The position numbers and the translations under genes are program-made. Positions 1 through 64,000 of a stretch of DNA of 64,000 bases are shown piece by piece. Position 1 is the stretch's first letter. Each line of letters opens with the position of its first letter. The stretch lies in contig JAZNDG010000067.1 in NCBI GenBank assembly GCA_045587985.1, positions 22,126 to 86,125 on the forward strand. Direction: 5' to 3'. Below the pieces are notes generated by a model that saw nothing but the letters and a program-made list of their open reading frames with translations, did not search any database and was not told the origin of the DNA. Source of the DNA: Eubacteriales bacterium. Lineage in GTDB: Bacteria > Bacillota > Clostridia > Oscillospirales > CAG-272.

Positions 1-248
1 AGCGTGTAGATCATATCCTTGACAAAGCATTTGTCCGAGCGAAGCCCGTGGACGGCGACCTGTTTGCAGTACCATTTCTTATAGCGGCATTTGACCGCCA
101 CCGTCACCTTCACAAGCTCGCCGTCGTTCTTCGTCAGATAAGAATAAAAGCGGGTCATCCCGTCTTGCTTTTCGTATTTCTGCTTATCCATTCGCTCGAT
201 CTTTTTGAGGATGTACTTCGGGATCGGCTTAATCTTTTCGAAGGTCAT
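1..248 (-). CDS. Hypothetical conjugative-element protein, N-terminal part only (gene runs off the left edge)
   Basis: The minus strand from the ATG at 248 reads MTFEKIKPIPKYILKKIERMDKQKYEKQDGMTRFYSYLTKNDGELVKVTVAVKCRYKKWYCKQVAVHGLRSDKCFVKDMIYT with no stop before position 1. An ATGA stop/start overlap links it to the upstream gene (245-248). It is absent from the ORF track because it is truncated. It may be PcfJ-like, given its position after a PcfK-like gene, but this is unverified. Confidence 0.5.
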   Translation of the reverse strand, partial: MTFEKIKPIPKYILKKIERMDKQKYEKQDGMTRFYSYLTKNDGELVKVTVAVKCRYKKWYCKQVAVHGLRSDKCFVKDMIYT

Positions 249-1294
249 ACCATCACCCAATCCTTTCCGAAGAAGCGCGTCAGCACCTCGTCAAATTCGC
301 CGCCCTTTTGGGGCTCGTCAAAGACCTCACCGGTCGCGGTATTGATTACCATTGTAGGTTCCTCACTTTCTTGTCTTAATAGCACTTTTTCGTCCTCACT
401 CTCAATCAGATAGACGGGAGCGAGCGCGCAGATCTTTTCGAGATAGATATCTTTTCTATGGAAGGGAAAGCCAATCATCGGGATTTTGCCAAGCGGCCCT
501 CCGTCGCGTTGTACGACAACTAAATCCACCGCTTCGCCAACACGAGCCGCGTTCTTGCCAAGCACCTCATAGAAGTCACCAACGTGCATGACGACGATTG
601 CCTCCGGTTCCTCGTCTGCATAGCCCCGATACCGAGTGATGATAGGCGGGATGGGTCTCGGCTCTTCCTCGTCGATATCTCCGTCATAGTCCTCGCTGTT
701 TTCTTCTTCTACAACGTCGGCAGCTTCATCCTCGTCTTCATCATCCTCCAAATCCGAGCCCCAATGCCGACGTCCCCAATCCCCTTCGGTGCCTGGCATC
801 GGTACAAGTCTGTGGGGATCGTCCTCTTCCTCGGGCTCATCCTCGGCGGTTGTGGTCGGGATCGTTGCCGCAGGCTCTCCAAGCGAGTCAAAGAGCGAGA
901 TCTGTCCGCCCTCTTTCTTCTTGACAGGAGTAGGCGGGGGAGTGATGGTCTTTGGCGCGCTCTTCTTCACGGCGGGCTTGTATTCGGTACCGTCTTCATT
1001 GTAGAGCTTGCCTATGATATCGTCCTCTTCAAAGTAGTGGATAGCCCAGCCAAATACCGTATCGCTTTTGATACACGCGAAATGGGCGCCTTTTTCGGCT
1101 TGTTTACGGGCTTCGTCCGAGGCAAACGCCATAAAGCCGGCAAGATCCTTTTTATTAAGTAGCCGTTTGCCGTCCTTTTCGATATACACGCCGTTATTGA
1201 TCTTCTCGGCAAGCACCTCGCTTGCGTTCTCCTCAAGGTATGCCTTGATCGCTTCCTGCTCAGCGCCCTTTGCTTCAAGTTTTATCTCTCTCAT
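245..1294 (-). CDS. Fusion protein: PcfK-like/AcrIIA9-like N-terminal domain, acidic linker, MutS-domain-I-like C-terminal domain
   Basis: 349 aa. The N-terminus (IKAYLEENA, VFGWAIHYFEEDDI, ISLFD) resembles the PcfK-like/Cas9-inhibitor AcrIIA9 family. The middle is an acidic low-complexity stretch (DLEDDEDEDEAADVVEEENSEDYDGDIDEEE). The C-terminus, VVMHVGDFYEVLGKNAARVGEAVDLVVVQRDGGPLGKIPMIGFPFHRKDIYLEKI, parallels E. coli MutS residues ~27-90 ([23 protein letters not shown]). An RBS-like GGGAGAAAGGA lies upstream. Confidence 0.7.
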   Translation of the reverse strand: MREIKLEAKGAEQEAIKAYLEENASEVLAEKINNGVYIEKDGKRLLNKKDLAGFMAFASDEARKQAEKGAHFACIKSDTVFGWAIHYFEEDDIIGKLYNEDGTEYKPAVKKSAPKTITPPPTPVKKKEGGQISLFDSLGEPAATIPTTTAEDEPEEEDDPHRLVPMPGTEGDWGRRHWGSDLEDDEDEDEAADVVEEENSEDYDGDIDEEEPRPIPPIITRYRGYADEEPEAIVVMHVGDFYEVLGKNAARVGEAVDLVVVQRDGGPLGKIPMIGFPFHRKDIYLEKICALAPVYLIESEDEKVLLRQESEEPTMVINTATGEVFDEPQKGGEFDEVLTRFFGKDWVMV

Positions 1295-1335
1295 TATCCT
1301 TTCTCCCTTCTTGTCTTATAAATGAAAAAAGCCCC

Positions 1336-1530
1336 TCAAAAGGGCACCTCTCGCCATATCCCGGCGCGGTATTCAGATTTCTTAATGGGAACGATATGTA
1401 CGGGACGGGAATTGGCTTCGTATCGCTTGAGCGACCTTACTGCCTCATTTGCCTGTTGATGCGTATAGGTTTTGAAGCGATAATTTCCTTTGCTATTGTC
1501 ATAGCAGATTTTATAGCCGTATTTGTTCAT
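1336..1530 (-). CDS. Small hypothetical protein (64 aa)
   Basis: The ORF track gives 1336-1587. I chose the internal start MNKYGYKICYDNSKGNYRF at 1530 because it forms a 4-nt overlap with the stop of the upstream gene (1527). No recognisable domain. Confidence 0.45.
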   Translation of the reverse strand: MNKYGYKICYDNSKGNYRFKTYTHQQANEAVRSLKRYEANSRPVHIVPIKKSEYRAGIWREVPF

Positions 1531-2072
1531 ACGCCTACCCCGTATACCCGTTTTGCCATATAGGGCAGCCCCGAGTAGATGTTGCATCCCATAATCGTCT
1601 GATGCAGGGCTCTATCGCAGGCGAAGTAGTTCTTGTCTGCCAACTCTGTGCCTTTCTTTGTCAGGCGTCGAAGCTCGTAGTAATCACGCCCATCGTGATG
1701 ATAGCCGGTGACATACAGATGACCGTTTTCGTCATAGATGCAGATGCCGTCAAGGTGACGGATGCAGGTGTAGAAGTCATCGACCGAGCGAATGAATTTG
1801 CCGCCCTCGGCAGGTCCATCCCAACGACCGCAGGTGCCTGTCAGCAGATACGGCTCGTCCCGCTCAAGCAACCATTCAAGGTCTGCGCGGAAAGACGACC
1901 AATCTGCTTCGTGGCACGCCCGGATTTCATCATAGACAAGCTCTGTGGGAACGTCCTCAAGGCTTTCCCATTCCTGTTCCTCGGCCTGATCTTCGTAGAG
2001 ATAGAACCGAGTCTCGTCCATAAGGTCATAATCGTGCGTATTATCGTAGAATACGGTTTTCGTCTTTTTCAT
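1527..2072 (-). CDS. Hypothetical island protein (181 aa)
   Basis: Intact ORF co-oriented with and packed against its neighbours. AAGGAG-type RBS (aaggagcttgccATG). No domain recognised by eye. Confidence 0.65.
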   Translation of the reverse strand: MKKTKTVFYDNTHDYDLMDETRFYLYEDQAEEQEWESLEDVPTELVYDEIRACHEADWSSFRADLEWLLERDEPYLLTGTCGRWDGPAEGGKFIRSVDDFYTCIRHLDGICIYDENGHLYVTGYHHDGRDYYELRRLTKKGTELADKNYFACDRALHQTIMGCNIYSGLPYMAKRVYGVGV

Positions 2073-2086
2073 GGCAAGCTCCTTTC

Positions 2087-2344
2087 TTAGTCATCCAACT
2101 GATCGCGAAGCAAGTCCAATACCTCGTCTTCAATGTCAAGATCATCAATCTCTTCGTCGATGATATCTTCTACAACACTCTGAATGAAGGGAGTGATATC
2201 TACCTTTTCAATCTTGCTGCGCAGGCGTGTATCAATGATGCCGCCAATGTCGATAGAGCCGAGGGCATCATCAATAGCGTCCTCAAAATCATAATTTTCA
2301 ATACACTCTCGGATGGACTCTGTGATGCGTCTTTTAATGTTCAT
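2087..2344 (-). CDS. Very acidic mini-protein (85 aa), candidate DNA mimic/anti-defence factor
   Basis: By my count, 27 of 85 residues are D/E and 9 are K/R. The C-terminus reads VVEDIIDEEIDDLDIEDEVLDLLRDQLDD. It lies in the same operon as ArdA. Confidence 0.6.
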   Translation of the reverse strand: MNIKRRITESIRECIENYDFEDAIDDALGSIDIGGIIDTRLRSKIEKVDITPFIQSVVEDIIDEEIDDLDIEDEVLDLLRDQLDD

Positions 2345-2374
2345 AGTATAGTCTCCTTTACATTATATGGTTTT

Positions 2375-2665
2375 TTAGAATGCTTCCGGATCGTCTGCTT
2401 CATCGCAGTAGTCCTCAAGGTCATCCAGAAGGACGAGAGGAGTGGGAGTATCAAGCGTACCCATACAGTAGTCATAATCGTAGAAGTTTGCAGTACGCCG
2501 ATTGATGGCTTCGAGGATGTGAATGGCGAGATAGAGGTTTTCGTCCTTGATCTTTTCAATGGCAAACTCTTTCAAGGTCTCGTAGGTCGTAATGGTATCG
2601 ACCTCGGCGAGCAGTTGGCTGACGGCATCCTCAAACACCATCTTTTTCAATTCAAGTTTCGTCAT
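2375..2665 (-). CDS. Small hypothetical protein with acidic C-terminal tail (96 aa)
   Basis: ORF with the tail LLDDLEDYCDEADDPEAF. A 4-nt overlap links it to the upstream gene (2662-2665). Confidence 0.6.
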   Translation of the reverse strand: MTKLELKKMVFEDAVSQLLAEVDTITTYETLKEFAIEKIKDENLYLAIHILEAINRRTANFYDYDYCMGTLDTPTPLVLLDDLEDYCDEADDPEAF

Positions 2666-2910
2666 TTTTTGTATTCCTCCATATATCTTTTGAATTGGGT
2701 TTCGTTTTCAAGGATCTGCATGATCTCGGGCATAATCGCTTCTTTCGTCTTTCCGACACACCCGAGAATCAGCAGATTGGTGTTGCTCCCGAACAATCTT
2801 CGGAAGGCATAATCAAGGATCATTTCTATCTCGTGATCCCGATGCTCGCTTGTGAAGTTGATAGCGAACAAAGCGGTAAGGATGGCTTGTACCTCTTTTG
2901 TGTTTTTCAT
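2662..2910 (-). CDS. Small hypothetical protein (82 aa)
   Basis: Intact ORF in the operon. Its start is 6 nt after the ArdA stop. No domain recognised. Confidence 0.55.
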   Translation of the reverse strand: MKNTKEVQAILTALFAINFTSEHRDHEIEMILDYAFRRLFGSNTNLLILGCVGKTKEAIMPEIMQILENETQFKRYMEEYKK

Positions 2911-2915
2911 ATCGG

Positions 2916-3458
2916 TTACCTCACAATCTCGATGATGCCACCGCTATATTCTTCGCAGTAGTCCGAGCCGATGTATCTGCCGTAGGCCTCAAAATCAAAG
3001 AAGTATTCAAGGCTTTCGTCAATCGTGTTTCCGCAGACGTTGAACATCTCACGACCGTAATCCTCCCAGCTAAAGTTGCGATACAAATTGATATCGTCCC
3101 CCCACCGGGGACCGTGATCGTCGACGAGCTGCATAAAATCGTCGAAATCGCGCACTTCAAGGAATGCTTCAAGAAGGTCAAACTGATAAGTATCATCAAG
3201 CACGTCGGAAAGCTTTAATACCTCAAACAATCTTTCGGGGTTCATGTAATCCCAATGTGCTGCCGAGGAATCAATACCGTCAATGTCCTGAATAAACAAT
3301 TCCTCGTCGATACCGTCAAGCTCAAATCCTTCGCTCTCAAGCTCATTGAGAATGTCTTCCCAACACTCATAATCAGCAAGCTGTAGCCACTTGCTCCCAA
3401 GGGCCCTTTCGTTGCATTCGTTGTAAGAGCCCCATGATCCTATGACTACCGATATCAT
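2916..3458 (-). CDS. ardA: ArdA-like anti-restriction protein
   Basis: 180 aa and strongly acidic. The N-terminus IGSWGSYNECNERALGSKWLQL and the C-terminus FDFEAYGRYIGSDYCEEYSGGIIEI match the ArdA pattern (LGxYNEG...W and EAYGRDL...GGxxxx) from memory. Confidence 0.7.
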   Translation of the reverse strand: MISVVIGSWGSYNECNERALGSKWLQLADYECWEDILNELESEGFELDGIDEELFIQDIDGIDSSAAHWDYMNPERLFEVLKLSDVLDDTYQFDLLEAFLEVRDFDDFMQLVDDHGPRWGDDINLYRNFSWEDYGREMFNVCGNTIDESLEYFFDFEAYGRYIGSDYCEEYSGGIIEIVR

Positions 3459-3790
3459 TAGTCATCACCTCCGGCAAGATCCCGAACGGTTGCACCCTCT
3501 TTCACATACAGATCTCGTTCCAGAGGGAACTTGCATCCCCAAAGGTCAACCATCGTGTTCTGGATTTCCGATAACAGGACATAGCCCCATTCCCATTCAA
3601 GGATGTGGCAGTATCCAAACAAGAGCCAATCTCCGTCCTCTTGCTGTTCTGCTTCTGTGATCAGCCAAGTACCTGCCCCGTAGGGGTTGAAATACTTGAC
3701 AAGTACCTCTGCATCCTTACCCTGACTCTCCTTTGAGTAAAGAGGGCAGAAAAGTGCCTTTTTCTCAATTTCTGCATTCCAAAGTTCCAT
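3458..3790 (-). CDS. DUF2958 domain protein
   Basis: 110 aa. The motif series LYSKESQGKDAEVLVKYFNPYGAGTWLITEAE...FGYCHILEWEWGYVLLSEI...PLERDLY matches the DUF2958 family pattern seen on plasmids and ICEs. Confidence 0.7.
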   Translation of the reverse strand: MELWNAEIEKKALFCPLYSKESQGKDAEVLVKYFNPYGAGTWLITEAEQQEDGDWLLFGYCHILEWEWGYVLLSEIQNTMVDLWGCKFPLERDLYVKEGATVRDLAGGDD

Positions 3791-3806
3791 TTTTGTTTCT
3801 CCTTTT

Positions 3807-4028
3807 TTAATCTGTGTAAAGTTTGACTCTAAAGTACCGATTTGCGTTGATCATTGTGTGGCTGCCGAAGTAATGCTGATTATCTTCCATACAAAGCTTA
3901 ATCAACTGCTCTTCCGTAATGCGTCCATAAGCATCTTCCCGGAGCCTTCCGGAATAGCCTATACTCGCGTGTCCTTTCTCCACTTGGAGATATTCAAAGA
4001 CAGCCCTTTGCGAATGAGACATTAACAC
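3807..4028 (-). CDS. Small hypothetical protein (73 aa)
   Basis: An ORF with a GTG start 8 nt after AGGAGG. That start immediately follows the TAA of the restored upstream reading frame (TAAGTG). Confidence 0.5.
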   Translation of the reverse strand: MLMSHSQRAVFEYLQVEKGHASIGYSGRLREDAYGRITEEQLIKLCMEDNQHYFGSHTMINANRYFRVKLYTD

Positions 4029-4263
4029 TTAACTTACCTCCTTAAAATCTTTTATTCTTAACTTCTCATATTCACATCCATACTCGAAGTAAAGTCCTTT
4101 TTCATCCGAACGAAGATCGTAGGTTACCACAGTGATTTTCCCACGGTTCGTCAGGGCGAGAGTAATCTCGCCCCTTTTTCATACTGAGGGATATAATATT
4201 GAAAACGATGAAGGCTTCTCCATCGTAGATTTCAAGCTCGTGAAGGTATTTGGTTTGTTCCAT
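4029..4263 (-). pseudogene. Small island gene interrupted by a +1 frameshift in an A5G4 homopolymer run
   Basis: From the ATG at 4263 (RBS AAAGGAG) the frame reads MEQTKYLHELEIYDGEAFIVFNIISLSMKK, then drifts to a stop at 4102. Removing 1 nt in the minus-strand run AAAAAGGGG (plus 4171-4179) gives GEITLALTNRGKITVVTYDLRSDEKGLYFEYGCEYEKLRIKDFKEVS. That frame ends at TAA 4029-4031, directly abutting the next gene start. The total of 235 nt equals 78 codons plus 1. Confidence 0.6.
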
Positions 4264-4277
4264 TTTGAGTTCTCCTT

Positions 4278-4577
4278 TCACTCTGCGTATTTGAACCAAA
4301 GATTGTAGTTCATCTCGATTTCGCGCTTTTCATATCCGGAGTTTTCCGTTTCGATGTCGATCTCACGGATCTCGTAGTAGGAACCTGCGAATTCATCCTG
4401 TCTGTTCAGGACCGAGTGACAGTATTTAACGGCACCCGTGAAAACTCTGATGTACGGCTTGCCTGCCTTGCTGATGGCAGGGATCAAAAGATCTTCATCG
4501 GTTACATAACCGACACCGGTTGTTTTGAAGTTCTCATGTCTACCAATCCTCGTTACGCTGAATACAACCTTTTTCAT
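4278..4577 (-). CDS. Hypothetical protein (99 aa), first gene of the ardA-containing operon
   Basis: Intact ORF with AAGGAG upstream, preceded by a ~400-bp non-coding region. Confidence 0.6.
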   Translation of the reverse strand: MKKVVFSVTRIGRHENFKTTGVGYVTDEDLLIPAISKAGKPYIRVFTGAVKYCHSVLNRQDEFAGSYYEIREIDIETENSGYEKREIEMNYNLWFKYAE

Positions 4578-4606
4578 TTTTTCTTAACTCCTTTTTCTTT
4601 GTTTTT

Positions 4607-4869
4607 GTTTTTTCGCCTTTCGGCACCCCCGCGAGGTGTAGCATGGTCCGGTAATCCCTTGCCTTTTTCCTGTCGCGTTGGTAAATATCAATGGTGTTAC
4701 TTTCTTTCAAATCTCGATAAGGTCAATTGTCTGCTTTCGGATAAAAGAAAAAGAGCCGGGTGGATACCCGACTCTATTTCTGGGATTATTTTATGTTCTC
4801 GGCTGAGAATTGACTCCATTGATATTTACGAGGACTATGCTACAACCGACCACCGAAAGGCGCAAAAAC
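4607..4869. repeat. Nested inverted repeats forming a long imperfect palindrome around a terminator hairpin
   Basis: Outer pair: GTTTTTTCGCCTTTCGG (4607-4623) against CCGAAAGGCGCAAAAAC (4853-4869), 16/17 complementary. Middle pair: GTAAATATCAATGG (4681-4694) against CCATTGATATTTAC (4816-4829), 14/14. Inner pair: GTCAATT (4722-4728) against AATTGAC (4808-4814). Centre: the hairpin at 4753-4774. Confidence 0.85.
4741..4774 (-). terminator. Intrinsic terminator downstream of the RT gene
   Basis: The minus strand reads GAGTCGGGT-ATCC-ACCCGGCTC (9-bp stem with one G-U pair) followed by TTTTTCTTTTAT. It is the first terminator after the RT stop, ~215 nt downstream. Confidence 0.7.
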
Positions 4870-4885
4870 CCTCCGTGTCGCGCTC
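4832..4885. repeat. Direct repeat copy A flanking the RT cassette
   Basis: The core CGCAAAAACCCTCCGTGTCGCGCTC (4861-4885) matches 6660-6683 with 1 indel and 1 mismatch. Weaker similarity extends to 4832. Overall, 41 of 54 aligned positions are identical by hand alignment. Confidence 0.8.
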
Positions 4886-4988
4886 ATATTTAGTTGTTGT
4901 TTACCTCCTCAAAATCCTTTTTATTCTACACTGCGATAATAAAACAAGCGACCTTTGGTGCATAAACATCACTTGAAAGCAAGATGCT

Positions 4989-6533
4989 TTATAAGCCTCT
5001 TTTCTCCTTTTCTTCATTATAACTATCAATTTTTGTTGAAATAAAAACATCAATATCTCGAGCGATAGAGCTAATGGGCTTTAAGAATGGTATGTTGTTA
5101 TCCAAATTCAGTTGGTAGAAAGCGCGATAACTATCTTTTTGAGCCGCCTTTTTAGCCTCGAGAGGAATTAAACAATCGGTTCCGCTTTTATCGTAAGTAA
5201 GAAGGAAGTGATAATTTTGCAACCACTCACTTTCTTTTGGTTCATCAAAGCAGGCTTGATATTCCTCTTTACTTATGACATTATCAATCAAGTAGTATGA
5301 AATGAGAATTTGATTTTTAGATCTCAATACTAGTTCTTTGTAATAAACAAACTCTGAATCAAATCCACATATCTTCATTGCATAATAAAAATAAAGTTGC
5401 TCTTCCTGTTTTTCGGTGAACAATGATGACTTGAATCTTGTCTTAATGAAATCCTTGAATTTTGCGTTATCGAATCCATCAATAGTTCTTATTTTGTGTA
5501 AAGAATAAAGAATGGTTTCTGGCATAAGCTTATAGATGTAACATATATGGTTAAAATCGGACTCCGACAAAACATATATTTGCGTATTCATTTCGTGGAA
5601 ATAATATGTTTTGAAAAAGTTTGCTAGGAATATCCGTTTGTACTTCAATTCATGAATTTGACTCAGTCTATAAACGAGTTGCGTAAAAATAGGCGAATGT
5701 ATTTTCTTCCCTTCCAAAATTTGGTGTCCTTGTTTGGCTGCGGCTTCTACCGCCTGATTAATAATTGCTTTCCAAAGCTTTTCAAGGTTGTTGTTTTGGG
5801 TATATTCTTCGAAATCGAATATTTGTGTTTTTTCGTAATTTGTTTCGAGCCCATATTCATCAAGAATTTTGGCAAAAACTTTTTTTATTTTCTCAACATC
5901 GGAATTGTTGCAAAAGAAGTAGAAGTCGTCCGAAAAATATTCATAGTGACAATCTATTCCTAGAGCATGCAGTTCCGAATCCAAATGTACTTCCAATTTG
6001 CTTAATATTAATTCGCCCAAATAAAGAGAAAGATATGACCCTAACAACAGGCCGTTAGTTCTACCATTATTCAAAGAACCTACTCGTTGTTCCAACTTGC
6101 GAGGATCACTGCTAGCATAGCCTAAATCGTGAGTATAAATTCTTCCATAAAAACTCTTTATATCCAAAACCAAGAGTTTATCATATTTGGTGAGATTGAA
6201 TACATCTCGCTTTATAGAATCATAGTAGCTAAAGGCAGAAAATTCTCCTATATCTAGGTTTGGCGCAATTCTCTTTTTGCTACCCATGCGATCAATCGCA
6301 TAGAAATTGGTCTCAGATTCAAAATGCTTTATGGCGTGATAGAAATTAAGTATATTGGGAAAGGATATAGTGCGTTGTGATTCTTCTGTTTTGAAAACTT
6401 TAAATTTAACAGGAGCCGTCCAAGTCAAACTGCCAAAAGGCAAATTATCGACCGCATCAAATCTAACGTTCCGTAGATTAAAAAAGTGGCGAATAGGATT
6501 CTTGAAATTATAAAGATAGTCAAATCGTCTCAT
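4989..6533 (-). CDS. Stand-alone reverse transcriptase, UG/Abi type (AbiA-like), candidate defence RT
   Basis: 514 aa with the RT motifs in the expected order: RTISFPNILNFYHAI; LLVLDIKSFYGRIYTH (motif A Asp); NGLLLGSYLSLYLGELIL (motif B); YEYFSDDFYFF (motif C, an FSDD variant of YxDD); GLETNYEKTQIF (motif D/E). Residues ~250-514 are helix-rich and unassigned, and contain RLSQIH (R-x4-H). RBS AGGAG lies 5 nt before the ATG. The gene is very AT-rich compared with its flanks. Confidence 0.85.
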   Translation of the reverse strand: MRRFDYLYNFKNPIRHFFNLRNVRFDAVDNLPFGSLTWTAPVKFKVFKTEESQRTISFPNILNFYHAIKHFESETNFYAIDRMGSKKRIAPNLDIGEFSAFSYYDSIKRDVFNLTKYDKLLVLDIKSFYGRIYTHDLGYASSDPRKLEQRVGSLNNGRTNGLLLGSYLSLYLGELILSKLEVHLDSELHALGIDCHYEYFSDDFYFFCNNSDVEKIKKVFAKILDEYGLETNYEKTQIFDFEEYTQNNNLEKLWKAIINQAVEAAAKQGHQILEGKKIHSPIFTQLVYRLSQIHELKYKRIFLANFFKTYYFHEMNTQIYVLSESDFNHICYIYKLMPETILYSLHKIRTIDGFDNAKFKDFIKTRFKSSLFTEKQEEQLYFYYAMKICGFDSEFVYYKELVLRSKNQILISYYLIDNVISKEEYQACFDEPKESEWLQNYHFLLTYDKSGTDCLIPLEAKKAAQKDSYRAFYQLNLDNNIPFLKPISSIARDIDVFISTKIDSYNEEKEKRGL

Positions 6534-6565
6534 AGTTGCTCCTGTAATTTATAGCATTCTCATTT

Positions 6566-6594
6566 ATTTTATCATATATTGCAGATCAAATCAA
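6566..6594 (-). promoter_or_regulatory. Sigma-70-type promoter of the RT gene
   Basis: Minus strand: TTGATT (6594-6589), a 17-nt spacer, then TAAAAT (6571-6566), ~30 nt upstream of the RT start codon. Confidence 0.55.
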
Positions 6595-6630
6595 GACAGC
6601 ACTTCGCACGAATGCCGCATTTCGACAAAG

Positions 6631-6683
6631 CGGCTATGCCCCAATCGGCCTGTGCAAGACGCAAAAACCTCCGTGTCGTGCTC
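6631..6683. repeat. Direct repeat copy B flanking the RT cassette
   Basis: The core CGCAAAAACCTCCGTGTCGTGCTC (6660-6683), plus weaker similarity back to 6631, is in the same orientation as copy A. Confidence 0.8.
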
Positions 6684-6729
6684 CTTTTACCCTTTTCTCT
6701 CTATCCCTCCAATCACTGTGCTTATAAAG

Positions 6730-6765
6730 CAAAAAACGGAACCACTTTCGTAGTTCCGTTTTTTG
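6730..6765 (-). terminator. Intrinsic (bidirectional-shaped) terminator after tRNA-Glu
   Basis: AACGGAAC (6735-6742) pairs with GTTCCGTT (6753-6760) as a perfect 8-bp stem, with an A-run on one side and a T-run on the other. Confidence 0.7.
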
Positions 6766-6799
6766 TTAGATCTTTCCAACGGTTCAGTTGGTGACCTCT

Positions 6800-6874
6800 T
6801 GGTGACCCGTACGGGAATCGAACCCATGTTTTCGCCGTGAAAGGGCGATGTCTTAGCCGCTTGACCAACGGGCC
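6800..6874 (-). tRNA. tRNA-Glu (anticodon UUC)
   Basis: The reverse complement is GGCCCGTTGGTCAAGCGGCTAAGACATCGCCCTTTCACGGCGAAAACATGGGTTCGATTCCCGTACGGGTCACCA. The acceptor stem is GGCCCGT/ACGGGTC. The anticodon stem is TCGCC/GGCGA with loop CTTTCAC. GTTCGATTC forms the T-loop, and the CCA end is encoded. Confidence 0.95.
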
Positions 6875-6889
6875 ATTGTTAACAGAGGT

Positions 6890-6918
6890 ATTATAGCATA
6901 GGTTTTTGAAAAAAGCAA
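6890..6918 (-). promoter_or_regulatory. Promoter of tRNA-Glu
   Basis: Minus strand: TTGCTT (6918-6913), 17 nt, TATAAT (6895-6890), ~15 nt upstream of the tRNA 5' end. Confidence 0.65.
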
Positions 6919-6943
6919 GCCCTTTTTGAAAAAAAGAATTTGC

Positions 6944-6980
6944 GAAAAAAAGCAGCCTCGTGCGAGGCTGCTTTTCTTCT
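6944..6980 (-). terminator. Intrinsic terminator of the permease gene
   Basis: AGCAGCCTC (6951-6959) pairs with GAGGCTGCT (6964-6972). On the minus strand the hairpin is followed by TTTTTTTCG. Confidence 0.75.
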
Positions 6981-6981
6981 T

Positions 6982-8409
6982 TTATTCCTCCTCGGCGGCA
7001 GCTGCCTTTACCGAGGGCTTCTTGCGGTAATAGATGTAAGCACCGATGCCCATCACGACAGCAAACACGATGAGATACCACACGTTTGCCATTTGGTGCT
7101 TGATGATGCTGGCCGCCACGATCACGGCAACGCCCGCGATCGAGAGGCAGGGGAGCACAAAGCGCTTGAAGGGATGCAGGCCCTTCTCCTTGATCATCAT
7201 AATGACAAGGATCGGGACGTACATCGGGTAGATGGTGATGATCGGGAGCTCGGAGGAGTCAAAGCCGTATTTCGAGATCGTGCCGAAATCGAAGAGCCCT
7301 GCTCCGATCAGGACGAAATAGACAAACCAGACAGCGCATGTGAGCAGCGCAAAGGCGGCCGAGTTGTGCGGCATATTGGTCACCTTGTCGATCTGCTTAA
7401 AGGTGTTGGGGGCAATGCCCTCATCTCTTGCCGAGAGCGAGTAGATGCCGCGGCAGCAGCCGACCATCAGGCCGTTGAGAGTGCCAAGGCAGGACACCAC
7501 AATAAAGGCGCCGATGAGCTTTGAAACCACAGGGCCGAAATAGTCAAAGGCCTTGGTCGTTCCGTTTGCGGTGATGTCGGTAATGCCGGCAAGGCCGAGA
7601 ATACCGGTGTTATAGAGCGTATAGGCCGTTACCACGATAAAGGTGCCAAGGCAGAGCGCGATGGGCAGGTTTTTCTTGGAGTTCTTGACCTCCGAGTTGA
7701 TCGAGGTCGCCACGATCCAGCCCTCATACGCAAAGATGGTGCCGCAGATAGCGGGGAAAAGACCGGTGGCAACCGTGGGGTCATCGGTAATCGTGCCGAC
7801 CGCCTCAACATCCAGATTTGCGCCGAGCTTGCCGTTGAAAAGACCGATGATCAGGCCGATAATACCGATAAACACAATGGGCACGAGCTTGACGGCGGTC
7901 GAGGACACCTGGAACTTACCGGCAAGCCGCGGGGCAATGGTGTTAAGGAAATAGATGAGCACGAGATAGAAGAGCGCAAGCGTAATGGTCTCGGGGCTGT
8001 TGAGCGTGCTCTTGATATTCATAGAGAGGGGAAGCTCCGTATATCCAACGAGCAAAAGGGTGTATCTTGCCGATACCCAGGCAAGGACCGATGTCATGGC
8101 GGGATAATAGACAAGCGACATAAACCAGCCGATAAAGAAGGCATAGGACTTGCCGCAGGTGGCCTCCGCATAGTCCACAATGCCGTTGACCTTCTCATAC
8201 TTGGTTGCCATCACACCAAAGGTCGTGGCGATGGCCACCATGATAAGGCCGGAAATGAGCCAGGCAAAGATGTTGTAGAATGCGTTGCCGTTGGCCGCCT
8301 TAAGCACATCCTCGGTCTTAAAGAAAATGCCCGAGCCAATGACGATCCCCACGACCATACAGGTGGCCGTGATCAGACCGTACCGCTTTTGAAGGGTTCC
8401 GTTTTCCAA
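6982..8409 (-). CDS. APC-family amino acid permease
   Basis: 475 aa and polytopic. The N-terminus GLITATCMVVGIVIGSGIFFKTEDV is typical of APC transporters. It uses a TTG start preceded by GGGAGGA. Confidence 0.8.
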   Translation of the reverse strand: MENGTLQKRYGLITATCMVVGIVIGSGIFFKTEDVLKAANGNAFYNIFAWLISGLIMVAIATTFGVMATKYEKVNGIVDYAEATCGKSYAFFIGWFMSLVYYPAMTSVLAWVSARYTLLLVGYTELPLSMNIKSTLNSPETITLALFYLVLIYFLNTIAPRLAGKFQVSSTAVKLVPIVFIGIIGLIIGLFNGKLGANLDVEAVGTITDDPTVATGLFPAICGTIFAYEGWIVATSINSEVKNSKKNLPIALCLGTFIVVTAYTLYNTGILGLAGITDITANGTTKAFDYFGPVVSKLIGAFIVVSCLGTLNGLMVGCCRGIYSLSARDEGIAPNTFKQIDKVTNMPHNSAAFALLTCAVWFVYFVLIGAGLFDFGTISKYGFDSSELPIITIYPMYVPILVIMMIKEKGLHPFKRFVLPCLSIAGVAVIVAASIIKHQMANVWYLIVFAVVMGIGAYIYYRKKPSVKAAAAEEE

Positions 8410-8465
8410 AGTAAGTTCCTCCCGAAAGATAATTTTCTAAAGACGCTTAAAATATATATACAATT

Positions 8466-8494
8466 GTTATAGCCTATTTTTGATCTTTTGTCAA
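8466..8494 (-). promoter_or_regulatory. Promoter of the permease gene
   Basis: Minus strand: TTGACA (8494-8489), 17 nt, TATAAC (8471-8466). Confidence 0.55.
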
Positions 8495-8504
8495 GCATTA
8501 TTCA

Positions 8505-8536
8505 CAAAAAAGAGCATCGCCGGATGGCGATGCTCT
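8505..8536 (-). terminator. Intrinsic terminator of spoIVB
   Basis: AGAGCATCGCC-GGAT-GGCGATGCTCT forms an 11-bp stem immediately after the stop codon, flanked by A and T runs. Confidence 0.8.
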
Positions 8537-8539
8537 TTT

Positions 8540-9739
8540 TTATGCCGCCCGAGAGGGGGCTTCCTCCCCTGCGGCATCCAGCATATTTTCAATATAGATG
8601 CCGTAGCCCGAGGCAGGGTCGCCGATCATGACGTGCGTGACAGCCCCCACCAGCTTACCGTTCTGGATGATGGGTGAGCCGCTCATCCCCTGCACGATGC
8701 CGCCGGTAAGAGAGAGAAGCGTAGGATCGACCACGCGGATCGAAAAGCTTTTGTTGCTCCCCTTTTCTCCCGAAAGGCTCGTGATCTCGATCGTATAACG
8801 GCAGGGCGCGCCGTCCTTGACGGTGGAGAGGATCTCGGCCCTTCCGAGCCTTACCTCATCCGAAAGCCCGATGGGCAGAGCGCCCTCGGCAGCCCTTGGA
8901 GAATGCAAAACGCCGAACACGCCCGCATCGGTATTCTTGCGGAGCGTGCCGATCTTTTCCGCTTCAAGATGCCCGCAAAGCTCGCCGGGTGCGCCCGGCT
9001 CCCCCGCCCGCACGCCCGAGAGCTCGACCTCGGTGACCGCGCCGCGCGGCATAGCGATGGGGGTCTTTTTCGTGCCGTCATAGACACCGTGGCCAAGCCC
9101 GCCGAAAAAGCCGGTCTCGGGATCGACAAAGGTCACCGTCCCGATCCCCGCGACCGAGTCCTTGACGAATACCCCCGCACGGTAGCTCCCCTCCTCACAC
9201 AGAGGCGTCAAGGTGAGCGTGAGGGTGCGTTCCCCCCGCACGACCGTCAATTTAAGCGCGCGCCCCCCGGATGTGCCGATGGCGGATGAAAGCTCGCCCG
9301 CCGTCCTTATGGGCGTACCGTCCACCGCCGTGATCAGATCGCCCCGCAGAAGCCCCGCCTCGGCGGCCGGGCAGCGCGCCCCCCGCCCTTTGGCAAAGGA
9401 GGTGACGAGCGCGCCGTCAAGAGAGGAGCGCAGGCCGAAAAGATAGCCGCCCGGCAAAAGAGTAAGACCGTCATAGCTCCTGATCCTTACCTCCTTCATC
9501 GGCAGAACGCCAAAGAGGCGGAAGGTGGCAACCGTCTCCTTTACGTGCGGAGAAAGCACGCGCTCCCTTGTAAGGGAAAGAGTGCCAAGCCCTCCTGCCG
9601 AGGGAAAATTCCCCGCCATGACCGAGATCCGATCGGGGATGAGGTGATCCGCAAGTCCTGCCGCCCCCGATGTGAGCGTAAGCCCGAGGAGGAGAATAAA
9701 TAAGAAGCAGGAGAGTATTGTTTTGCAAGCCTTCATCAA
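8540..9739 (-). CDS. spoIVB: SpoIVB peptidase (S55 sporulation signalling protease)
   Basis: 399 aa with an N-terminal signal/TM segment. It has a PDZ-like region (GLLRGDLITAVDG) and the C-terminal motif GGIVQGMSGSPIIQNGKLVGAVTHV typical of SpoIVB. Confidence 0.85.
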   Translation of the reverse strand: MMKACKTILSCFLFILLLGLTLTSGAAGLADHLIPDRISVMAGNFPSAGGLGTLSLTRERVLSPHVKETVATFRLFGVLPMKEVRIRSYDGLTLLPGGYLFGLRSSLDGALVTSFAKGRGARCPAAEAGLLRGDLITAVDGTPIRTAGELSSAIGTSGGRALKLTVVRGERTLTLTLTPLCEEGSYRAGVFVKDSVAGIGTVTFVDPETGFFGGLGHGVYDGTKKTPIAMPRGAVTEVELSGVRAGEPGAPGELCGHLEAEKIGTLRKNTDAGVFGVLHSPRAAEGALPIGLSDEVRLGRAEILSTVKDGAPCRYTIEITSLSGEKGSNKSFSIRVVDPTLLSLTGGIVQGMSGSPIIQNGKLVGAVTHVMIGDPASGYGIYIENMLDAAGEEAPSRAA

Positions 9740-9861
9740 TTCGCGCCGCCTTTCGTTTGTTCCCTTTTAATTTGTACGCGCATCTTTTCTTTTATGTGCC
9801 TATCCCGATGAAAACAAAGTGGCAGATTTGCCAAAAGCAAATCTGCCAAAAGAAAACTGCG

Positions 9862-10527
9862 TTATATCCGAAAATACGAAAGCGGGAGAAAGAAGGCCGA
9901 AAGGAGAGAGGGATCCGAAAGGGCGAGAACACGGCCGCGCCCCTTGCGCGAGGCTTCCACCGAAAGGCGGAGGCAGGAGGTGTCCCCTATCTCAAGTGAA
10001 AGGGTAAACCCACCGCGCTCACCGAGTGATGTGAGGAGTGCAAGCCGCTCGCCCGAAAGCCCCAGCACCTCGGCCGCTTCCTCTTTATTCAAAGAGGGCC
10101 TGCTTGCCGAAATGACGATGGCGGCCGCTCCGTCCTCGGGTGCATGGAGCGAGAGGGTGATGGGCACATCCGCCCTTGCCGTATGGTGCACGGCCGTGCC
10201 CGCCGCAAAATACAGTGCGTGAAGCGATACCGAAGCCGGCGGTGCCTCGGGCGGGGGAGGGAGCACGGTGACGGTGGGATAGCGGCTTGCAAATTCGGAA
10301 AGAAGACCGAAAACCGAAAGCAGCGGACGGTCTGTGGTAAGATCAAGCGCAAGCGTATGGGGAGAGCAGAGCTCGGCCATCAGCTCGTTTGCCGCTTCCT
10401 CTGTGTTTCCCTCGCGATAGACGAGGGCGGCCGCGGCGGCTACGTGGGTGCTTCTGCGTCCTTGCCGCTCGTCCGGCAGGGAGCGCGCATCCTCCTTCGG
10501 CTCAAAAAGATATTTACTTTTGCTCAT
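9862..10527 (-). CDS. Hypothetical protein (221 aa)
   Basis: The ORF track extends to 10695, but that part overlaps the upstream gene. I chose the start MSKSKYLFEPKED at 10527. No domain recognised. Confidence 0.5.
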   Translation of the reverse strand: MSKSKYLFEPKEDARSLPDERQGRRSTHVAAAAALVYREGNTEEAANELMAELCSPHTLALDLTTDRPLLSVFGLLSEFASRYPTVTVLPPPPEAPPASVSLHALYFAAGTAVHHTARADVPITLSLHAPEDGAAAIVISASRPSLNKEEAAEVLGLSGERLALLTSLGERGGFTLSLEIGDTSCLRLSVEASRKGRGRVLALSDPSLLSAFFLPLSYFRI

Positions 10528-10561
10528 ACCGTAAGAAAATCTCCCATTGACGGTGTTATGC

Positions 10562-11587
10562 TTACTGAACGAAATCGCCTGCTGTGAGGCTATGGTAGCG
10601 GTCGGCGTACAGGATGCCCCGAAGAAGCGCCCCCGCCCTCTCCTCAACGCGCCCGTAAAGCGAATCGGCAAGATAGACCGCCTCGATCTCGGCATATCTC
10701 TCCTCGAAATCGGCTGCGGCCTTTGTCAGCCGCTTGACCACAAAGAAGCCCTGTGCGCCAAGGTCAAGGATGCCGGAGGTTTCGCCCTCCCCAAGCTTAT
10801 AGGCGGTGTCGATCAGCTCGCCGTAATAGGCATCGTCCTTCGAATAGCGCCCCATATAAAAGTCGGTATCCGGGCGAAGCGAGAGCTGGATAGCACCCCG
10901 AACATCGCCTGCTATCAGCTTGTTCCGTATGGAGGACATCAGGCTGAGATTTTCTGCGCGGTCAAGACCGCCGTCAGTCGCCGTGCGCCCCACCCATACG
11001 ATATGCAGGCAGTCCTCGCTCTTGAAAAAGGCTTCCACATCCGCCTCCTCATAGCGGTGCTCGGTATTGTAATACTCGATCAGGAGATTTTCGCAGACCG
11101 CATAGCGGATCATAAGGCGGTTGACGGCATCGTTCATATGCAGTCTTTCCCTGATATCGGCAAGATAAGCATCGTAGCTTTCGTAGCCCTCCATCCAGGT
11201 GTCACCCACAACACCGCCCTCAACGCTCGTCTTAATATATTCGGTAATTTTGCTTTCAACATCCTTGCTGTACGGGTCGATCCCCACCTCGCGGCAGATG
11301 CTGAAGAGGGCGTAGATCTCGGCGATCTCCCGTTCGGCCGCCGCCAAAAGGTTGTCAAACGCTTCGCCGTCAAGCCGGGCACTGTCAAGCCCTGCCACCT
11401 CCAAACGGTTTAAAAAGAAGGTATAGAGCATTTCAAAATTGACGGTATCCTCCCCGAGTGTAAAGACGGGGGTTGCCTCCTCCTTGCTCGATTCCCGCAT
11501 TTTATAGCTTTCACCGCAGGACACAAGCGAGGAAAGAAGGATCATTAAAAGAAGCGCAAGCGCAAGAATATTTAAAGAGCGTTTCAT
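10562..11587 (-). CDS. Lipoprotein, possibly a SurA/PrsA-like chaperone fold
   Basis: Signal peptide with lipobox LVSC (MKRSLNILALALLLMILLSSLVSCG). The function is a guess. Confidence 0.6.
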   Translation of the reverse strand: MKRSLNILALALLLMILLSSLVSCGESYKMRESSKEEATPVFTLGEDTVNFEMLYTFFLNRLEVAGLDSARLDGEAFDNLLAAAEREIAEIYALFSICREVGIDPYSKDVESKITEYIKTSVEGGVVGDTWMEGYESYDAYLADIRERLHMNDAVNRLMIRYAVCENLLIEYYNTEHRYEEADVEAFFKSEDCLHIVWVGRTATDGGLDRAENLSLMSSIRNKLIAGDVRGAIQLSLRPDTDFYMGRYSKDDAYYGELIDTAYKLGEGETSGILDLGAQGFFVVKRLTKAAADFEERYAEIEAVYLADSLYGRVEERAGALLRGILYADRYHSLTAGDFVQ

Positions 11588-11726
11588 AAAAAGCCTTCCT
11601 TAATTTTCTTTGCGGCGGCAGACGGCCGCCATGCCTTGTTCGCTTCCTATTATAACACACTTTTCGCCATTTTAGTGAAAAATATTTAAACAAAACGCAA
11701 AAGGCGGGATCTGTGCGTGATTTTTC

Positions 11727-11755
11727 TTGCAAAGCACGAAAAGATATGCTATACT
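11727..11755 (+). promoter_or_regulatory. Promoter of hprK
   Basis: TTGCAA (11727-11732), 17 nt, TATACT (11750-11755). Confidence 0.6.
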
Positions 11756-11777
11756 GTAAGAAAAAAGGAGGCTGCAT

Positions 11778-12737
11778 ATGGAGCTTGAGCAATCGGTCCT
11801 TGATGATGTTTATACCGTAGCGCTTTCGGATCTTATCAAGGAGCTTTCTCTGTCTGCCGTGGTGCTCCCCTCTCCTGCGGAGGAGATCCTTCTCTCGGTC
11901 CCGCGCGTGAACCGCCCGGGCCTTCAGCTGGCAGGCTTTTACGATTATTATGAGGCGGGCCGCGTGCAGATTTTCGGCAAGGCCGAAATGCATTATATAG
12001 AGCAAATGGAAAAGGAGGCACGCAGGGAGAAGCTTGCCCGCCTTTTCGGCACGGCGCCTGCCGCCGTTTGCGTGACCTCGGGGCTTTCGCTTTCGGAGGA
12101 GGATCTTGCCTTGGCACGGGAGTATCACGTGCCGGTCCTGTACACCTCCGAAAGAACGAGTGAATTTCAAGCCGCTCTGATCGCCTACCTCAATCTGCGT
12201 ATGGCCCCCCGCATCACCCGCCACGGCGTTCTTGTCGAGGTGTACGGTGAAGGGATCCTGCTCCTCGGTGACAGCGGTGTGGGTAAGAGTGAAACGGCCA
12301 TTGAGCTTGTCAAGCGCGGCCACCGCCTGATTGCGGACGATGCGGTGGAGATCAAGCGCGTGTCGGCCAAGGCCCTGGTCGGTGAAGCACCCGAGATCAT
12401 CCGCCATTATGTGGAGCTGCGTGGGATCGGGGTTGTGGACGTGCGCCGCCTCTTCGGTATGGGCGCGGTCAAAAATTCCGAGAAGATCGACTTTATCATT
12501 AACCTTGAGCCGTGGGTGGAGGGAAAAATGTATGACCGCCTTGGCATTGACGAGGAGAGGACCGAGATCTTAGGCATCAGCCTGCCCTCCCTTACCATTC
12601 CCGTACGCCCCGGGCGTAACCTCTCGATCATTATTGAGGTCGCGGCCATGAACAACCGCCAGAAGAAGATGGGGTACAATACGGCCGAGGAGTTTAATAA
12701 GAGGATCATGGAATCGATGGGCCTTCCTCCCCAGTAA
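11778..12737 (+). CDS. hprK: HPr kinase/phosphorylase
   Basis: 319 aa. P-loop LLLGDSGVGKSETAIELVKRGHRLIADDAVEI and ELRGIGVVDV are family signatures. RBS AAGGAGG. Confidence 0.9.
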   Translation: MELEQSVLDDVYTVALSDLIKELSLSAVVLPSPAEEILLSVPRVNRPGLQLAGFYDYYEAGRVQIFGKAEMHYIEQMEKEARREKLARLFGTAPAAVCVTSGLSLSEEDLALAREYHVPVLYTSERTSEFQAALIAYLNLRMAPRITRHGVLVEVYGEGILLLGDSGVGKSETAIELVKRGHRLIADDAVEIKRVSAKALVGEAPEIIRHYVELRGIGVVDVRRLFGMGAVKNSEKIDFIINLEPWVEGKMYDRLGIDEERTEILGISLPSLTIPVRPGRNLSIIIEVAAMNNRQKKMGYNTAEEFNKRIMESMGLPPQ

Positions 12738-12760
12738 AGGCCACCGTAAGAATAACCGAA

Positions 12761-12796
12761 AAGGACCGTATGCAGGCCTGCATACGGTCCTTTTTG
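12761..12796 (+). terminator. Intrinsic terminator of hprK
   Basis: AAGGACCGTATGCAGG-CC-TGCATACGGTCCTT followed by TTTT. Confidence 0.8.
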
Positions 12797-12918
12797 CATG
12801 CCTGCCGCTTTAAGGCTTTTGCGTATCTGCCTTCTCCTTCTTATCATATTTTCTTCATGTCCCGCATAAGGTAGAAGCGAGAAGAAATAGGCCGGGGGCC
12901 GAAGAAAAGGAGAAGCAT

Positions 12919-14469
12919 ATGGAAGCGATCGAAAAAGAGAGCAAAGCGATGGTATATGAGCGTGAGGTCGGCAGGGAGGCCGCCGCGGTCGAATGTAGCC
13001 TTGAGCATACCCTGCCCGACTATATGCCCGAGATCAGAAAAATTTTACGGGTGGATGCAAGACCGATCGAGGGGGGCGCGTACGTGGAGGAGGGGCGTGC
13101 CGAGTGCGCGGGGATCGTTGCCTTCACGGTGGTCTATACCGATGCCGAGGGAAGGCCCTCTGCCGTTTCGGTGAATGGGGATTACAGCCTCACCGTGCCA
13201 AAGGCGGAAAGCGCACTTCTTTATCTTGATACCGAGCTTGAAAGCGCCGCCTGTCGCCCGCTTGGCCCGCGCCGCATGAGCCTGCGCGCCCGGCTGCGCT
13301 GTCGGCCGCATCTTATTGAGGAGGTTGCCCTCCCCATGCCCGAGGGGGAGGGGTGCGAGCGGCTTTCGGCTTCCCTTGACGGGAGAAAGACGCTGATGGC
13401 CGCAAGCGGCGAGATGGCGCTTTCGGACAGCGTGGCCGTGCAGGGCATTCTGCCGGATGATCTGCACCCGATCCTTTGTGACGGAAGCATGCGGATGGAG
13501 GAATGCCGCGTGGAGGAGGATCTTTGCACGCTGCGCGCCATCTGCATGGTCCGCATCCTTGCTGTGACCGAGGAGGGCCGCCCGATGAGCTTTACATCAA
13601 GGATCCCGATTGAGCGAAGCATTGACTGTGAGGGCGCAAGGCCGGGGGATGCCCCCCTCTTTTCGGGCACGGTTTCATCGCTGCACGTCCGTCCCACCTC
13701 GGACGGAGAGGGAGGGACGATCCTTGAGATTGACGGTACGGCCGAGTGCCGCCTCCTGCTTTACCGCAAGTGTACCCTCACCCCGACCGTGGCGATCTAT
13801 TCTCCAAGCTACCGCACCGAGGTAACGAGGAGCCGCATCACGAGCGAGGCCTTCCTTGGGGCGGCGGGCGGCTATTATACGGCCAGCGGCAGTACGGCGG
13901 CCTCTCTTGAGGAGCGCGCCGCCCTCGTCCTTGATACGACTGCCACGGCCACCGTGCGCAAGATCGCGGGGGATGAGGAAAAGCCGATCGTTTCGGGGGA
14001 TGTGCACGTAAGAATGCTGCTGGCGGGTGCCGTGCCCGAGGAGGGGCCCACCCCCTGCTTCTCGGTCGAATATACCCACCCCTTCCGCATCGAGGCGCCG
14101 ATCAGCCTCCCAAAGGGCAGGGAGGTGCGGCTTGAATGCACGGTCACGCCCATCTCCTCCCGCGGGCGTCTTGAGGGGGGCGGATATGCAGACGATACCG
14201 AGCTTGCCTTCTCGCTGGCTGCCTTTGCGCCAAGCACCCTGACGGCCGTTTCTGAGCTGCGGGAATATAAGGATGAGCCTTATGTAAGAGAGGAGGGGAC
14301 GGTGACGGTCGTTTATCCCAAGGACGGGGATACCCTCTTTTCTCTGGCAGAGCGTTACCACACCACCCCTGCGGCGCTTGCAGAAGCCAACCGCCTTGGC
14401 GAAATGACCAATGAGGAAGCGGCAGAGCCGAATTCACTGGATGGGATCGCCTTTTTGCTGATCGAATAG
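12919..14469 (+). CDS. DUF3794-type protein with a C-terminal LysM domain (sporulation-coat-morphogenesis-like)
   Basis: 516 aa. The N-terminus LEHTLPDYMPEIRKILRVDARP is typical of DUF3794. The C-terminus VVYPKDGDTLFSLAERYHTTPAALAEANRL is a LysM motif. Confidence 0.65.
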   Translation: MEAIEKESKAMVYEREVGREAAAVECSLEHTLPDYMPEIRKILRVDARPIEGGAYVEEGRAECAGIVAFTVVYTDAEGRPSAVSVNGDYSLTVPKAESALLYLDTELESAACRPLGPRRMSLRARLRCRPHLIEEVALPMPEGEGCERLSASLDGRKTLMAASGEMALSDSVAVQGILPDDLHPILCDGSMRMEECRVEEDLCTLRAICMVRILAVTEEGRPMSFTSRIPIERSIDCEGARPGDAPLFSGTVSSLHVRPTSDGEGGTILEIDGTAECRLLLYRKCTLTPTVAIYSPSYRTEVTRSRITSEAFLGAAGGYYTASGSTAASLEERAALVLDTTATATVRKIAGDEEKPIVSGDVHVRMLLAGAVPEEGPTPCFSVEYTHPFRIEAPISLPKGREVRLECTVTPISSRGRLEGGGYADDTELAFSLAAFAPSTLTAVSELREYKDEPYVREEGTVTVVYPKDGDTLFSLAERYHTTPAALAEANRLGEMTNEEAAEPNSLDGIAFLLIE

Positions 14470-14554
14470 GAAAAGCGGCCAAACGGCCGCTTTTCCTATT
14501 GACAATTCCCCTTGCTTTTTTATAAAATAAAAGGAGGAAGGGTGGTGAAAAACT

Positions 14555-14962
14555 ATGAAGAAAATAAGACTTTTTTCGCTTTTTCTTGTGCTTGTGCTTC
14601 TTGTGTCCCTCCTTGCGGCCTGCAATAAGCGAGGCGGGGTGGTAGAGGCGTTTACCGAGGCGGGCTATGACTGCACCGCGATCGCCTCGCTTACCGAGGA
14701 GGATGACCGTGCGCTCCTTCTTAAGATGTTTGGCGAGGAGGTGCTTGATGCTCTGCCCGAGTGCGAGATCCTCGTATTTTCAAAGTATCTGATCCCGGGG
14801 GCGGCGGTATTCTGCTTTGAATCCTCCTCGGCCTTGCGGGAATATCTCAACGAGATGGGTGAGGATGCATACGAAGCCGCACGGGAGGAGGGGCGTGTTC
14901 TCGGCAACTGCTACCTTGCGTACGCGGGCTACGGCACGCTTGAGATCTTCTCGGGAAAATAA
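14555..14962 (+). CDS. Small lipoprotein (135 aa)
   Basis: Signal peptide with lipobox LLAAC. Followed by the bidirectional terminator GAAAAAGGCGCC-ATGG-CGCCTTTTTC at ~14961-14990. Confidence 0.65.
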   Translation: MKKIRLFSLFLVLVLLVSLLAACNKRGGVVEAFTEAGYDCTAIASLTEEDDRALLLKMFGEEVLDALPECEILVFSKYLIPGAAVFCFESSSALREYLNEMGEDAYEAAREEGRVLGNCYLAYAGYGTLEIFSGK

Positions 14963-14989
14963 GAAAAAGGCGCCCATGGCGCCTTTTTC

Positions 14990-15670
14990 TTAATTCTCGT
15001 ACTGCGTATCGACCGTGAGGGATGCGTTCTTGCTCTCCTCGGTGATATATTCAAGCGGATCGACCGATGCACCCTTCACCTTCATTTCAAAGTGCAGGTG
15101 CGCTTCATCCGCGCCCTCGATAATGGCGGTGTCGCCAACAGCGCCGATGACCTGGCCGCAAACGACCTTGGCGCCCTCCTTGATGCCGTCCGGCAGGGCG
15201 GCGGCAAGGTTCTGATAGACCGTCACACCGTCACCTGCGTGCGAGATGGTTACGGTGGTGCCCATCATCGGGTCGCTTGCCACAGAAAGGACGGTGCCGT
15301 CTGCCGCGGCATATACAGCATCCCCGAGGCTGCAGGCAATGTCAATGCCGCAGTGGGTGCGCCAGTCATTGGTGGTCATGGAAAAGACGGGGGTGGAAAG
15401 ATCGTGCTCCTTGGCGACCGTGCCGACAGCGGGTGCCTTGAATTCGGGCAGAACATTAGCAGGTGCGGTCACGGGGGGCGCCGTTGTCACAGGGGGTGCT
15501 GTGGTCGCGGGGCTTGCCGTGGTGGCGGGAGGATTGGTGGCGATCGGCGTTTTACTGCCGCGGTTGGCGGCTGCCGTAATGCCGATGACGACCGCTGTGA
15601 CACATAAGATGGCGATGATGACGATATAAAGGATCTTGCCGAGGTTTTCTTGCTTCTCTTTGTTTTGCAT
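14990..15670 (-). CDS. M23/LytM family metallopeptidase with an N-terminal membrane anchor (SpoIIQ-like architecture)
   Basis: 226 aa with a TM helix and a Pro/Thr-rich linker. HCGIDI (HxxxD) and HLHFE (HxH) are the M23 zinc motifs. Confidence 0.75.
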   Translation of the reverse strand: MQNKEKQENLGKILYIVIIAILCVTAVVIGITAAANRGSKTPIATNPPATTASPATTAPPVTTAPPVTAPANVLPEFKAPAVGTVAKEHDLSTPVFSMTTNDWRTHCGIDIACSLGDAVYAAADGTVLSVASDPMMGTTVTISHAGDGVTVYQNLAAALPDGIKEGAKVVCGQVIGAVGDTAIIEGADEAHLHFEMKVKGASVDPLEYITEESKNASLTVDTQYEN

Positions 15671-15852
15671 GCGCTTTTATTCCTTTCACGGTTTCTATCC
15701 CCTATTCTTGCCAAGCGGGACAGCTTTATGCAAAAGGGGAGCAAAAAGTTTCTTTTTAAGGGGGGAAGTGGCGTATAACCCCGCGCAGGATGGCCGTTTT
15801 CTCTCCTTTTTCGGCTCTTTTTTAAAAAAAGAGGAAAATTTTCAAAACCCCC

Positions 15853-15881
15853 TTGACATTTGCTTTCAATATGGGTATAAT
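15853..15881 (+). promoter_or_regulatory. Promoter of tRNA-Lys
   Basis: TTGACA (15853-15858), 17 nt, TATAAT (15876-15881): perfect consensus. Confidence 0.7.
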
Positions 15882-15908
15882 ATATCCCGTCAGCCAAAAT
15901 AACGCAAT

Positions 15909-15984
15909 GCACCCTTAGCTCAGTTGGTAGAGCAACTGACTCTTAATCAGTGGGTCCAGGGTTCGAGTCCCTGAGGGTGCACCA
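15909..15984 (+). tRNA. tRNA-Lys (anticodon CUU)
   Basis: GCACCCTTAGCTCAGTTGGTAGAGCAACTGACTCTTAATCAGTGGGTCCAGGGTTCGAGTCCCTGAGGGTGCACCA. The acceptor stem is GCACCCT/AGGGTGC, the anticodon loop is CTCTTAA, and CCA is encoded. A terminator hairpin follows at ~15990-16020. Confidence 0.95.
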
Positions 15985-16157
15985 ATCAAAAAAGGATAAC
16001 CTTTGCGGTTATCCTTTTTTGATTTATGACGTGCAGAAGAAGGGGCTCGAACAGGCGCGGGGGTGAATGACAGTCCGGGGGACTGTCCGAGCCGCGCCCG
16101 ACCAAGGGGCGGAGAAAAGGCGAAATTCACTCGCCTTTTCTGTGGCCGCCCTGCGAC

Positions 16158-16178
16158 CGAGTCCCTGAGGGTGCACCA
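16158..16178 (+). repeat. 21-bp direct copy of the tRNA-Lys 3' end (att-like scar)
   Basis: CGAGTCCCTGAGGGTGCACCA at 16158-16178 is identical to 15964-15984. It also has its own terminator hairpin after it (GCAAAAGGCAGGTC-GCAA-GACCTGCCTTTTGC). Confidence 0.9.
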
Positions 16179-16366
16179 AAGCAAAAGGCAGGTCGCAAGA
16201 CCTGCCTTTTGCTTTGGCGTGGTCGCTACGCTCGCCGGCCGATCTGCGGCCGGGTTCCGTATAATGCTCCGCCCTTCATTCCATACGGCACTCTGTGCCG
16301 ATTCCATCCACGGCTCACGCCGTGATGAGGAGAGAACAAAAAAGCAGGTCATGCGACCTGCTTTTT

Positions 16367-17254
16367 TTATTCACCGAACAGCTCCTTGTGCTCCTTGTCA
16401 ATCTCGTCAAAATGCTTTTTAAAGCAGGCATAGAAGCCCTCGCTCTTTTCGGTAATATAGGGGGTATCGGGCGGGCCCATTTTTTCAAGCTCGGCAAGGC
16501 GGTAGGCGCCGTTTACGTGCCAGCCCTCAAGAAAGCCGATCCTGATCGCATCACGCGGGCAGAGGAAGGAGCAGCGCATACACATATCGCAGTGGTGGTG
16601 GAAGCGGATGGCCCCGTCCTTCAGGTAGATGTTCGCGTGCGGACAGTCCCGCACGCACTTCATGCATCCTATGCACTTCTCGGCATCCACCTTATAAAGG
16701 AAGGAATTGACGTTGCCCCCCACCTTCTGGATGCCCACAAAAAAGGCACCAAGGTTATAAAGCCGCTTGCTCTTGACGGTATGCAAAACACCGTTTGCAA
16801 GATTCTTCATCATCACGTCAAGGAGCCGCTTGTTATAGTAAAGGATCTCCCTGACGAAATCGTCCTCAAAGGGGAAGTGGATGTTATAGGGCATAACAAA
16901 GTGGTATTCCCCGGCGAAAACGCCGCCGCGCCGCCGCATAAGACGCAGCAGTGTGCGGCTGGAGGCATTGTTCATGCCAAAGGTCTCGCCGCTGTTCTTG
17001 TAAATAAAGTAGCGCTGCCTCCTCTTAAAGGAGAGCTTCTTTACATAGCGGTTAAAGGGCGCGGGTGAATTAAAGCCGTAAATGGGGTAGGAAAAGCCGA
17101 TCAGGTCATAGTCCGATACGTCCATGATGGGGGTTTCGGAGGTGATCTCAATGCGATCGACCGTGTCCCCCATAGCAAGAAAGCGCTCCTCGACCCTGTC
17201 CGAAAGATACCGTGTGTTATAGGTTCCCGTGTAATAGACAAGCAGGATCTTCAT
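16367..17254 (-). CDS. Flavodoxin-like / 2x[4Fe-4S] ferredoxin fusion (EFR1-like)
   Basis: 295 aa. The N-terminus MKILLVYYTGTYNTRY is flavodoxin-like. The two Cys clusters are CIGCMKCVRDCP and CDMCMRCSFLCP. Confidence 0.6.
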   Translation of the reverse strand: MKILLVYYTGTYNTRYLSDRVEERFLAMGDTVDRIEITSETPIMDVSDYDLIGFSYPIYGFNSPAPFNRYVKKLSFKRRQRYFIYKNSGETFGMNNASSRTLLRLMRRRGGVFAGEYHFVMPYNIHFPFEDDFVREILYYNKRLLDVMMKNLANGVLHTVKSKRLYNLGAFFVGIQKVGGNVNSFLYKVDAEKCIGCMKCVRDCPHANIYLKDGAIRFHHHCDMCMRCSFLCPRDAIRIGFLEGWHVNGAYRLAELEKMGPPDTPYITEKSEGFYACFKKHFDEIDKEHKELFGE

Positions 17255-18261
17255 AAGGTGACCATGCCGTTATCAACAAGGAACTTCACATGGTCAATGA
17301 CCGTTTCCTTAAGGGGGCGCGGATTGTAGCCGAACTCCTCCTTCACCTTTGCGAGCGGGAAGTTGGTGTCTGCCTTCAGGGAAGCAAGCGAGGCGCGGGT
17401 ATAAAGCGGGCGCGTGCCCTTCAGCTTGCAGGTGAGCCAGACGGTGGGCAGGCCGAGGTAGGCGGTCCAGAGCGGCACGATACGGGGGAGCTTCCTGCCG
17501 GTGTATTCGGCCACGTAGCCGAGAAGCTCTGCGATCTCATCCGGCTTGTTGGCAAAGAGATAGCTTTCACCCGCGCGCGCTTTTTCAATGATGGCGGGGA
17601 GCACGTCTGTAAAGTCGCGGATATCGAAATCGTTGTAGCCGCCGGTGGTCGAGGTGGTAAGATCCCCGTTGATAAAGTCAATGACCAGCTGTGTCATATG
17701 GGTGTTCGAGTAGTCGCCGGGGCCGAAAACGCCTGCAAGGAGAATCAAGGAGGCATCCAGCCCCTTCTCCCTCACCGCGCGCAAAACGGCCACATCGGCC
17801 TCGGACTTGGCACGGCTGTATCCGGCACGCGCCTTCTTGGGTGTCGGGATATAGCCCGAAAGGTCATCGCCAAGCTTCATGCCCTCGGGAATGGCCTCGG
17901 TCGAGGAGATGTGCAGGAATTTGACAGCGCCCTTCTCGGTGGCAAGCTCCAGCATGTTCTCGGTGCCGCCCACCGTCACGTCAAAGAGCTCCTTTTTGTT
18001 GCCCTCGCCGATGGTCACATAGGCCACCGTATGGATGACGACAAAGGGGCCGTCCCCCGCAAAGAGGGGCAGAAGAGATTCCTTGTCGCGGATATCGCCA
18101 TAGACGATCTCGGGTGCAGCGTCACCGAATACGCGCTTGACCTTTTCTTCACTTCTTGCAAGGCCGACCACGCGCCGCCCAAGCTCCATTAAGCGTTTTG
18201 TGATGGTGTTGCCGACATATCCTGTACAGCCGGTCACGATGTAGGTTGCATTTTCAAGCAT
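17251..18261 (-). CDS. NAD-dependent epimerase/dehydratase (extended SDR) family protein
   Basis: 336 aa. It has the Rossmann motif VTGCTGYVGN and the catalytic YSRAK (YxxxK). A 4-nt overlap links it to the downstream gene. Confidence 0.75.
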   Translation of the reverse strand: MLENATYIVTGCTGYVGNTITKRLMELGRRVVGLARSEEKVKRVFGDAAPEIVYGDIRDKESLLPLFAGDGPFVVIHTVAYVTIGEGNKKELFDVTVGGTENMLELATEKGAVKFLHISSTEAIPEGMKLGDDLSGYIPTPKKARAGYSRAKSEADVAVLRAVREKGLDASLILLAGVFGPGDYSNTHMTQLVIDFINGDLTTSTTGGYNDFDIRDFTDVLPAIIEKARAGESYLFANKPDEIAELLGYVAEYTGRKLPRIVPLWTAYLGLPTVWLTCKLKGTRPLYTRASLASLKADTNFPLAKVKEEFGYNPRPLKETVIDHVKFLVDNGMVTL

Positions 18262-18310
18262 GATAAAGTCCTCCCTAATGTTGATTGATTGTAATGTCGT
18301 TTTGTAAAAC

Positions 18311-18341
18311 GCAGAAAACCCCGCCCCGTTTTGGGGCGGGA
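18311..18341 (-). terminator. Intrinsic terminator of glyQS
   Basis: Minus strand: CCCGCCCC-AAAAC-GGGGCGGG followed by TTTTCTGCGTTTT. Confidence 0.75.
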
Positions 18342-18348
18342 GTGTTCT

Positions 18349-19746
18349 TTAGAAATCCATTCTCGCCTCGATGTAGGCGCGCACCTCGTTCATCGGGATG
18401 CGGACCTGCTCCATCGTGTCACGGTCACGCACGGTCACGCATTTGTCCTCAAGCGAATCAAAGTCAAAGGTGATGCAGAAGGGTGTGCCGATCTCGTCCT
18501 CGCGGCGGTAGCGCTTGCCGATCGAGCCGGCATCGTCAAAGTCAACGGCGAAATGCTTCGAAAGCTCGTCATAAAGCGGCAGGGCCGCCTCGGTGAGCTT
18601 CTTCGAGAGAGGCAGGACGGCCGCCTTCATCGGGGCGAGGGCGGGGTGCAGGTGCAATACGGTGCGCACATCCCCCTTCTCGGCATCGATGACCTCCTCG
18701 TCATAGGCATCGACAAGGAAGGCAAGCGTCACGCGGTCGGCACCCAGCGAGGGCTCGATGACGTAAGGCGTATAGTGCTCGTTGGTCTCGGGGTCGAAAT
18801 AATCCATCGTCTCGCCCGAATGCTTGGCATGCTGGGAGAGGTCGTAGTCGGTACGGTCGGCAATGCCCCAGAGCTCGCCCCAGCCGAAGGGGAAGAGATA
18901 CTCAAAGTCGGTGGTCGCCTTCGAGTAGAAGCAAAGCTCCTCGGGGTCGTGGTCACGCAGGCGGAGGTTCTCCTCACGCATGCCGAGGTTCAGAAGGAAC
19001 ATACGGCAGAATTCCTTCCAATAGGCAAACCACTCAAGGTCGGTGCCCGGCTTGCAGAAGAACTCAAGCTCCATCTGCTCAAATTCACGCGTGCGGAAGA
19101 TGAAGTTGCCGGGGGTGATCTCGTTGCGGAAGGATTTACCGATCTGCCCGATGCCGAAGGGGAGCTTGCGGCGGGTGGTACGGGCCACGTTCTTGAAGTT
19201 GACAAAGATTCCCTGCGCGGTCTCGGGGCGCAGATAAAGCTCGCTCGTTGCATCCTCGGTCACGCCCTGGAAGGTCTTGAACATGAGGTTGAACTTGCGG
19301 ATATCGGTAAAGTCGCGGCTGCCGCAGCCGGGGCAGACAATGCCCTTTTCGCGGATGTAGGTGGCCATCTCCTCGTTCGACATACCGGCGGGGTTGTCCG
19401 AAAGCCCCTCGGCCGCCACGTAATCCTCGATCAGCTTGTCGGCGCGGTGACGGGTCTTGCACACCTTGCAGTCCATCAGCGGGTCGGAGAAGCCGCCCAC
19501 GTGGCCGGAGGCCACCCACACCTGCGGGTTGACGATGATGGCGCTGTCAAGACCCACGTTGTAGCGGGATTCCTGCACGAACTTGCGCCACCAGGCACGC
19601 TTGATGTTGTTCTTGAACTCAACGCCGAGAGGGCCGAAGTCCCAGGAGTTGGCAAGACCGCCGTAGATCTCGGAGCCGGCAAAGATGAACCCGCGCGACT
19701 TGCAGAGTGCTACGACCTTTTCCATTGTCTTCTGTGTATTTTCCAT
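18349..19746 (-). CDS. glyQS: Glycine--tRNA ligase (alpha2-type GlyQS)
   Basis: 465 aa. The N-terminus [38 protein letters not shown] is the class II GlyRS signature. Confidence 0.9.
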
Positions 19747-19772
19747 AACCTACACCTCTTTATGTCAATTTT

Positions 19773-21080
19773 TTATTCTTCGATTTTTGAAAGGATGCAT
19801 CCGTCCTCGATCCCGATGGGGATGCAGGAGAGGACCCTGCCGCCAAGGCGCCTTCCCGTTTTGACGCGTACGGGGAGGAAGGAGGGCGTGTGCCCGGTGG
19901 CGATCCCACCGCTTGCCGTTTCAAAGAGCACCGAAAGGGGCTCGCCGCTTGCTACCGCCCCACGGAGGATCTCTTCCCCCATTTGCCTTGCAAGCGAGGA
20001 AAGCTGTGCGCTTCTTTCGGCCTTTTCACATTCGGGGATCTGCCCCTCCATCGCGGCGGCCGGTGTGCCTGCACGGGGGGAATAGGCAAAGACATGCATC
20101 GAAAGGAAGCCTGCCTCCTCGCAAAAGCGCACCGTTTCCATAAAGTTTTCTTTACTCTCGCCCGGAAAGCCTACGATCACATCTGCCGTCAGCTGTACGC
20201 CGGGGATGGCTGCTTTCAGCTCCTTTATCGCATCCATTGCCATATCGGCATTGTAGCGGCGGCGCATGGAGGCAAGCACGGCGCTTGAGCCGCTTTGCAC
20301 CGAGAGGTGAAAATGGGGGGCAAGCCTTGTAAGGCGTGCTGCCCGCGGGATAAAATCACCCCGCAGGACCTCGGGCGTTAGGGAGCCGAGCCGAAACCGC
20401 TCGATCGGTAGGCGGTCCACCTCCTCAAGCAGGTCGATGAGCCGATAGCCGTCATGGCGGTCACGGCCGTAGGAGGCGGTTTCAATGCCGATCAGCACCA
20501 CCTCGCGCACGCCCCCCTCGGCAAGCCTTTTCACCTCGCAAAGGATCTCCTCCTTCGGGCGGGAGCGTACAGGGCCGCGCGCGGCGGGGATAGCGCAATA
20601 GGTGCAGTGGCAGTCACAGCCGTCCGCGATCTTCACGTAGGCACGGGTGCGTGGGGAGGAGGAAACCTCCATCGGCTCGTAGGCCTCACCATCAAGCCCC
20701 CTCACCGCGACCTCGGTATGTCCGTGCGGCCTTCCGAGAAGCGATTTTGCGACCGCAAGGGCGCGCATCTTATCGGCCGTGCCGCCCACATACGAAACGC
20801 CGGGCAGGTCGGATGCCGCATCCGGCGCGCTTTGCGCATAACAGCCGAGAAGCAAAATATGGGCGGAGGGATTCTGGCGGTGCAGCCGCCGCACCGCCTT
20901 GCGGCACTTGCGGTCTGCTTCCTCGGTCACCGTGCAGGTGTTGACCAGCACGATATCGGCATCCCTTTTGCACTCGGTAAATCCGTCAAGAAGGAAGGCC
21001 TCACGGAGCGCCTCAATCTCATACTGCGACACCTTGCAGCCGAGTGCGGCAAAAGAAACAGACGGTTGTTTCTTTTCCAT
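19773..21080 (-). CDS. mtaB: tRNA t6A37 methylthiotransferase MtaB (radical SAM)
   Basis: It has GCKVSQYE in the N-terminal domain, the radical-SAM motif CDCHCTYC and a C-terminal TRAM-like region. I chose the start at the second ATG (MEKKQP) because GGGAGGA lies 6 nt upstream of it. Confidence 0.8.
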   Translation of the reverse strand: MEKKQPSVSFAALGCKVSQYEIEALREAFLLDGFTECKRDADIVLVNTCTVTEEADRKCRKAVRRLHRQNPSAHILLLGCYAQSAPDAASDLPGVSYVGGTADKMRALAVAKSLLGRPHGHTEVAVRGLDGEAYEPMEVSSSPRTRAYVKIADGCDCHCTYCAIPAARGPVRSRPKEEILCEVKRLAEGGVREVVLIGIETASYGRDRHDGYRLIDLLEEVDRLPIERFRLGSLTPEVLRGDFIPRAARLTRLAPHFHLSVQSGSSAVLASMRRRYNADMAMDAIKELKAAIPGVQLTADVIVGFPGESKENFMETVRFCEEAGFLSMHVFAYSPRAGTPAAAMEGQIPECEKAERSAQLSSLARQMGEEILRGAVASGEPLSVLFETASGGIATGHTPSFLPVRVKTGRRLGGRVLSCIPIGIEDGCILSKIEE

Positions 21081-21239
21081 GGCGAATCCTCCCATACATC
21101 GTTACCGCAAAATTATAGCACATATTTAAATAAAAGTAAAGAGGTTCGGCGATTTTCTTCGAAAGTGAGAGGAGGAGGTGAGCCTGCCCTTGACTTTTCG
21201 GCTCTGTTTGCTATAATGAAAGAAAAAAGGAGGGGACGG

Positions 21240-22523
21240 ATGGAAAAGGAAAATCCGCATAAGAACCATCGCGCAAGGCTCAGGGCGCGCTTTCTTTCAT
21301 CGGGGCTTCTTGATTTTGCGCCGCATAACGTGCTTGAGCTCCTTCTTTTTTATGCGCTTCCAAGGCGGGACACCAATCCGCTTGCCCACGCGCTTCTTTC
21401 CCGCTTCGGTACGGTGGATGCCGTGCTTTCGGCAGAGCGCGCGGCCCTTCTTTCGGTCAAGGGGGTAGGGGAGGGGACTGCCGCCTTCTTCGAGGTCTTC
21501 TCATCGGTCAGCGCGCATGCGCTCCGCCACCGCAAAAAGCGGCTCTCTCTTGATACGGCCGACCGCCTGGGCAGCTATTTCGATATGCTTCTTTCGGATG
21601 CCCGGGATGCAGAGGCCGCCGTCCTTTACCTTGATAACGACCTCGGTCTGATCGGGGAGCGCCGTCTGATCGGTCTTTCGGCCCATTCAAGCCGCCTTTC
21701 CCCCGAGAGGATCGTGGAGGAGGCACTCCTTCGCCGTGCGCCGATCGCCGCCTTTGCCCATACGCATCGGGACGGGCTTTTGCTCCCCTCGGCCGAGGAT
21801 CTTGACCTCAGCCGCCTTTTGCGCAATTCCCTGGAGGCGGCCGGCGTTTCGCTGCTTGAGCACTTTCTTGTCGGCGGTGGCCGCTACACCACCCTTCTTC
21901 ACCGCCATAGCGGGGTATGCGGCAAAAGGCTCCTTGCCCCGCCCGAGGAGAGCGAAGGGGAGAAAGCGCTTCTTTCCTCCCTCCTTTGCGCCGCCAACCT
22001 TCAGGATACCGCCGCATCGCTTCTTTCCTCGTACGGCAGCCTTTCGGAGCTTGCGGCGGCACCCTATGCGCGCCATCTTTACGAGGGAGTGGATGCGCGC
22101 ACCGCCGCCCTTCTTTTGCTGATCGGCGCCGTCAACACGTACAGAATGCGGGAGCGGCCTGTCCCTCCCCCGGCGGATAAGGCCGCGCTCGGCCGGTATC
22201 TTTCGGATTATTTCTGCGGGATGGGAGAGGAGAGGCTTCTTGCCCTTTTCTTCGATAAAAGGGGAAAGCACATTGCAACGCATACGCTTTCCGAGGGGAG
22301 TGTCGGCGAGGCACCCTTCTCCTCGCGCAGGCTGACCGAGACCGCCCTTTTCTCGGGGGCCGCATCGGCTGTGCTGGCCCATAACCACCCGGACGGATCG
22401 GCCCTCCCCTCGGATGAGGATAGGGGCGTCACAGCGCTTGCCGCCGGCGCGCTTTCGGGCGCGGGTGTAGAGCTTATTTGCCATTATATTGTCGCAGAGG
22501 ACGGCGTTTTCTCGATATTGTAA
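21240..22523 (+). CDS. radC: Internally duplicated RadC-like (JAB/MPN) protein
   Basis: 427 aa from the ATG after AAGGAGG. The upstream part of track ORF 20454-22523 is antisense to mtaB. Two complete RadC modules are present. Each has an HhH-like N-terminal part and a JAMM motif: AHTHRDGLLLPSAEDLDLS in module 1 and AHNHPDGSALPSDEDRGVT in module 2. Confidence 0.75.
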   Translation: MEKENPHKNHRARLRARFLSSGLLDFAPHNVLELLLFYALPRRDTNPLAHALLSRFGTVDAVLSAERAALLSVKGVGEGTAAFFEVFSSVSAHALRHRKKRLSLDTADRLGSYFDMLLSDARDAEAAVLYLDNDLGLIGERRLIGLSAHSSRLSPERIVEEALLRRAPIAAFAHTHRDGLLLPSAEDLDLSRLLRNSLEAAGVSLLEHFLVGGGRYTTLLHRHSGVCGKRLLAPPEESEGEKALLSSLLCAANLQDTAASLLSSYGSLSELAAAPYARHLYEGVDARTAALLLLIGAVNTYRMRERPVPPPADKAALGRYLSDYFCGMGEERLLALFFDKRGKHIATHTLSEGSVGEAPFSSRRLTETALFSGAASAVLAHNHPDGSALPSDEDRGVTALAAGALSGAGVELICHYIVAEDGVFSIL

Positions 22524-22598
22524 ACAGAACGTTACAAATCGGGATAGCGCCTCCTCCTTTCTCTTTTGGGGGAATGTGAAAAAAGTTCGGATATCCCC

Positions 22599-22627
22599 TT
22601 GCAAAACGGCCGCTTTTATGCTATATT
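22599..22627 (+). promoter_or_regulatory. Promoter of pheST
   Basis: TTGCAA (22599-22604), 17 nt, TATATT (22622-22627). This leaves only a ~60-nt leader. Confidence 0.55.
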
Positions 22628-22692
22628 TGAATATGTTTGCAGCATTATAACGGGTGTGCGCGCTATCGCGCCCGCCCCGAAAGGAAAAGGAC

Positions 22693-23721
22693 ATGAAAGA
22701 AAAGATTGAACTTTTGCGCCGCGAGCTTGCGGGGCGTCTTGCCGCCGCTCCCGATGCATCCGCTCTTGAGGAGATCCGGGTTGCCTTCCTCGGTAAGCGC
22801 GGCTCGATCACCGAGCTTCTGAAGGGCCTGCGCGATCTTACGCCGGAGGAAAAGCGTGAGGCGGGCCTCTCCATCAATGCCTTTAAGGCAGAGGCAGAGG
22901 AGGCCATCACGGCCGCCGCCGAGGAGAAGAAGGCGGCCGCCCTTGCCGAAAGCCTCCGCTCGGCCAAGCATTATAATCCCACCCTCCCCCGCCTTCGCAA
23001 GGTCGGGTCCTACCACCCCATCACGCTTGTACGCCGCTCGCTTGAGCGCATCTTTGCGGGGATGGGCTTCACGGTCGAGGATTACCAGGAGATCGTGAAC
23101 GATTACCAGTGCTTTGAGTCGCTCAATATTCCGAAGCATCATCCGGCAAGAGATATGCAGGACACCTACTATCTTGAGAACGGTCAGCTTCTGAAGACCC
23201 AGACCTCGGCGGCCCAGAATGCCATTATGAAGAAATACGGCGCGCCCTTGCGTGCCATCTTCCCCGGCCGCTGCTTCCGCAATGAGGCGACAGATGCCTG
23301 CCATGAGAACACCTTCTTCCAGATGGAGGGCATGATGATCGACAAGAACATCTCGATCTCTAACCTCATCTACTTTATGAAGACCATGCTTTCGGAGGTC
23401 TTTGCAAAGCCGATCAACGTCCGTCTGCGCCCCGGCTTTTTCCCGTTTACCGAGCCGGGCTTTGAGCTGGATATCAGCTGTCTTATCTGCGGCGGCAAGG
23501 GCTGTCCCTCCTGCAAGAACAGCGGCTGGCTTGAGCTTTGCCCCTGCGGCATGATCCACCCGAACGTGCTCCGTGAGGGTGGCATCGATCCCGATGAATA
23601 TACCGGCTTTGCCTTCGGTCTTGGGCTTACCCGCCTTGCCATGATGAAGTACGGTGTCAAGGATATCCGCGATTTCAATTCGGGCAGTCTTGCGGCGCTT
23701 TCGCAGTTCGTGAGTGAATAA
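22693..23721 (+). CDS. pheS: Phenylalanine--tRNA ligase alpha subunit
   Basis: The start MKEKIELLRRE was chosen on context. The class II motifs HPARDMQDTYY and FRNEATDACHENTFFQMEG are present. Confidence 0.9.
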   Translation: MKEKIELLRRELAGRLAAAPDASALEEIRVAFLGKRGSITELLKGLRDLTPEEKREAGLSINAFKAEAEEAITAAAEEKKAAALAESLRSAKHYNPTLPRLRKVGSYHPITLVRRSLERIFAGMGFTVEDYQEIVNDYQCFESLNIPKHHPARDMQDTYYLENGQLLKTQTSAAQNAIMKKYGAPLRAIFPGRCFRNEATDACHENTFFQMEGMMIDKNISISNLIYFMKTMLSEVFAKPINVRLRPGFFPFTEPGFELDISCLICGGKGCPSCKNSGWLELCPCGMIHPNVLREGGIDPDEYTGFAFGLGLTRLAMMKYGVKDIRDFNSGSLAALSQFVSE

Positions 23722-23735
23722 GGAGGGGTCTTACT

Positions 23736-26102
23736 ATGTTGCTTTCTATGAACTGGATCGGCGATTTTGTCGATCTTTCGGGGCTTGATAAAAAGGCCCT
23801 TATCCATCGCTTCACCCTCTCGACAGCAGAGGTCGAGGACGTCATTGAAAAGGGGAGTGACACCTATGGTGTCATCGTGGCCGAGATCGCCTCGGTTGAG
23901 GACCATCCGAAGTCGAAAAAGCTCCACCTTCTGAAGATCAACACCGGCAGCGGCCTTGTTGACTGCGTGTGCGGCGCACCCAATGTGCGTGTCGGTATGC
24001 GCGTGGCGTTTGCCACCGAGGGCGGCTCGGTTGCCGGCCATGCGATCGGCGCGGCCACCGTGGCGGGCTTTCCCTCCTTCGGTATGTGCTGCTCGGAGGC
24101 AGAGCTCGGCATCAGCGCCGACAACTCGGGGCTTTTCGAGATCACCGATGAGATTCCGCTCGGCACCGATATCAAGAGCGTTTACGACCTTGACGATATC
24201 CTCTTTGAGGTGGATAACAAGTCGCTTACCAACCGCCCCGATCTTTGGGGACACTACGGCATTGCGCGTGAGCTTGCCGCGCTTGCAGACCGCCCGCTCC
24301 GCCCCGTGCCCACCGCCGATACTGCAGCCTACCGCAATCTGCCTGCGGTAGAGATCGACATCCGAGATACCGAGCATGCCTACCGCTACATCGGCGTGAA
24401 GGTGGAGGGGATCGAGGCGCACGTGAGCCCTGTCAATATGCGCATCCGTCTTTTCTATTGCGGCAGCCGCGCCATCAACCTGCTGGCCGACCTTACGAAC
24501 TACGTGATGCTTGAGCTCGGCCAGCCGATGCACGCCTTCGACCTGCGCCGCGTTTCGCGCATAGAGGTGCAGCGCTTTTCCGAGCCCTTCGCCTTCAAGA
24601 CGCTTGACGGCCAGGAGCGCAGGATGGACGAGAACAGCCTCATGATCACATCGGGTGACGTTCCCGTGGCTGTGGCCGGCATCATGGGCGGCCTTGACTC
24701 CGAGATCCTTGACGATACCACATCCCTTCTTCTTGAGAGCGCCACCTTTGACGGGGTTTCGATCAGAAAGACCTCCTCCCGCCTCGGTCTGCGTACCGAT
24801 GCCAGCATGCGCTATGAGAAAATGCTGGATCCCGAGCTGTGCCTGACCGCCACCGCCCGCTTCCTTTGCTTGCTTCTTGCCATCTGCCCCGAGGCGCGCG
24901 TGATCAGCGCCGTGACCGATGTCTATCCCACTCACTATCCCACCATTGAGATGAATATCGATAAGGCATACGTTGACCGCTATACCGGCATCGATATCTC
25001 CTCCGACCGTATTGAGCACACGCTTTCCTCGCTCGGATTTGGTCTTGTGCGCACGGGGGATGCCTTCTGTGTGACCGTGCCCTCCTGGCGCGCCACCAAG
25101 GACGTGACCATTCCTGCCGACCTCATTGAGGAGATCACCCGTATCTACGGCTATGATAACTTTGAGATCTATACCGCAAAGAGTGAGCTTGCGCCGGTGC
25201 TCCCCGAGCTTCCCGCTACCGATGAGAACCGTGCCAAGACCTTGCTTGTCGAGGCCTTCCGCCTGCATGAGGTGCATTCCTACGTGTGGTGTGATGCCGC
25301 CAAGCACCGTGCGCTCGGTCTTGTGCCCGAAAAAAATGTACGCATTCTGAATCCCCAGACGCCCGACCACGGCATTTTGCGTAATGCGATGGCGCCCACC
25401 CTCCTTTCCTTCCTTGCCGAGAACCGCACGGCGGGCGAGGAGTACGGCCTCTTTGAGGTCGGCCGCACGGTCGAGGGGCTTCGTGAGGATGGTGACTGCA
25501 ATGAGCGCCGCATCCTCGGCATCGCGCTTTACAGCCGCGAAAAGAGTGAAGAAACGCTCTTCCTTGATCTTTCGGATCTTGTGCGTACGCTGATCGAAAC
25601 GCTGAAGCATACCGAGGCGGTCTTTGCGCCTATTGAGGCACGGCACGCCTGGGAGCACCCGGTCAACACCTTCTCGGTATCGGCCTCGGGAACGCTTGTG
25701 GGTACCCTCTCGGTGCCGCATCCGACCGTTCTTGCCGCGATCGACAAGAAGGCCGCCGTTGCCTTCTGTGAGCTGGATATGGACCTGCTTTCTTCGGTCG
25801 AGCCCACCGCCATCCGCTACCGCGAGGCCTCGCGCTTCCCGGGGATCGATGTGGATATGACCTACGTTGTGCGTCTTTCGGAGCTTGACTATGCAAGCGT
25901 GCGCGCAGCCGCCCTTGCGGCAAGCCCCCTGCTTTCGTCTGTTGCCCTTGTCGGCACCTATGAAAAGGACGGGGTCGAGACCCTCACGCTTCGCTTCTCC
26001 TTTGTGTCGGACGAGCATACCCTTGCAAGGGCAGAGCTCTCCTCCGATCTTGAGGCTGTGCAGACGGCGCTTGCTTCTCTCGGCCTTGCCGCGCAGAATT
26101 AA
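23736..26102 (+). CDS. pheT: Phenylalanine--tRNA ligase beta subunit
   Basis: 788 aa. The N-terminal tRNA-binding domain contains HPKSKKLHLLKINTG. B3/4 and B5 regions and a C-terminal FDX-ACB-like domain follow. Confidence 0.9.
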   Translation: MLLSMNWIGDFVDLSGLDKKALIHRFTLSTAEVEDVIEKGSDTYGVIVAEIASVEDHPKSKKLHLLKINTGSGLVDCVCGAPNVRVGMRVAFATEGGSVAGHAIGAATVAGFPSFGMCCSEAELGISADNSGLFEITDEIPLGTDIKSVYDLDDILFEVDNKSLTNRPDLWGHYGIARELAALADRPLRPVPTADTAAYRNLPAVEIDIRDTEHAYRYIGVKVEGIEAHVSPVNMRIRLFYCGSRAINLLADLTNYVMLELGQPMHAFDLRRVSRIEVQRFSEPFAFKTLDGQERRMDENSLMITSGDVPVAVAGIMGGLDSEILDDTTSLLLESATFDGVSIRKTSSRLGLRTDASMRYEKMLDPELCLTATARFLCLLLAICPEARVISAVTDVYPTHYPTIEMNIDKAYVDRYTGIDISSDRIEHTLSSLGFGLVRTGDAFCVTVPSWRATKDVTIPADLIEEITRIYGYDNFEIYTAKSELAPVLPELPATDENRAKTLLVEAFRLHEVHSYVWCDAAKHRALGLVPEKNVRILNPQTPDHGILRNAMAPTLLSFLAENRTAGEEYGLFEVGRTVEGLREDGDCNERRILGIALYSREKSEETLFLDLSDLVRTLIETLKHTEAVFAPIEARHAWEHPVNTFSVSASGTLVGTLSVPHPTVLAAIDKKAAVAFCELDMDLLSSVEPTAIRYREASRFPGIDVDMTYVVRLSELDYASVRAAALAASPLLSSVALVGTYEKDGVETLTLRFSFVSDEHTLARAELSSDLEAVQTALASLGLAAQN

Positions 26103-26113
26103 GACTGCCGAAA

Positions 26114-26149
26114 CAAAAAAAGAGGTACCGCATCGGTACCTCTTTTTTA
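26114..26149. terminator. Bidirectional terminator between pheT and the convergent membrane-protein gene
   Basis: AGAGGTACCG-CAT-CGGTACCTCT, flanked by AAAAAAA on one side and TTTTTT on the other. Confidence 0.8.
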
Positions 26150-26815
26150 TAAGTAAAAGCGAGGGCGTCCTTGCCTTTCACTCAGGAAGACCACATCGTT
26201 TCTCATCGCGGGCACGATTACCTTGGCGATCATGGCGGTGATAAAGAGAAGGCCAAAAACGCAGACAAGCGCGAGCTTTGAGGGGTAGAAATGGTACACC
26301 GTTACGGCGGCCGCCAGTGCACCGCATGCCCGCCCAAGCACCACGAAAATCGGCAGGATCAGGGGGTTTAGGAACAGAAGGAGGAGAAAGGCCGCCGCAC
26401 CCCCAAGCGCGATGGGCAGGCGGTTGTGCCCCGGCAGGAGCAGGGTAAAAGCATAATAGAACACCACCGATAGGATGCCAAGCTCAAAGAGAAACACAAA
26501 GGCCGAGAACAGCCCCCGCACGACAAGCGCGCCGATAAGCCCGACAAGGAGAATGATGCCGATCTTGGCATAGCGGTGGGTGGCGGCAAGGCTTGCAAGC
26601 ACGTTCCCCGAAAGGAAAAGACCGAGAAAGCAGCCGCCAAAGAAGCCGAGTGCGGGCAGAAGGAGCTCGACAAGGCGCGGCCCGAAATAGCAAACGATCA
26701 GGCCAAAGGCTAAAATAAGGGCAAAGACGGTAAGATCGACCGCCTCTGTCTTTGTGCCGAGAAATTTCGCGCTCGGTGAAAAGCGCGCGATCTTTGCGAG
26801 GATCTCCTCGATCAT
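26147..26815 (-). CDS. Polytopic membrane protein of unknown function
   Basis: The start MIEEILAKIARF was chosen because GGGAGGTG lies 5 nt upstream. About six hydrophobic helices are present. Confidence 0.6.
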   Translation of the reverse strand: MIEEILAKIARFSPSAKFLGTKTEAVDLTVFALILAFGLIVCYFGPRLVELLLPALGFFGGCFLGLFLSGNVLASLAATHRYAKIGIILLVGLIGALVVRGLFSAFVFLFELGILSVVFYYAFTLLLPGHNRLPIALGGAAAFLLLLFLNPLILPIFVVLGRACGALAAAVTVYHFYPSKLALVCVFGLLFITAMIAKVIVPAMRNDVVFLSERQGRPRFYL

Positions 26816-27024
26816 CTGAACACCTCCCAAACGAAATCGGCAGGCGTGCAAGTTTTTTTGCACGATGGCCGGTAAGCACTTGAAAAATTATAAAAGTATG
26901 TTATAATTATATATGCGGTAATAGCGCGCGAGCGCGCCTACGCACCCTACCACTATTATACCGCATCTTCACGTGACCGTCAAGGTCATTCCGAAATAAA
27001 AATCAAGGCAAGGAGAAGGAAGGA

Positions 27025-27729
27025 ATGGAGCGCATTTATACAATACCTGTCAATGAGGCGTTTGATGCATCCGCGGCGGACGCGGCCTGCGGTTGCCCGA
27101 TCTGCGCGCTCTACCGCAAGCTTGAGGAGGATGAGCTTTCCCTGATCCTCGGCGGCTCCATGATGGAGCCGGATGTGCGCATCCGCACCAATGAGCTCGG
27201 CTTCTGCGGCACTCACTTTGATAAGCTGTTTACAAGAAAAAACCGCCTCGGCCTTGCCCTCATTTTAGAGAGCCATCTTGCCGAGGTGAAGGAGAAAATG
27301 GCGGGGGGCGGGCTTTCCTCCCTCTTCGGCAGCCGTGCTGCCAAGGTGGCAGAGGCCACGGGCCGGCTTTCGGACACCTGCTATATCTGCGAGCGGATCG
27401 AGCACAATCTTTCCGGGATGCTTGCCACGGCAGTCCTTCTTTATGAGGAGGATATGGCTTTCCGCAAAAAGGTGGCGGCCCAGCCCTATTTCTGCCTTCC
27501 GCATCTTCACCGCCTTCTTACGGTGGGGAAGGCCAATCTTTCGAAAAAGCTGTTTGCCGATTTCGCAAAGGCCGTGCAGGAGCCGGTTGACCGTTATCTT
27601 GAGGCCCTTTCGGGGGATGTCAGCTGGTTCTGCAAGAAATTTGACTATCGCTATGGGGATGAGCCCTGGTACAACTCAAAGGATGCAGTCGAGCGTGCCA
27701 TTGCCTTCCTCAGTGGCGCCGAAAGGTGA
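27025..27729 (+). CDS. Cys-rich DUF6062-like protein
   Basis: 234 aa beginning MERIYTIPVNEAFD. It has the CxxC pairs CGCPICALY and CYICERIEH, plus FCGTHF and FCLPHLHRLL. Confidence 0.6.
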   Translation: MERIYTIPVNEAFDASAADAACGCPICALYRKLEEDELSLILGGSMMEPDVRIRTNELGFCGTHFDKLFTRKNRLGLALILESHLAEVKEKMAGGGLSSLFGSRAAKVAEATGRLSDTCYICERIEHNLSGMLATAVLLYEEDMAFRKKVAAQPYFCLPHLHRLLTVGKANLSKKLFADFAKAVQEPVDRYLEALSGDVSWFCKKFDYRYGDEPWYNSKDAVERAIAFLSGAER

Positions 27730-27732
27730 ACT

Positions 27733-30039
27733 ATGATCATTGAACGTATTGTGATCGGGAGCTTTGGCAATCTCTCGGATCTTCACCTTGAATTCGGCCC
27801 GGGGCTCAATGTCCTTGTCGGGGACAACGAATCGGGCAAGAGCATGGTGGCCGCCTTTATCCGGTATATGCTGTACGGCTTTGCGCAAAATGCGCCGAGT
27901 GATCTGCCCGAGCGTGAAAAGCGCGTCAGCTGGCAAAACGGCGTGGCAGAGGGGCAGATGGAGGTCCGTCTTGCCGATGGCAGGCGGCTGCGCATCCAGC
28001 GCCGTACGGTGGCAACCGAGCAGGCAGGGCGGATCGGCTACCGCGAGGAGAGCAGCCTTGTCGATCTTGCCGATGGGAGCGTATTGCCCTTCCGCGCGCT
28101 CCCCGGGGATGCCTTTTTCGCCGTGCCCGAGCAGGTGTATGTCAACACCGCCTTCTTTGACCAGGCCTCCGGCGCCCGCTTTAATCAGAACGAGATGGCG
28201 CAGGCCATGGAAAACCTCCTTTTCTCGGGGGATGAGCGCGTCAGCTCACAGCGTGCCCTTAAAACCATGCGTGAGGCGCGCTATTCGCTCTCTCACCCAA
28301 GCGGGGTGGGCGGCGCGATCTACGAGCTTTCCTCACAGAGTGATGCCATCCGCATCCGCCTGACACAGGCGATGCGCCGCAGCGCCCAGATCCATAAGAC
28401 CGAGGCGGATCTGCATAAGCTCTCCGAAAATATTGCCCGTGCCGAGGCAGAGCGTGACCGCCTTGCCGAGGTGGAGGGCTACTACCGCGGCTATCTGACG
28501 ATCTGCTCGTTTGATAAGCTTCACGAGATCGAAAGCAAGTATTCCTCTCTCTCGGATGAGCGCACGGCGCTGCACCGGGAGGCCGGCCTTTCGGACTTTG
28601 TGCCGGATGAGGGGTATCTTGCCTCGCTCCAGACGGCCGAGCGTGTGACCGAGATCGCAAGGCAGAACTACCTGCGTACCGAGGAAAAGGTGCTGGCCGT
28701 TAAGCGGAACGAGGAACTAAACGAGGAGGAGGAGCTTCTCCTTCAGCGTGCCGATGAGGCGGGCGGCACTGCCGCCGTAGAGCGTGAATATGCGGGGCTT
28801 CATAAAAAGGCCGGCCTGTTCCGCACGCTCGGCTGGGCGCTTCTTTCGCTTGCCGTTATCCTTCTCGGCCTTTCGCTTGCCCTTCTTTGGCCGATCACCC
28901 TTTCTCCCGTATCCGCGCTTCTTGCCGTCCTTGTGCTTTGCGTTGTGGCCGCCTCTGTCGTGTGCTTTGGCAACCGCCGCAAGACGGCCGAGCGGATCGC
29001 TTTGCTTTGTGCGCGCTTTTCGGCGGCCACGGGTGGTGACCTGCTTTGCAGAATGGAGGAGGCGGAGCGCGCCCGCCGTATGATCAGAGAGAGGCATGAG
29101 AGCATATTGCGTGCCGAGGAAAACGCCGATATCTCCCGCGGAAATTACGAGGCATTAAGAGCCGAGCTTCTGGCCCTTGCCGAGCGCTGGGACAGGGGCT
29201 ACACCCTTCCGCCTCTGCCGGATAAGATCCCGCCGATCAGCGAGGATGTCCGTGCCTTTATCGAAAGGGACCGCGCGCTGGCCGAGGAGCTTGCCGAGGT
29301 GCGCGGCCGTATGAGTGTTTTGCGTGAGGAGCTTGCGGGCGAAAACGAGATCACCGTCCGTGCTCAGGTGCCGCCCGCCCGCCGCGAGGCCATGAAAAAG
29401 ATCAATTTCAAGACCATCCAAGAGGGTCTTGCCTATTACCGCACCGCCTGCGAAAATTTCCACGCGCAGTACGGGGGGCTTCTCGGTGAGCTGAACGAAT
29501 ACAGAAGAACGGCCGAGAACCCGGCGCTTTTGCGTGCGGAGCTTGCGGCCATGGAGGATCGGGTTGCCGACCTGCGCCGCCGCTACCGCGCGTACGGCAT
29601 CGCCTCGGATGCGATCGGAAGTGCAAGCGACAGACTGCGTGCCGAGATCTCGCCCCGCCTTTCGGAGGCATCGGGGCGTATGCTCTCGGAGGCGACCGGC
29701 GGCCGCTATACCATGCTGGAGGTCACCAACCGCCTGGCCATGGCGTACAGAGACGAGGAGGGAAATGCCCGTCCCTTTGCGAGCATCAGCGGCTCGGCAG
29801 GAGAGATCGCCTATATTGCCCTGCGTCTTGCGCTGATCGATATGCTGTATGAGGAAACGCCGCCGCTCTGCTTTGACGGCAGCCTTGCCCATCAGGACGA
29901 TGCGAGAATTTCTGCGATGATGAAGCTGCTTTCGGCCGCGTGTGAGAGTGGGATGCAGAGCATTCTTCTCACCTGCCACCGCCATGAGGCCGAGATTGCC
30001 AAAGCGGTGGACGAGGGCGCCCGTTGCCTGACTCTTTGA
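27733..30039 (+). CDS. SbcC/YhaN-like coiled-coil AAA ATPase with a central transmembrane hairpin
   Basis: 768 aa. Walker A is LNVLVGDNESGKSM. Long coiled coils are interrupted by LGWALLSLAVILLGLSLALLWPITLSPVSALLAVLVLCVVAASVVCF. The signature-like motif is ISGSAGE. The Walker B region reads PPLCFDGS, with no acidic residue after the Asp. Confidence 0.75.
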   Translation: MIIERIVIGSFGNLSDLHLEFGPGLNVLVGDNESGKSMVAAFIRYMLYGFAQNAPSDLPEREKRVSWQNGVAEGQMEVRLADGRRLRIQRRTVATEQAGRIGYREESSLVDLADGSVLPFRALPGDAFFAVPEQVYVNTAFFDQASGARFNQNEMAQAMENLLFSGDERVSSQRALKTMREARYSLSHPSGVGGAIYELSSQSDAIRIRLTQAMRRSAQIHKTEADLHKLSENIARAEAERDRLAEVEGYYRGYLTICSFDKLHEIESKYSSLSDERTALHREAGLSDFVPDEGYLASLQTAERVTEIARQNYLRTEEKVLAVKRNEELNEEEELLLQRADEAGGTAAVEREYAGLHKKAGLFRTLGWALLSLAVILLGLSLALLWPITLSPVSALLAVLVLCVVAASVVCFGNRRKTAERIALLCARFSAATGGDLLCRMEEAERARRMIRERHESILRAEENADISRGNYEALRAELLALAERWDRGYTLPPLPDKIPPISEDVRAFIERDRALAEELAEVRGRMSVLREELAGENEITVRAQVPPARREAMKKINFKTIQEGLAYYRTACENFHAQYGGLLGELNEYRRTAENPALLRAELAAMEDRVADLRRRYRAYGIASDAIGSASDRLRAEISPRLSEASGRMLSEATGGRYTMLEVTNRLAMAYRDEEGNARPFASISGSAGEIAYIALRLALIDMLYEETPPLCFDGSLAHQDDARISAMMKLLSAACESGMQSILLTCHRHEAEIAKAVDEGARCLTL

Positions 30040-30050
30040 AAGGAGAAGCC

Positions 30051-30959
30051 ATGAGTAAGATACTGATCTTCGGTCCTGCCAGAACGGTCGAGACCCTGAC
30101 CGTCAGCACGACCTCTGGGGATGCCGAGGGCATCCGCTACGAAACCGTTCTCTCGGGCGAGGGCGAGACCCTTGCCGTTACGGTGGCCCGCCTTGGCGGC
30201 CGTGCCGTCTTTGCCGGCCGTGTGGGGGACGATTCGGGCGGGAAGCGCCTTGTGCGCCTTCTCGATGCCGAAGGGGTGGACCTTTCCTGCTTCCGTGTGG
30301 ACCGCGGCGCGCAGACAGGGCACACCGTCCTTGAATGCGATGAGAGCGGCGCCTCTCGCGGCATCCGCTTTGCGGGGGCCAATGCCCGCTATACCGAGGA
30401 GGAGGTGCGTACCGCCTTTCAGACCTCGCCGGATGCCGTCTGCCTCGTTGGCGACCTGCCGCTTGCCATTCTTATGCGCATCGGCGAGATCGCGGCCGAG
30501 CGCGCGGTGCCTCTTTTCTACCTCTATACACTTGGCGCGACACTTGCTGAAAATCTGCCTCGCCTTGAGATCTTTATGACCGATGAGGCGGCCGCCGAGG
30601 GGCTGACCGGGATCCGCCCCTCGGGCACCGATACCTGCCTTGCCGCCGCCATTGCGCTTGGCAAGCGCTTTTCGGCCCGCTATTTCGTGATTCGCCTTGG
30701 CGAGCGGGGGGCCTTCGTCTATGACGGCACCTACTGCTACGTCATCAATTCCTTTATCGTTCCCGCTACCGATCCGCGCGGTGCGACCGAGGTGTTCTTC
30801 GGTGCTGCCGTTTGCGAATATATGCGTGACCCCTCCGAGCTTCTCGGCGCGCTTCGCTATGCCGCCGCGGTTTCGGCTCTCTCCGAAACGCACGAGGGGG
30901 ATGCGGTCTCGGCCCCCACGGCCGATGAGGTCATGGGCTTTCTTGAACGGAACGGATGA
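30051..30959 (+). CDS. PfkB-family carbohydrate/nucleoside kinase
   Basis: The start MSKILIFGP follows GAAAGGAG. It has a ribokinase-like fold, with the C-terminal motif ATDPRGATEVFFGA (DTxGAGD-like). Confidence 0.65.
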   Translation: MSKILIFGPARTVETLTVSTTSGDAEGIRYETVLSGEGETLAVTVARLGGRAVFAGRVGDDSGGKRLVRLLDAEGVDLSCFRVDRGAQTGHTVLECDESGASRGIRFAGANARYTEEEVRTAFQTSPDAVCLVGDLPLAILMRIGEIAAERAVPLFYLYTLGATLAENLPRLEIFMTDEAAAEGLTGIRPSGTDTCLAAAIALGKRFSARYFVIRLGERGAFVYDGTYCYVINSFIVPATDPRGATEVFFGAAVCEYMRDPSELLGALRYAAAVSALSETHEGDAVSAPTADEVMGFLERNG

Positions 30960-31933
30960 AGGGGAATCTTTACGAAAAGGACGGAACACCGAGGGCGGTT
31001 GCCATCGTAGGGCCGACTGCATCCGGTAAGACGGCCCTTTCGCTTGCCCTTGGGGAAGCCTTCCTTGGCGAGATCGTGGGCTGTGACTCAATGCAGATCT
31101 ATCGCGGCATGGATATCGGTACCGCCAAGCCAACCGCGGAGGAGCGCGCGCGCCTTCCTCACCATATGTTTGATTTTCTCTCGCCCGATACGCCGTACAG
31201 CGCCGCCGACTATGCCGAGGATGCGATGCGCTCTGTCCTTGACATCCTCTCCCGTGGGCGCGTGCCGATCCTTGTGGGCGGCACGGGGCTTTACCTTGAA
31301 GCCTTGCGCACCGCACGGCATGAGGGGCTGCCCGCCGTACCGGATGCGCTGCGCGCCGCGCTTCTTCGTGAGGCCGAGGAGCGTGGGGCAGAGGCGATGT
31401 ACCGTGAGCTTTCGCAGATCGATCCCGAGGCGGCCGCAGCGATCCACCCGCATAACCAAAGGCGGGTCCTGCGTGCGCTTGAGATTTACCGTACCACCGG
31501 CCGCAGGAAAAGCGAGCTGGATGCCGAGCGCGCCTCCTTGGCGCCCCGCCTTTCGCTTCTCGTCTTCGGGCTTTTCCCCACCGACCGCGCCGTGCTTCAC
31601 GAGCGGATCGACCGCCGTGTGGATGCGATGGTGGCAGAGGGCCTGCGAGGGGAGGTAGAGGCGCTTCTCCGTGAGGGCTATCTTAAGGAGGGCACGACCG
31701 CAGGGGCGGCCATCGGCTATAAGGAATATGCCGAGGCCATCCGCTTGGAGATCAGCGAGGAGGAGGCCATCCGCCGGATCAAGGTGGCCACCCACCGCTA
31801 TGCCCGCCGCCAGTTGACCTGGTTCCGTGCCACAAAGGATATCCTGCCGCTTGCGTGCGGCAAGGATGGCGTTGAGGAGGAGGCGGTACGCACCGCCCAC
31901 CGCCTTACCGCCGAGTTTTTTGAGATGCAATGA
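30956..31933 (+). CDS. miaA: tRNA dimethylallyltransferase
   Basis: P-loop IVGPTASGKTALS, DSMQIYRGMDIGTAKPT and YAKRQLTWF-like HRYARRQLTWF. Confidence 0.9.
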   Translation: MKGNLYEKDGTPRAVAIVGPTASGKTALSLALGEAFLGEIVGCDSMQIYRGMDIGTAKPTAEERARLPHHMFDFLSPDTPYSAADYAEDAMRSVLDILSRGRVPILVGGTGLYLEALRTARHEGLPAVPDALRAALLREAEERGAEAMYRELSQIDPEAAAAIHPHNQRRVLRALEIYRTTGRRKSELDAERASLAPRLSLLVFGLFPTDRAVLHERIDRRVDAMVAEGLRGEVEALLREGYLKEGTTAGAAIGYKEYAEAIRLEISEEEAIRRIKVATHRYARRQLTWFRATKDILPLACGKDGVEEEAVRTAHRLTAEFFEMQ

Positions 31934-31943
31934 GGACCGCGCT

Positions 31944-33221
31944 ATGAAGGATACCGAATGGATCGCCCGCCTTGCCGAGCGAAGGTCCTTGCAGTTTACC
32001 GGCCTTTACGGGGATGATCAGGACGCTTGCGACCGTTACCTTGCGGCCATTGCCGCCTTTTGCGCGGCGTACGGAGAGGGGCGGGACATCACCCTCTTTT
32101 CCGCGCCCGGCCGCACCGAGGTGTCGGGCAATCATACCGACCATAACCACGGCAGGATCTTAGCGGCGGCGGTGAATCGCGATACCGTCATGATCGCCGC
32201 GAAAAGCGATGCCCCCCTCATCCGTCTTACAAGTGAGGGGTACGGCGAGATCACTGTTTCTCTTGCCGATTGCAAGGAGCCCCACCACTACGAAAAGGGG
32301 AGCTCTGCCGCCCTGATCGCCGGTCTTGTCGGCGGCCTTGCGCGCGGCGGCTATACACTTGGCGGCCTTGATGCATACATCACCACCCGCGTGCCCGAGG
32401 GCTCGGGGCTTTCCTCCTCCGCCGCCTTTGAGGTCGTGGTGGGGACGGCGCTTTCGCACTTTTTCTGTGACGGTGCCCTTTCTCCCATTGACCTGGCGCG
32501 GCTTGCGCAATACGCCGAGAACGTGTATTTCGGCAAGCCCTGTGGGCTGATGGACCAGCTCGTTTCGGCGGTCGGCGGCTTTGTGGAGGTGGATTTCCGT
32601 GATCCTAAGGCCCCCACCGTAAAGCCGATCACCTCGCCGCTTGAGGAGGCGGGGTATCTGCTTGCCATTGTGAATACGGGCGGCAGCCATGCCGACCTTA
32701 CAGACGAATATGCGGCCGTATCGGCGGAAATGAAGGCGGTGGCCTCCTATTTCGGAAAAGAGGTGCTTTGCGGCATCACCGAGGCCGAGATCGTTTCGAA
32801 TATTCCGGTTCTGCGCCGCGCCCTCGGCGACCGTCCTATCCTGCGCGCGCTTCATTTCGTGCGCGAGACAGGGCGTGTGGCGCTTGCTTCCCGGGCGCTC
32901 TCGGAGGGCAGGATTGACGATTTCCTCTCGCTTGTTTTGGCCTCGGGGCGCTCAAGCTTTGAATATCTGCAGAACGTCTATACCCCGAAGCATAAGGACG
33001 AGCAGGGGCTCTCCCTCGCGCTGGCTCTTGCCGAGGGGGCGCTTGCAGGCAAGCGCCCCGCCTTCCGTGTGCACGGCGGCGGCTTTGCCGGTACGGTGCA
33101 GGTCTTTCTCCCGCGCGAGCATGCACAGGCCTTTTCGGCTCTTGTCGATTCGGTCTTTGGCAAGGGGGCGTGTATGCTCCTCTCGGTCAGGAGCGCGGGC
33201 GCAACCGTGATCGATGCTTGA
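31944..33221 (+). CDS. galK: Galactokinase-family GHMP kinase
   Basis: The start MKDTEWIARL was chosen on context. APGRTEVSGNHTDHNHGRILAAAV is the galactokinase signature variant. GSGLSSSAAFEV is the GHMP motif. Confidence 0.7.
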   Translation: MKDTEWIARLAERRSLQFTGLYGDDQDACDRYLAAIAAFCAAYGEGRDITLFSAPGRTEVSGNHTDHNHGRILAAAVNRDTVMIAAKSDAPLIRLTSEGYGEITVSLADCKEPHHYEKGSSAALIAGLVGGLARGGYTLGGLDAYITTRVPEGSGLSSSAAFEVVVGTALSHFFCDGALSPIDLARLAQYAENVYFGKPCGLMDQLVSAVGGFVEVDFRDPKAPTVKPITSPLEEAGYLLAIVNTGGSHADLTDEYAAVSAEMKAVASYFGKEVLCGITEAEIVSNIPVLRRALGDRPILRALHFVRETGRVALASRALSEGRIDDFLSLVLASGRSSFEYLQNVYTPKHKDEQGLSLALALAEGALAGKRPAFRVHGGGFAGTVQVFLPREHAQAFSALVDSVFGKGACMLLSVRSAGATVIDA

Positions 33222-33359
33222 TGTACCGTTTTTGGTACACGGTGTGTTATATACTTAATACGGAAAAAGGCAAAGGCGGGACGGGGTATGCCGTTTTACG
33301 GATGCGCTCCCCCCTTGCGGAGCCTTTAAAAAGTGAAATTCAGAAAAGGAGACAGATAC

Positions 33360-34451
33360 ATGGCAACGAAAAAGGCAACGGCCACCAAAGAGAACAGTGA
33401 TAAGAGGGCGGCGCTTGAAACCGCGCTTGCCAGAATCGAGCGGGATTGCGGAAAGGGCACGATCATGCGGCTTGGCGAAAACGCCGCGATGAACGTGAGC
33501 GCCGTGTCAACCGGCTCGATGACGCTTGACCTTGCCCTTGGGATCGGCGGTGTGCCGCGCGGCAGAGTCATCGAGATCTACGGGCCCGAATCCTCGGGTA
33601 AGACCACCGTGGCGCTCCACGTGATCGCCGAGGTGCAGAAGGAGGGTGGCGAGGCCGCCTTTATCGATGCCGAACACGCATTGGATCCTGTGTACGCCAA
33701 GAAGCTGGGTGTTGACATCAATAACCTGCTCGTTTCCCAGCCCGACTGTGGGGAGCAGGCCCTTGAGATCGCAGAGGCGCTTGTGCTTTCGGGTGCCATT
33801 GACGTGATCGTGATCGACTCGGTGGCGGCGCTTGTGCCCCGCCAGGAGATCGATGGGGATATGGGGGATTCGCACGTGGGCCTGCAGGCGCGCTTGATGT
33901 CCCAGGCAATGAGAAAGCTCTCGGGCGCGATCTCGAAGAGCAACTGCGTTGTGATCTTTATCAACCAGCTCCGTGAGAAGGTCGGTGTGATGTACGGCAA
34001 CCCCGAGGTAACGCCGGGCGGCCGTGCGCTGAAGTTCTATTCCTCGGTGCGTATCGAGATCCGTAAGACCGAGAGCCTTAAAAACGGCAGTGAGGTCTTT
34101 GGCAACCGTGTGCGCTGCAAGGTGGTCAAGAACAAGGTGGCACCCCCCTTCAAAACGGCTGAATTTGATATTCTTTACGGTAAGGGCATCTGCAAATCGG
34201 CCGAGATCCTTGATGTTGGTCTGAAGCTCGGCTTCCTTGAAAAGAGCGGCTCCTGGTTCTCCTATGACGGCCAGCGCATCGGCCAGGGCAAGGACCGTGC
34301 ACGCGCCTACCTTGAATCGATGCCCGATGTGATGCGTGAGATCGAGGAGAAGATCAAGGAAAAATACCGCTCGATGGATCCCGATGAACCGATGCCCGAG
34401 GGGATTGACGAGGACGAGTTCGACCTGCGTGAATTTGAGGGCGAGGAGTAA
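33360..34451 (+). CDS. recA: Recombinase RecA
   Basis: The start [11 protein letters not shown] follows AAAGGAG. It has Walker [24 protein letters not shown] and [13 protein letters not shown]. Confidence 0.95.
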
Positions 34452-34459
34452 AGAGGGCG

Positions 34460-35038
34460 ATGAAGCTTCTCCTTTGCACCCCCACCAAGGCGGGGGGCAT
34501 TACCCTTTCGGTCACGGAGGAGGGGGAGAGTGAGCCGAGGACCTTGACGGTGACAGGGGCGGAATACGCATCGCTCGGTGCGCCCGCCGCCGGAGGGGAG
34601 CTTGATGAGGCGACAAAAGAGCGCCTTATCCTCCTTGACGAATGTCACAGGGCCCGCCGTGCGGCCGCGCGCCTCCTTGAATTTGGGGACAATAATAAAA
34701 GGACTCTCATCCGCAAGCTCCGTACACGGGGCTTTTCGGCAGCGGCTGCCGAGGATGCTACCGCCTATATGGAGAAAAAGGGATACCTGCGTGAGGAGGA
34801 TCTGCTTTTGCGCTGTGTGCGCGCCTCCTTTAAGAAGCTCTGGGGCCCAAGGAAGATCACAGCGGCACTCACCGCCCGCGGCTTTGCAAGGGCGGAGGTG
34901 GAGGCCTGCATTGCCCGTCTTCTTGACGGGGAGATCGATATCCGTTTGCAAAAGCGCCTTCTGCTTGAGAAGCACGAGGGGCTTGATACGGTGAAAAAGC
35001 GCGCGCTGCTGTATCGCTACGGGTATGATCCTGAATAG
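34460..35038 (+). CDS. recX: RecX-like regulatory protein
   Basis: 192 aa, located immediately after recA. It shows the repeated helical motif pattern (RTLIRKLRTRGFS, AYMEKKGYLREEDL, PRKITAALTARGFA). Confidence 0.7.
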   Translation: MKLLLCTPTKAGGITLSVTEEGESEPRTLTVTGAEYASLGAPAAGGELDEATKERLILLDECHRARRAAARLLEFGDNNKRTLIRKLRTRGFSAAAAEDATAYMEKKGYLREEDLLLRCVRASFKKLWGPRKITAALTARGFARAEVEACIARLLDGEIDIRLQKRLLLEKHEGLDTVKKRALLYRYGYDPE

Positions 35039-35068
35039 AAAAAGGGCGGTCATGCGACCGCCCTTTTC

Positions 35069-35779
35069 TTATTCGCTTAAAAAGTCTTCCACCGCCGCCA
35101 TCATCTCGGGGTAGCCGCCGCGCGCAAAGCGCGCTGTGTCTATGCCGTCACGGTTGACAAGATGGTCGGTCAAGAGAAAGGTCCTGATCCCAAGCTTTTC
35201 CGCCACCATATCCTCCTTTGCATCGTTGCCCACCATCAGGCAATCGGCGGGGGAGGCATCAAGAGAAGCGAGAATATCGCGGTAGTAGCCGAGGTGCGGC
35301 TTGCAGAACCTTGTATTCTCATAGGTGGTGATCAGGGAAAAATCCTCGGGAAGCAGGCCTGCCCACGCGATCCTTGCATAGGTCCCCTCGTGTGGGAAGA
35401 TCGGGCTTGTGGCAAGCACGGCGCGCGCCCCCCGCTCCTTCACAAGGGTAAGCGTTTTCTTTACAAGAGCATTCCTTGAGCAGGTGGCGGCCACCTCGTG
35501 AAAGCGGGTTTTGTAGAATTGGGCAAGAGGTGCTTCAAGACGGTAGGCATCGTATCCAAGACAGTCGGAAAGCGCAAGGAAGAACACCTCGCGCCCGGTG
35601 GCGCGCCCGTCATTCTCCAAAACGGCGGGGAGGGATTTTTCAAGACAGCGCCTGGCAAGCCCCTCCTCGATCCCAAGCGAGATAAGCTCACGGTGCAAGC
35701 TGCTCAAAAAGGCCCGTATAAAGGCCTCCTGGTCCATCGGCAGAAGCGTGCCGTCAAGATCAAAGAGAACCGTCTTCAT
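35069..35779 (-). CDS. HAD-superfamily hydrolase
   Basis: MKTVLFDLDGTLLP (DxDGT motif I) and GNDAKEDM (motif IV-like). Confidence 0.75.
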   Translation of the reverse strand: MKTVLFDLDGTLLPMDQEAFIRAFLSSLHRELISLGIEEGLARRCLEKSLPAVLENDGRATGREVFFLALSDCLGYDAYRLEAPLAQFYKTRFHEVAATCSRNALVKKTLTLVKERGARAVLATSPIFPHEGTYARIAWAGLLPEDFSLITTYENTRFCKPHLGYYRDILASLDASPADCLMVGNDAKEDMVAEKLGIRTFLLTDHLVNRDGIDTARFARGGYPEMMAAVEDFLSE

Positions 35780-36281
35780 CCTGTTTTTCCCCCGTTTCCT
35801 CTTTCTTCCTCCGAAAGACGAAAAGCTTGCTGAACACGTAGTTTAAAAGCACCACAAGCACGCTCGCCGCGATCTTGATCGGCAGTGCGGGGAGCGAGAG
35901 CAGGGTGACAAAGAGAAGGAGCACCCCCTCCTCGAAAAGGAAGGTGATCACGCGGCTGGCATAGAAGGAGAGGACCTCAAGGAAAAGGGGCAAGGCGCCG
36001 CTTGTGCGGCTTTTGAATACCCAGGTGCGGTTGGTGAGGTAAGCAAACGCCACGGCCAGCACCCAGGAGATGGGGTTGGCAATAAAGGTGGCATCAAGGC
36101 CGAGCGGCCCTTCAAAAACAAAGAAGACAAGCCAGCTGACAAGGGTGGTAAGTCCCCCGAAAAGAAGGTAAAGGATCCCCTCCCTGTGCGCCTTGAGCCA
36201 GGGCTCGTATTTTCTTAAGGGTGGCATATGAAACAAGCGGTCAAAAAGATCGCCGCGCTTTGCGTTTTTTTCTTCACACAT
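35760..36281 (-). CDS. GtrA-family membrane protein
   Basis: I chose the ATG at 36281 (GGAGGA 7 nt upstream) rather than the TTG at 36305. There are four TM helices. ILYLLFGGLTTLVSWLVFFVF is GtrA-like. Confidence 0.6.
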   Translation of the reverse strand: MCEEKNAKRGDLFDRLFHMPPLRKYEPWLKAHREGILYLLFGGLTTLVSWLVFFVFEGPLGLDATFIANPISWVLAVAFAYLTNRTWVFKSRTSGALPLFLEVLSFYASRVITFLFEEGVLLLFVTLLSLPALPIKIAASVLVVLLNYVFSKLFVFRRKKEETGEKQDEDGSL

Positions 36282-36398
36282 CGCAAGTTCCTCCGTTTTC
36301 TCCAAGGGTTAGTATATCACCTTTTCCCGGATGATGCAAGAGGGAAAAGAAAAGGTGGGTGAAAAGAGCCCTCCTGCGCGCATCTTCATGACTTTTTC

Positions 36399-36427
36399 TT
36401 GACAAAACCGAACCTATCGTCTATAAT
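36399..36427 (+). promoter_or_regulatory. Promoter of the transketolase operon
   Basis: TTGACA (36399-36404), 17 nt, TATAAT (36422-36427): perfect consensus. Confidence 0.7.
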
Positions 36428-36474
36428 ATATAAGGAAATATATAAAGAGGCAGCAATGCCGGAAAGGGAATAGA

Positions 36475-37302
36475 ATGGAACTTACAAGAAAGCAAGAGCT
36501 TTCGGAGCTTGCGCGCAATATCCGCGTTGGCATTATCGAGGCTGTGTATCACGCGGGGTGCGGTCATCCCGGTGGCTCGCTCGGTATTACCGATGTGCTC
36601 ACCTATCTTTATTTTGAGGAGATGAACGTGAACCCCGCCGAGCCGAAGGCCGCTGACCGTGACCGTTTTGTGCTCTCGAAGGGGCATACTGCCCCCGCGC
36701 TGTATTCCACCCTTGCGCACCGCGGCTTTTTCCCTGTTGAGGAGCTGAAAACCCTCCGTCAGATCGACAGCCGCCTGCAGGGCCACCCGGATATGAAGAA
36801 TATCCCCGGTGTTGATATGACCACCGGCTCGCTCGGCCAGGGCATCTCGGCCGCCTGCGGCATGGCGCTTGCCGCCAAGATCAAGGGGGAGGATTACCGT
36901 GTTTATGCCGTTGTCGGTGACGGTGAGAGCGAGGAGGGCCAGGTTTGGGAGGCCGCCATGTTCGCCGCTCACTATAAGCTTGATAACCTTGTGGCAGTCA
37001 TTGACTGGAACGGCCTGCAGATCGATGGGCCGGTTACCGAGGTCATGAACCCCACCCCCCATGATGAAAAGATGCGCGCCTTTGGCTGGCACGTGATCTC
37101 GATCAACGGCAACGACCTTGATGAGATCGAGGCGGCCTTCAAGGAGGCCCGCACCGTGAAGGGTAAGCCCACCGCCATCATCGCAAAGACCCTGAAGGGC
37201 CGCGGTGTTTCGTATATGGAAAACGCAGTGGAGTGGCACGGTGCCGCCCCCAAGGAAGAGCAGTACAAGATCGCCCTTGCCGATCTTGGCGCCGCAAAGT
37301 GA
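36475..37302 (+). CDS. Transketolase, N-terminal subunit (split type)
   Basis: 275 aa with GCGHPGGSLG, the ThDP motif GDGESEEGQVWEA, and VIDWNGLQIDG. Confidence 0.9.
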   Translation: MELTRKQELSELARNIRVGIIEAVYHAGCGHPGGSLGITDVLTYLYFEEMNVNPAEPKAADRDRFVLSKGHTAPALYSTLAHRGFFPVEELKTLRQIDSRLQGHPDMKNIPGVDMTTGSLGQGISAACGMALAAKIKGEDYRVYAVVGDGESEEGQVWEAAMFAAHYKLDNLVAVIDWNGLQIDGPVTEVMNPTPHDEKMRAFGWHVISINGNDLDEIEAAFKEARTVKGKPTAIIAKTLKGRGVSYMENAVEWHGAAPKEEQYKIALADLGAAK

Positions 37303-37312
37303 GGTAGAAGCT

Positions 37313-38254
37313 ATGGAAAAGATTGCAACCCGTGAAGCCTACGGCAAGGCGCTTGCCGAGCTTGGCGAAACCTATGATTTCGTGGTGCTGGATGCTGACC
37401 TTGCGGCCGCAACCAAGACCGGTGTTTTCAAGAAGAAGTTCCCCGACCGCTTTTTTGACTGCGGCATTGCCGAGGCCAATATGACCTCGGTGGCGGCAGG
37501 TCTTGCCGCGGCCGGCGTCACCCCCTTTATCTCGAGCTTTGCAATGTTTACGGCAGGCCGTGCCTTTGTGCAGGTCCGCAACTCGATCGCCTACCCCCAC
37601 CTCAACGTCAAGATCGTTGGCACGCACGCCGGCATCACGGTGGGTGAGGACGGTGCGACCCACCAGTGCAACGAGGACCTGGCCCTGATGCGCTCGATCC
37701 CCGGTATGGTGGTCATCAACCCTGCCGATGCTACCTCCAGCCGCGCCGCGGTGAAGGCCGCTCTTGAATACGAGGGCCCCGTTTATCTCCGCTTCTCGCG
37801 CTATGCAACGCCCGACCTCTCCTCCGAGATCCCGGATTATACGTTCACGATCGGCCGCGGCATCACGCTTGCCGAGGGAGAGGACGTGACCATTGTGGCC
37901 TGCGGCTATATGGTCCACCTTGCCATGGAGGCAAAGGAGGCCCTCGCCGCCGAGGGTATCTCGGCCACCGTCATTGATATGCACACGGTCAAGCCGCTTG
38001 ATACCGCGCTTCTCCTTGCCGCCGCCAAGAAGACGGGTGCTGTTGTAACGGCTGAGGAGCATAATGTGAACGGCGGTCTTGGTGAGGCGGTTGCTGCCGC
38101 GCTTGCCGAAAGCTATCCCGTGCCGGTCATGCGTGTCGGTGTTGCCGATACCTTTGGCCGCAGCGGTAAGGTTCCGCCCCTGCTTGATATGTACGGCCTG
38201 ACCGCAGAGAAGATCGTTGAGCGTGCCAAGGCCGCGATCGCCCTTAAGAAATAA
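37313..38254 (+). CDS. Transketolase, C-terminal subunit (split type)
   Basis: The start is MEKIATREAYGKAL. It contains FFDCGIAEANM and GEDGATHQ. Confidence 0.9.
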   Translation: MEKIATREAYGKALAELGETYDFVVLDADLAAATKTGVFKKKFPDRFFDCGIAEANMTSVAAGLAAAGVTPFISSFAMFTAGRAFVQVRNSIAYPHLNVKIVGTHAGITVGEDGATHQCNEDLALMRSIPGMVVINPADATSSRAAVKAALEYEGPVYLRFSRYATPDLSSEIPDYTFTIGRGITLAEGEDVTIVACGYMVHLAMEAKEALAAEGISATVIDMHTVKPLDTALLLAAAKKTGAVVTAEEHNVNGGLGEAVAAALAESYPVPVMRVGVADTFGRSGKVPPLLDMYGLTAEKIVERAKAAIALKK

Positions 38255-38296
38255 AAGGAAAAGTGGGAGCCATCCTCGGGTGGCTCCCTCGCCTAT

Positions 38297-39211
38297 ATGG
38301 GAATGATGGAAAAGAACAAAAGCGGCCTTACCGAAAAGGAGATCCGTGCCTATAACGCAAAGACCATGCATCTCCTCTCGCTCTATCTGAACCTCACGGA
38401 GGATTTCATCACGCCGGATATCATCCTTGCGCTTACCGAGGAGTTCGGCATCACGAATGAGGAGGCCTATGCCACCGTGCTTGCCACCGCCTGCGGGCTT
38501 GAAACGGCAGGCCGTGACAGGGTGTATTTCGAGAATTATTTTTTGCCGATGGTCAAGGAGCTTGATCCCCTTGAATTTGAGCTTGATCCCTACTATGAGA
38601 GGGTGAAGCTTCCGAATGTTCACTCGGGCAAATGGGAGCTTAAAACCATGACGCTGGCGCCCTGCTGCGCCTTCGTGCGGGACGACCCCGCCGTCTATCC
38701 CGATGGGCGTATGATCCCCTCGATCGGCTTCTTTATGCGCCCCTTTTCATATCCCGCCGCCCTTGAGGGGGGCAGGGAATGGATGACCCTGATGCCAAAC
38801 GAAACGGTCACCACGCTGCCCGCCGTTTACCGCGCACACGGAAGGGTCCTCACCTTCGGTCTTGGCCTTGGCTATTTCGCCTTCCGCGCCGCCATGAAGG
38901 AGGAGGTAAAGAGCGTGACGGTGGTGGAGCTTTCATCCGATGCCGCCCGTCTTTTTGAGGAGCACATCCTCAAATGGATACCGCATCCCGAAAAGGTGCG
39001 GGTGGTGGTGGAGGATGCCTTCTCCTTTCTCGATTCGATGAAGGCGGGCGAATACGATTTCGTCTTTGCCGATATCTGGCATGACGTTTCGGACGGGCGG
39101 CCCCTTTACCACCGCTTTAAGACGTATGAGGCGCGCTTTCCCGAAACCGAGTTTACCTATTGGCTTGAGGATACGATCCTCTGCTATGAGGACCCCACCC
39201 TATGGCCGTAA
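38297..39211 (+). CDS. Spermidine-synthase-like / class I SAM-methyltransferase-fold protein
   Basis: 304 aa. VLTFGLGLGYFAFRAA (a glycine-rich loop), VTVVELS and FADIWHD resemble the spermidine synthase fold. The function is uncertain. Confidence 0.45.
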   Translation: MGMMEKNKSGLTEKEIRAYNAKTMHLLSLYLNLTEDFITPDIILALTEEFGITNEEAYATVLATACGLETAGRDRVYFENYFLPMVKELDPLEFELDPYYERVKLPNVHSGKWELKTMTLAPCCAFVRDDPAVYPDGRMIPSIGFFMRPFSYPAALEGGREWMTLMPNETVTTLPAVYRAHGRVLTFGLGLGYFAFRAAMKEEVKSVTVVELSSDAARLFEEHILKWIPHPEKVRVVVEDAFSFLDSMKAGEYDFVFADIWHDVSDGRPLYHRFKTYEARFPETEFTYWLEDTILCYEDPTLWP

Positions 39212-39333
39212 GAAAAGTCCGACACCTTTTCCGAATGTGTCGGACTTTTCTACATATTGAGGGGCTTTGCTCTTGCCTTATCTTCAAAATATGATATAAT
39301 ACGACTTGTATGCGCAAAAGGAAAGGAGCCCCT

Positions 39334-40359
39334 ATGCTTTACATGCTCAAAACGCTTTTTATGAAGGCGATCATCAAAAGGAAGCAGGCAACCCCCCTTG
39401 ACTACGGGATGGCGGAGGCCTATACCCTTCCGAAGGATGCGGATGACACCGTAAACAACAGCTACTATTTTTCGGCCCACGGGGAGGACGGCACCTCTCT
39501 TTATTGCCGCCTCGGCATCCGTGCCTCCTTCCGCGAGGTTTGGTTCTTCTATAAAAAGGGAGGCACCGCCTATACCCACCGCCAGCTGATCCATAAGGGG
39601 GACTGCCCCCTTTCGGTCGAGCGCGCGGAGGACGGCTGGCGCTTTACCTACCGCGGCATTCTGCAGGATGATGAGGGGAATGGGGTAGAGGCATCCTTCC
39701 GCGGTCTTTTCTCGTCAAGCGAGGCACCGGTTGACTTCTTTACCGACATGCCCCCCGTGCGTACCGCCAAGGCGATGGCAGGCGAAAGGTGGAGCCGTGA
39801 CTTCTTCCGCGAGGTGCAAAAGAACAATCAGGTGCATTACGAGCAGCTTGGCAGGCTTTCGGGCACGCTTATCCTCGGCAGTGAGGAAACAGCACTTGAC
39901 CTTCCTTGCGTGCGTGACCATTCCTTTGGCACGCGCAGATGGGAATATATGAATAACCACCTCTGGCTGATGGCGGTAAACGATACCTCCCAGCTGAATT
40001 TCTCCATGGTGTCCTACCCCGCCATGACCGCCCTTGAGGTCGGCAATTTCAAGCCGAGCGAGGGTGGGATGCGCTATCTGCTCTCGGCCGACTACGATCG
40101 CTTTGCCGTGGCGGAGGGTAAGATGCCGGAGAAGCTTTCCCTTACCCTGCGCCAAAAGGGCGGGGGTACGCTCTCGGTCCTTTGTGACTGCCGCTACTTT
40201 ACCGAATATCTCTTTGAAGGTGGGGCTTACCGCCTGCTTGAGGGGATCGCCGAGTTCAAAATTGACGGCGTATCCTACCGCGGCATTCTTGAGCTTGGGT
40301 TTAACCGCGATGCCTCTCGTATATTCAACGGAAAAGACATAAGAAAGCTGAAGGTTTGA
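39334..40359 (+). CDS. Hypothetical protein (341 aa) coupled to the PEP-utilising enzyme
   Basis: The start MLYMLKTLF was chosen because GGAAAGGAG lies 5 nt upstream. It contains CVRDHSFGTRRW. Its stop is 4 nt before the next start. No domain assigned. Confidence 0.55.
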   Translation: MLYMLKTLFMKAIIKRKQATPLDYGMAEAYTLPKDADDTVNNSYYFSAHGEDGTSLYCRLGIRASFREVWFFYKKGGTAYTHRQLIHKGDCPLSVERAEDGWRFTYRGILQDDEGNGVEASFRGLFSSSEAPVDFFTDMPPVRTAKAMAGERWSRDFFREVQKNNQVHYEQLGRLSGTLILGSEETALDLPCVRDHSFGTRRWEYMNNHLWLMAVNDTSQLNFSMVSYPAMTALEVGNFKPSEGGMRYLLSADYDRFAVAEGKMPEKLSLTLRQKGGGTLSVLCDCRYFTEYLFEGGAYRLLEGIAEFKIDGVSYRGILELGFNRDASRIFNGKDIRKLKV

Positions 40360-40363
40360 CAGT

Positions 40364-42775
40364 ATGAGAATCATTTCACTTGGCGCTCTTTCGGAGGAGG
40401 ACGCAAAAAGGGCGGGCGGTAAGGCCCGCGGCCTTGACTTTATGAAGAAAGAGGGCTATACGATCGCAGACGGCTTTGTCGTCATGGAGCTTGATGCGCT
40501 CGGCAAAGAGGAGGAGAGGGATCTTCTTTCCGCCTTCCGCGCGCTGGGTGCCGAGCGGGTATCGGTCCGCTCAAGCGCTACGAACGAGGATGGGAGCGAG
40601 CTTTCCTCGGCCGGGCAGTACGAAACCTGCCTGAACGTGACCGAGGAGGGGCTGATCGAGGCTGTTCGCCATTGCCTTTCCTCGCTCTACGGTGAGCGCG
40701 CCGCCGCGTATGCCGAGGCCATGAGGACCGAGGGCGGCGGCAGGATGAACCTTGTTGTCGAGGAGATGGTGGATGCATCCAAGGCGGGTGTTGTCTTTAC
40801 CACCGATCCCGGTGACCGGGATGCCGTCCTTATCGAATCGGTGGACGGGCTCGGTGAAAACCTGGTCAGCGGCCATGTTGCGGCCTATCGCTATTCGATC
40901 GCGCGGGACGGCTTCCGTTTCCCCGAGGTAGAGGGGAATCTTGATGCCCCGACCCTTGAGCGGATCTATAAGGAGAGCCTTGCGATCAAGGAGCGCTTTG
41001 GGTGTGAATCCGACCTTGAGTGGGCGGTGGACCGGGCAGGCCGTCTTTTCTGGCTCCAGCTCCGCCCGATCACCACGCTCGGGAATGCCGATGTCTTTGA
41101 GTTTGACACGGGGGAAAGCCTCAAGGGGCACCTCTTTACCAGCCGCAACGTAGGCGAGATGCTTCCCGGCGCCGTCACCCCGCTTTCCCTATCCACAAGC
41201 GTTCTGGCGATCGACTACGGCATCCGTGATATGATGCGCTATGTCGGATGCATGAAGAACGCCGGCGATATGCCCGATTTCTCTATCATCCTGCCCTTTG
41301 GCTATCACCTTTTCTTTGATATGACAAAGCTCCACAGGATGAAAAACCATGTGAAGATGGCCACCGCCGATGCGATGAACCTCTCGATCATGGGGGAATA
41401 CTACCAGCCCTGTCCCGAGCCGGAGGGGACCCCGCGCAACATCTTTACAAGACTCTTCAACTGCACAAAATTCGGTAAATACCTCTTTTCCTCAAAGCGT
41501 GCCTGCCGTGAGGCGGAGGAGATCGCAAACGGCCTTACCTTCCTTGAAAGGGATACGGCGGCCGCGCTCTACGCCGAGATCGATGAAAAGCTCCCCGTGA
41601 TGAATGAGGTGCTCTGCCGCCACTACATCTGCTCCAGCTTCTCGGGCTCGATGAACAGCACCCTGATGCTGACGCTTGAAAAGGATTTTGAGAGCAAGGA
41701 GGATTATCAGGCCTTTGTCGCTTCGATCCTCTCGGATATTGACGGAATCGAGAGCGCCGATATCCTGCGGGCGCTCCGTGAGCTTGGTGCTGCTGTGCTT
41801 GCCGTCTGTCCGGATGCCAAGAGCCTTTCGGAGGAGGAGCTTCTTGCCCTTCTTCATAATGGGGAATACACCGAGGTAGCCGCTCTTTACAGCGCCTTCC
41901 TCGAAAAGCACGGCCACCGCTCGATCAAGGAGGCAGAGCTGCGTAGCCGCGGCTGGCGGGACGATGAGGGGGCCCTTGTCCGCAATCTGCACGCCGTGCT
42001 TGTCGGCGGTCTTGAGGAGGCAGAGCACAAGCCCTACGACCCTGCGACCCTGTATTCCCGCTTTGGCCTTGTCAAGCGCAAGGCGCTCGGCTGGATCGGC
42101 AAGAATGCCCGCCGCGCCGTCTGCGAGAGGGAATATACCAAATCCCGCATCATCCGCGTGATCGATGCCTTTAAGGTGCAGTACCGCAAGCTGGCGGCCA
42201 TCCTGGTGCAGGACGGCCTACTTCCCGATGAGGACCTGATCTACTTCCTTACCCACCGTGAGATCGGCCGCCTGATCGCGGGGGAAAGCTCCCTTGCCGA
42301 GCGCGCTCTTTCCCGCCGCGCGGTCTTCCCGGAGGCCGAGGCGCTTTCCTATCCCGATGTGTCGATCGGAAAGCCGAAGCCCCTTGCTGCCTTTAGTGCC
42401 GACTGTGGGGAAGCCCTGCACGGTGTCCCTGTGTCCCGTGGGCGCGTTGTCGGCCGTGCGCGCATCGTGAAGAGCGTTTCGGATGCCGAGGCACTGACGC
42501 ACGGAGAGGTGATGGTTGCCTCCTTTACCGACATCGGCTGGTCGCCCTACTATTCGATTATCTCGGCCCTTGTCACCGAGGTGGGCAGCGCCCTTTCACA
42601 CGGGGCGGTGGTCGCGCGCGAATACGGCCTTCCCACGGTTGTGAACGCCAAGGGTGCAACCGCCTGCATCAAGACGGGGGATCCCGTTCTTGTGGATGCC
42701 ACCCACGGCACGGTCGCCATCCTTTCCGAGGAGGAATATGCCGAGGAAATGGGCAGGGTGGCCGTAGCTGTATAA
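40364..42775 (+). CDS. PEP-utilising enzyme with rifampicin-phosphotransferase-like architecture
   Basis: 803 aa. The N-terminus is a PPDK_N/ATP-grasp type (GGKARGLDFMKKEGYTIADGFVV, VSVRSSATNEDGSELSSAGQYET). The C-terminal swivel His domain is VASFTDIGWSPYYSIISALVTEVGSALSHGAVVAREYGLPTVV. Confidence 0.7.
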   Translation: MRIISLGALSEEDAKRAGGKARGLDFMKKEGYTIADGFVVMELDALGKEEERDLLSAFRALGAERVSVRSSATNEDGSELSSAGQYETCLNVTEEGLIEAVRHCLSSLYGERAAAYAEAMRTEGGGRMNLVVEEMVDASKAGVVFTTDPGDRDAVLIESVDGLGENLVSGHVAAYRYSIARDGFRFPEVEGNLDAPTLERIYKESLAIKERFGCESDLEWAVDRAGRLFWLQLRPITTLGNADVFEFDTGESLKGHLFTSRNVGEMLPGAVTPLSLSTSVLAIDYGIRDMMRYVGCMKNAGDMPDFSIILPFGYHLFFDMTKLHRMKNHVKMATADAMNLSIMGEYYQPCPEPEGTPRNIFTRLFNCTKFGKYLFSSKRACREAEEIANGLTFLERDTAAALYAEIDEKLPVMNEVLCRHYICSSFSGSMNSTLMLTLEKDFESKEDYQAFVASILSDIDGIESADILRALRELGAAVLAVCPDAKSLSEEELLALLHNGEYTEVAALYSAFLEKHGHRSIKEAELRSRGWRDDEGALVRNLHAVLVGGLEEAEHKPYDPATLYSRFGLVKRKALGWIGKNARRAVCEREYTKSRIIRVIDAFKVQYRKLAAILVQDGLLPDEDLIYFLTHREIGRLIAGESSLAERALSRRAVFPEAEALSYPDVSIGKPKPLAAFSADCGEALHGVPVSRGRVVGRARIVKSVSDAEALTHGEVMVASFTDIGWSPYYSIISALVTEVGSALSHGAVVAREYGLPTVVNAKGATACIKTGDPVLVDATHGTVAILSEEEYAEEMGRVAVAV

Positions 42776-42899
42776 AAAACTTTGCATTTTAAACCCCTGA
42801 AGGAGCTGTGTACCGAGCAGCTCCTTCTTTCTCTTTGGCGCACATGTGATTTTTTGCATATCGGGGACATACACATATAAGAAAAAGGGGGGCGCGGCG

Positions 42900-44465
42900 A
42901 TGGGAGCGGGAACAAGGCGATTTTTGAAAAACGGGGCCTCCTTGGCGCTGGCGGCCGTCATTATGCGTACGGTTTCGGTCAGCTTTGGCGCTTATGTGAG
43001 TGAGGCGGTGGGGCCCGAGGGGATGGGGCTGTATTCTCTTATTATGAGCGTTTATACCCTTGCCGTTACGCTTGCCACCTCGGGGGTGCAGCTTGCCACC
43101 GTCCGCCTTGTGAGCGAGGCGCTCGGCAGAGGAAAGGAGGGGGAGGCGCGCGCCGCCCTTCGCACCGCTCTCCTCTATGCCCTTGCGTTTGGAACGGCCG
43201 CCTCGCTTATTCTCTTCTTCGGTGCCCCCCTCTTTGGCAGGCTTCTTCTGCGTGATATGCGTACCCTGCCTGCCTTGCGGCTTCTCTCGCTCGCCCTTGT
43301 GCCGGTGGCGACCTCCTCGGTCTTTTCGGGGTATTTTACAGCCGTCCGCCGCCCGACCCGTGCCGCCGCCGTATCCATGGGTGAGCAGGGGCTGCGGATC
43401 CTTCTCACCGTGCTGGCACTCGGCGCTCTGCTTCCGCGCGGTATGACCTACGCCTGCCTTGCCCTTGTCGGCGGCTCGGCCATTGCAGAGGTTCTTTCGG
43501 CCCTCACGCTCGGCCTTCTCTATTTTTTTGACCGCCGCCGTCCGCGAGGGGGCAAAGAGGAGCCCGCCCCCGTGCGCGCACTCTTTGGCATCACCCTTCC
43601 GATCGCCGCCTCCTCGTACGTTCGCTCGGGGCTTTTAAGCACAGAGCATATGATGATTCCGCGTGCCCTTGAGAAGGGGAGCGCCTCGCGCGAGGAGGCG
43701 CTTGCCTCCTACGGCACGCTTTCGGGTATGGCGCTTCCTCTTGCCCTATGGCCGATGGCCATTCTCTCCGCCTTTGCGGGGCTTCTCGTGCCCGAATTTG
43801 CCGAGCGGGCAGCAAGAGGGGCGGAGGGGGAAAACCGCCGCATTTGCGAAAGGAGCCTTGCGCTTGCTCTCGCCTTCGGCCTCCTTTCGGGTGGGATCCT
43901 CGCCGCATACGCCCTTCCGCTTTCCCGCGCCGTCTATGGAACGCGTGAGGTTGCCGTATATCTGGCCCTGCTTGCCCCCATTCTCCCCGTGATGTACCTT
44001 GACCACGTGACAGACATGATGCTCAAGGGGCTTGGGCGGCAGGTCTATGCAATGGCGGTCAATATCCTTGATTCGCTTGCCAGCATTCTCCTCGTTCTTC
44101 TGCTTTTGCCCCGTCTTGGCGCACCGGGATACGTGCTGGTTATCGCACTTGCCGAGATCCTTAATTTCTCGCTCAGCATTCTGGGGCTTTCGGGGGCGCT
44201 CTCCTTCCGCTTTCCCCTGCTTCGCGGCTTTCTTTTCCCTGCGGCCGCTGTGCTGCCGTCCGTCACGCTGGCGCGCCGCCTCATTCCGCCCACCTCGGTG
44301 CCCATGCTCATTCTTTCGGTCCTGCTTGCGATCCTCCTCTCGATTGGGCTTCTCACGGCCCTTTGGCTTCTTTTTGAGAAAAAAGTCCCAAAAAAGAAAA
44401 AAGCCGCCCCCGCCTCTATTGACAAGGGGGTGGGATTCGGCTACAATAAAAGGGAAGTAAAATGA
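42900..44465 (+). CDS. MOP-superfamily flippase (SpoVB/MurJ-like polysaccharide biosynthesis protein)
   Basis: The start is MGAGTRRFLKNG. The protein is about 520 aa with ~14 TM helices. GMGLYSLIMSVYTLAVTLATSGVQLATVRLVSEA is SpoVB-like. Confidence 0.65.
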   Translation: MGAGTRRFLKNGASLALAAVIMRTVSVSFGAYVSEAVGPEGMGLYSLIMSVYTLAVTLATSGVQLATVRLVSEALGRGKEGEARAALRTALLYALAFGTAASLILFFGAPLFGRLLLRDMRTLPALRLLSLALVPVATSSVFSGYFTAVRRPTRAAAVSMGEQGLRILLTVLALGALLPRGMTYACLALVGGSAIAEVLSALTLGLLYFFDRRRPRGGKEEPAPVRALFGITLPIAASSYVRSGLLSTEHMMIPRALEKGSASREEALASYGTLSGMALPLALWPMAILSAFAGLLVPEFAERAARGAEGENRRICERSLALALAFGLLSGGILAAYALPLSRAVYGTREVAVYLALLAPILPVMYLDHVTDMMLKGLGRQVYAMAVNILDSLASILLVLLLLPRLGAPGYVLVIALAEILNFSLSILGLSGALSFRFPLLRGFLFPAAAVLPSVTLARRLIPPTSVPMLILSVLLAILLSIGLLTALWLLFEKKVPKKKKAAPASIDKGVGFGYNKREVK

Positions 44466-44477
44466 AAGAGGAAGAAG

Positions 44478-44954
44478 ATGGAGGCCTGCTGCTTTACCGG
44501 TCACCGCCATCTCCCGGTGGGGGAGGAAAGGGACCGCCTGCGTGATCGTTGTGAGGATGCCGTGCGCCGTGCGTATGCCCTCGGCTGCCGCCGCTTTTAT
44601 TCGGGGGGCGCCTTTGGCTTTGATATGCTTGCCTCGGCCGTTGTCTGCCGCCTCCGAGATACCGAATATCCGGATATCTCGCTGAATCTTCTGCTCCCCT
44701 GCAAAAACCAGGAGGCCAAATGGAGCGCGCGTGATAAGCTCCGCTATGCCGCCATGCTCTCGCTTGCAGATACCTACACCTACCTTGCCGAAGAATATAA
44801 AGAGGGAGTCATGGCCGCCCGCAACCGTGCCCTTGTCGCATCCTCCGACCTCTGCATCGCCTATCTTGTAAGCTATGCGAGCGGCACGGGAATGACGTAC
44901 AGGGAGGCAAAGAGGTGCGGTCTTGAGATCTGGAACCTCGCCTCGCTTGCATAA
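44478..44954 (+). CDS. SLOG/DUF1273-family protein
   Basis: 158 aa. MEACCFTGHRHLP and GGAFGFDMLASAVV match the DUF1273 (YpsA-type SLOG) pattern. Confidence 0.65.
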   Translation: MEACCFTGHRHLPVGEERDRLRDRCEDAVRRAYALGCRRFYSGGAFGFDMLASAVVCRLRDTEYPDISLNLLLPCKNQEAKWSARDKLRYAAMLSLADTYTYLAEEYKEGVMAARNRALVASSDLCIAYLVSYASGTGMTYREAKRCGLEIWNLASLA

Positions 44955-45276
44955 ATTCCGCAATACTTCATTGCCGAAAGCACCCCCACCTTGACGTACG
45001 CTCTGTACGCCGGCGGCGCGGGTGCTTTCTTCACCTGTGCTGCCTCATAGTCGTTGGGCGTTGCAATCACAGATTGCGCCTTCAACTCCTTGAGTCGGGC
45101 ACTTCGCGGCGCGAAAACGAGCCACAGGCGCGTTTTCACTTGCTCACCTCGTCTTGGAACAATTTCTGCTCCGCGAGGCTATTTCGGTAGCACTTCGTTG
45201 TCGGGGCGCATGCTGACTTCGGCGTACGCGTAAGTACGCCGTCAGGGCGCGTATTCGCCCGGCGGCTTTCCAAATG

Positions 45277-45309
45277 AAAAGGACAGAGAAAATTCTCTGT
45301 CCTTTTTTT
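45277..45309. terminator. Bidirectional intrinsic terminator
   Basis: GGACAGAG-AAAATT-CTCTGTCC, flanked by AAAA on one side and TTTTTTT on the other, directly after the stop of the minus-strand ATPase gene. Confidence 0.8.
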
Positions 45310-45318
45310 GGCATAGGG

Positions 45319-47562
45319 TTATTTCTTTGTACACCGTGAGGGATGGCAGGTGAGATATAGGATCTGCCGTTCCTTCCCAAGCTCGCAAAGAAGCGAGAGG
45401 GCGGCGGCAAGATTCCCCTCATCAAGGGTAGCAAAGGGGTCGTCAAGCAAAAGGGGTGGCGGCTCCTTTGGATAGAGCGCATCGGTAAGTGCAAGCCGCA
45501 GGCAGATATCCGCGATCGCAAGAAGTCCTGTGCTAAGATAGGTCGCCTCGTGTGCCTCGCCGCCAGCCGTAAAGGAGAGGGCAAGGTCAAGGTCAAGCTG
45601 CGCCTCCCCCACCTTGCTTGTGAGAAGACGGTCGGTATAGGTCTTGATATGCGCTCTCACGCCGCCGAGGTAGGCCTCCTCATAGGAAGCGCGCGCCTCG
45701 GTAAGAAGCGTGAGCGTTTTATCAAGCGTTTGAAGCCTTTCGGTCAGCGCACAAACGGTAGAGTCACATGCGGCCTCATATTCAAGAAGGGCAGGGAGTG
45801 CGCCGGCAAGGCGCGCGCATTCCTCGGTCCTTTGCCCCTTTTCCGCAAGGGATGCCGTCAGGGCGGCGCGTGCGGCCTCGGTGCGCAGAAGCAGGTCGCC
45901 GGGATCGCTCTTTTCAGCCTCCCCCCCTGCATCCTTGCCCTTCAGATTCTCCGAAAGATGCACGATCTCGCTCTTCAGATCAAGCACGCTCTCCTGCTTC
46001 ATCCGCAGCTCCTCGGTAAGGGTACGCAGGGCCATGACCCGCCGCGCGGCACTCGCATCGGCAGGGAGAGTGGGATAAAGGGAAAGAGCCCCTTCAAGCT
46101 GCTCCCGGAGCGCCTCCTGCGCCTCCTTCGCACGCTCGGCACGCTCGCGCTCCATACGGGCACGCAGCCCCCTCTCGTAAAGCGCATCGATCTCATAAAC
46201 TGTCGCATTCCGTAAAAGACCAAAGCGGACAAAAAGATCCCCCGCCTCCTCCTCGGCGCGCGTGTATTCCGCTTTCCACTCGGCATAGGCGGCGGCCTTC
46301 TCGGCTGCGGCGCGGCCCTCTTGCTTGGCGTGTATAAGAAGCGCAGTGCCACCTATGGCAAGGCATGCGCCGAGCGCAAGCAGGCCGATGGCAAGCGGGA
46401 TAAGGAAGAAGAAGGCGGCAATGCCGAGGGCGGCCGATACAGCCGCCAGAAGGAAGCATGCGCGCATGGCATGCCCGCTGTTTTTGGCGGTGTGCGGCTC
46501 GCTTTCGGCAAAATCGTAAAGTTTTGTTTTCAGTTCATCCCTTCGGCGCACAGCCCTCCGCATAGCGGTGACTGTTTCGCCATCCGGGTATAGCGTAGCA
46601 TTTTCCGATCGGAAAGCCTCCACCTCAAGGGAGAGGCGCTCGGCCTCAGCGGCATCCCTTGCAAGGGCATCCAGCGCTTCGCGGGAGGGTGTGCCGCTTG
46701 GGAAGGCGGCAAGGAGCGCGCGCTCCTCGGTCCTTTCCCTCTCAAGGCGGGCATGGAGCTCGGCAAGGCGGCGCTCGGTTTCCTTCCTTTCGCCAAGGCG
46801 GCGGTCAAGGGCGGATTTCTCCGCACGCAAGGAGGCAAGCGTGCTGTCGAGCGCGGCGGCGCGCTTCTTTTCCTCCTCCATATCCGAAAAGAGAAGCGTG
46901 AGCTGCTCCTCTGCCGCCCTTGCCACCGCGATCTCGCTTCTTACGCGGAAAAGCTCGCGCTCGGCAAGGTCAAGCTGCTTCTGGCCGTTTTTCTGGTTGT
47001 TCTGGGTACGGATCTCGCGGCGCTTGTCTTTAAGGAGAGAAATGGCGCGGTCAAAGGCGGCCATATCGTCCTCCTCCCCCTCGATCCCGCCGAGCTTTGC
47101 CGAAATATCGGCGGTTTTCCCTGCGGTGATGCCGCGGGAGGAGAGATAGGCCGTTTTCATAAAGGAGGGGCCGTCCACCCCAAAGAGGGCACGTCCGATC
47201 TCCTCGCCAAAGGCATCGGTCGGAAGGCCGCTTGCTTCATCGATCACCAAAAGCTCCTCACGGAGCTTCACCTTGCCCGTGCGCTCAAAATAGCGCTCAA
47301 TACGGTATCTCTTCCCCTCGTTTTGGAAGGTGAGCGTGCCGCCAAAGCGGCCGCCCTGCCAGGGCTCGTAAAGCTTTGCCTCGTTTTTTTCAAGAGAATG
47401 GCCCTCCTTGCCAAAGCCGAAGAGCATGACCTTGATAAAGGCGGCGAGGGTGGATTTTCCCGCGCCGTTCGGCTCGCAGATCTCGCAAAGCCCCTCCTTG
47501 AAGGTAAAGGCGCGCTCACGCACACCGCCAAAGGCGGTGATATACAGGGATAGGAGCCTCAT
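45319..47562 (-). CDS. SbcC/YhaN-like coiled-coil AAA ATPase (second paralogue) with a central transmembrane hairpin
   Basis: 747 aa. Walker A is ICEPNGAGKSTLAAFIKVMLFGF. The central hydrophobic stretch is CFLLAAVSAALGIAAFFFLIPLAIGLLALGACLAIGGTALLI. Walker B/D-loop is PPLLLDDPFATLDE. Confidence 0.8.
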   Translation of the reverse strand: MRLLSLYITAFGGVRERAFTFKEGLCEICEPNGAGKSTLAAFIKVMLFGFGKEGHSLEKNEAKLYEPWQGGRFGGTLTFQNEGKRYRIERYFERTGKVKLREELLVIDEASGLPTDAFGEEIGRALFGVDGPSFMKTAYLSSRGITAGKTADISAKLGGIEGEEDDMAAFDRAISLLKDKRREIRTQNNQKNGQKQLDLAERELFRVRSEIAVARAAEEQLTLLFSDMEEEKKRAAALDSTLASLRAEKSALDRRLGERKETERRLAELHARLERERTEERALLAAFPSGTPSREALDALARDAAEAERLSLEVEAFRSENATLYPDGETVTAMRRAVRRRDELKTKLYDFAESEPHTAKNSGHAMRACFLLAAVSAALGIAAFFFLIPLAIGLLALGACLAIGGTALLIHAKQEGRAAAEKAAAYAEWKAEYTRAEEEAGDLFVRFGLLRNATVYEIDALYERGLRARMERERAERAKEAQEALREQLEGALSLYPTLPADASAARRVMALRTLTEELRMKQESVLDLKSEIVHLSENLKGKDAGGEAEKSDPGDLLLRTEAARAALTASLAEKGQRTEECARLAGALPALLEYEAACDSTVCALTERLQTLDKTLTLLTEARASYEEAYLGGVRAHIKTYTDRLLTSKVGEAQLDLDLALSFTAGGEAHEATYLSTGLLAIADICLRLALTDALYPKEPPPLLLDDPFATLDEGNLAAALSLLCELGKERQILYLTCHPSRCTKK

Positions 47563-48620
47563 ATCTCATCCCCCTCTCCGCAGAGGGCGGCAAGCCCCGC
47601 CCGTAAAATGTCCCGGCGCTCCTCATCCGAAAGCTCTGCCGCCATTACACGCCGCACAAACTCTCCCTTGAGGGTCAGACTGCCAAGATAGTCCTCCGGG
47701 CGGACAAGAAGCCCGGTCTTGTCCTTGATCTCAAAATAAAAGTAGGGTGCCCCCAGCATCTCGGTCAGCTGTGCGGTATTCACGCGGCGCGCATCAAGCG
47801 GCAGCCTTCCCACCAGCACCACCCGCACAAGATCCTCGTGTACAATGCCAAAAAGCGAGGCCTTTATACGCTCCGCCACATGTGAAAGCTCGGTCCCCTC
47901 GATCTCTACCTCGAGCACGTGCACAAGCCGCTTTGCCGTACGGAGAAAGCGGGGCTCGGGGGGGGACTGCGCGGTATCCACGATCAGCACACCGCATTCT
48001 CCCGCCTCGTCCATCCCACGCCCCTCGGGCGTGCCGGGATACGCATAGACACCGCGCGCATCAAGGCGGCCTTGGCGGTGGCTGTGAAAGTGGCCGAGGG
48101 CAAGATAGTCAATACCGCGCCCCGCAAGGCGCCCAAGGATGATATCCCCTGCCTCTCCCGCACCCCCCTCACGCACCGTGCCGTGCAGAAGCACCACATT
48201 TTTACGCGCAGGGGCGGGCGATAGCGCATCATACGGGATCTCCTCCTTTGGCGCGATGCCATAGACATCGGTATCGCCACAGGAAACGGCCTGCCACTCA
48301 CTTCCGAACACGGTGAGGTTTTCTGGAAGATCGGCGGTGGGAAAGCCCCCTCCGTCATGGTTGCCGGGCAGACAGAAAAAGCGGACGCCCCTATGGTGGC
48401 GTACCGTATCAAGAAAGCCCGCAAGAAGCGAGGGGCAGGGCGTTGCCGTATCGAAAAGGTCACCCGCGATCAGGACAGCCGCCCCCTCCTCCTCGGCAAG
48501 CCTTGCGATCCGCGCAAAGGAGAGAAGGAGCTCCCCTCGGCGCAGCTCGGCTTTGTCGGCAGAGAGGTGCGCCTCGGTCCTGGCTCCGAGGTGGAGATCG
48601 GCCGTATGGATAAATTTCAT
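47559..48620 (-). CDS. SbcD/YhaO-like metallophosphoesterase (DNA repair exonuclease)
   Basis: MKFIHTADLHLG, AGDLFD, GNHD and GHFH are calcineurin-like phosphoesterase motifs. A 4-nt overlap links it to the ATPase gene. Confidence 0.8.
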   Translation of the reverse strand: MKFIHTADLHLGARTEAHLSADKAELRRGELLLSFARIARLAEEEGAAVLIAGDLFDTATPCPSLLAGFLDTVRHHRGVRFFCLPGNHDGGGFPTADLPENLTVFGSEWQAVSCGDTDVYGIAPKEEIPYDALSPAPARKNVVLLHGTVREGGAGEAGDIILGRLAGRGIDYLALGHFHSHRQGRLDARGVYAYPGTPEGRGMDEAGECGVLIVDTAQSPPEPRFLRTAKRLVHVLEVEIEGTELSHVAERIKASLFGIVHEDLVRVVLVGRLPLDARRVNTAQLTEMLGAPYFYFEIKDKTGLLVRPEDYLGSLTLKGEFVRRVMAAELSDEERRDILRAGLAALCGEGDEI

Positions 48621-48653
48621 GGAAATGCTCCCACTATGTTATATTATACTCTT

Positions 48654-48682
48654 ATTATAGGGGACACGCGGCCGAATGTCAA
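48654..48682 (-). promoter_or_regulatory. Promoter of the yhaO/yhaN-like operon
   Basis: Minus strand: TTGACA (48682-48677), 17 nt, TATAAT (48659-48654). Confidence 0.65.
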
Positions 48683-48743
48683 GCGCCCTCTTGCAAAGCG
48701 CCCTCCCTTATGGTAGAATGAAAGAAAAAAGGAGACGCGCTTT

Positions 48744-49397
48744 ATGATACGCACGGTGTTTTTAGATCTTGACGGTACCCTGACCGATTCCCGCCGCGGG
48801 ATCCTTTGCGGCGCGTCCTACGCGCTTGGGGCGCTTGGTATTTCGGTTCCGCCGGACGAGGTGACCACCGAGTTCATCGGTCCTCCGCTTTACGATTCCT
48901 TCCGCAAGTATTACGGCCTTTCGGATGCGGATGCCCGCCGTGCCGTTTCTCTCTACCGGGAGTATTACAGCAAGGAGGGGCTTTTTGAAAACGAGGTCTA
49001 TCCCGGCGTGCCCGAGATGCTTGCCGCCCTTAAAGGCGCAGGCCTTTCGCTTTATCTTGCCACCGGCAAGCCCCATCCGTATGCGCGGCGCATCATCACC
49101 CATTTTGGGTTGGACAGCTGCCTTGACGGTGTCTTCGGCGCCGAGTTTGACGGAACGCACGGCGACAAGGCCGATCTGCTTGCTTACGCACTTCGGGAGC
49201 TGGATATTTCCCCTTCGGATGCCCTGATGGTGGGCGACCGCCGCTTTGATATGGAGGGGGCACTTCGTGTCGAAATGACCCCCATCGGCGCGCTTTGGGG
49301 GTACGGTGACAGGGGTGAGCTCACCTCGGCCGGTGGCCGCCTTCTTGCAAAAAGCCCGCAGGAAGCAACGGCGCTGATCCTCTCGCTCCTCAAATAA
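48744..49397 (+). CDS. HAD-superfamily phosphatase (PGP-like)
   Basis: MIRTVFLDLDGTLTDS and VGDRRFDMEG. Confidence 0.75.
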   Translation: MIRTVFLDLDGTLTDSRRGILCGASYALGALGISVPPDEVTTEFIGPPLYDSFRKYYGLSDADARRAVSLYREYYSKEGLFENEVYPGVPEMLAALKGAGLSLYLATGKPHPYARRIITHFGLDSCLDGVFGAEFDGTHGDKADLLAYALRELDISPSDALMVGDRRFDMEGALRVEMTPIGALWGYGDRGELTSAGGRLLAKSPQEATALILSLLK

Positions 49398-49421
49398 AAA
49401 CGCCCCACAGGGCGTGTTTTC

Positions 49422-50369
49422 TTATATGAGCGGTAAAAGAAGCACCATCAGGGGGATGGTCAGGGCCGAAAGAAGGGTACCGAGCAGAACGCTTCCCGCC
49501 GCTGTTTCCTGCCCCTCTCCGAGCAGCTCCGAGAAATTCTGCACGATCGCCGCGATCGGGCAGGCCGAGAGAATGTAGATCGCCGCGGCAAGATCGCGGC
49601 TGATGGGCAGGACGAGGAGAAAGCCGAGCATAAGAAGTGGGCAAAGCAGCTGCTTGACGGCCACAATGGCATAGAGCATCGGATGGCCGAATACCGCGCG
49701 GGGCGAGATAAGCGCAAGCCGCATACCGAGGATGATCATGCAGATCGGGGTGGACATGCGGGAAAGCACCGCGATCATATCGTCAAGCATCGGGGTGATA
49801 AGGGCGCCCGGGGTTGTGGCCGTAAAGAAGAAGGGCAGGGCGGCAAGCACGCCGAGGGTGGCGGGATTGAATATGATCTTTCTGATGCTGACGTAGCGGC
49901 GGTCGCGCGAGATGACGGCACAGCCGAGGGTAAAGGCCACCATGTTGAGCGAGAGGGCGCAGATGGCGGCGGCCGCAGGCGCGTTTTCCGAGCCGGGCAG
50001 CAGCATTTCAAGGATCGGGATGCCCATAAAGCCGTAGTTGCCAAAGGCAGAGGCGAGGGTGTAGATGCGGTAACGCGTATCCTTCTGTGAGCGCTTGCGG
50101 AAAAGAAAGAAGAAAAGCCCGATCAGCCCTACATGAAAAAGGGTGCTGAGGAGAAAGGTGATGCCCATTTCAAGAAGCAGGGCGGGGGTATAGGTCAGCT
50201 TCAGCATGGTGTGCATCATAAGGGCAGGCTGGCTGACGTACACAAGGAGCTTGGTGATCGGCGTGATGCCCTCCGCCCCAAGCAGGCGGGTCTTGATAAA
50301 TAAAAAGCCGGGCACGGCGTAAAGGAGCATCATCGCCATCGTGACAAAGGCGGTCAGCATGGTCTGCAT
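49422..50369 (-). CDS. AEC-family (auxin efflux carrier-like) transporter
   Basis: I chose the start MQTMLTAFVT at 50369 (GAGGTG upstream). The protein is ~315 aa with ~10 TM helices and an AEC-like N-terminus. Confidence 0.65.
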   Translation of the reverse strand: MQTMLTAFVTMAMMLLYAVPGFLFIKTRLLGAEGITPITKLLVYVSQPALMMHTMLKLTYTPALLLEMGITFLLSTLFHVGLIGLFFFLFRKRSQKDTRYRIYTLASAFGNYGFMGIPILEMLLPGSENAPAAAAICALSLNMVAFTLGCAVISRDRRYVSIRKIIFNPATLGVLAALPFFFTATTPGALITPMLDDMIAVLSRMSTPICMIILGMRLALISPRAVFGHPMLYAIVAVKQLLCPLLMLGFLLVLPISRDLAAAIYILSACPIAAIVQNFSELLGEGQETAAGSVLLGTLLSALTIPLMVLLLPLI

Positions 50370-50468
50370 AGGACACCTCAAAAAAGCATTTGATAGGGCA
50401 AGTATAGCATAAATCGCGCTTTGCGGCAAGCGCTTTTCAAAAAGAAAGGAAAAAATGTAAAAAACCAC

Positions 50469-50497
50469 TTGACAAACGAAAGAGAAGGTTGTATAAT
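50469..50497 (+). promoter_or_regulatory. Promoter of rplJL
   Basis: TTGACA (50469-50474), 17 nt, TATAAT (50492-50497): perfect consensus. Confidence 0.75.
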
Positions 50498-50504
50498 ACT
50501 TACG

Positions 50505-50644
50505 CTATCCTAAGACAGCAGGTTCCCGTAAAAGTGCTATGCACCATCCTGCCGAGGAGAAAATGAAGAGTGTTTGCTTTCCTTTTTCTTTCGGCATGCG
50601 TAGCCGTGGGAAAAGGATTTTATTTTTTACGGAGGTTAAACGAA
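50505..50644 (+). promoter_or_regulatory. Probable ribosomal protein L10 leader (autoregulatory attenuator)
   Basis: A ~140-nt structured leader lies between the promoter and the rplJ RBS. It includes a stem-loop (CAGCAGG/CCTGCCG). A terminator-like hairpin followed by GATTTTATTTTTT sits just before ACGGAGG. Position and layout fit the Firmicutes L10 leader. No covariance model could be run. Confidence 0.5.
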
Positions 50645-51160
50645 ATGCCCAGTCAGAAGATTCTTGCCGCAAAGCAGGAAGCGGTTGCATCGCTGGCCGC
50701 CAAGATCCGTACTGCCACGGCCGGTGTGCTTGTGAAGTACGAAGGCATTACCGTCGAGGACGATACCAAGCTCCGCGCCGCGCTTCGCGCCGCAGGGGTT
50801 GAGTACACCGTTCTGAAGAACTCCATCACCGGCCGCGCCTGTGATGAGGTTGGCTTCGGCGCTCTTAAGGAGCACCTCGTTGGTATGACCGCGCTTGCAA
50901 TCAGCCAGAACGATCCCGTTGCCGCCGCCAAGATCATGAAGGAATATGCCGACAAGATCGAGTCCTTCGAGATCAAAGCAGGCTTCGTGGAAGGTGAAGT
51001 GCTTGAGCAGAACGGCGTTATGGCTCTTGCCGAGATTCCCTCGCGCGAGGTTCTCATTGCCAGAATGCTTGGCAGCATGATGTCGCCGCTCTACGCCTTT
51101 GCCCGCGTTCTTCAGGCAAAGATCGACAAGGACACCGAGGGTGCCCCTGCCGAGGCCTGA
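50645..51160 (+). CDS. rplJ: 50S ribosomal protein L10
   Basis: The start MPSQKILAAKQEAV follows GGAGG. The sequence includes VKYEGITVEDDTKLRAALRAAGVEYTVLKN. Confidence 0.9.
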   Translation: MPSQKILAAKQEAVASLAAKIRTATAGVLVKYEGITVEDDTKLRAALRAAGVEYTVLKNSITGRACDEVGFGALKEHLVGMTALAISQNDPVAAAKIMKEYADKIESFEIKAGFVEGEVLEQNGVMALAEIPSREVLIARMLGSMMSPLYAFARVLQAKIDKDTEGAPAEA

Positions 51161-51243
51161 TCGCACATCCCACATCGCAAAGATCCAAAACAAAAAACAA
51201 AAATTTAAAAGAAAGAACGATTTTAATCGGAGGTTAATTTATC

Positions 51244-51621
51244 ATGGCTAGCGAAAAAATCACCCAGATTCTCGAAGAAGTGAAGGCTCTTACCATCCTT
51301 GAGCTTGCTGACCTTGTCAAGGCTCTTGAAGAGGAGTTCGGCGTTAGCGCTGCTCCTGTTGCCGTTGCCGGCGCCGCTGTTGCTGCTGCCGCTCCCGCCG
51401 CTGAGGAGAAGACCGAGTTTGACGTCATCCTCAAGGCCTTTGGCGACAAGAAGCTTGACGTTATCAAGGCGATCCGTAACATCACGGGTCTCGGCCTGAA
51501 GGAAGCGAAGGACCTCGTTGAGGGCGCTCCCAAGACTGTTAAGGAAGGCGTTACCAAGGAAGAGGCCGACAAGGTTGCCGAGGAGCTTAAGGCTGCCGGC
51601 GCCGAGGTCGAAATCAAGTAA
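51244..51621 (+). CDS. rplL: 50S ribosomal protein L7/L12
   Basis: 125 aa with [17 protein letters not shown], an Ala-rich hinge, and [29 protein letters not shown]. Confidence 0.95.
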
Positions 51622-51649
51622 TTTTCGCGGACAGAAATTGTCTGAACGC

Positions 51650-51682
51650 AAAAAACCACCTGCTGCGGCAGGTGCTTTTTTG
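51650..51682 (+). terminator. Intrinsic terminator of rplL
   Basis: CACCTGC-TGCG-GCAGGTG followed by CTTTTTTG. Confidence 0.8.
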
Positions 51683-51772
51683 CTTGCATCAGATTCCCTC
51701 CGATACTCGGCTTGACGTATGAGATATACGCCTGCGCCTGCGTTTCTCGGCTATCTTCGCCCAAGACAATTT
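51663..51772 (+). repeat. ~110-bp dispersed repeat, copy 1 (begins inside the rplL terminator)
   Basis: The unit CTGCGGCAGGTGCTTTTTTGCTTGC....GATTCCCTCCGATACTCGGCTTGACGTATGAGATATACGCCTGCGCCTG(C/T)GTTTCTCGGCTATCTTCGCCCAAGACAATTT is nearly identical to 51824-51933. It is bracketed by the inverted repeats ATTTTCGCGGACAGAAATTGTCTG (51621-51644) and CAAGACAATTTCTGTCGCGCGAAAAT (51762-51787). Confidence 0.9.
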
Positions 51773-51823
51773 CTGTCGCGCGAAAATCCTTCGTATGGGC
51801 AGAGGGGCCCCTACCCCCCCTTT

Positions 51824-51933
51824 CTGCGGCAGGTGCTTTTTTTGCTTGCTCTGGATTCCCTCCGATACTCGGCTTGACGTATGAGATATACGCCTGCGCC
51901 TGTGTTTCTCGGCTATCTTCGCCCAAGACAATT
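51824..51933 (+). repeat. ~110-bp dispersed repeat, copy 2
   Basis: Same unit as 51663-51772, offset by 161 bp. The differences are a 4-nt patch (ATCA vs TCTG), one C/T change and one extra T. Confidence 0.9.
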
Positions 51934-51939
51934 TTTTTC

Positions 51940-51968
51940 TTGCAAAAGGCGGGGCGGTATGCTATACT
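51940..51968 (+). promoter_or_regulatory. Promoter of dut
   Basis: TTGCAA (51940-51945), 17 nt, TATACT (51963-51968), directly abutting repeat copy 2. Confidence 0.6.
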
Positions 51969-51998
51969 AATGGCAAGAAACAGTGTGAGGTGTCTGCT

Positions 51999-52442
51999 AT
52001 GACCGAGCAAGTGAAGATCCAAAAGCTGCATCCGAATGCCAAGATCCCGACCTATGGGAGCGCGGCGGCGGCGGGTGCTGACCTTTATGCACTCCTTGAT
52101 TCTCCCCTCGTGATCGAGCCCGGCAAGACGGTGCTCGTGAGAACCGGGGTCGCAATGGCGTTGCCCCTTGGCACGGTTGGTCTTATTTTTGCGCGCAGCG
52201 GGCTTGCCACCAAAAGAGGGCTTGCGCCTGCCAACAAGGTTGGCGTGATCGATGCTGATTACCGCGGTGAGATCATGGTGGCCCTTCACAACCACGGGGA
52301 TGCTCCCGCAACGGTGGAGGTGGGCGAGAGGATCGCACAGCTGGCCATCGTTCCGTATCTGACGGCCGCCTTTCTTGAGAGTGACTCGCTTGACGAAACC
52401 GAGCGCGGCGCGGGCGGCTTCGGCTCGACCGGGAGGCAGTAA
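51999..52442 (+). CDS. dut: dUTP diphosphatase
   Basis: The start MTEQVKIQ follows GAGGTG. The motifs are AAGADLYA, RSGLATKRG, GVIDADYRGEI and ERGAGGFGSTG. Confidence 0.9.
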   Translation: MTEQVKIQKLHPNAKIPTYGSAAAAGADLYALLDSPLVIEPGKTVLVRTGVAMALPLGTVGLIFARSGLATKRGLAPANKVGVIDADYRGEIMVALHNHGDAPATVEVGERIAQLAIVPYLTAAFLESDSLDETERGAGGFGSTGRQ

Positions 52443-53164
52443 TGGGAACGCCCGTATTGCCAAAGGGGACGGTTGATTTTCATACCCATATCCTCGGTGG
52501 GGTAGATCACGGCTCGTCATCCCTCTCTACCTCGGTAGCGCAGTGGCGCCTGATGGCGGCGGCGGGGCTTTCCGCTGTCGTGGCCACCCCGCATTTCTAC
52601 GCGCATGAGGAAGCATCCGTTGCCTCCTTCCTTGACCGCCGTGATGAGGCCGCGCGCGCCCTTCTTGAAGGGGTTGAGCGCGGGGGGGATATGCGCCTTT
52701 ATCTTGGCGCGGAGGTGCTCGTGTTTCCCGGACTTGAGGAGCTGCCCGACCTTGATCGGCTGACGGTCGCGGGGACCGATATCATTCTGCTTGAAATGCC
52801 GCTTGGCGGCTGGTCCCGCCTGCACCTGCGTACCGTTTCAAGGATCGCCTCGCGCGGGCTTACGCCCCTGCTTGCCCACCTTGACCGCTATGCGCTCTCC
52901 TCGCTCGATATGCTGTACGATAATCCCGCCTTCCTTTTCCAGGTGAACGTATCGGCCCTTCTCGGCATGAGCGCCACAGGGCGCTACTTCCGCCGTATGC
53001 TGAAGGCAGGGGCCATCGCCGCCCTCGGGAGCGATCTGCACGGCATTCCGAAAAAGGGATATGCCCGATACGCGCGTGCCTTCTGCCGCGCGGGAAAGGC
53101 GCTTGAGATCGTCAACGCGCACACCGCGGAAATGCTCTCTTGTGCCACCCCTGCCACCGTTTGA
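52442..53164 (+). CDS. PHP-family phosphatase (CpsB/YwqE-like protein-tyrosine phosphatase)
   Basis: VDFHTHILGGVDHGS and ATPHFY are PHP motifs. A TAATG stop/start overlap links it to dut. Confidence 0.6.
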   Translation: MGTPVLPKGTVDFHTHILGGVDHGSSSLSTSVAQWRLMAAAGLSAVVATPHFYAHEEASVASFLDRRDEAARALLEGVERGGDMRLYLGAEVLVFPGLEELPDLDRLTVAGTDIILLEMPLGGWSRLHLRTVSRIASRGLTPLLAHLDRYALSSLDMLYDNPAFLFQVNVSALLGMSATGRYFRRMLKAGAIAALGSDLHGIPKKGYARYARAFCRAGKALEIVNAHTAEMLSCATPATV

Positions 53165-53256
53165 TTGCACCGTGTGCTGTAAAAACAACAAAACGTAAAG
53201 AAAACATAACAAAAAAGCAAGGCTGTGCCTTGCTTTTTTCTTTCGATAGGATCGGC

Positions 53257-54090
53257 TTATGCCTTCCCGATCCTCTTGCAGAGATACGGGATCGCCCTCT
53301 CAAACTCAACGCCGTAGTTCACATGATCGGGGTTGTCAAGCGTCAGTGCGATGCACTCTACCGTGTAGTCGGCAGCCACCTTCAGCGCCTCGCGGTAGTC
53401 GCCCCCCTCAACAAGAGCGCCCGTGAAGGCAGAGGCAAAGATGTCGCCCGTGCCGTGGAAGGCGGCGGGCAGATGCTCACGGCAGTAGTAGAAGAATTCA
53501 TCCTTCTCTCTGTCGTAGGCCGCAACGCCCAGCTTTCCCTTCTCGAAGGATACACCCGTGAGCACCGCGACTCTCGGGCCGAGGGCGGCGAGCTTTTTCA
53601 GGACATCCTTGATATAGGCTTCGTCATAGTCGCTTCCGGGATAGGGGATGCCCAGCATAAAGGATGCCTCTGTCAGGTTCGGAAGAATGATGTCGGCCTT
53701 AGCGCAGAGCGTGGCCATCTCCTTGGCAAATTCCTCGGTAAAGCCGGGGTAGAGCTTGCCGTTGTCGGCCATTACGGGGTCCACGATCCGCCATGCGCCG
53801 CTGTAAGAATCAAAGAGGCGGGAAACCACCGCCAGCTGCTCGCGCGAGCCGAGATAGCCGGTATAGACGGCCGAGAAGCCAAGCGCCTCCTTCTGCCAGT
53901 GGTCGATGATCGGATTAAGATCCTCGGTCAGATCGCGGAAGGTGTATCCGCGGAACATCGTGTGAGTAGAGAGCACGGCTGTCGGCAGGATGGCACACTC
54001 CACCCCCATGGCCGAGATAATGGGGAGCGCCACGGTTAAGGAGCACTTTCCCACGCAGGAGATATCCTGTACGGTAAGAATACGGTTCAT
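53257..54090 (-). CDS. pdxK: Pyridoxal/pyridoxamine kinase
   Basis: 277 aa. ILTVQDISCVGKCSLTVALPIISAMGVE and HGTGDIFASAF are PdxK/PfkB-type motifs. Confidence 0.75.
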   Translation of the reverse strand: MNRILTVQDISCVGKCSLTVALPIISAMGVECAILPTAVLSTHTMFRGYTFRDLTEDLNPIIDHWQKEALGFSAVYTGYLGSREQLAVVSRLFDSYSGAWRIVDPVMADNGKLYPGFTEEFAKEMATLCAKADIILPNLTEASFMLGIPYPGSDYDEAYIKDVLKKLAALGPRVAVLTGVSFEKGKLGVAAYDREKDEFFYYCREHLPAAFHGTGDIFASAFTGALVEGGDYREALKVAADYTVECIALTLDNPDHVNYGVEFERAIPYLCKRIGKA

Positions 54091-54159
54091 TGTTTTTCCT
54101 TTCTAAAGAAAGCCGCAGGGGAATCGCCTTCCGGCGATTCCCTCCGGACCTTTCATGCA

Positions 54160-55926
54160 TCAGCGGTAACGCTCGGTGTGAGCCTCGTACGTGGTGTGCA
54201 GAAGCTCGTGTGCCTTATGAGAGTTGGGTTCACCGAGGAAGTCTTCGTACAGCTTCTTGATCTGTACGTTGTTGTGCGACTGGCGGATCACCTGGCGCTC
54301 GTCCTCGCTGTAGAGGGCGGCTGCGCGCTTGTCGCGGTAGGTATCGAGAATGTCAGGATCCTCATTCGGGAGGAGAGCAGGACGGACGAAGGGCTGGCCA
54401 CCGCCGCAGATACAGCCGCCGGGGCAACCCATGATCTCAATGAAGGTGTAGGGCGACTTGCCGGCACGGATATCGTCAAGCAGGGGCTTGGCGTTCTTCA
54501 TGCCGTGGGCGATCGCGATCTTGATCTCGGTGCCGCCGAGCGTAAGAGAGGCCTCACGGATGCCGTCAAAGCCGCGGACGGCCGTGAAGGCGATATCCTT
54601 GTACTCCTTGCCCTCAAGCACGAAGTAAGCGGTACGCAGGGCCGCCTCCATCACGCCGCCGGTCACGCCGAAGATGACGCCGGCGCCGGTGTAATCACCG
54701 AGCAGGTCGCCGTCAAACTCCTCGTCAGGCAGACGGTTGAAGTTGATGCCCGACCTCTTGATAAGGTCGCCAAGCTCGCGGGTGGTGAGAACCGCATCCA
54801 CGTCCTTGATGCCGTTCTTCTGGAGCTGGGGACGGTCCTTCTCGTACTTCTTGGCCGTGCAGGGCATGATCGACACCACAAAGATATCCTTGGGGTCAAG
54901 GCCGCATCTCTCGGCGTAGTAGGACTTGACGATCGCACCCATCATCTCGTGGGGCGACTTGCAGGACGAGAGGTGACCGAGAAGGTCGCCGTAGTAGTAC
55001 TCGGCATAGTTGACCCAGCCGGGCGAGCAGGAGGTGATCATCGGGAGCTTGCCGCCGTTCTTGACACGGCCGAGAAGCTCGGTGGCCTCCTCCATGATGG
55101 TAAGGTCGGCAGTAAAGTTGGTGTCATACACACGCTGAAAGCCAAGACGGCGGAGCGCCGCGACCATCTTGCCGGTCACAGCAGTGCCGATCTTCATGCC
55201 AAACTCCTCGCCAAGCGCCACGCGCACGGCAGGAGCGGTCTGCACGACAACGAACTTGCCGGCGGCCATTGCAGCATCGATCTTGTCGATCTCCGAAACC
55301 TCGGTGAGAGCACCGGTAGGGCACACGCTCACGCACTGGCCGCAAAGGATACAGGGCGAATCGGCAAACGAACGGTTGCCGGCAGGCGCCACGATGGTGG
55401 CAAAGCCGCGGTTCTCAAAGCCGAGAACACCAAGGCCGTGGGCATTCTTGCAGCGCTCAACACAGCGGCCGCAAAGCACGCACTTGGAGGTGTCACGCTG
55501 GATGGAGGGGGTGAGTCTGTCCACCGTGACAGGGGTCTTCGAGCCCTCGAACATATCCTCACGCGCACCGGTCAGCTTGGCCACGTGCAGAAGCTCGCAG
55601 TTCGCGTTCTTCGTGCACTGCTGGCAGTTCTTGTTGTGGTTGGAAAGAAGGAGTTCAACCGAGGCGCGGCGGGCAGCCGTAGCCTTGGGGCTCGAGATGC
55701 GGATCTCCATACCCTCCGCAACGGGGTACACGCACGAGGCCACAAGGCCGCGGGCGCCGGTCGCCTCAACAAGGCAGACGCGGCAGGAGCCGCGCGAGCA
55801 CTCGCCGTGGTTGAAGGCGCAGAGCGAGGGGATCTCGTAGCCGCACTTGCGTGCCGCCTCGAGAATGGTAAGTCCCTCCTCGACAACGTAGGGCTGGCCT
55901 TCGATCTTAATATTTACAGTAGCCAT
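54160..55926 (-). CDS. hydA: [FeFe]-hydrogenase catalytic subunit (HydA/HndD type)
   Basis: 588 aa with an N-terminal 2Fe-2S domain and 4Fe-4S clusters. The H-cluster motifs are ITSCSPGW, MPCTAKKYE and EIMGCPGGCICGGGQP. Confidence 0.9.
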   Translation of the reverse strand: MATVNIKIEGQPYVVEEGLTILEAARKCGYEIPSLCAFNHGECSRGSCRVCLVEATGARGLVASCVYPVAEGMEIRISSPKATAARRASVELLLSNHNKNCQQCTKNANCELLHVAKLTGAREDMFEGSKTPVTVDRLTPSIQRDTSKCVLCGRCVERCKNAHGLGVLGFENRGFATIVAPAGNRSFADSPCILCGQCVSVCPTGALTEVSEIDKIDAAMAAGKFVVVQTAPAVRVALGEEFGMKIGTAVTGKMVAALRRLGFQRVYDTNFTADLTIMEEATELLGRVKNGGKLPMITSCSPGWVNYAEYYYGDLLGHLSSCKSPHEMMGAIVKSYYAERCGLDPKDIFVVSIMPCTAKKYEKDRPQLQKNGIKDVDAVLTTRELGDLIKRSGINFNRLPDEEFDGDLLGDYTGAGVIFGVTGGVMEAALRTAYFVLEGKEYKDIAFTAVRGFDGIREASLTLGGTEIKIAIAHGMKNAKPLLDDIRAGKSPYTFIEIMGCPGGCICGGGQPFVRPALLPNEDPDILDTYRDKRAAALYSEDERQVIRQSHNNVQIKKLYEDFLGEPNSHKAHELLHTTYEAHTERYR

Positions 55927-55944
55927 TTCGCTATCTCCTCTCTC

Positions 55945-57813
55945 TTATTCCTTCACGATCGCCTTGAACTTGCACGAGGCAAGGCAGAGACCGCACTTGA
56001 TGCACTTATCCTGATCGATGGTGTGGACCTCCTTCACTTTACCCACGATCGCGCCCACGGGGCACTGACGTGCGCAAAGCGTACAGCCCTTACATTTATC
56101 CTCAACGATCTTGTACTGCATCAGGTTCTTACAGACCTTGGCAGGGCACTTCTTCTCCACGATATGCGCGATGTACTCATCACGGAAGTGGGCAAGGGTC
56201 GAGAGGATCGGGTTGGCCGCGGTCTGACCGAGCGCGCAAAGCGAGTTGGTCTTGACCGTTTCACCGAGAGCCTCAAGCTCCTCAAGATCCTTCATCGTGC
56301 CCTGACCGTCAGTAATACGGGTCAGAAGCTCGAGCATGCGCTTGGTACCGATACGGCAGGGCGAGCACTTACCGCAGGACTCATCGCAAATGAATTCCAT
56401 GTAGAATTTGGCCACGTCCACCATGCAGTTGTCCTCGTCCATGACGATGGCACCGCCCGAGCCCATCATAGAGCCCTTGGCAACGAGGTTGTCAAAGTCG
56501 ATCGGCTCGTCAAGGAACTCGGCCGTCAGACAGCCGCCCGAGGGGCCGCCGGTCTGGATCGCCTTGAACTGCTTGCCGCCGGGGATGCCGCCGCCGATGT
56601 CGTACACAAGCTCACGCAGGGTGGTACCCATCGGGATCTCGACAAGACCGACATTGTTGACCTTGCCGCCGAGAGCAAACACCTTGGTGCCCTTCGACTT
56701 CTCGGTGCCGCATTCGGCAAACTTGGCCGCGCCCTCACGCAGGATGTAAGGCACGCAGGCAAGCGTTTCCACGTTGTTCACGATGGTGGGCTTGCCCCAA
56801 AGACCCTTCACGGCAGGGAAGGGAGGACGGGGGCGAGGCATACCGCGCTGGCCCTCGATCGAGTTGAGAAGAGCCGTCTCCTCACCGCAGACGAAGGCGC
56901 CTGCGCCAAGGCGGATATGTGCCTGGAAGGAGAATCCGCTGCCGAAGATGTTGTCACCGAGAAGCCCGAGCTCGTTGGCCTGCTTAATGGCAAGGCGCAG
57001 ACGGTTCACGGCAGTCGGATACTCGGCACGAACATAGAAATAACCGTTCTTGGCACCGATGGCATAGCCGGCAATGGCCATACCCTCAATGACCGCAAGG
57101 GGGTTACCCTCGAGGATCGAGCGGTCCATGAAGGCGCCGGGGTCACCCTCGTCACCGTTGCAGACCACATACTTATCTTCATTGTCCTGGGCATAGGCGA
57201 ACTGCCACTTGCGCCCGGTGGGGAAGCCACCGCCGCCGCGGCCGCGCAGGCCCGAATCAAGGACCTCCTTAATGACGTCCGCACGGTCCATGGTGAGCGC
57301 GCGGGCAAGGCCGGCGTATGCGCCGTAGCCAAGCGCCTCGTCAATGCTTTCGGGGTTGATGACGCCGCAGCCGTGCAGAGCCACTCTCTTCTGCTTCTTG
57401 TAGAAGTTGATGTCCTCCTGACGGGCAACCGTCTTACCGGTCTCGGGCTCGATGAAGAGAAGTCTCTCCACGACCTCGCCGCCGATAATATCCTTCTCCA
57501 CGATCTCCTCCACATCCTCGATCTGTACGAGGCGGTAAAGGGTATCCTCGGGATAGATCTTGACAAAGGGACCCTGCGAGCAGTAGCCGAAGCAGCCGAC
57601 CTGGTTGACCGAAACGCGGTCGGAAAGACCCTTTTCGGCAATCATCGCCTCGATCTTCTTGCGGATCTCGTCAGAATTCGAGGAAAGACAGCCGGTACCG
57701 CCGCAAAGCACGATGGCACGGTGGCCCTCCTTACCTGCAAACTTGTCACGGAGCGCATCGGTGCAGGAGCAGATCTTGCTCTCGAGCGCTTCTCTTGATG
57801 TAATCTTGCTCAT
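55945..57813 (-). CDS. hydB: NuoF-like flavoprotein subunit of bifurcating hydrogenase (HydB/HndC)
   Basis: 622 aa with GRGGGGFPTGRKW (FMN site), ESCGKCSPCR, and C-terminal 2x[4Fe-4S] CKGCTLCARQCP / CIKCGLCLASC. Confidence 0.9.
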   Translation of the reverse strand: MSKITSREALESKICSCTDALRDKFAGKEGHRAIVLCGGTGCLSSNSDEIRKKIEAMIAEKGLSDRVSVNQVGCFGYCSQGPFVKIYPEDTLYRLVQIEDVEEIVEKDIIGGEVVERLLFIEPETGKTVARQEDINFYKKQKRVALHGCGVINPESIDEALGYGAYAGLARALTMDRADVIKEVLDSGLRGRGGGGFPTGRKWQFAYAQDNEDKYVVCNGDEGDPGAFMDRSILEGNPLAVIEGMAIAGYAIGAKNGYFYVRAEYPTAVNRLRLAIKQANELGLLGDNIFGSGFSFQAHIRLGAGAFVCGEETALLNSIEGQRGMPRPRPPFPAVKGLWGKPTIVNNVETLACVPYILREGAAKFAECGTEKSKGTKVFALGGKVNNVGLVEIPMGTTLRELVYDIGGGIPGGKQFKAIQTGGPSGGCLTAEFLDEPIDFDNLVAKGSMMGSGGAIVMDEDNCMVDVAKFYMEFICDESCGKCSPCRIGTKRMLELLTRITDGQGTMKDLEELEALGETVKTNSLCALGQTAANPILSTLAHFRDEYIAHIVEKKCPAKVCKNLMQYKIVEDKCKGCTLCARQCPVGAIVGKVKEVHTIDQDKCIKCGLCLASCKFKAIVKE

Positions 57814-58301
57814 GCTTCGCTACCTCCAAGCTTCTTATATTCGGCCACAACGCCCGGCACGTCCGAAACGGCCATCTTCGGGTACACCTTGCCGTTGATG
57901 GTGACAGCAGGGGCGATACCGCAGGCGCCGATGCAGCGCAGGGCATCCAGGGTGAAGAGCCCGTCCTCGGTGGTTCCGCCGGGGGCGATCCCGAGAAGCT
58001 CCGAGAATTTGTCAATGATCTGCTGGGCACCCTTGACATAGCAAGCCGTGCCGAGGCAGCAGCCGATGACATATTTGCCCTTCGGCTTCAGCGAGAAGAA
58101 AGAGTAGAAGGTGACAACGCCGTAGATCTCGGCTACCGAGATCCCGGTCTTCTCCGAGACGAGCTCCTGGACCTCGACCGGAATATAGCCATATTCGGTC
58201 TGAATGTCACTGAGAATCATCATCAGAGGTGTGGTTTCCTTGGCGTATCTGTCGCAGATCTCGGTGATCTTCTTGACAGCCGCCTCATTGAGATGAGCCA
58301 T
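57810..58301 (-). CDS. hydC: NuoE-like [2Fe-2S] subunit (HydC/HndA)
   Basis: 163 aa with the Cys motifs CLGTAC and CIGACGIAP. A 4-nt overlap links it to hydB. Confidence 0.85.
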   Translation of the reverse strand: MAHLNEAAVKKITEICDRYAKETTPLMMILSDIQTEYGYIPVEVQELVSEKTGISVAEIYGVVTFYSFFSLKPKGKYVIGCCLGTACYVKGAQQIIDKFSELLGIAPGGTTEDGLFTLDALRCIGACGIAPAVTINGKVYPKMAVSDVPGVVAEYKKLGGSEA

Positions 58302-58354
58302 GAGGTTCCTCCTTGTTTGTCACGGCATTTCTGCCGCCTATTTTACCACCCATC

Positions 58355-58383
58355 ATTATAGCATACGGCGCAAAAAAAGTCAA
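58355..58383 (-). promoter_or_regulatory. Promoter of hydCBA
   Basis: Minus strand: TTGACT (58383-58378), 17 nt, TATAAT (58360-58355). Confidence 0.65.
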
Positions 58384-58447
58384 TATGTAGGCGGGCGGAA
58401 TTAGTGGCCCTTTGGAGGAAAACCCGCCCTTTCTGCCGACCGCTGTC

Positions 58448-58485
58448 AAAAAACAAAAAGATACGGCGGCCGGAGCCGCCGTATC
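58448..58485 (-). terminator. Intrinsic terminator of the large surface-protein gene
   Basis: Minus strand: GATACGGCGGC-TCCG-GCCGCCGTATC followed by TTTTTGTTTTTT. Confidence 0.8.
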
Positions 58486-58506
58486 GGGAATATTGCGATA
58501 AAGGAA

Positions 58507-61500
58507 TTACTGGAGCTCGGTGACGTCACCCGGGAAGACCTCGATCACAACCTGCATCGAGGAAGCGCCGGCGGCCGTCATCGGGATGTGCTGGAACCAC
58601 CTGTCGCCGATCTGGTCGGGCAGAGGAGGAAGATCCGAGTTATCCTTCGGATTCTTACCTGCCGAGGTCGTGTTCAGCATGGTGGGCGTAGAATCCTTCA
58701 TCATATAGACGGGGGTGAAGGGTGCGCCGATGCCGGCACCGTCATGGGCGAAGTTTTCGCCACTGTCGGCAGCATTTGTGACCATCACGGCGTTGAAGGC
58801 GGGGATCGCATCGTTGCCGTAGCCCTGCGTAGGCGTCAGATACTGGGGGAAGCCTGCGTAGGCGTATGCATAGGCGTAGAAGCCTTCCTTGCCGCCCAGC
58901 ATGGATTTGACCATGCCGGCCGCAGGCGTGGCACCGTAGGACTGGAACCAGGGCTCTGCACCCGTCACGAAGTTCGTGACCACCACGTTCTCCCCGAAGA
59001 TCGCGTAGCCGGAATGGGCCATGCTCTCCTCCGTGATCGGCGTATCCGAGAAGATGATGGCAGGGCCCGAGCTTCTGCCCATGAAGGTGTTCGACATGGT
59101 AAGCCCGACCTGACCCCAGGCAAAGAAGGATGCGTTGAAGTTGTTGTCGATGGTCACGTTGTTCAGCGTAACAGCGGTGAGCAGCGCACTCGGCGTGCCG
59201 GGCGTGTTGGTCTCGTTCACATCAAAGGTGACATCGTAGCCGTCGGTATGCACAGCAGACTGCGTATGCTCGATCTTCACGTTGTCAAGCACCGCGTTTG
59301 CCTCACGGACGATGATGCCGTGGAAGGCACCCGAGGAGGCGACCACTGCCTTTTCCCCATTGAGGATCGGATAGGTCTTCTCCCAATAGGTCTTGGCATT
59401 CGGGTCGTTGATGTTTCTTGTGAGCTCCTGCTCGTTACCCGTGATGTAAAGGTCGTTCATGTAGAGGGTGCCGCCCGCTTTGGTGGAGGCGTTACCGGCA
59501 TCCTGCACGTAGCCGAAGATACCGACCTGTACGTTGACAAGCTGGTAGTAGCTCTCGTTAAGACCGGTGTAACCGTCGGCCCATCTGCTCTTGTCGCCAA
59601 GCTCGGGATTGATGGCAGGGAGGCCGGAGGCATCGATCTTGTAGCTGTTACCGTTGATGGTGACCTGGTCATTGCCGGTAGGCAGACGCAGATAGACGCC
59701 GTTCTTGTAATCGTCATTATGAACGAGAATGTTTCCACCGCTGACGGTGTAGTGCTGGGGCTGAAGAGCTGCGGTGATATTGCGCAGAATGTTGATCGTG
59801 TTGATCTGCATATTGGCAAAGGCCGCATACAGCTCGTCATTGGTGTAAACGTTTACGCCGCTGTTGAGAAGGACGGTGACGGTGGCCGAAACATTGTCCT
59901 CCTCAAGGGCGTATTCGGGGTAGTAGGTGATCGTCAGGGTATGACCGATCAGGTCATCGTCAAAGTCGATCTTGCCGCCGGGGAGAATGGTGTACCGATC
60001 GCCCGTAAGGGTGGTCTGGCCATCCTTCACCACAACGCGGTAGGGGATTCTGTCAAGAGAAACGTTACCGCCGACAATGTCGGGAAGGAAGCCCTTGTGA
60101 CCGGCATCGATGGTGGTGCTGATGCCGCCCTTGAAGTTGGCTTCAAGACGGCTCGTGGTGCTCGTACCGGCGCCGGCAGAGCCCACGTAGTATTCCACGC
60201 GGCAGGTCAGCGTCACGCCCTTCTGCGTCATGGTAAAGACACCGGGCTGCTTGGCAGTAAAGCCGTAGCCCTTGTCGGAATCGGCGTTAAAGACGGGCGT
60301 GATGGCGTTTGCATCACCGCCAAAGGTGATCTCGTCATGGCCAAAGTAGTAGGTTCTGCCGGTAAGGAAGACGTAGATCAGCTCGCCGCCGTTCTCTTCA
60401 CGGAAGAATTCCTTACTCGTGCCATCGGGATACTTCTGCTCACCGGTCGCGTTCTGGCTGATCTCCCACTTGGCATAGAGGGGGAGGCTCTTGGCCTCCA
60501 CGCTTGCATAAGTGGGCAGGGTGTAAAGCTCGCCGTCATTTGCAAGCATGGTGCCGTCACCGTAGTAATAGCCAAGGAAGGAATAGCCGTCACGTGTCGG
60601 GGTGGGGAGGGCAACCTTGGTTCCTTCTTCCGCCGTGCCGCTCACCGTGGCACCGGCCTCAAACTCACCGCCGTTTGCGTTGACGGTCCAGTTGAACTTC
60701 AGAATCTCCTTCCACACCTGCATGACGATAAGGTCATCCTCACCCATATGGGTACCGGTTGCGTCAAAGTCCGCGCCGTCACGGGTGAACTTCACAAAGC
60801 GCGCATCCGCGGTATCCGAGGGGACGGTGAGCGTGTAGGTGCCGTTTTGGGCAATCGGCACGGTATCAACAAGGGTGGTGCCGTTGTAAACCTTGACCGA
60901 GGCAATGCGGCGCCACTTGGCATAGATCGTCAGATCGACCGTAACGTCACTTTGCTCGTCAAAGGCCTGGGTGCAGGCTTCATTGGTATAATAGCCGTCA
61001 AAGTAGTAGCCCGCAAGGGTGGGATTTTCGGGAAGCGTATAAGCGCCGTCCACGACCTCAACCGAATCAAAGGTGTAGCCGGCACCCTTCGATACGATGT
61101 TGATAAAGATGCGGTCAACACCGTCCCAGTCACGGATGACCGTGATCGAGCCGCCGGTGTAGCCGGTGCCGGTAGCGGCAAAGGGCTGGCCGTCAAACTT
61201 AAGGCCGAGGTAGGTGTAGGTCTTGTCGGCCTCCACCACCTCGCGGTCACCCGCGGCGGGCTCAAGGGCCGAAAGATCGTAAGCGCCGTCCACGACCTCA
61301 ACCGTGTCGATGATGGCGTTGGTGCGCTCGTCACGGACCGTGATATACACGCGCGGCTGCCAGTTGGCGGTCACGGTAGTAGCAGCCGACCAGATAAAGG
61401 TAGCGCTGCCGTTGTCAAGGGTCAGGGGCTGGCCACCAACGGTATAACCGGTAAAGATATAGCCGTCACGGGTCGGCGCGGTAGGCAGGGTGAAGGTGTC

Positions 61501-62331
61501 GCCCGTCTTATAGGCGGCGGTATCCACCACATCATCCCCGTAAAGACCGTTGACGATCAGGTTGAAGGAGGGGACAAGCGTCCACTTACGCGTGACTCTT
61601 ATCTCGCTGTCGCTCGTCACCTTGCCGGTATAGGTGCCGTCCTGCTGCTTGGTCAGGGTGACACCGGGAATCACGTAGCCGCCAAAGTTGTAGCCGGTGT
61701 TCACATCGGTTACGGCGGGGAGAGTGAAATTGCCCTCGGCATCGGCATAGATGGTCGTGCCCACATTCTCATTGGTCAGCTCATCGTAGATGATGAAGGA
61801 GGCAAGCTTCTTCCACTGTGCCGAGATCGAAATGGTATTCGTCTTGGTATAGGTGCCCGAAAGCGGGAAGGAAACGGGGGCGCCGTCCTGCACGTGCGTG
61901 TACCCAAGGAAAAGGTAACCCTCGCGGGTGGGTGCGGTGAGCGTGTAGGAGCCGTTATAGGTCACGTCCACCGAGGTGTAGCTCGTGCTGTACGGGTCAT
62001 CGATCACGATGATCTTGAAGGGGCGGGGCTCGTACTTAATGTACAGAACGAGGTTCTCGGTCGCGAGCGCCTCCTTATCAAGGGGGGTTGTGAAGGCGGC
62101 ATCGGTATAGATGCCGGCCACCTCGTAGCCGGGCTTGGCAAAGGATGCGTCATCGGGGTCGATGACAATGGGGGCCTCTGCCTCAAAGGTCAGAGTTTTA
62201 AGGGTGGTGTCTCCGTCCTTGACCGTGATCTCAAAGCCCTTCGGGCCGCAGGCGGCGAGTGCGCCGACCAGCGTGAGGATCAAAAGAGTGGCAAGGACAA
62301 GACGAAGAAGTGTTTTTTTCATGAGAATCAT
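58507..62331 (-). CDS. Large secreted lipoprotein with tandem Listeria-Bacteroides (InlB B-repeat/Flg_new) modules and an unassigned C-terminal half
   Basis: 1274 aa. The signal peptide has lipobox LAAC. The repeat motifs recur as REGYLFLGYT, RDGYIFTGYTVGG, LAGYYFDGYYTNEACTQAF...IYAKW and RDGYSFLGYYYGDG. Residues ~640-1274 show no obvious repeat. Confidence 0.8.
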   Translation of the reverse strand: MILMKKTLLRLVLATLLILTLVGALAACGPKGFEITVKDGDTTLKTLTFEAEAPIVIDPDDASFAKPGYEVAGIYTDAAFTTPLDKEALATENLVLYIKYEPRPFKIIVIDDPYSTSYTSVDVTYNGSYTLTAPTREGYLFLGYTHVQDGAPVSFPLSGTYTKTNTISISAQWKKLASFIIYDELTNENVGTTIYADAEGNFTLPAVTDVNTGYNFGGYVIPGVTLTKQQDGTYTGKVTSDSEIRVTRKWTLVPSFNLIVNGLYGDDVVDTAAYKTGDTFTLPTAPTRDGYIFTGYTVGGQPLTLDNGSATFIWSAATTVTANWQPRVYITVRDERTNAIIDTVEVVDGAYDLSALEPAAGDREVVEADKTYTYLGLKFDGQPFAATGTGYTGGSITVIRDWDGVDRIFINIVSKGAGYTFDSVEVVDGAYTLPENPTLAGYYFDGYYTNEACTQAFDEQSDVTVDLTIYAKWRRIASVKVYNGTTLVDTVPIAQNGTYTLTVPSDTADARFVKFTRDGADFDATGTHMGEDDLIVMQVWKEILKFNWTVNANGGEFEAGATVSGTAEEGTKVALPTPTRDGYSFLGYYYGDGTMLANDGELYTLPTYASVEAKSLPLYAKWEISQNATGEQKYPDGTSKEFFREENGGELIYVFLTGRTYYFGHDEITFGGDANAITPVFNADSDKGYGFTAKQPGVFTMTQKGVTLTCRVEYYVGSAGAGTSTTSRLEANFKGGISTTIDAGHKGFLPDIVGGNVSLDRIPYRVVVKDGQTTLTGDRYTILPGGKIDFDDDLIGHTLTITYYPEYALEEDNVSATVTVLLNSGVNVYTNDELYAAFANMQINTINILRNITAALQPQHYTVSGGNILVHNDDYKNGVYLRLPTGNDQVTINGNSYKIDASGLPAINPELGDKSRWADGYTGLNESYYQLVNVQVGIFGYVQDAGNASTKAGGTLYMNDLYITGNEQELTRNINDPNAKTYWEKTYPILNGEKAVVASSGAFHGIIVREANAVLDNVKIEHTQSAVHTDGYDVTFDVNETNTPGTPSALLTAVTLNNVTIDNNFNASFFAWGQVGLTMSNTFMGRSSGPAIIFSDTPITEESMAHSGYAIFGENVVVTNFVTGAEPWFQSYGATPAAGMVKSMLGGKEGFYAYAYAYAGFPQYLTPTQGYGNDAIPAFNAVMVTNAADSGENFAHDGAGIGAPFTPVYMMKDSTPTMLNTTSAGKNPKDNSDLPPLPDQIGDRWFQHIPMTAAGASSMQVVIEVFPGDVTELQ

Positions 62332-62494
62332 ACCTCTCTTTCATGACGGCTTTGCCGTCTTATCTCTCCTCGGTGAGGAGATAGAATACAATAAAATGGA
62401 TGGACCGACAGAGTGCCGGTGAAGATAGAAGCCTCCTTTCTTCCGATTTTTTATCCGTATATCCCGCGTGACCGCGGAATAGGGATCAACCTTT

Positions 62495-62962
62495 TCATTG
62501 TTGGCCAAAGATATCGCCTGCATTGTGGCTGCCGCCCGCCTTTTCAATATAGACGTGGGCAACCTTGGAGCTGCCGTCATTGGTGGTGACGGTCACGGTC
62601 ACGCTTTTAAGCAGCGGGTTTTCAAAGGTGACGGTGAAGCCGCGGCCGTTGCGGTCCATACGGACCGTGATCTCGCCCGAGGGGTTGTCGGTGGTCACGG
62701 TTACGCTCTTGTCGGTGGCATCCTCGTCAAGCACCTCAAGCCCGAAGTGATAGTCAAGGTCACCGGGCAGGGAAATGGAAACGGAGGGCATATCCTCCCC
62801 CTCGGCGGCCACAAGACGGCTTCCGCTCTCGTCAAGAAGGTAGAGCTCACTGACCGGAACGTCCTCGTGGAGCGAGGCGATCACAGGGCCGAAAATGCTG
62901 ATAAGAAAGACCGAAAAGACACATTCGAGTGCCACGATCAGAATCACAAGCTTTTTATTCAT
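62495..62962 (-). CDS. Membrane-anchored small protein (155 aa)
   Basis: N-terminal TM helix (LVILIVALECVFSVFLISIFGPV) followed by a beta-rich ectodomain. No domain assigned. Confidence 0.55.
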   Translation of the reverse strand: MNKKLVILIVALECVFSVFLISIFGPVIASLHEDVPVSELYLLDESGSRLVAAEGEDMPSVSISLPGDLDYHFGLEVLDEDATDKSVTVTTDNPSGEITVRMDRNGRGFTVTFENPLLKSVTVTVTTNDGSSKVAHVYIEKAGGSHNAGDIFGQQ

Positions 62963-62974
62963 ACCGGCACCTCC

Positions 62975-64000
62975 TTAAAGCTCGATCTCATGGAAATAGA
63001 CCTGCAGGTTCCGGTAAAAAAGGAAGGCGCGCGCAAGGCAGAATCCTGCGGCAATGCCAACGATACGCAGCCAGCCGGTCGCGTAATTGTCATAAAGCAG
63101 GATCAGGGAAAGCACACCCGCAAGCGTGGCGGCGAGGAAGCCGATGAGGGCGGCCTTACCGACATTCGGGTTATCCACAACGCCCGAGGAGCCCTTGGAG
63201 GCATATTCGAGAAACAGGGGACGGCGCACATCAAGCTGGAAGCTCCAAAGCACCATGCCGCCCGCAATCAGAAGAAGCGTCAGGGCAAAGAGGACAAGAT
63301 CAAGGATCTTGATACCGGTGATAAAGTAGAGCATCACGGTCGTACCGCCGATGGCAATGAGGTTCGAAAGCAGCGTTACCGTGATCTTGGCCCAGGCGAT
63401 CGACATCGTGTTGCTGGGTGCCGTTTTCAGAACGCAGAACTCAAGCCCCTCAAGCGAAAGCGCACAGGCACAGTCGGTATTAAAGGCGGCCAGCAGGCTT
63501 GCGCTGATCATCAGATTGAAGGCGATGATCATATAGTCACCAAGCGGGTTGGTGTTGATGGTGTCAAGGACGTAGTTAAGAACGTAAGAGGCGAGCGGCA
63601 GAACAAAGAAGGAGGTAACGGTGGTCGAAAGCTTCTGCACGTCACGCACGGTGAGGATCAGCTCCTTGTGAAGGAAGGTACGGTAAAGACCGAAGCGCGT
63701 CCTTCTTTCCTTGCCCTCGGCAAGGCTTGAGCCCTCGTGGCGCTTGTGGCGCACCTTTTTCTTGCGGGTCGAGCGCTCGGCAGACGAGGAGACCGCACGG
63801 AAATAGAAGGGCAGAAGGATCGAAATGCCGGCCACGACTGTAACGGCCGAGGCAACAAGCAGGATCACAAGGTCAAGGATCGTACCGCTGCCGGTCATCA
63901 GCTTGGAAAGAGAGCCGTAATGCAACGAATAGTTGGCAACCAAATTGATGCCGTCCTGAATGCTGTCCATGTACTTGCCGTAATTCTGGATCAGATCCAG
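62975..64000 (-). CDS. Polytopic membrane protein, ABC-exporter-permease-like; probably incomplete at the window edge
   Basis: The track ORF starts at 63970, but the frame stays open to 64000 (LDLIQNYGKY precedes the Met). There are about six TM helices. The function is a guess. Confidence 0.5.
   Translation of the reverse strand: MDLIQNYGKYMDSIQDGINLVANYSLHYGSLSKLMTGSGTILDLVILLVASAVTVVAGISILLPFYFRAVSSSAERSTRKKKVRHKRHEGSSLAEGKERRTRFGLYRTFLHKELILTVRDVQKLSTTVTSFFVLPLASYVLNYVLDTINTNPLGDYMIIAFNLMISASLLAAFNTDCACALSLEGLEFCVLKTAPSNTMSIAWAKITVTLLSNLIAIGGTTVMLYFITGIKILDLVLFALTLLLIAGGMVLWSFQLDVRRPLFLEYASKGSSGVVDNPNVGKAALIGFLAATLAGVLSLILLYDNYATGWLRIVGIAAGFCLARAFLFYRNLQVYFHEIEL

Follow-up and report, generated by a model that had tools for sequence, protein, structure and literature searches.

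Putative single-stranded-DNA promoter hairpins upstream of anti-defense operons in gut Clostridia

Introduction

Through single-stranded-DNA (ssDNA) promoters, conjugative plasmids switch on their anti-restriction, anti-CRISPR and anti-SOS functions ahead of any attack on the incoming DNA. Almost all of the characterized examples come from enterobacterial plasmids, such as the Frpo and ssi promoters of F and ColIb-P9 (Masai & Arai 1997; Bates 1999; Nasim 2004, here as cited in PMC11541004 and PMC8708921), and our literature search found no description of an ssDNA promoter in a Gram-positive integrative element.

The window, that is, the whole 64,000-nt stretch of DNA analyzed here, carries a minus-strand operon that includes ardA, and nested inverted repeats lie immediately 5' of its first gene. 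What is the function of this repeat region? The original prediction, made before any database search, gave preference to a promoter of the Frpo type, present only when the single strand is folded, and listed an invertible promoter segment, a MITE and an oriT-type relaxase-binding repeat as alternatives.

Results

The region upstream of the operon folds into a long imperfect hairpin

The three inverted-repeat pairs of the original prediction were present as described. They join 4607-4623 to 4853-4869 (17 nt, 16/17 complementary, 94%), 4681-4694 to 4816-4829 (14/14, an exact 14-mer on both strands that extends to 22 nt at 86%) and 4722-4728, GTCAATT, to 4808-4814, AATTGAC (7/7, part of the MFE fold). 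A fourth pair that had been overlooked joins 4637-4649 to 4832-4844 (13 nt, 92%). When 4595-4885 was folded as ssDNA, the plus strand gave -53.8 kcal/mol compared with -30.0 +/- 3.9 for shuffled sequences (z = -6.05), and the minus strand gave -52.2 kcal/mol (z = -5.54); none of 200 shuffles equaled the value of either strand. The folding stability of this region is far beyond chance on both strands, as expected from the ~260-nt imperfect hairpin that had been proposed for either of them. The operon uses the plus strand as its template, and our model predicts that this strand folds and acts.

The features of the hairpin are collected in Table 1. Within the gene-proximal arm of the base helix lies a family-conserved GCCGAAAGGC palindrome, at the position of the predicted initially transcribed region and 5' UTR; RNAalifold favored a local GCC-GAAA-GGC hairpin here as an alternative to the base helix. 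Transcription is predicted to start near 4623, in the minus-strand reading. The conserved module ends shortly beyond the hairpin: from 4885 to 3890 the window is 97% identical to the related contig L081, so that homology begins 16 nt outside the hairpin. This contig encodes a 99-aa protein identical to that of the window, and its upstream genes are different.

Table 1. Coordinates of the hairpin, its putative promoter elements and the downstream operon in the window.
Feature	Position	Strand	Details
Whole imperfect hairpin, ~263 nt	4607..4869	+	Fold z-scores and family profile match
Base helix, gene-proximal (template) arm	4607..4623	+	Pairs with 4853-4869, 16/17; family helix 3
Base helix, gene-distal (non-template) arm	4853..4869	+	Repeat pair and folds
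Internal loop (bubble) downstream of -10, template side	4624..4636	+	Unpaired in MFE and centroid folds
Bubble, non-template side	4845..4852	+	-8 to ~+1 of the window copy
TG / -10 helix, template arm	4637..4649	+	Pairs with 4832-4844; 13 nt, 92%
31-nt insertion, gene-proximal (template) arm only	4650..4680	+	Between -35 helix and TG / -10 helix
-35 helix, template arm	4681..4702	+	Pairs with 4808-4829
Putative -35 element TTGATA, non-template (distal) arm	4819..4824	+	Family consensus TTGACT
Putative extended -10 TGcTACAAC	4838..4846	+	TG 4838-4839; -10 hexamer 4841-4846; 16-nt spacer after -35
Intrinsic terminator, hairpin apex	4742..4775	-	Stem 4775..4752 (10 pairs, 6 G-C); T-tract 4751..4742
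Border of conserved module	4870..4885	.	Homology to contig L081 begins at 4885
Shine-Dalgarno AAGGAG and ATG of first operon gene	4575..4593	-	Sequence; AAGGAG 4593..4588, ATG 4577..4575
Operon served by hairpin	245..4577	-	99-aa protein, DUF2958, ArdA, PcfK-like / MutS domain I protein, small unannotated ORFs
99-aa protein, first operon gene	4278-4577	-	ORF
DUF2958	3458-3790	-	Operon annotation
ArdA	2916-3458	-	Operon annotation
PcfK-like / MutS domain I protein	245-1294	-	Operon annotation

The hairpin belongs to a widespread family with conserved pairing

A search with an nhmmer sequence profile of the hairpin region recovered 195 distinct near-full-length copies in 209 related contigs; in the window, it matched once, from 4868 to 4579 (E = 5e-31). 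An exact-pattern scan found the family in at least 120 metagenome contigs and in no viral contig. At 60 of 73 genome loci the sequence folds into a hairpin of 225-325 nt that ends no more than 45 nt from the ATG. Two to three copies each were present in 33 contigs, and the first ORFs downstream of the copies fell into four unrelated families (119, 39, 15 and 8 members), so that at least four small-gene families, unrelated to one another, have a copy directly upstream. The hairpin thus behaves as a cassette that occurs in multiple copies and before unrelated gene families. Rfam searches, at gathering thresholds over the whole window and at E <= 10 over 4300-7000, returned nothing relevant in the hairpin, and blastn of the region against plasmid and phage collections gave no match. 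The family is widespread in gut Clostridia and apparently undescribed.

An alignment of homologues had been suggested as a check for compensatory changes, and it revealed that pairing is conserved. Among 32 diverse copies, 87.5% of cells were paired, compared with 74.1% in shuffles and ~40% with slid partners, the latter control being inflated because the structure was derived from the same sequences. Changes on both sides were found in 36 of 56 pairs (235 cells), and on all five measures none of 500 shuffles reached the observed value. Family helix 4, the TG / -10 helix, had compensatory changes in 8 of 10 pairs, and helices 5-6, the -35 helix, were 93% paired with 8 of 13 pairs compensatory; RNAalifold recovered this long-range -35 helix and the terminator independently. 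In the alignment, the sequence has diverged while pairing was kept through compensatory changes.

The gene-distal arm carries a candidate extended -10 promoter

On the antisense strand, which is the template of the operon, the distal arm of the family reads TTGACx, a 16-18 nt spacer and TGnTAnnnT. The -35 element is TTGAC[TA] or TTTAC[TA] in 70 of 84 copies, and the spacer is 16 nt in 42 copies, 17 in 32 and 18 in 8. G-14 (83/83) and A-11 (82/82) are invariant, followed by T-15 (77/83), T-12 (73/83) and T-7 (54/83). With TG at -15/-14 and TAnnnT including A-11 and T-7, the distal arm has the sequence expected of an extended -10 promoter of the sigma-70/sigma-A type. The hexamers named in the original prediction, TTGACC, TTGACT and TG-n-TATTTA, do occur in the paired segments; however, they are not the family-conserved elements, which the family alignment places at TTGATA, TG and TACAAC on the plus strand (Table 1).

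Pairing within this arm stops at a defined point. Positions -16 to -12 are paired in 76-82 of 83 copies, A-11 in 26 of 82, -9 in 15 of 82 and -8 in 12 of 82; in the family, the paired stem therefore ends at -12, with A-11 mismatched in most copies, -9 and -8 open, and positions -9 to -3 mostly unpaired. Since A-11 is invariant even though it is mostly unpaired, selection acts on the base itself, on the antisense strand, rather than on its pairing. In the window copy, T-7 is replaced by C and A-11 (4842) is paired; with its -10 sequence TACAAC, this copy is thus an atypical and weaker-looking member of the family.

A generic sigma-70 scan called no promoter in the window copy. On the antisense strand, any match was found at 44 of 73 loci against ~0.37 expected per locus, a modest enrichment, and these matches concentrate at the distal arm, with 31 at 220-259 nt from the ATG; at locus L083 the distal promoter itself was called. 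This promoter is also intact in double-stranded DNA, where it points outward.

An insertion is predicted to disrupt the duplex promoter on the gene-proximal arm

The proximal arm exceeds the distal arm by 28-32 nt in 75 of 84 non-redundant copies, with a mode of 31. The insertion places ~47 nt between the proximal TTGAYA and the TGn block, so that no double-stranded promoter of this kind would face the operon. We know of no precedent for a working promoter with a 30-nt template-strand branch in the middle of its spacer. The proximal counterpart of the -10 is degenerate, with A at position 2 in 27 of 84 copies and T at position 6 in 34 of 84. The proximal -35, TTGAC[TA] in 74 of 84 copies, is better conserved than the distal one, and an A-rich TAAAnn follows ~16 nt after it. 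The generic rule called this combination at 7 of 73 loci, and gene-sense promoters overall at 19 of 73, which is less than the rate of 0.35 in shuffled sequences. The proximal arm may nevertheless provide a weak double-stranded promoter that reads toward the operon.

The hairpin apex is an intrinsic terminator

The terminator hairpin that had been noted at the apex proved to be real and lies on the minus strand, with the tail TTTTCTTTTA. In this orientation it would stop transcripts from the upstream RT gene before they reach the operon. A crude scan of the 67 copies with a detectable stem found the apex T-run in the gene-sense orientation in 49 copies and antisense in 3. Consistent with an RNA hairpin, mismatches in the terminator stem are G.U-type on the gene-sense strand (43 vs 8). 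In contrast, the long arms have no such bias (40 vs 43; Fisher p = 2e-5 for the contrast with the terminator stem), which argues that the arms are not maintained as a gene-sense RNA helix. An excess of G.T mismatches favoring folding of the antisense strand, seen with pairwise arm alignment (53 vs 25, p = 0.002), vanished on alignment-defined consensus pairs (43 vs 40), so that only the difference between arms and terminator stem is used here, and not as evidence on which DNA strand folds. In most family members the distal arm opens at its 5' end with an anti-SD that pairs with the Shine-Dalgarno (SD) sequence; the window copy is an exception.

Operon content and a convergent HUH nuclease gene in related elements

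The cargo behind the window hairpin comprises ArdA and other leading-region-type genes, and the operon probably continues beyond window position 1, because related loci continue with a PcfJ gene. The product of its first gene is an all-beta protein, for which a fold search against solved structures gave no match at E <= 0.001. Second hairpin copies precede a ~207-aa protein that had only sub-threshold matches to HTH and sigma-factor domains. Upstream of the hairpin in the window lie an RT gene, co-directional with the operon, and small ORFs; in other loci the upstream genes are often divergent (for example, L049 and L081). From 16-70 nt beyond the hairpin, the flank is variable or host DNA, the latter in several loci.

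In 26 hairpin-gene pairs, with few exceptions, a gene for an HUH rolling-circle nuclease (Pfam PF23343; motifs HFHGL and YLMKY) is found 4.5-11 kb downstream in convergent orientation; it is the sole DNA-processing gene seen in these elements. A search for oriT, relaxase and T4SS functions (Pfam, NCBIfam, PHROGs and PDB sequences; the HUH gene and the 708-, 691-, 369- and 202-aa proteins beyond it) returned only PF23343 for the HUH gene and found no oriT or nick site. With a convergent HUH gene downstream, the operon points toward the likely origin, as the leading-region genes of F point toward oriT. HUH proteins of rolling-circle plasmids and of ICEBs1 nick the strand of their own mRNA sense. 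If the HUH protein of these elements did the same, then by analogy the displaced strand would be the template of the operon.

Discussion

A model for expression from the folded template strand

The hairpin is probably a self-contained ssDNA promoter cassette of a mobile element, Frpo-like in kind. All computational tests favored this leading idea of the original prediction. The likeness would be one of function: the operon's template strand folds into a long stable hairpin (z = -6.05; 60 of 73 loci; 0 of 500 shuffles), and its sequence suggests that the stem contains -35 and -10 elements, spaced by 16-18 nt, that read toward the genes. Kinship in sequence, the other sense of Frpo-type, did not hold on the F leading region. 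There, the family profile (nhmmer --max, E <= 10) had no match in 50-68 kb of the F plasmid, which contains the Frpo regions, and blastn gave chance matches only (no more than 16 nt, or 73% identity).

We propose that when the element becomes single-stranded, either in conjugative transfer or by rolling-circle displacement, the strand that is the operon's template (the plus strand of the window, a choice that we infer) would fold. The distal arm would then act as the non-template strand of a promoter of the sigma-70/sigma-A type (TTGACx, 16-18 nt, TGnTAnnnT), and the proximal arm as its template strand. With the stem duplex through the -35 up to -12, A-11 mismatched and the next bases open, the folded strand would present a fork-junction, pre-melted promoter. 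RNA polymerase binds promoter DNA of this form without supercoiling. Polymerase would presumably recognize the fold, exit via the base of the hairpin and transcribe the operon, beginning with the 99-aa gene and including ardA. Synthesis of the complementary strand would remove the hairpin; since the proximal arm would offer no usable promoter (28-32 nt insertion, degenerate -10) and the apex terminator would block read-through, the operon should then fall silent. The hairpin transcript may also prime complementary-strand synthesis, as with Frpo. Such a mechanism would switch on the protective genes while the element is still single-stranded.

The chances are about even that the family represents more than this, namely a self-insulated, portable ~270-nt class of Firmicutes ssDNA promoter that unites a terminator at the apex with a fork-junction extended -10 and with a branch on the template strand by which the duplex promoter is abolished. 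Such a class would time anti-defense genes and a putative sigma-like HTH regulator in integrated elements of gut Clostridia that are mobilized via an HUH nuclease, their other machinery being unannotated, and would give Frpo its first well-defined counterpart in Gram-positive bacteria.

Alternative explanations

Single-strand origins (ssos) of Firmicutes, such as ssoA/ssoU and ICEBs1 sso1, are ssDNA hairpins of 150-300 nt with promoter-like stems. It is possible, though rather unlikely, that the hairpin is an sso only, whose folded strand recruits RNA polymerase for a short primer while gene expression is incidental; the HUH nuclease as sole DNA-processing enzyme seen in these elements would fit, and Frpo transcripts do prime DNA synthesis (bioRxiv 10.64898/2026.01.09.698686). 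However, priming needs neither an apex terminator nor a promoter-breaking insertion, several copies occur per element, each ending 0-45 nt before a start codon and often with the SD paired into the stem, and the predicted transcript would leave the hairpin base into the operon instead of ending in the loop. A role as sso and a role in gene expression are not mutually exclusive. We regard as unlikely, too, an ordinary double-stranded regulatory region, with an outward extended -10 promoter serving divergent cargo or a circle junction, a weak inward proximal promoter and a terminator between them, and with symmetry due to a duplicated promoter or binding of a symmetric regulator. The completeness of the distal promoter in duplex DNA (called by the generic scan in L083), the frequently divergent upstream genes (L049, L081) and the conserved proximal -35 with an A-rich block at the right distance all speak for this explanation. 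It leaves unexplained the compensatory changes over the ~100 nt arm at non-promoter positions, such as spacer columns 106-111 with 343-348, as well as the stop of pairing at -12 with the A-11 mismatch and the fixed 28-32 nt insertion on one arm. Moreover, since the RT gene of the window is co-directional, an outward promoter there would be antisense to it, and several loci have host DNA as the flank outside the hairpin.

Control at the level of RNA appears very unlikely. The distal arm and terminator could form a small RNA with an anti-SD directed against the 5' UTR of the operon, or the whole region could be a structured leader or attenuator, as the SD-complementary start of the distal arm in most loci and the gene-sense terminator after it might suggest. 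But there is no conserved promoter upstream of the distal arm, where the flank is variable or host DNA, nor a match in Rfam, and the arms lack the G.U bias of the terminator stem (40 vs 43 against 43 vs 8; p = 2e-5). In addition, because the terminator lies between the two arms, a single transcript would not contain the long helix unless termination failed. Inverted repeats of this length, with promoter-like hexamers and located in a mobile element, would also be expected of an invertible promoter segment, a MITE or an oriT-type relaxase-binding repeat, the alternatives of the original prediction, which we now consider highly improbable. Inversion disagrees with the fixed orientation of the apex terminator (49 gene-sense vs 3 antisense, crude scan); every insertion lies on the proximal arm, and the neighbors of the hairpin in the window are the RT gene and small ORFs, with no invertase among them. 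As for a MITE, within the 64 kb the 14-mer core is confined to the two arms and the profile matches one copy, and copies elsewhere always abut a gene start and are diverged and covarying, not near-identical. An oriT disagrees with the presence of several copies in an element, each 4.5-11 kb away from the HUH gene that is the sole DNA-processing gene seen.

Comparison with known systems

As an ssDNA promoter, the Clostridia hairpin resembles Frpo and ssi in being a long imperfect hairpin of ~260-310 nt in the template strand of the downstream genes, with -35/-10 elements rebuilt in the stem, several copies before anti-restriction or establishment operons, and genes directed toward the origin. 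The Frpo region upstream of F ssb gave a ~310 nt T-strand hairpin with z = -7.5, compared with -6.05 for the window hairpin. It differs from them in its hosts, Clostridia and not Enterobacteria, in having no sequence similarity or Rfam match, in its extended -10 (TGn) promoter, apex intrinsic terminator, 28-32 nt template-arm branch and SD that is often in the stem, and in the nearby enzyme, an HUH Rep and not a MOBF/MOBP relaxase; promoter activity in the Clostridia family is predicted.

Hairpins of pESBL upstream of klcA and ardA act as ssDNA promoters without Frpo homology (Nucleic Acids Res 2025, PMC12672017), and ssDNA promoters therefore fall into several unrelated sequence classes. These hairpins and the Frpo-like candidates of Samuel et al. 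2024 (PMC11541004) likewise rebuild -35/-10 boxes before leading-region operons, including ardA. They belong to Gram-negative plasmids, whereas the Clostridia family has covariation over 195 copies, the terminator and the insertion. Samuel et al. found no Frpo-similar sequence in their S. pneumoniae island (PMC11541004).

The only Firmicutes system judged comparable is EGeRS1 of the pLS20-family Bacillus plasmids, a repeat-rich structured region present in several copies before establishment and anti-restriction operons (PMC8708921). It has no constitutive double-stranded promoter and blocks upstream read-through (PMC8708921), and these two properties are those predicted for the Clostridia hairpin from its insertion and apex terminator. 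EGeRS1 differs in being 400-750 bp, GC-rich and branched, compared with ~263 nt and a GC content of 0.42 around 4001-5000, which is not GC-rich. The authors of that study detected no promoter when EGeRS1 was folded and, because the strand of pLS20 that is transferred is reportedly the non-template strand, rejected an ssDNA promoter (PMC8708921). A blastn search for kinship with EGeRS1, taken as more than 60% identity to the pLS20 region, gave no match in a plasmid collection that was not confirmed to include a pLS20-family record. The terminator near the end of Tn916, which prevents host read-through into the element's genes (PLoS Genet 2024, PMC11658703), has the role that we propose for the apex terminator and is not embedded in a long promoter-bearing hairpin.

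Among recognized elements of Firmicutes, ssoA, ssoT, ssoU, ssoW and ICEBs1 sso1 are orientation-specific ssDNA hairpins in which RNA polymerase recognizes promoter-like stems. They share with the Clostridia family the association with HUH-type initiators, but they yield short primers, usually occur singly and lack a fused ribosome-binding site and operon. An origin of the ssoA type would be expected once per replicon, in non-coding DNA close to the double-strand origin. This identity was set aside on number and position, since 33 contigs have 2-3 copies that are fused to gene starts and lie 4.5-11 kb from the Rep gene.

Significance

If the proposed reading is true, the family would provide a sequence-level rationale for activity on relaxed ssDNA and for switch-off upon conversion to double-stranded DNA. 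Its 195 copies, with invariant G-14 and A-11, a pairing stop at -12, an insertion of fixed length on one arm and a terminator at the apex, would amount to a falsifiable design rule for ssDNA promoters, and the hairpin could offer synthetic biology a compact, self-silencing promoter part. The first genes behind the cassettes, including that for the 99-aa all-beta protein, are candidate early-acting establishment factors, and the hairpin family may serve as a search model for leading regions and new anti-defense genes in gut Clostridia.

The hairpin and selection on its pairing

The original prediction placed three inverted-repeat pairs around a terminator upstream of the minus-strand ardA operon. 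All three were found at the predicted positions, with the 14-mer exact on both strands, and a fourth pair fills the gap between them (Table). The central hairpin is an intrinsic terminator in the minus-strand direction. When folded as single-stranded DNA (ssDNA), either strand of 4595-4885 was far more stable than dinucleotide shuffles (about -30 ± 4 kcal/mol, n = 200), with values of -53.8 kcal/mol for the plus strand (z = -6.05) and -52.2 kcal/mol for the minus strand (z = -5.54); 0 of 200 shuffles were as stable in either case.

Pairing was counted on A2, an alignment of 32 diverse hairpin copies, over a consensus of 56 pairs (five long-range helices and the terminator) obtained from unbiased arm-versus-arm alignments. 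The consensus paired in 87.5% of cells, as compared to 74.1% with shuffled partners and ~40% with partners slid by 1-3 columns, the latter control being flattered because the consensus was derived from the same sequences. None of 500 shuffles matched the observed value on any of five pairing measures. Compensatory changes were present in homologues, pairing being kept by two-sided changes at 36 of the 56 pairs (235 cells). RNAalifold, run blind on A2, recovered the terminator and the long-range -35 helix, with compensatory changes in 15 of 32 sequences at some pairs. These comparisons indicate that the hairpin pairing is under selection.

Features of the window and of related loci
Feature	Position	Strand	Remarks
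Hairpin	4607-4869		~263 nt, imperfect
Fourth repeat pair	4637-4649 / 4832-4844
Terminator stem	4775..4752	-	followed by TTTTCTTTTA
Insertion, window copy	4650-4680		gene-proximal arm
Bubble, window copy	4845-4852 / 4624-4636
99-aa protein gene	4278-4577	-	first gene of operon
DUF2958 protein, ArdA, small unannotated ORFs	4577 to window edge	-
PcfK-like / MutS-domain-I protein	245-1294	-	counterparts: L049 9745-11007, L137 2534-3520
RBS-region stretch	4030-4058	-	TTACCTCCTTAAAATCTTTTATTCTTAAC
RBS-region stretch	4900-4930	-	TTTACCTCCTCAAAATCCTTTTTATTCTACAC
Reverse transcriptase (RT), 514 aa	4989-6533	-	UG31 defence-associated class, PADLOC E = 1.9e-84; weaker matches Drt6, AbiK
tRNA-Glu (TTC)	6800-6874	-	upstream of RT; junction of low-GC island DNA and chromosome
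HUH nuclease gene, L088	18973-20019	-, relative to operon
HUH nuclease gene, L086	18936-20009	-, relative to operon
HUH nuclease gene, L137	5769-6851	-, relative to operon
Second hairpin copy, L024	4690-4975		before ~207-aa gene
Second hairpin copy, L068	4487-4746		before ~207-aa gene
Second hairpin copy, L067	3091-3351		before ~207-aa gene
Second hairpin copy, L044	11293-11016		before ~207-aa gene
Second hairpin copy, L086/L087	upstream of 7705		before ~207-aa gene
L numbers denote related loci or contigs; RBS, ribosome-binding site.

The hairpin is a cassette found before unrelated gene families

The 99-aa protein encoded by the first gene of the operon had 95 relatives, and the 80 genome loci around them were taken. 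Of the 73 loci whose upstream sequence was long enough, 60 folded into a hairpin of 225-325 nt that ends at most 45 nt from the start codon. The window sequence, used as a blastn query, barely detected related loci; a sequence profile from the 32 copies of A2 matched in every locus and also identified second copies elsewhere on the same contigs. An exact pattern covering part of the gene-proximal arm (the 4607 side) matched at least 120 metagenome contigs and none of 2.9 million viral contigs. We recovered 195 distinct near-full-length copies over 209 contigs, 33 of which carried 2-3 copies. The first ORFs behind them fall into four families with no relation to each other, of 99 aa (the commonest, 119 contigs), ~87 aa (39), ~207 aa (15) and ~78 aa (8). 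Because the hairpin moves from operon to operon, never in the other orientation and in every case directly next to a ribosome-binding site, it is a regulatory cassette and not a MITE.

Promoter elements and the duplex form

In 84 non-redundant copies, the gene-distal arm (the 4869 side), read antisense to the genes, carries what is by sequence a textbook extended -10 promoter. Its -35 hexamer is TTGACT (42 copies), TTTACT (14), TTGACA (10) or a close variant, and is followed by a spacer of 16 (42 copies), 17 (32) or 18 nt (8). The extended -10 element is well conserved at T-15 (77/83), G-14 (83/83), T-12 (73/83) and A-11 (82/82), with T-7 in 54/83. Positions -16 to -12 pair with the other arm in 76-82 of 83 copies; for A-11, -10, -9 and -8 the counts are 26, 62, 15 and 12 of 82. 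A-11 is invariant though mostly unpaired, and is therefore conserved as a base on the antisense strand, not as half of a pair. A duplex that reaches -12 and leaves the non-template bases of the -10 element unpaired is the fork-junction form, the DNA best bound by sigma-70 holoenzyme, and it is the shape that one would want in relaxed, unsupercoiled hairpin DNA. Across the family, in the helix that joins 4681-4702 to 4808-4829 in the window, the -35 hexamer is more conserved on the gene-proximal arm (TTGAC[TA] in 74/84) than on the distal arm, where TTTAC[TA] variants (18/84) give a T.C mismatch at -33. Template-strand contacts of sigma region 4 may explain this stronger conservation, as may a weak promoter in the duplex.

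The window copy has TTGATA at -35 and, at -10, TACAAC, in which position -7 is C. In this copy A-11 (4842) forms a pair, and the bubble thus begins only at -8. Shine-Dalgarno (SD)/anti-SD pairing was absent from this copy and a generic promoter scan called no promoter in it. Matching the family profile with E = 5e-31, it is a recognisable member of the family, not an exemplary one.

On the gene-proximal arm, the -10 positions are degenerate, with A at position 2 in 27/84 copies and T at position 6 in 34/84, and 75/84 copies have an insertion of 28-32 nt (mode 31) between TTGACx and the TG block. The insertion is about three helical turns long, A-rich in the middle and not conserved in sequence. 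The fixed length may reflect a protein site or the geometry that a three-way junction adopts on RNA polymerase. In 49 copies versus 3, the apex terminator is oriented with the genes, and it should therefore end transcription that enters from cargo or host genes upstream. From its sequence, the duplex form looks switched off toward the operon.

A predicted ssDNA promoter and its alternatives

We propose that the operon's template strand would fold, with the distal arm as non-template and the gene-proximal arm as template, so that polymerase would exit via the hairpin base into the operon. Such a hairpin would follow the logic of Frpo, the ssDNA promoter of the F plasmid leading region. The folding strand is inferred from the strand of the promoter, not from mismatch statistics; a strand-asymmetry test that first favoured folding of the antisense strand was discarded as not robust. 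Downstream of the hairpin, at 4.5-11 kb, 26 hairpin-gene pairs have a gene that is convergent with the operon and encodes an HUH rolling-circle nuclease (Pfam PF23343; motifs HFHGL and YLMKY), with few exceptions (loci L003, L189 and L190). Rolling-circle plasmid initiators and the ICEBs1 relaxase nick the strand of their own mRNA sense. If the HUH enzyme does likewise, the displaced strand would be the operon template, and the operon would lie within the first few displaced kilobases, pointing back to the origin. Searches of Pfam, PHROG and PDB sequences gave no match for the large proteins whose genes lie past the HUH gene, directly upstream of it (in L137, of 708, 691, 369 and 202 aa), and no origin was located; the machinery by which these elements transfer or replicate is therefore unannotated.

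Control at the RNA level fails on the mismatches and on the layout. Non-Watson-Crick cells of the terminator stem are biased to G.U on the gene-sense strand (43 versus 8 A.C), which fits an RNA hairpin, whereas those of the long arms are balanced (40 versus 43; Fisher p = 2e-5), unlike a gene-sense RNA helix; moreover, with the terminator between the arms, the long helix could not arise within a single transcript. The alternatives offered in the original prediction fared no better: the constant direction of the apex terminator speaks against an inverton, the distance of the hairpin from the HUH gene against an oriT, and the cassette behaviour, with fixed orientation at the ribosome-binding site, rules out a MITE.

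The HUH enzyme would suit a hairpin that is purely a single-strand origin, but this reading leaves the fusion to operons, copy number, terminator and insertion unaccounted for; by analogy with F, priming and gene-expression roles may coexist. An ordinary divergent promoter region would agree with a distal promoter that is complete as duplex and in many cases directed at divergent cargo, with the well-conserved proximal -35 and with the A-rich block after it. However, it does not account for covariation outside the promoter positions or for the precise end of pairing at -12. The ssDNA-promoter hairpin, the main reading of the original prediction, is the best supported of those compared, and we regard this predicted mechanism as moderately probable.

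Comparison with known systems

In the F leading region, ssb, psiB and the antirestriction gene are each directed at oriT, and the geometry of the hairpin operon would be alike if the HUH strand assumption holds. The T-strand hairpin of the Frpo region upstream of F ssb (~310 nt, z = -7.5) is of similar scale, a comparison that the original prediction had called for. No sequence similarity of the family to F Frpo and no Rfam model for the hairpin were found. ssDNA promoters do not form a single sequence family but several classes unrelated to each other, among them the hairpins that precede ardA and klcA in pESBL (PMC12672017). Frpo similarity searches in a streptococcal island gave no match (PMC11541004). 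EGeRS1, the structured region before pLS20 establishment operons, was shown experimentally to lack a constitutive promoter and to block read-through (PMC8708921); the present family is unrelated, and the same two properties are predicted for it. Its distinctive features are a TGn-type -10 with mismatched A-11, a built-in terminator, a fixed-length template-strand branch and an SD frequently paired into the stem. By analogy, we file the hairpin as probably working like an ssDNA promoter but outside the Frpo/ssi sequence family. The family is a new, well-delimited form of ssDNA-promoter-like element.

Genomic setting and cassette-borne genes

Contig L081, a metagenome contig encoding an identical 99-aa protein, is 97% identical to window 3890-4885 and carries entirely different genes past that point. 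Homology thus stops 16 nt outside the hairpin, which makes the hairpin the outer limit of what is conserved in the operon module. Beyond the hairpin, L004 has host nusA/infB and L049 has genes for an integrase and for Fic and Schlafen-type (Schlafen/AlbA_2 ATPase) proteins; such comparisons indicate that this DNA is exchangeable cargo or host DNA. In the window, the RT occupies the low-GC slot between tRNA-Glu and the hairpin (33-37% G+C, as compared to 42-53% in the operon and 50-63% in the flanking chromosome); in L081 the slot holds unrelated genes (TipAS, rhodanese, PD-(D/E)XK and deformylase), and in L049 it holds the Fic and Schlafen-type genes. The slot looks like a cargo/defence hotspot. 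The tRNA-Glu gene is a likely integration site of the element; no integrase was visible at that end within the window. Two similar stretches, 4030-4058 and 4900-4930, are each a ribosome-binding-site region on the minus strand. The latter, just outside the hairpin and with no ORF behind it, may be what is left of a former gene start that the hairpin cassette or the RT cargo displaced.

The 99-aa protein is predicted with high confidence to be all-beta (pLDDT 93.6). Foldseek gave no PDB match for it at E ≤ 0.001, and it belongs to no family of Pfam, NCBIfam or PHROG; the protein is a candidate for an early role in establishment or anti-defence. The PcfK-like protein of the operon carries MutS domain I, for mismatch recognition, and is followed by a PcfJ-like protein in related loci. 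A mismatch-binding domain behind a mismatched ssDNA hairpin is curious. The ~207-aa gene behind second hairpin copies is followed by a gene for a DUF4121 protein, and the ~207-aa family has weak, sub-threshold similarity to HTH or sigma-region-4 sequences. Should the ~207-aa protein prove to be a transcription factor, a cassette of this kind would also launch an early regulator.
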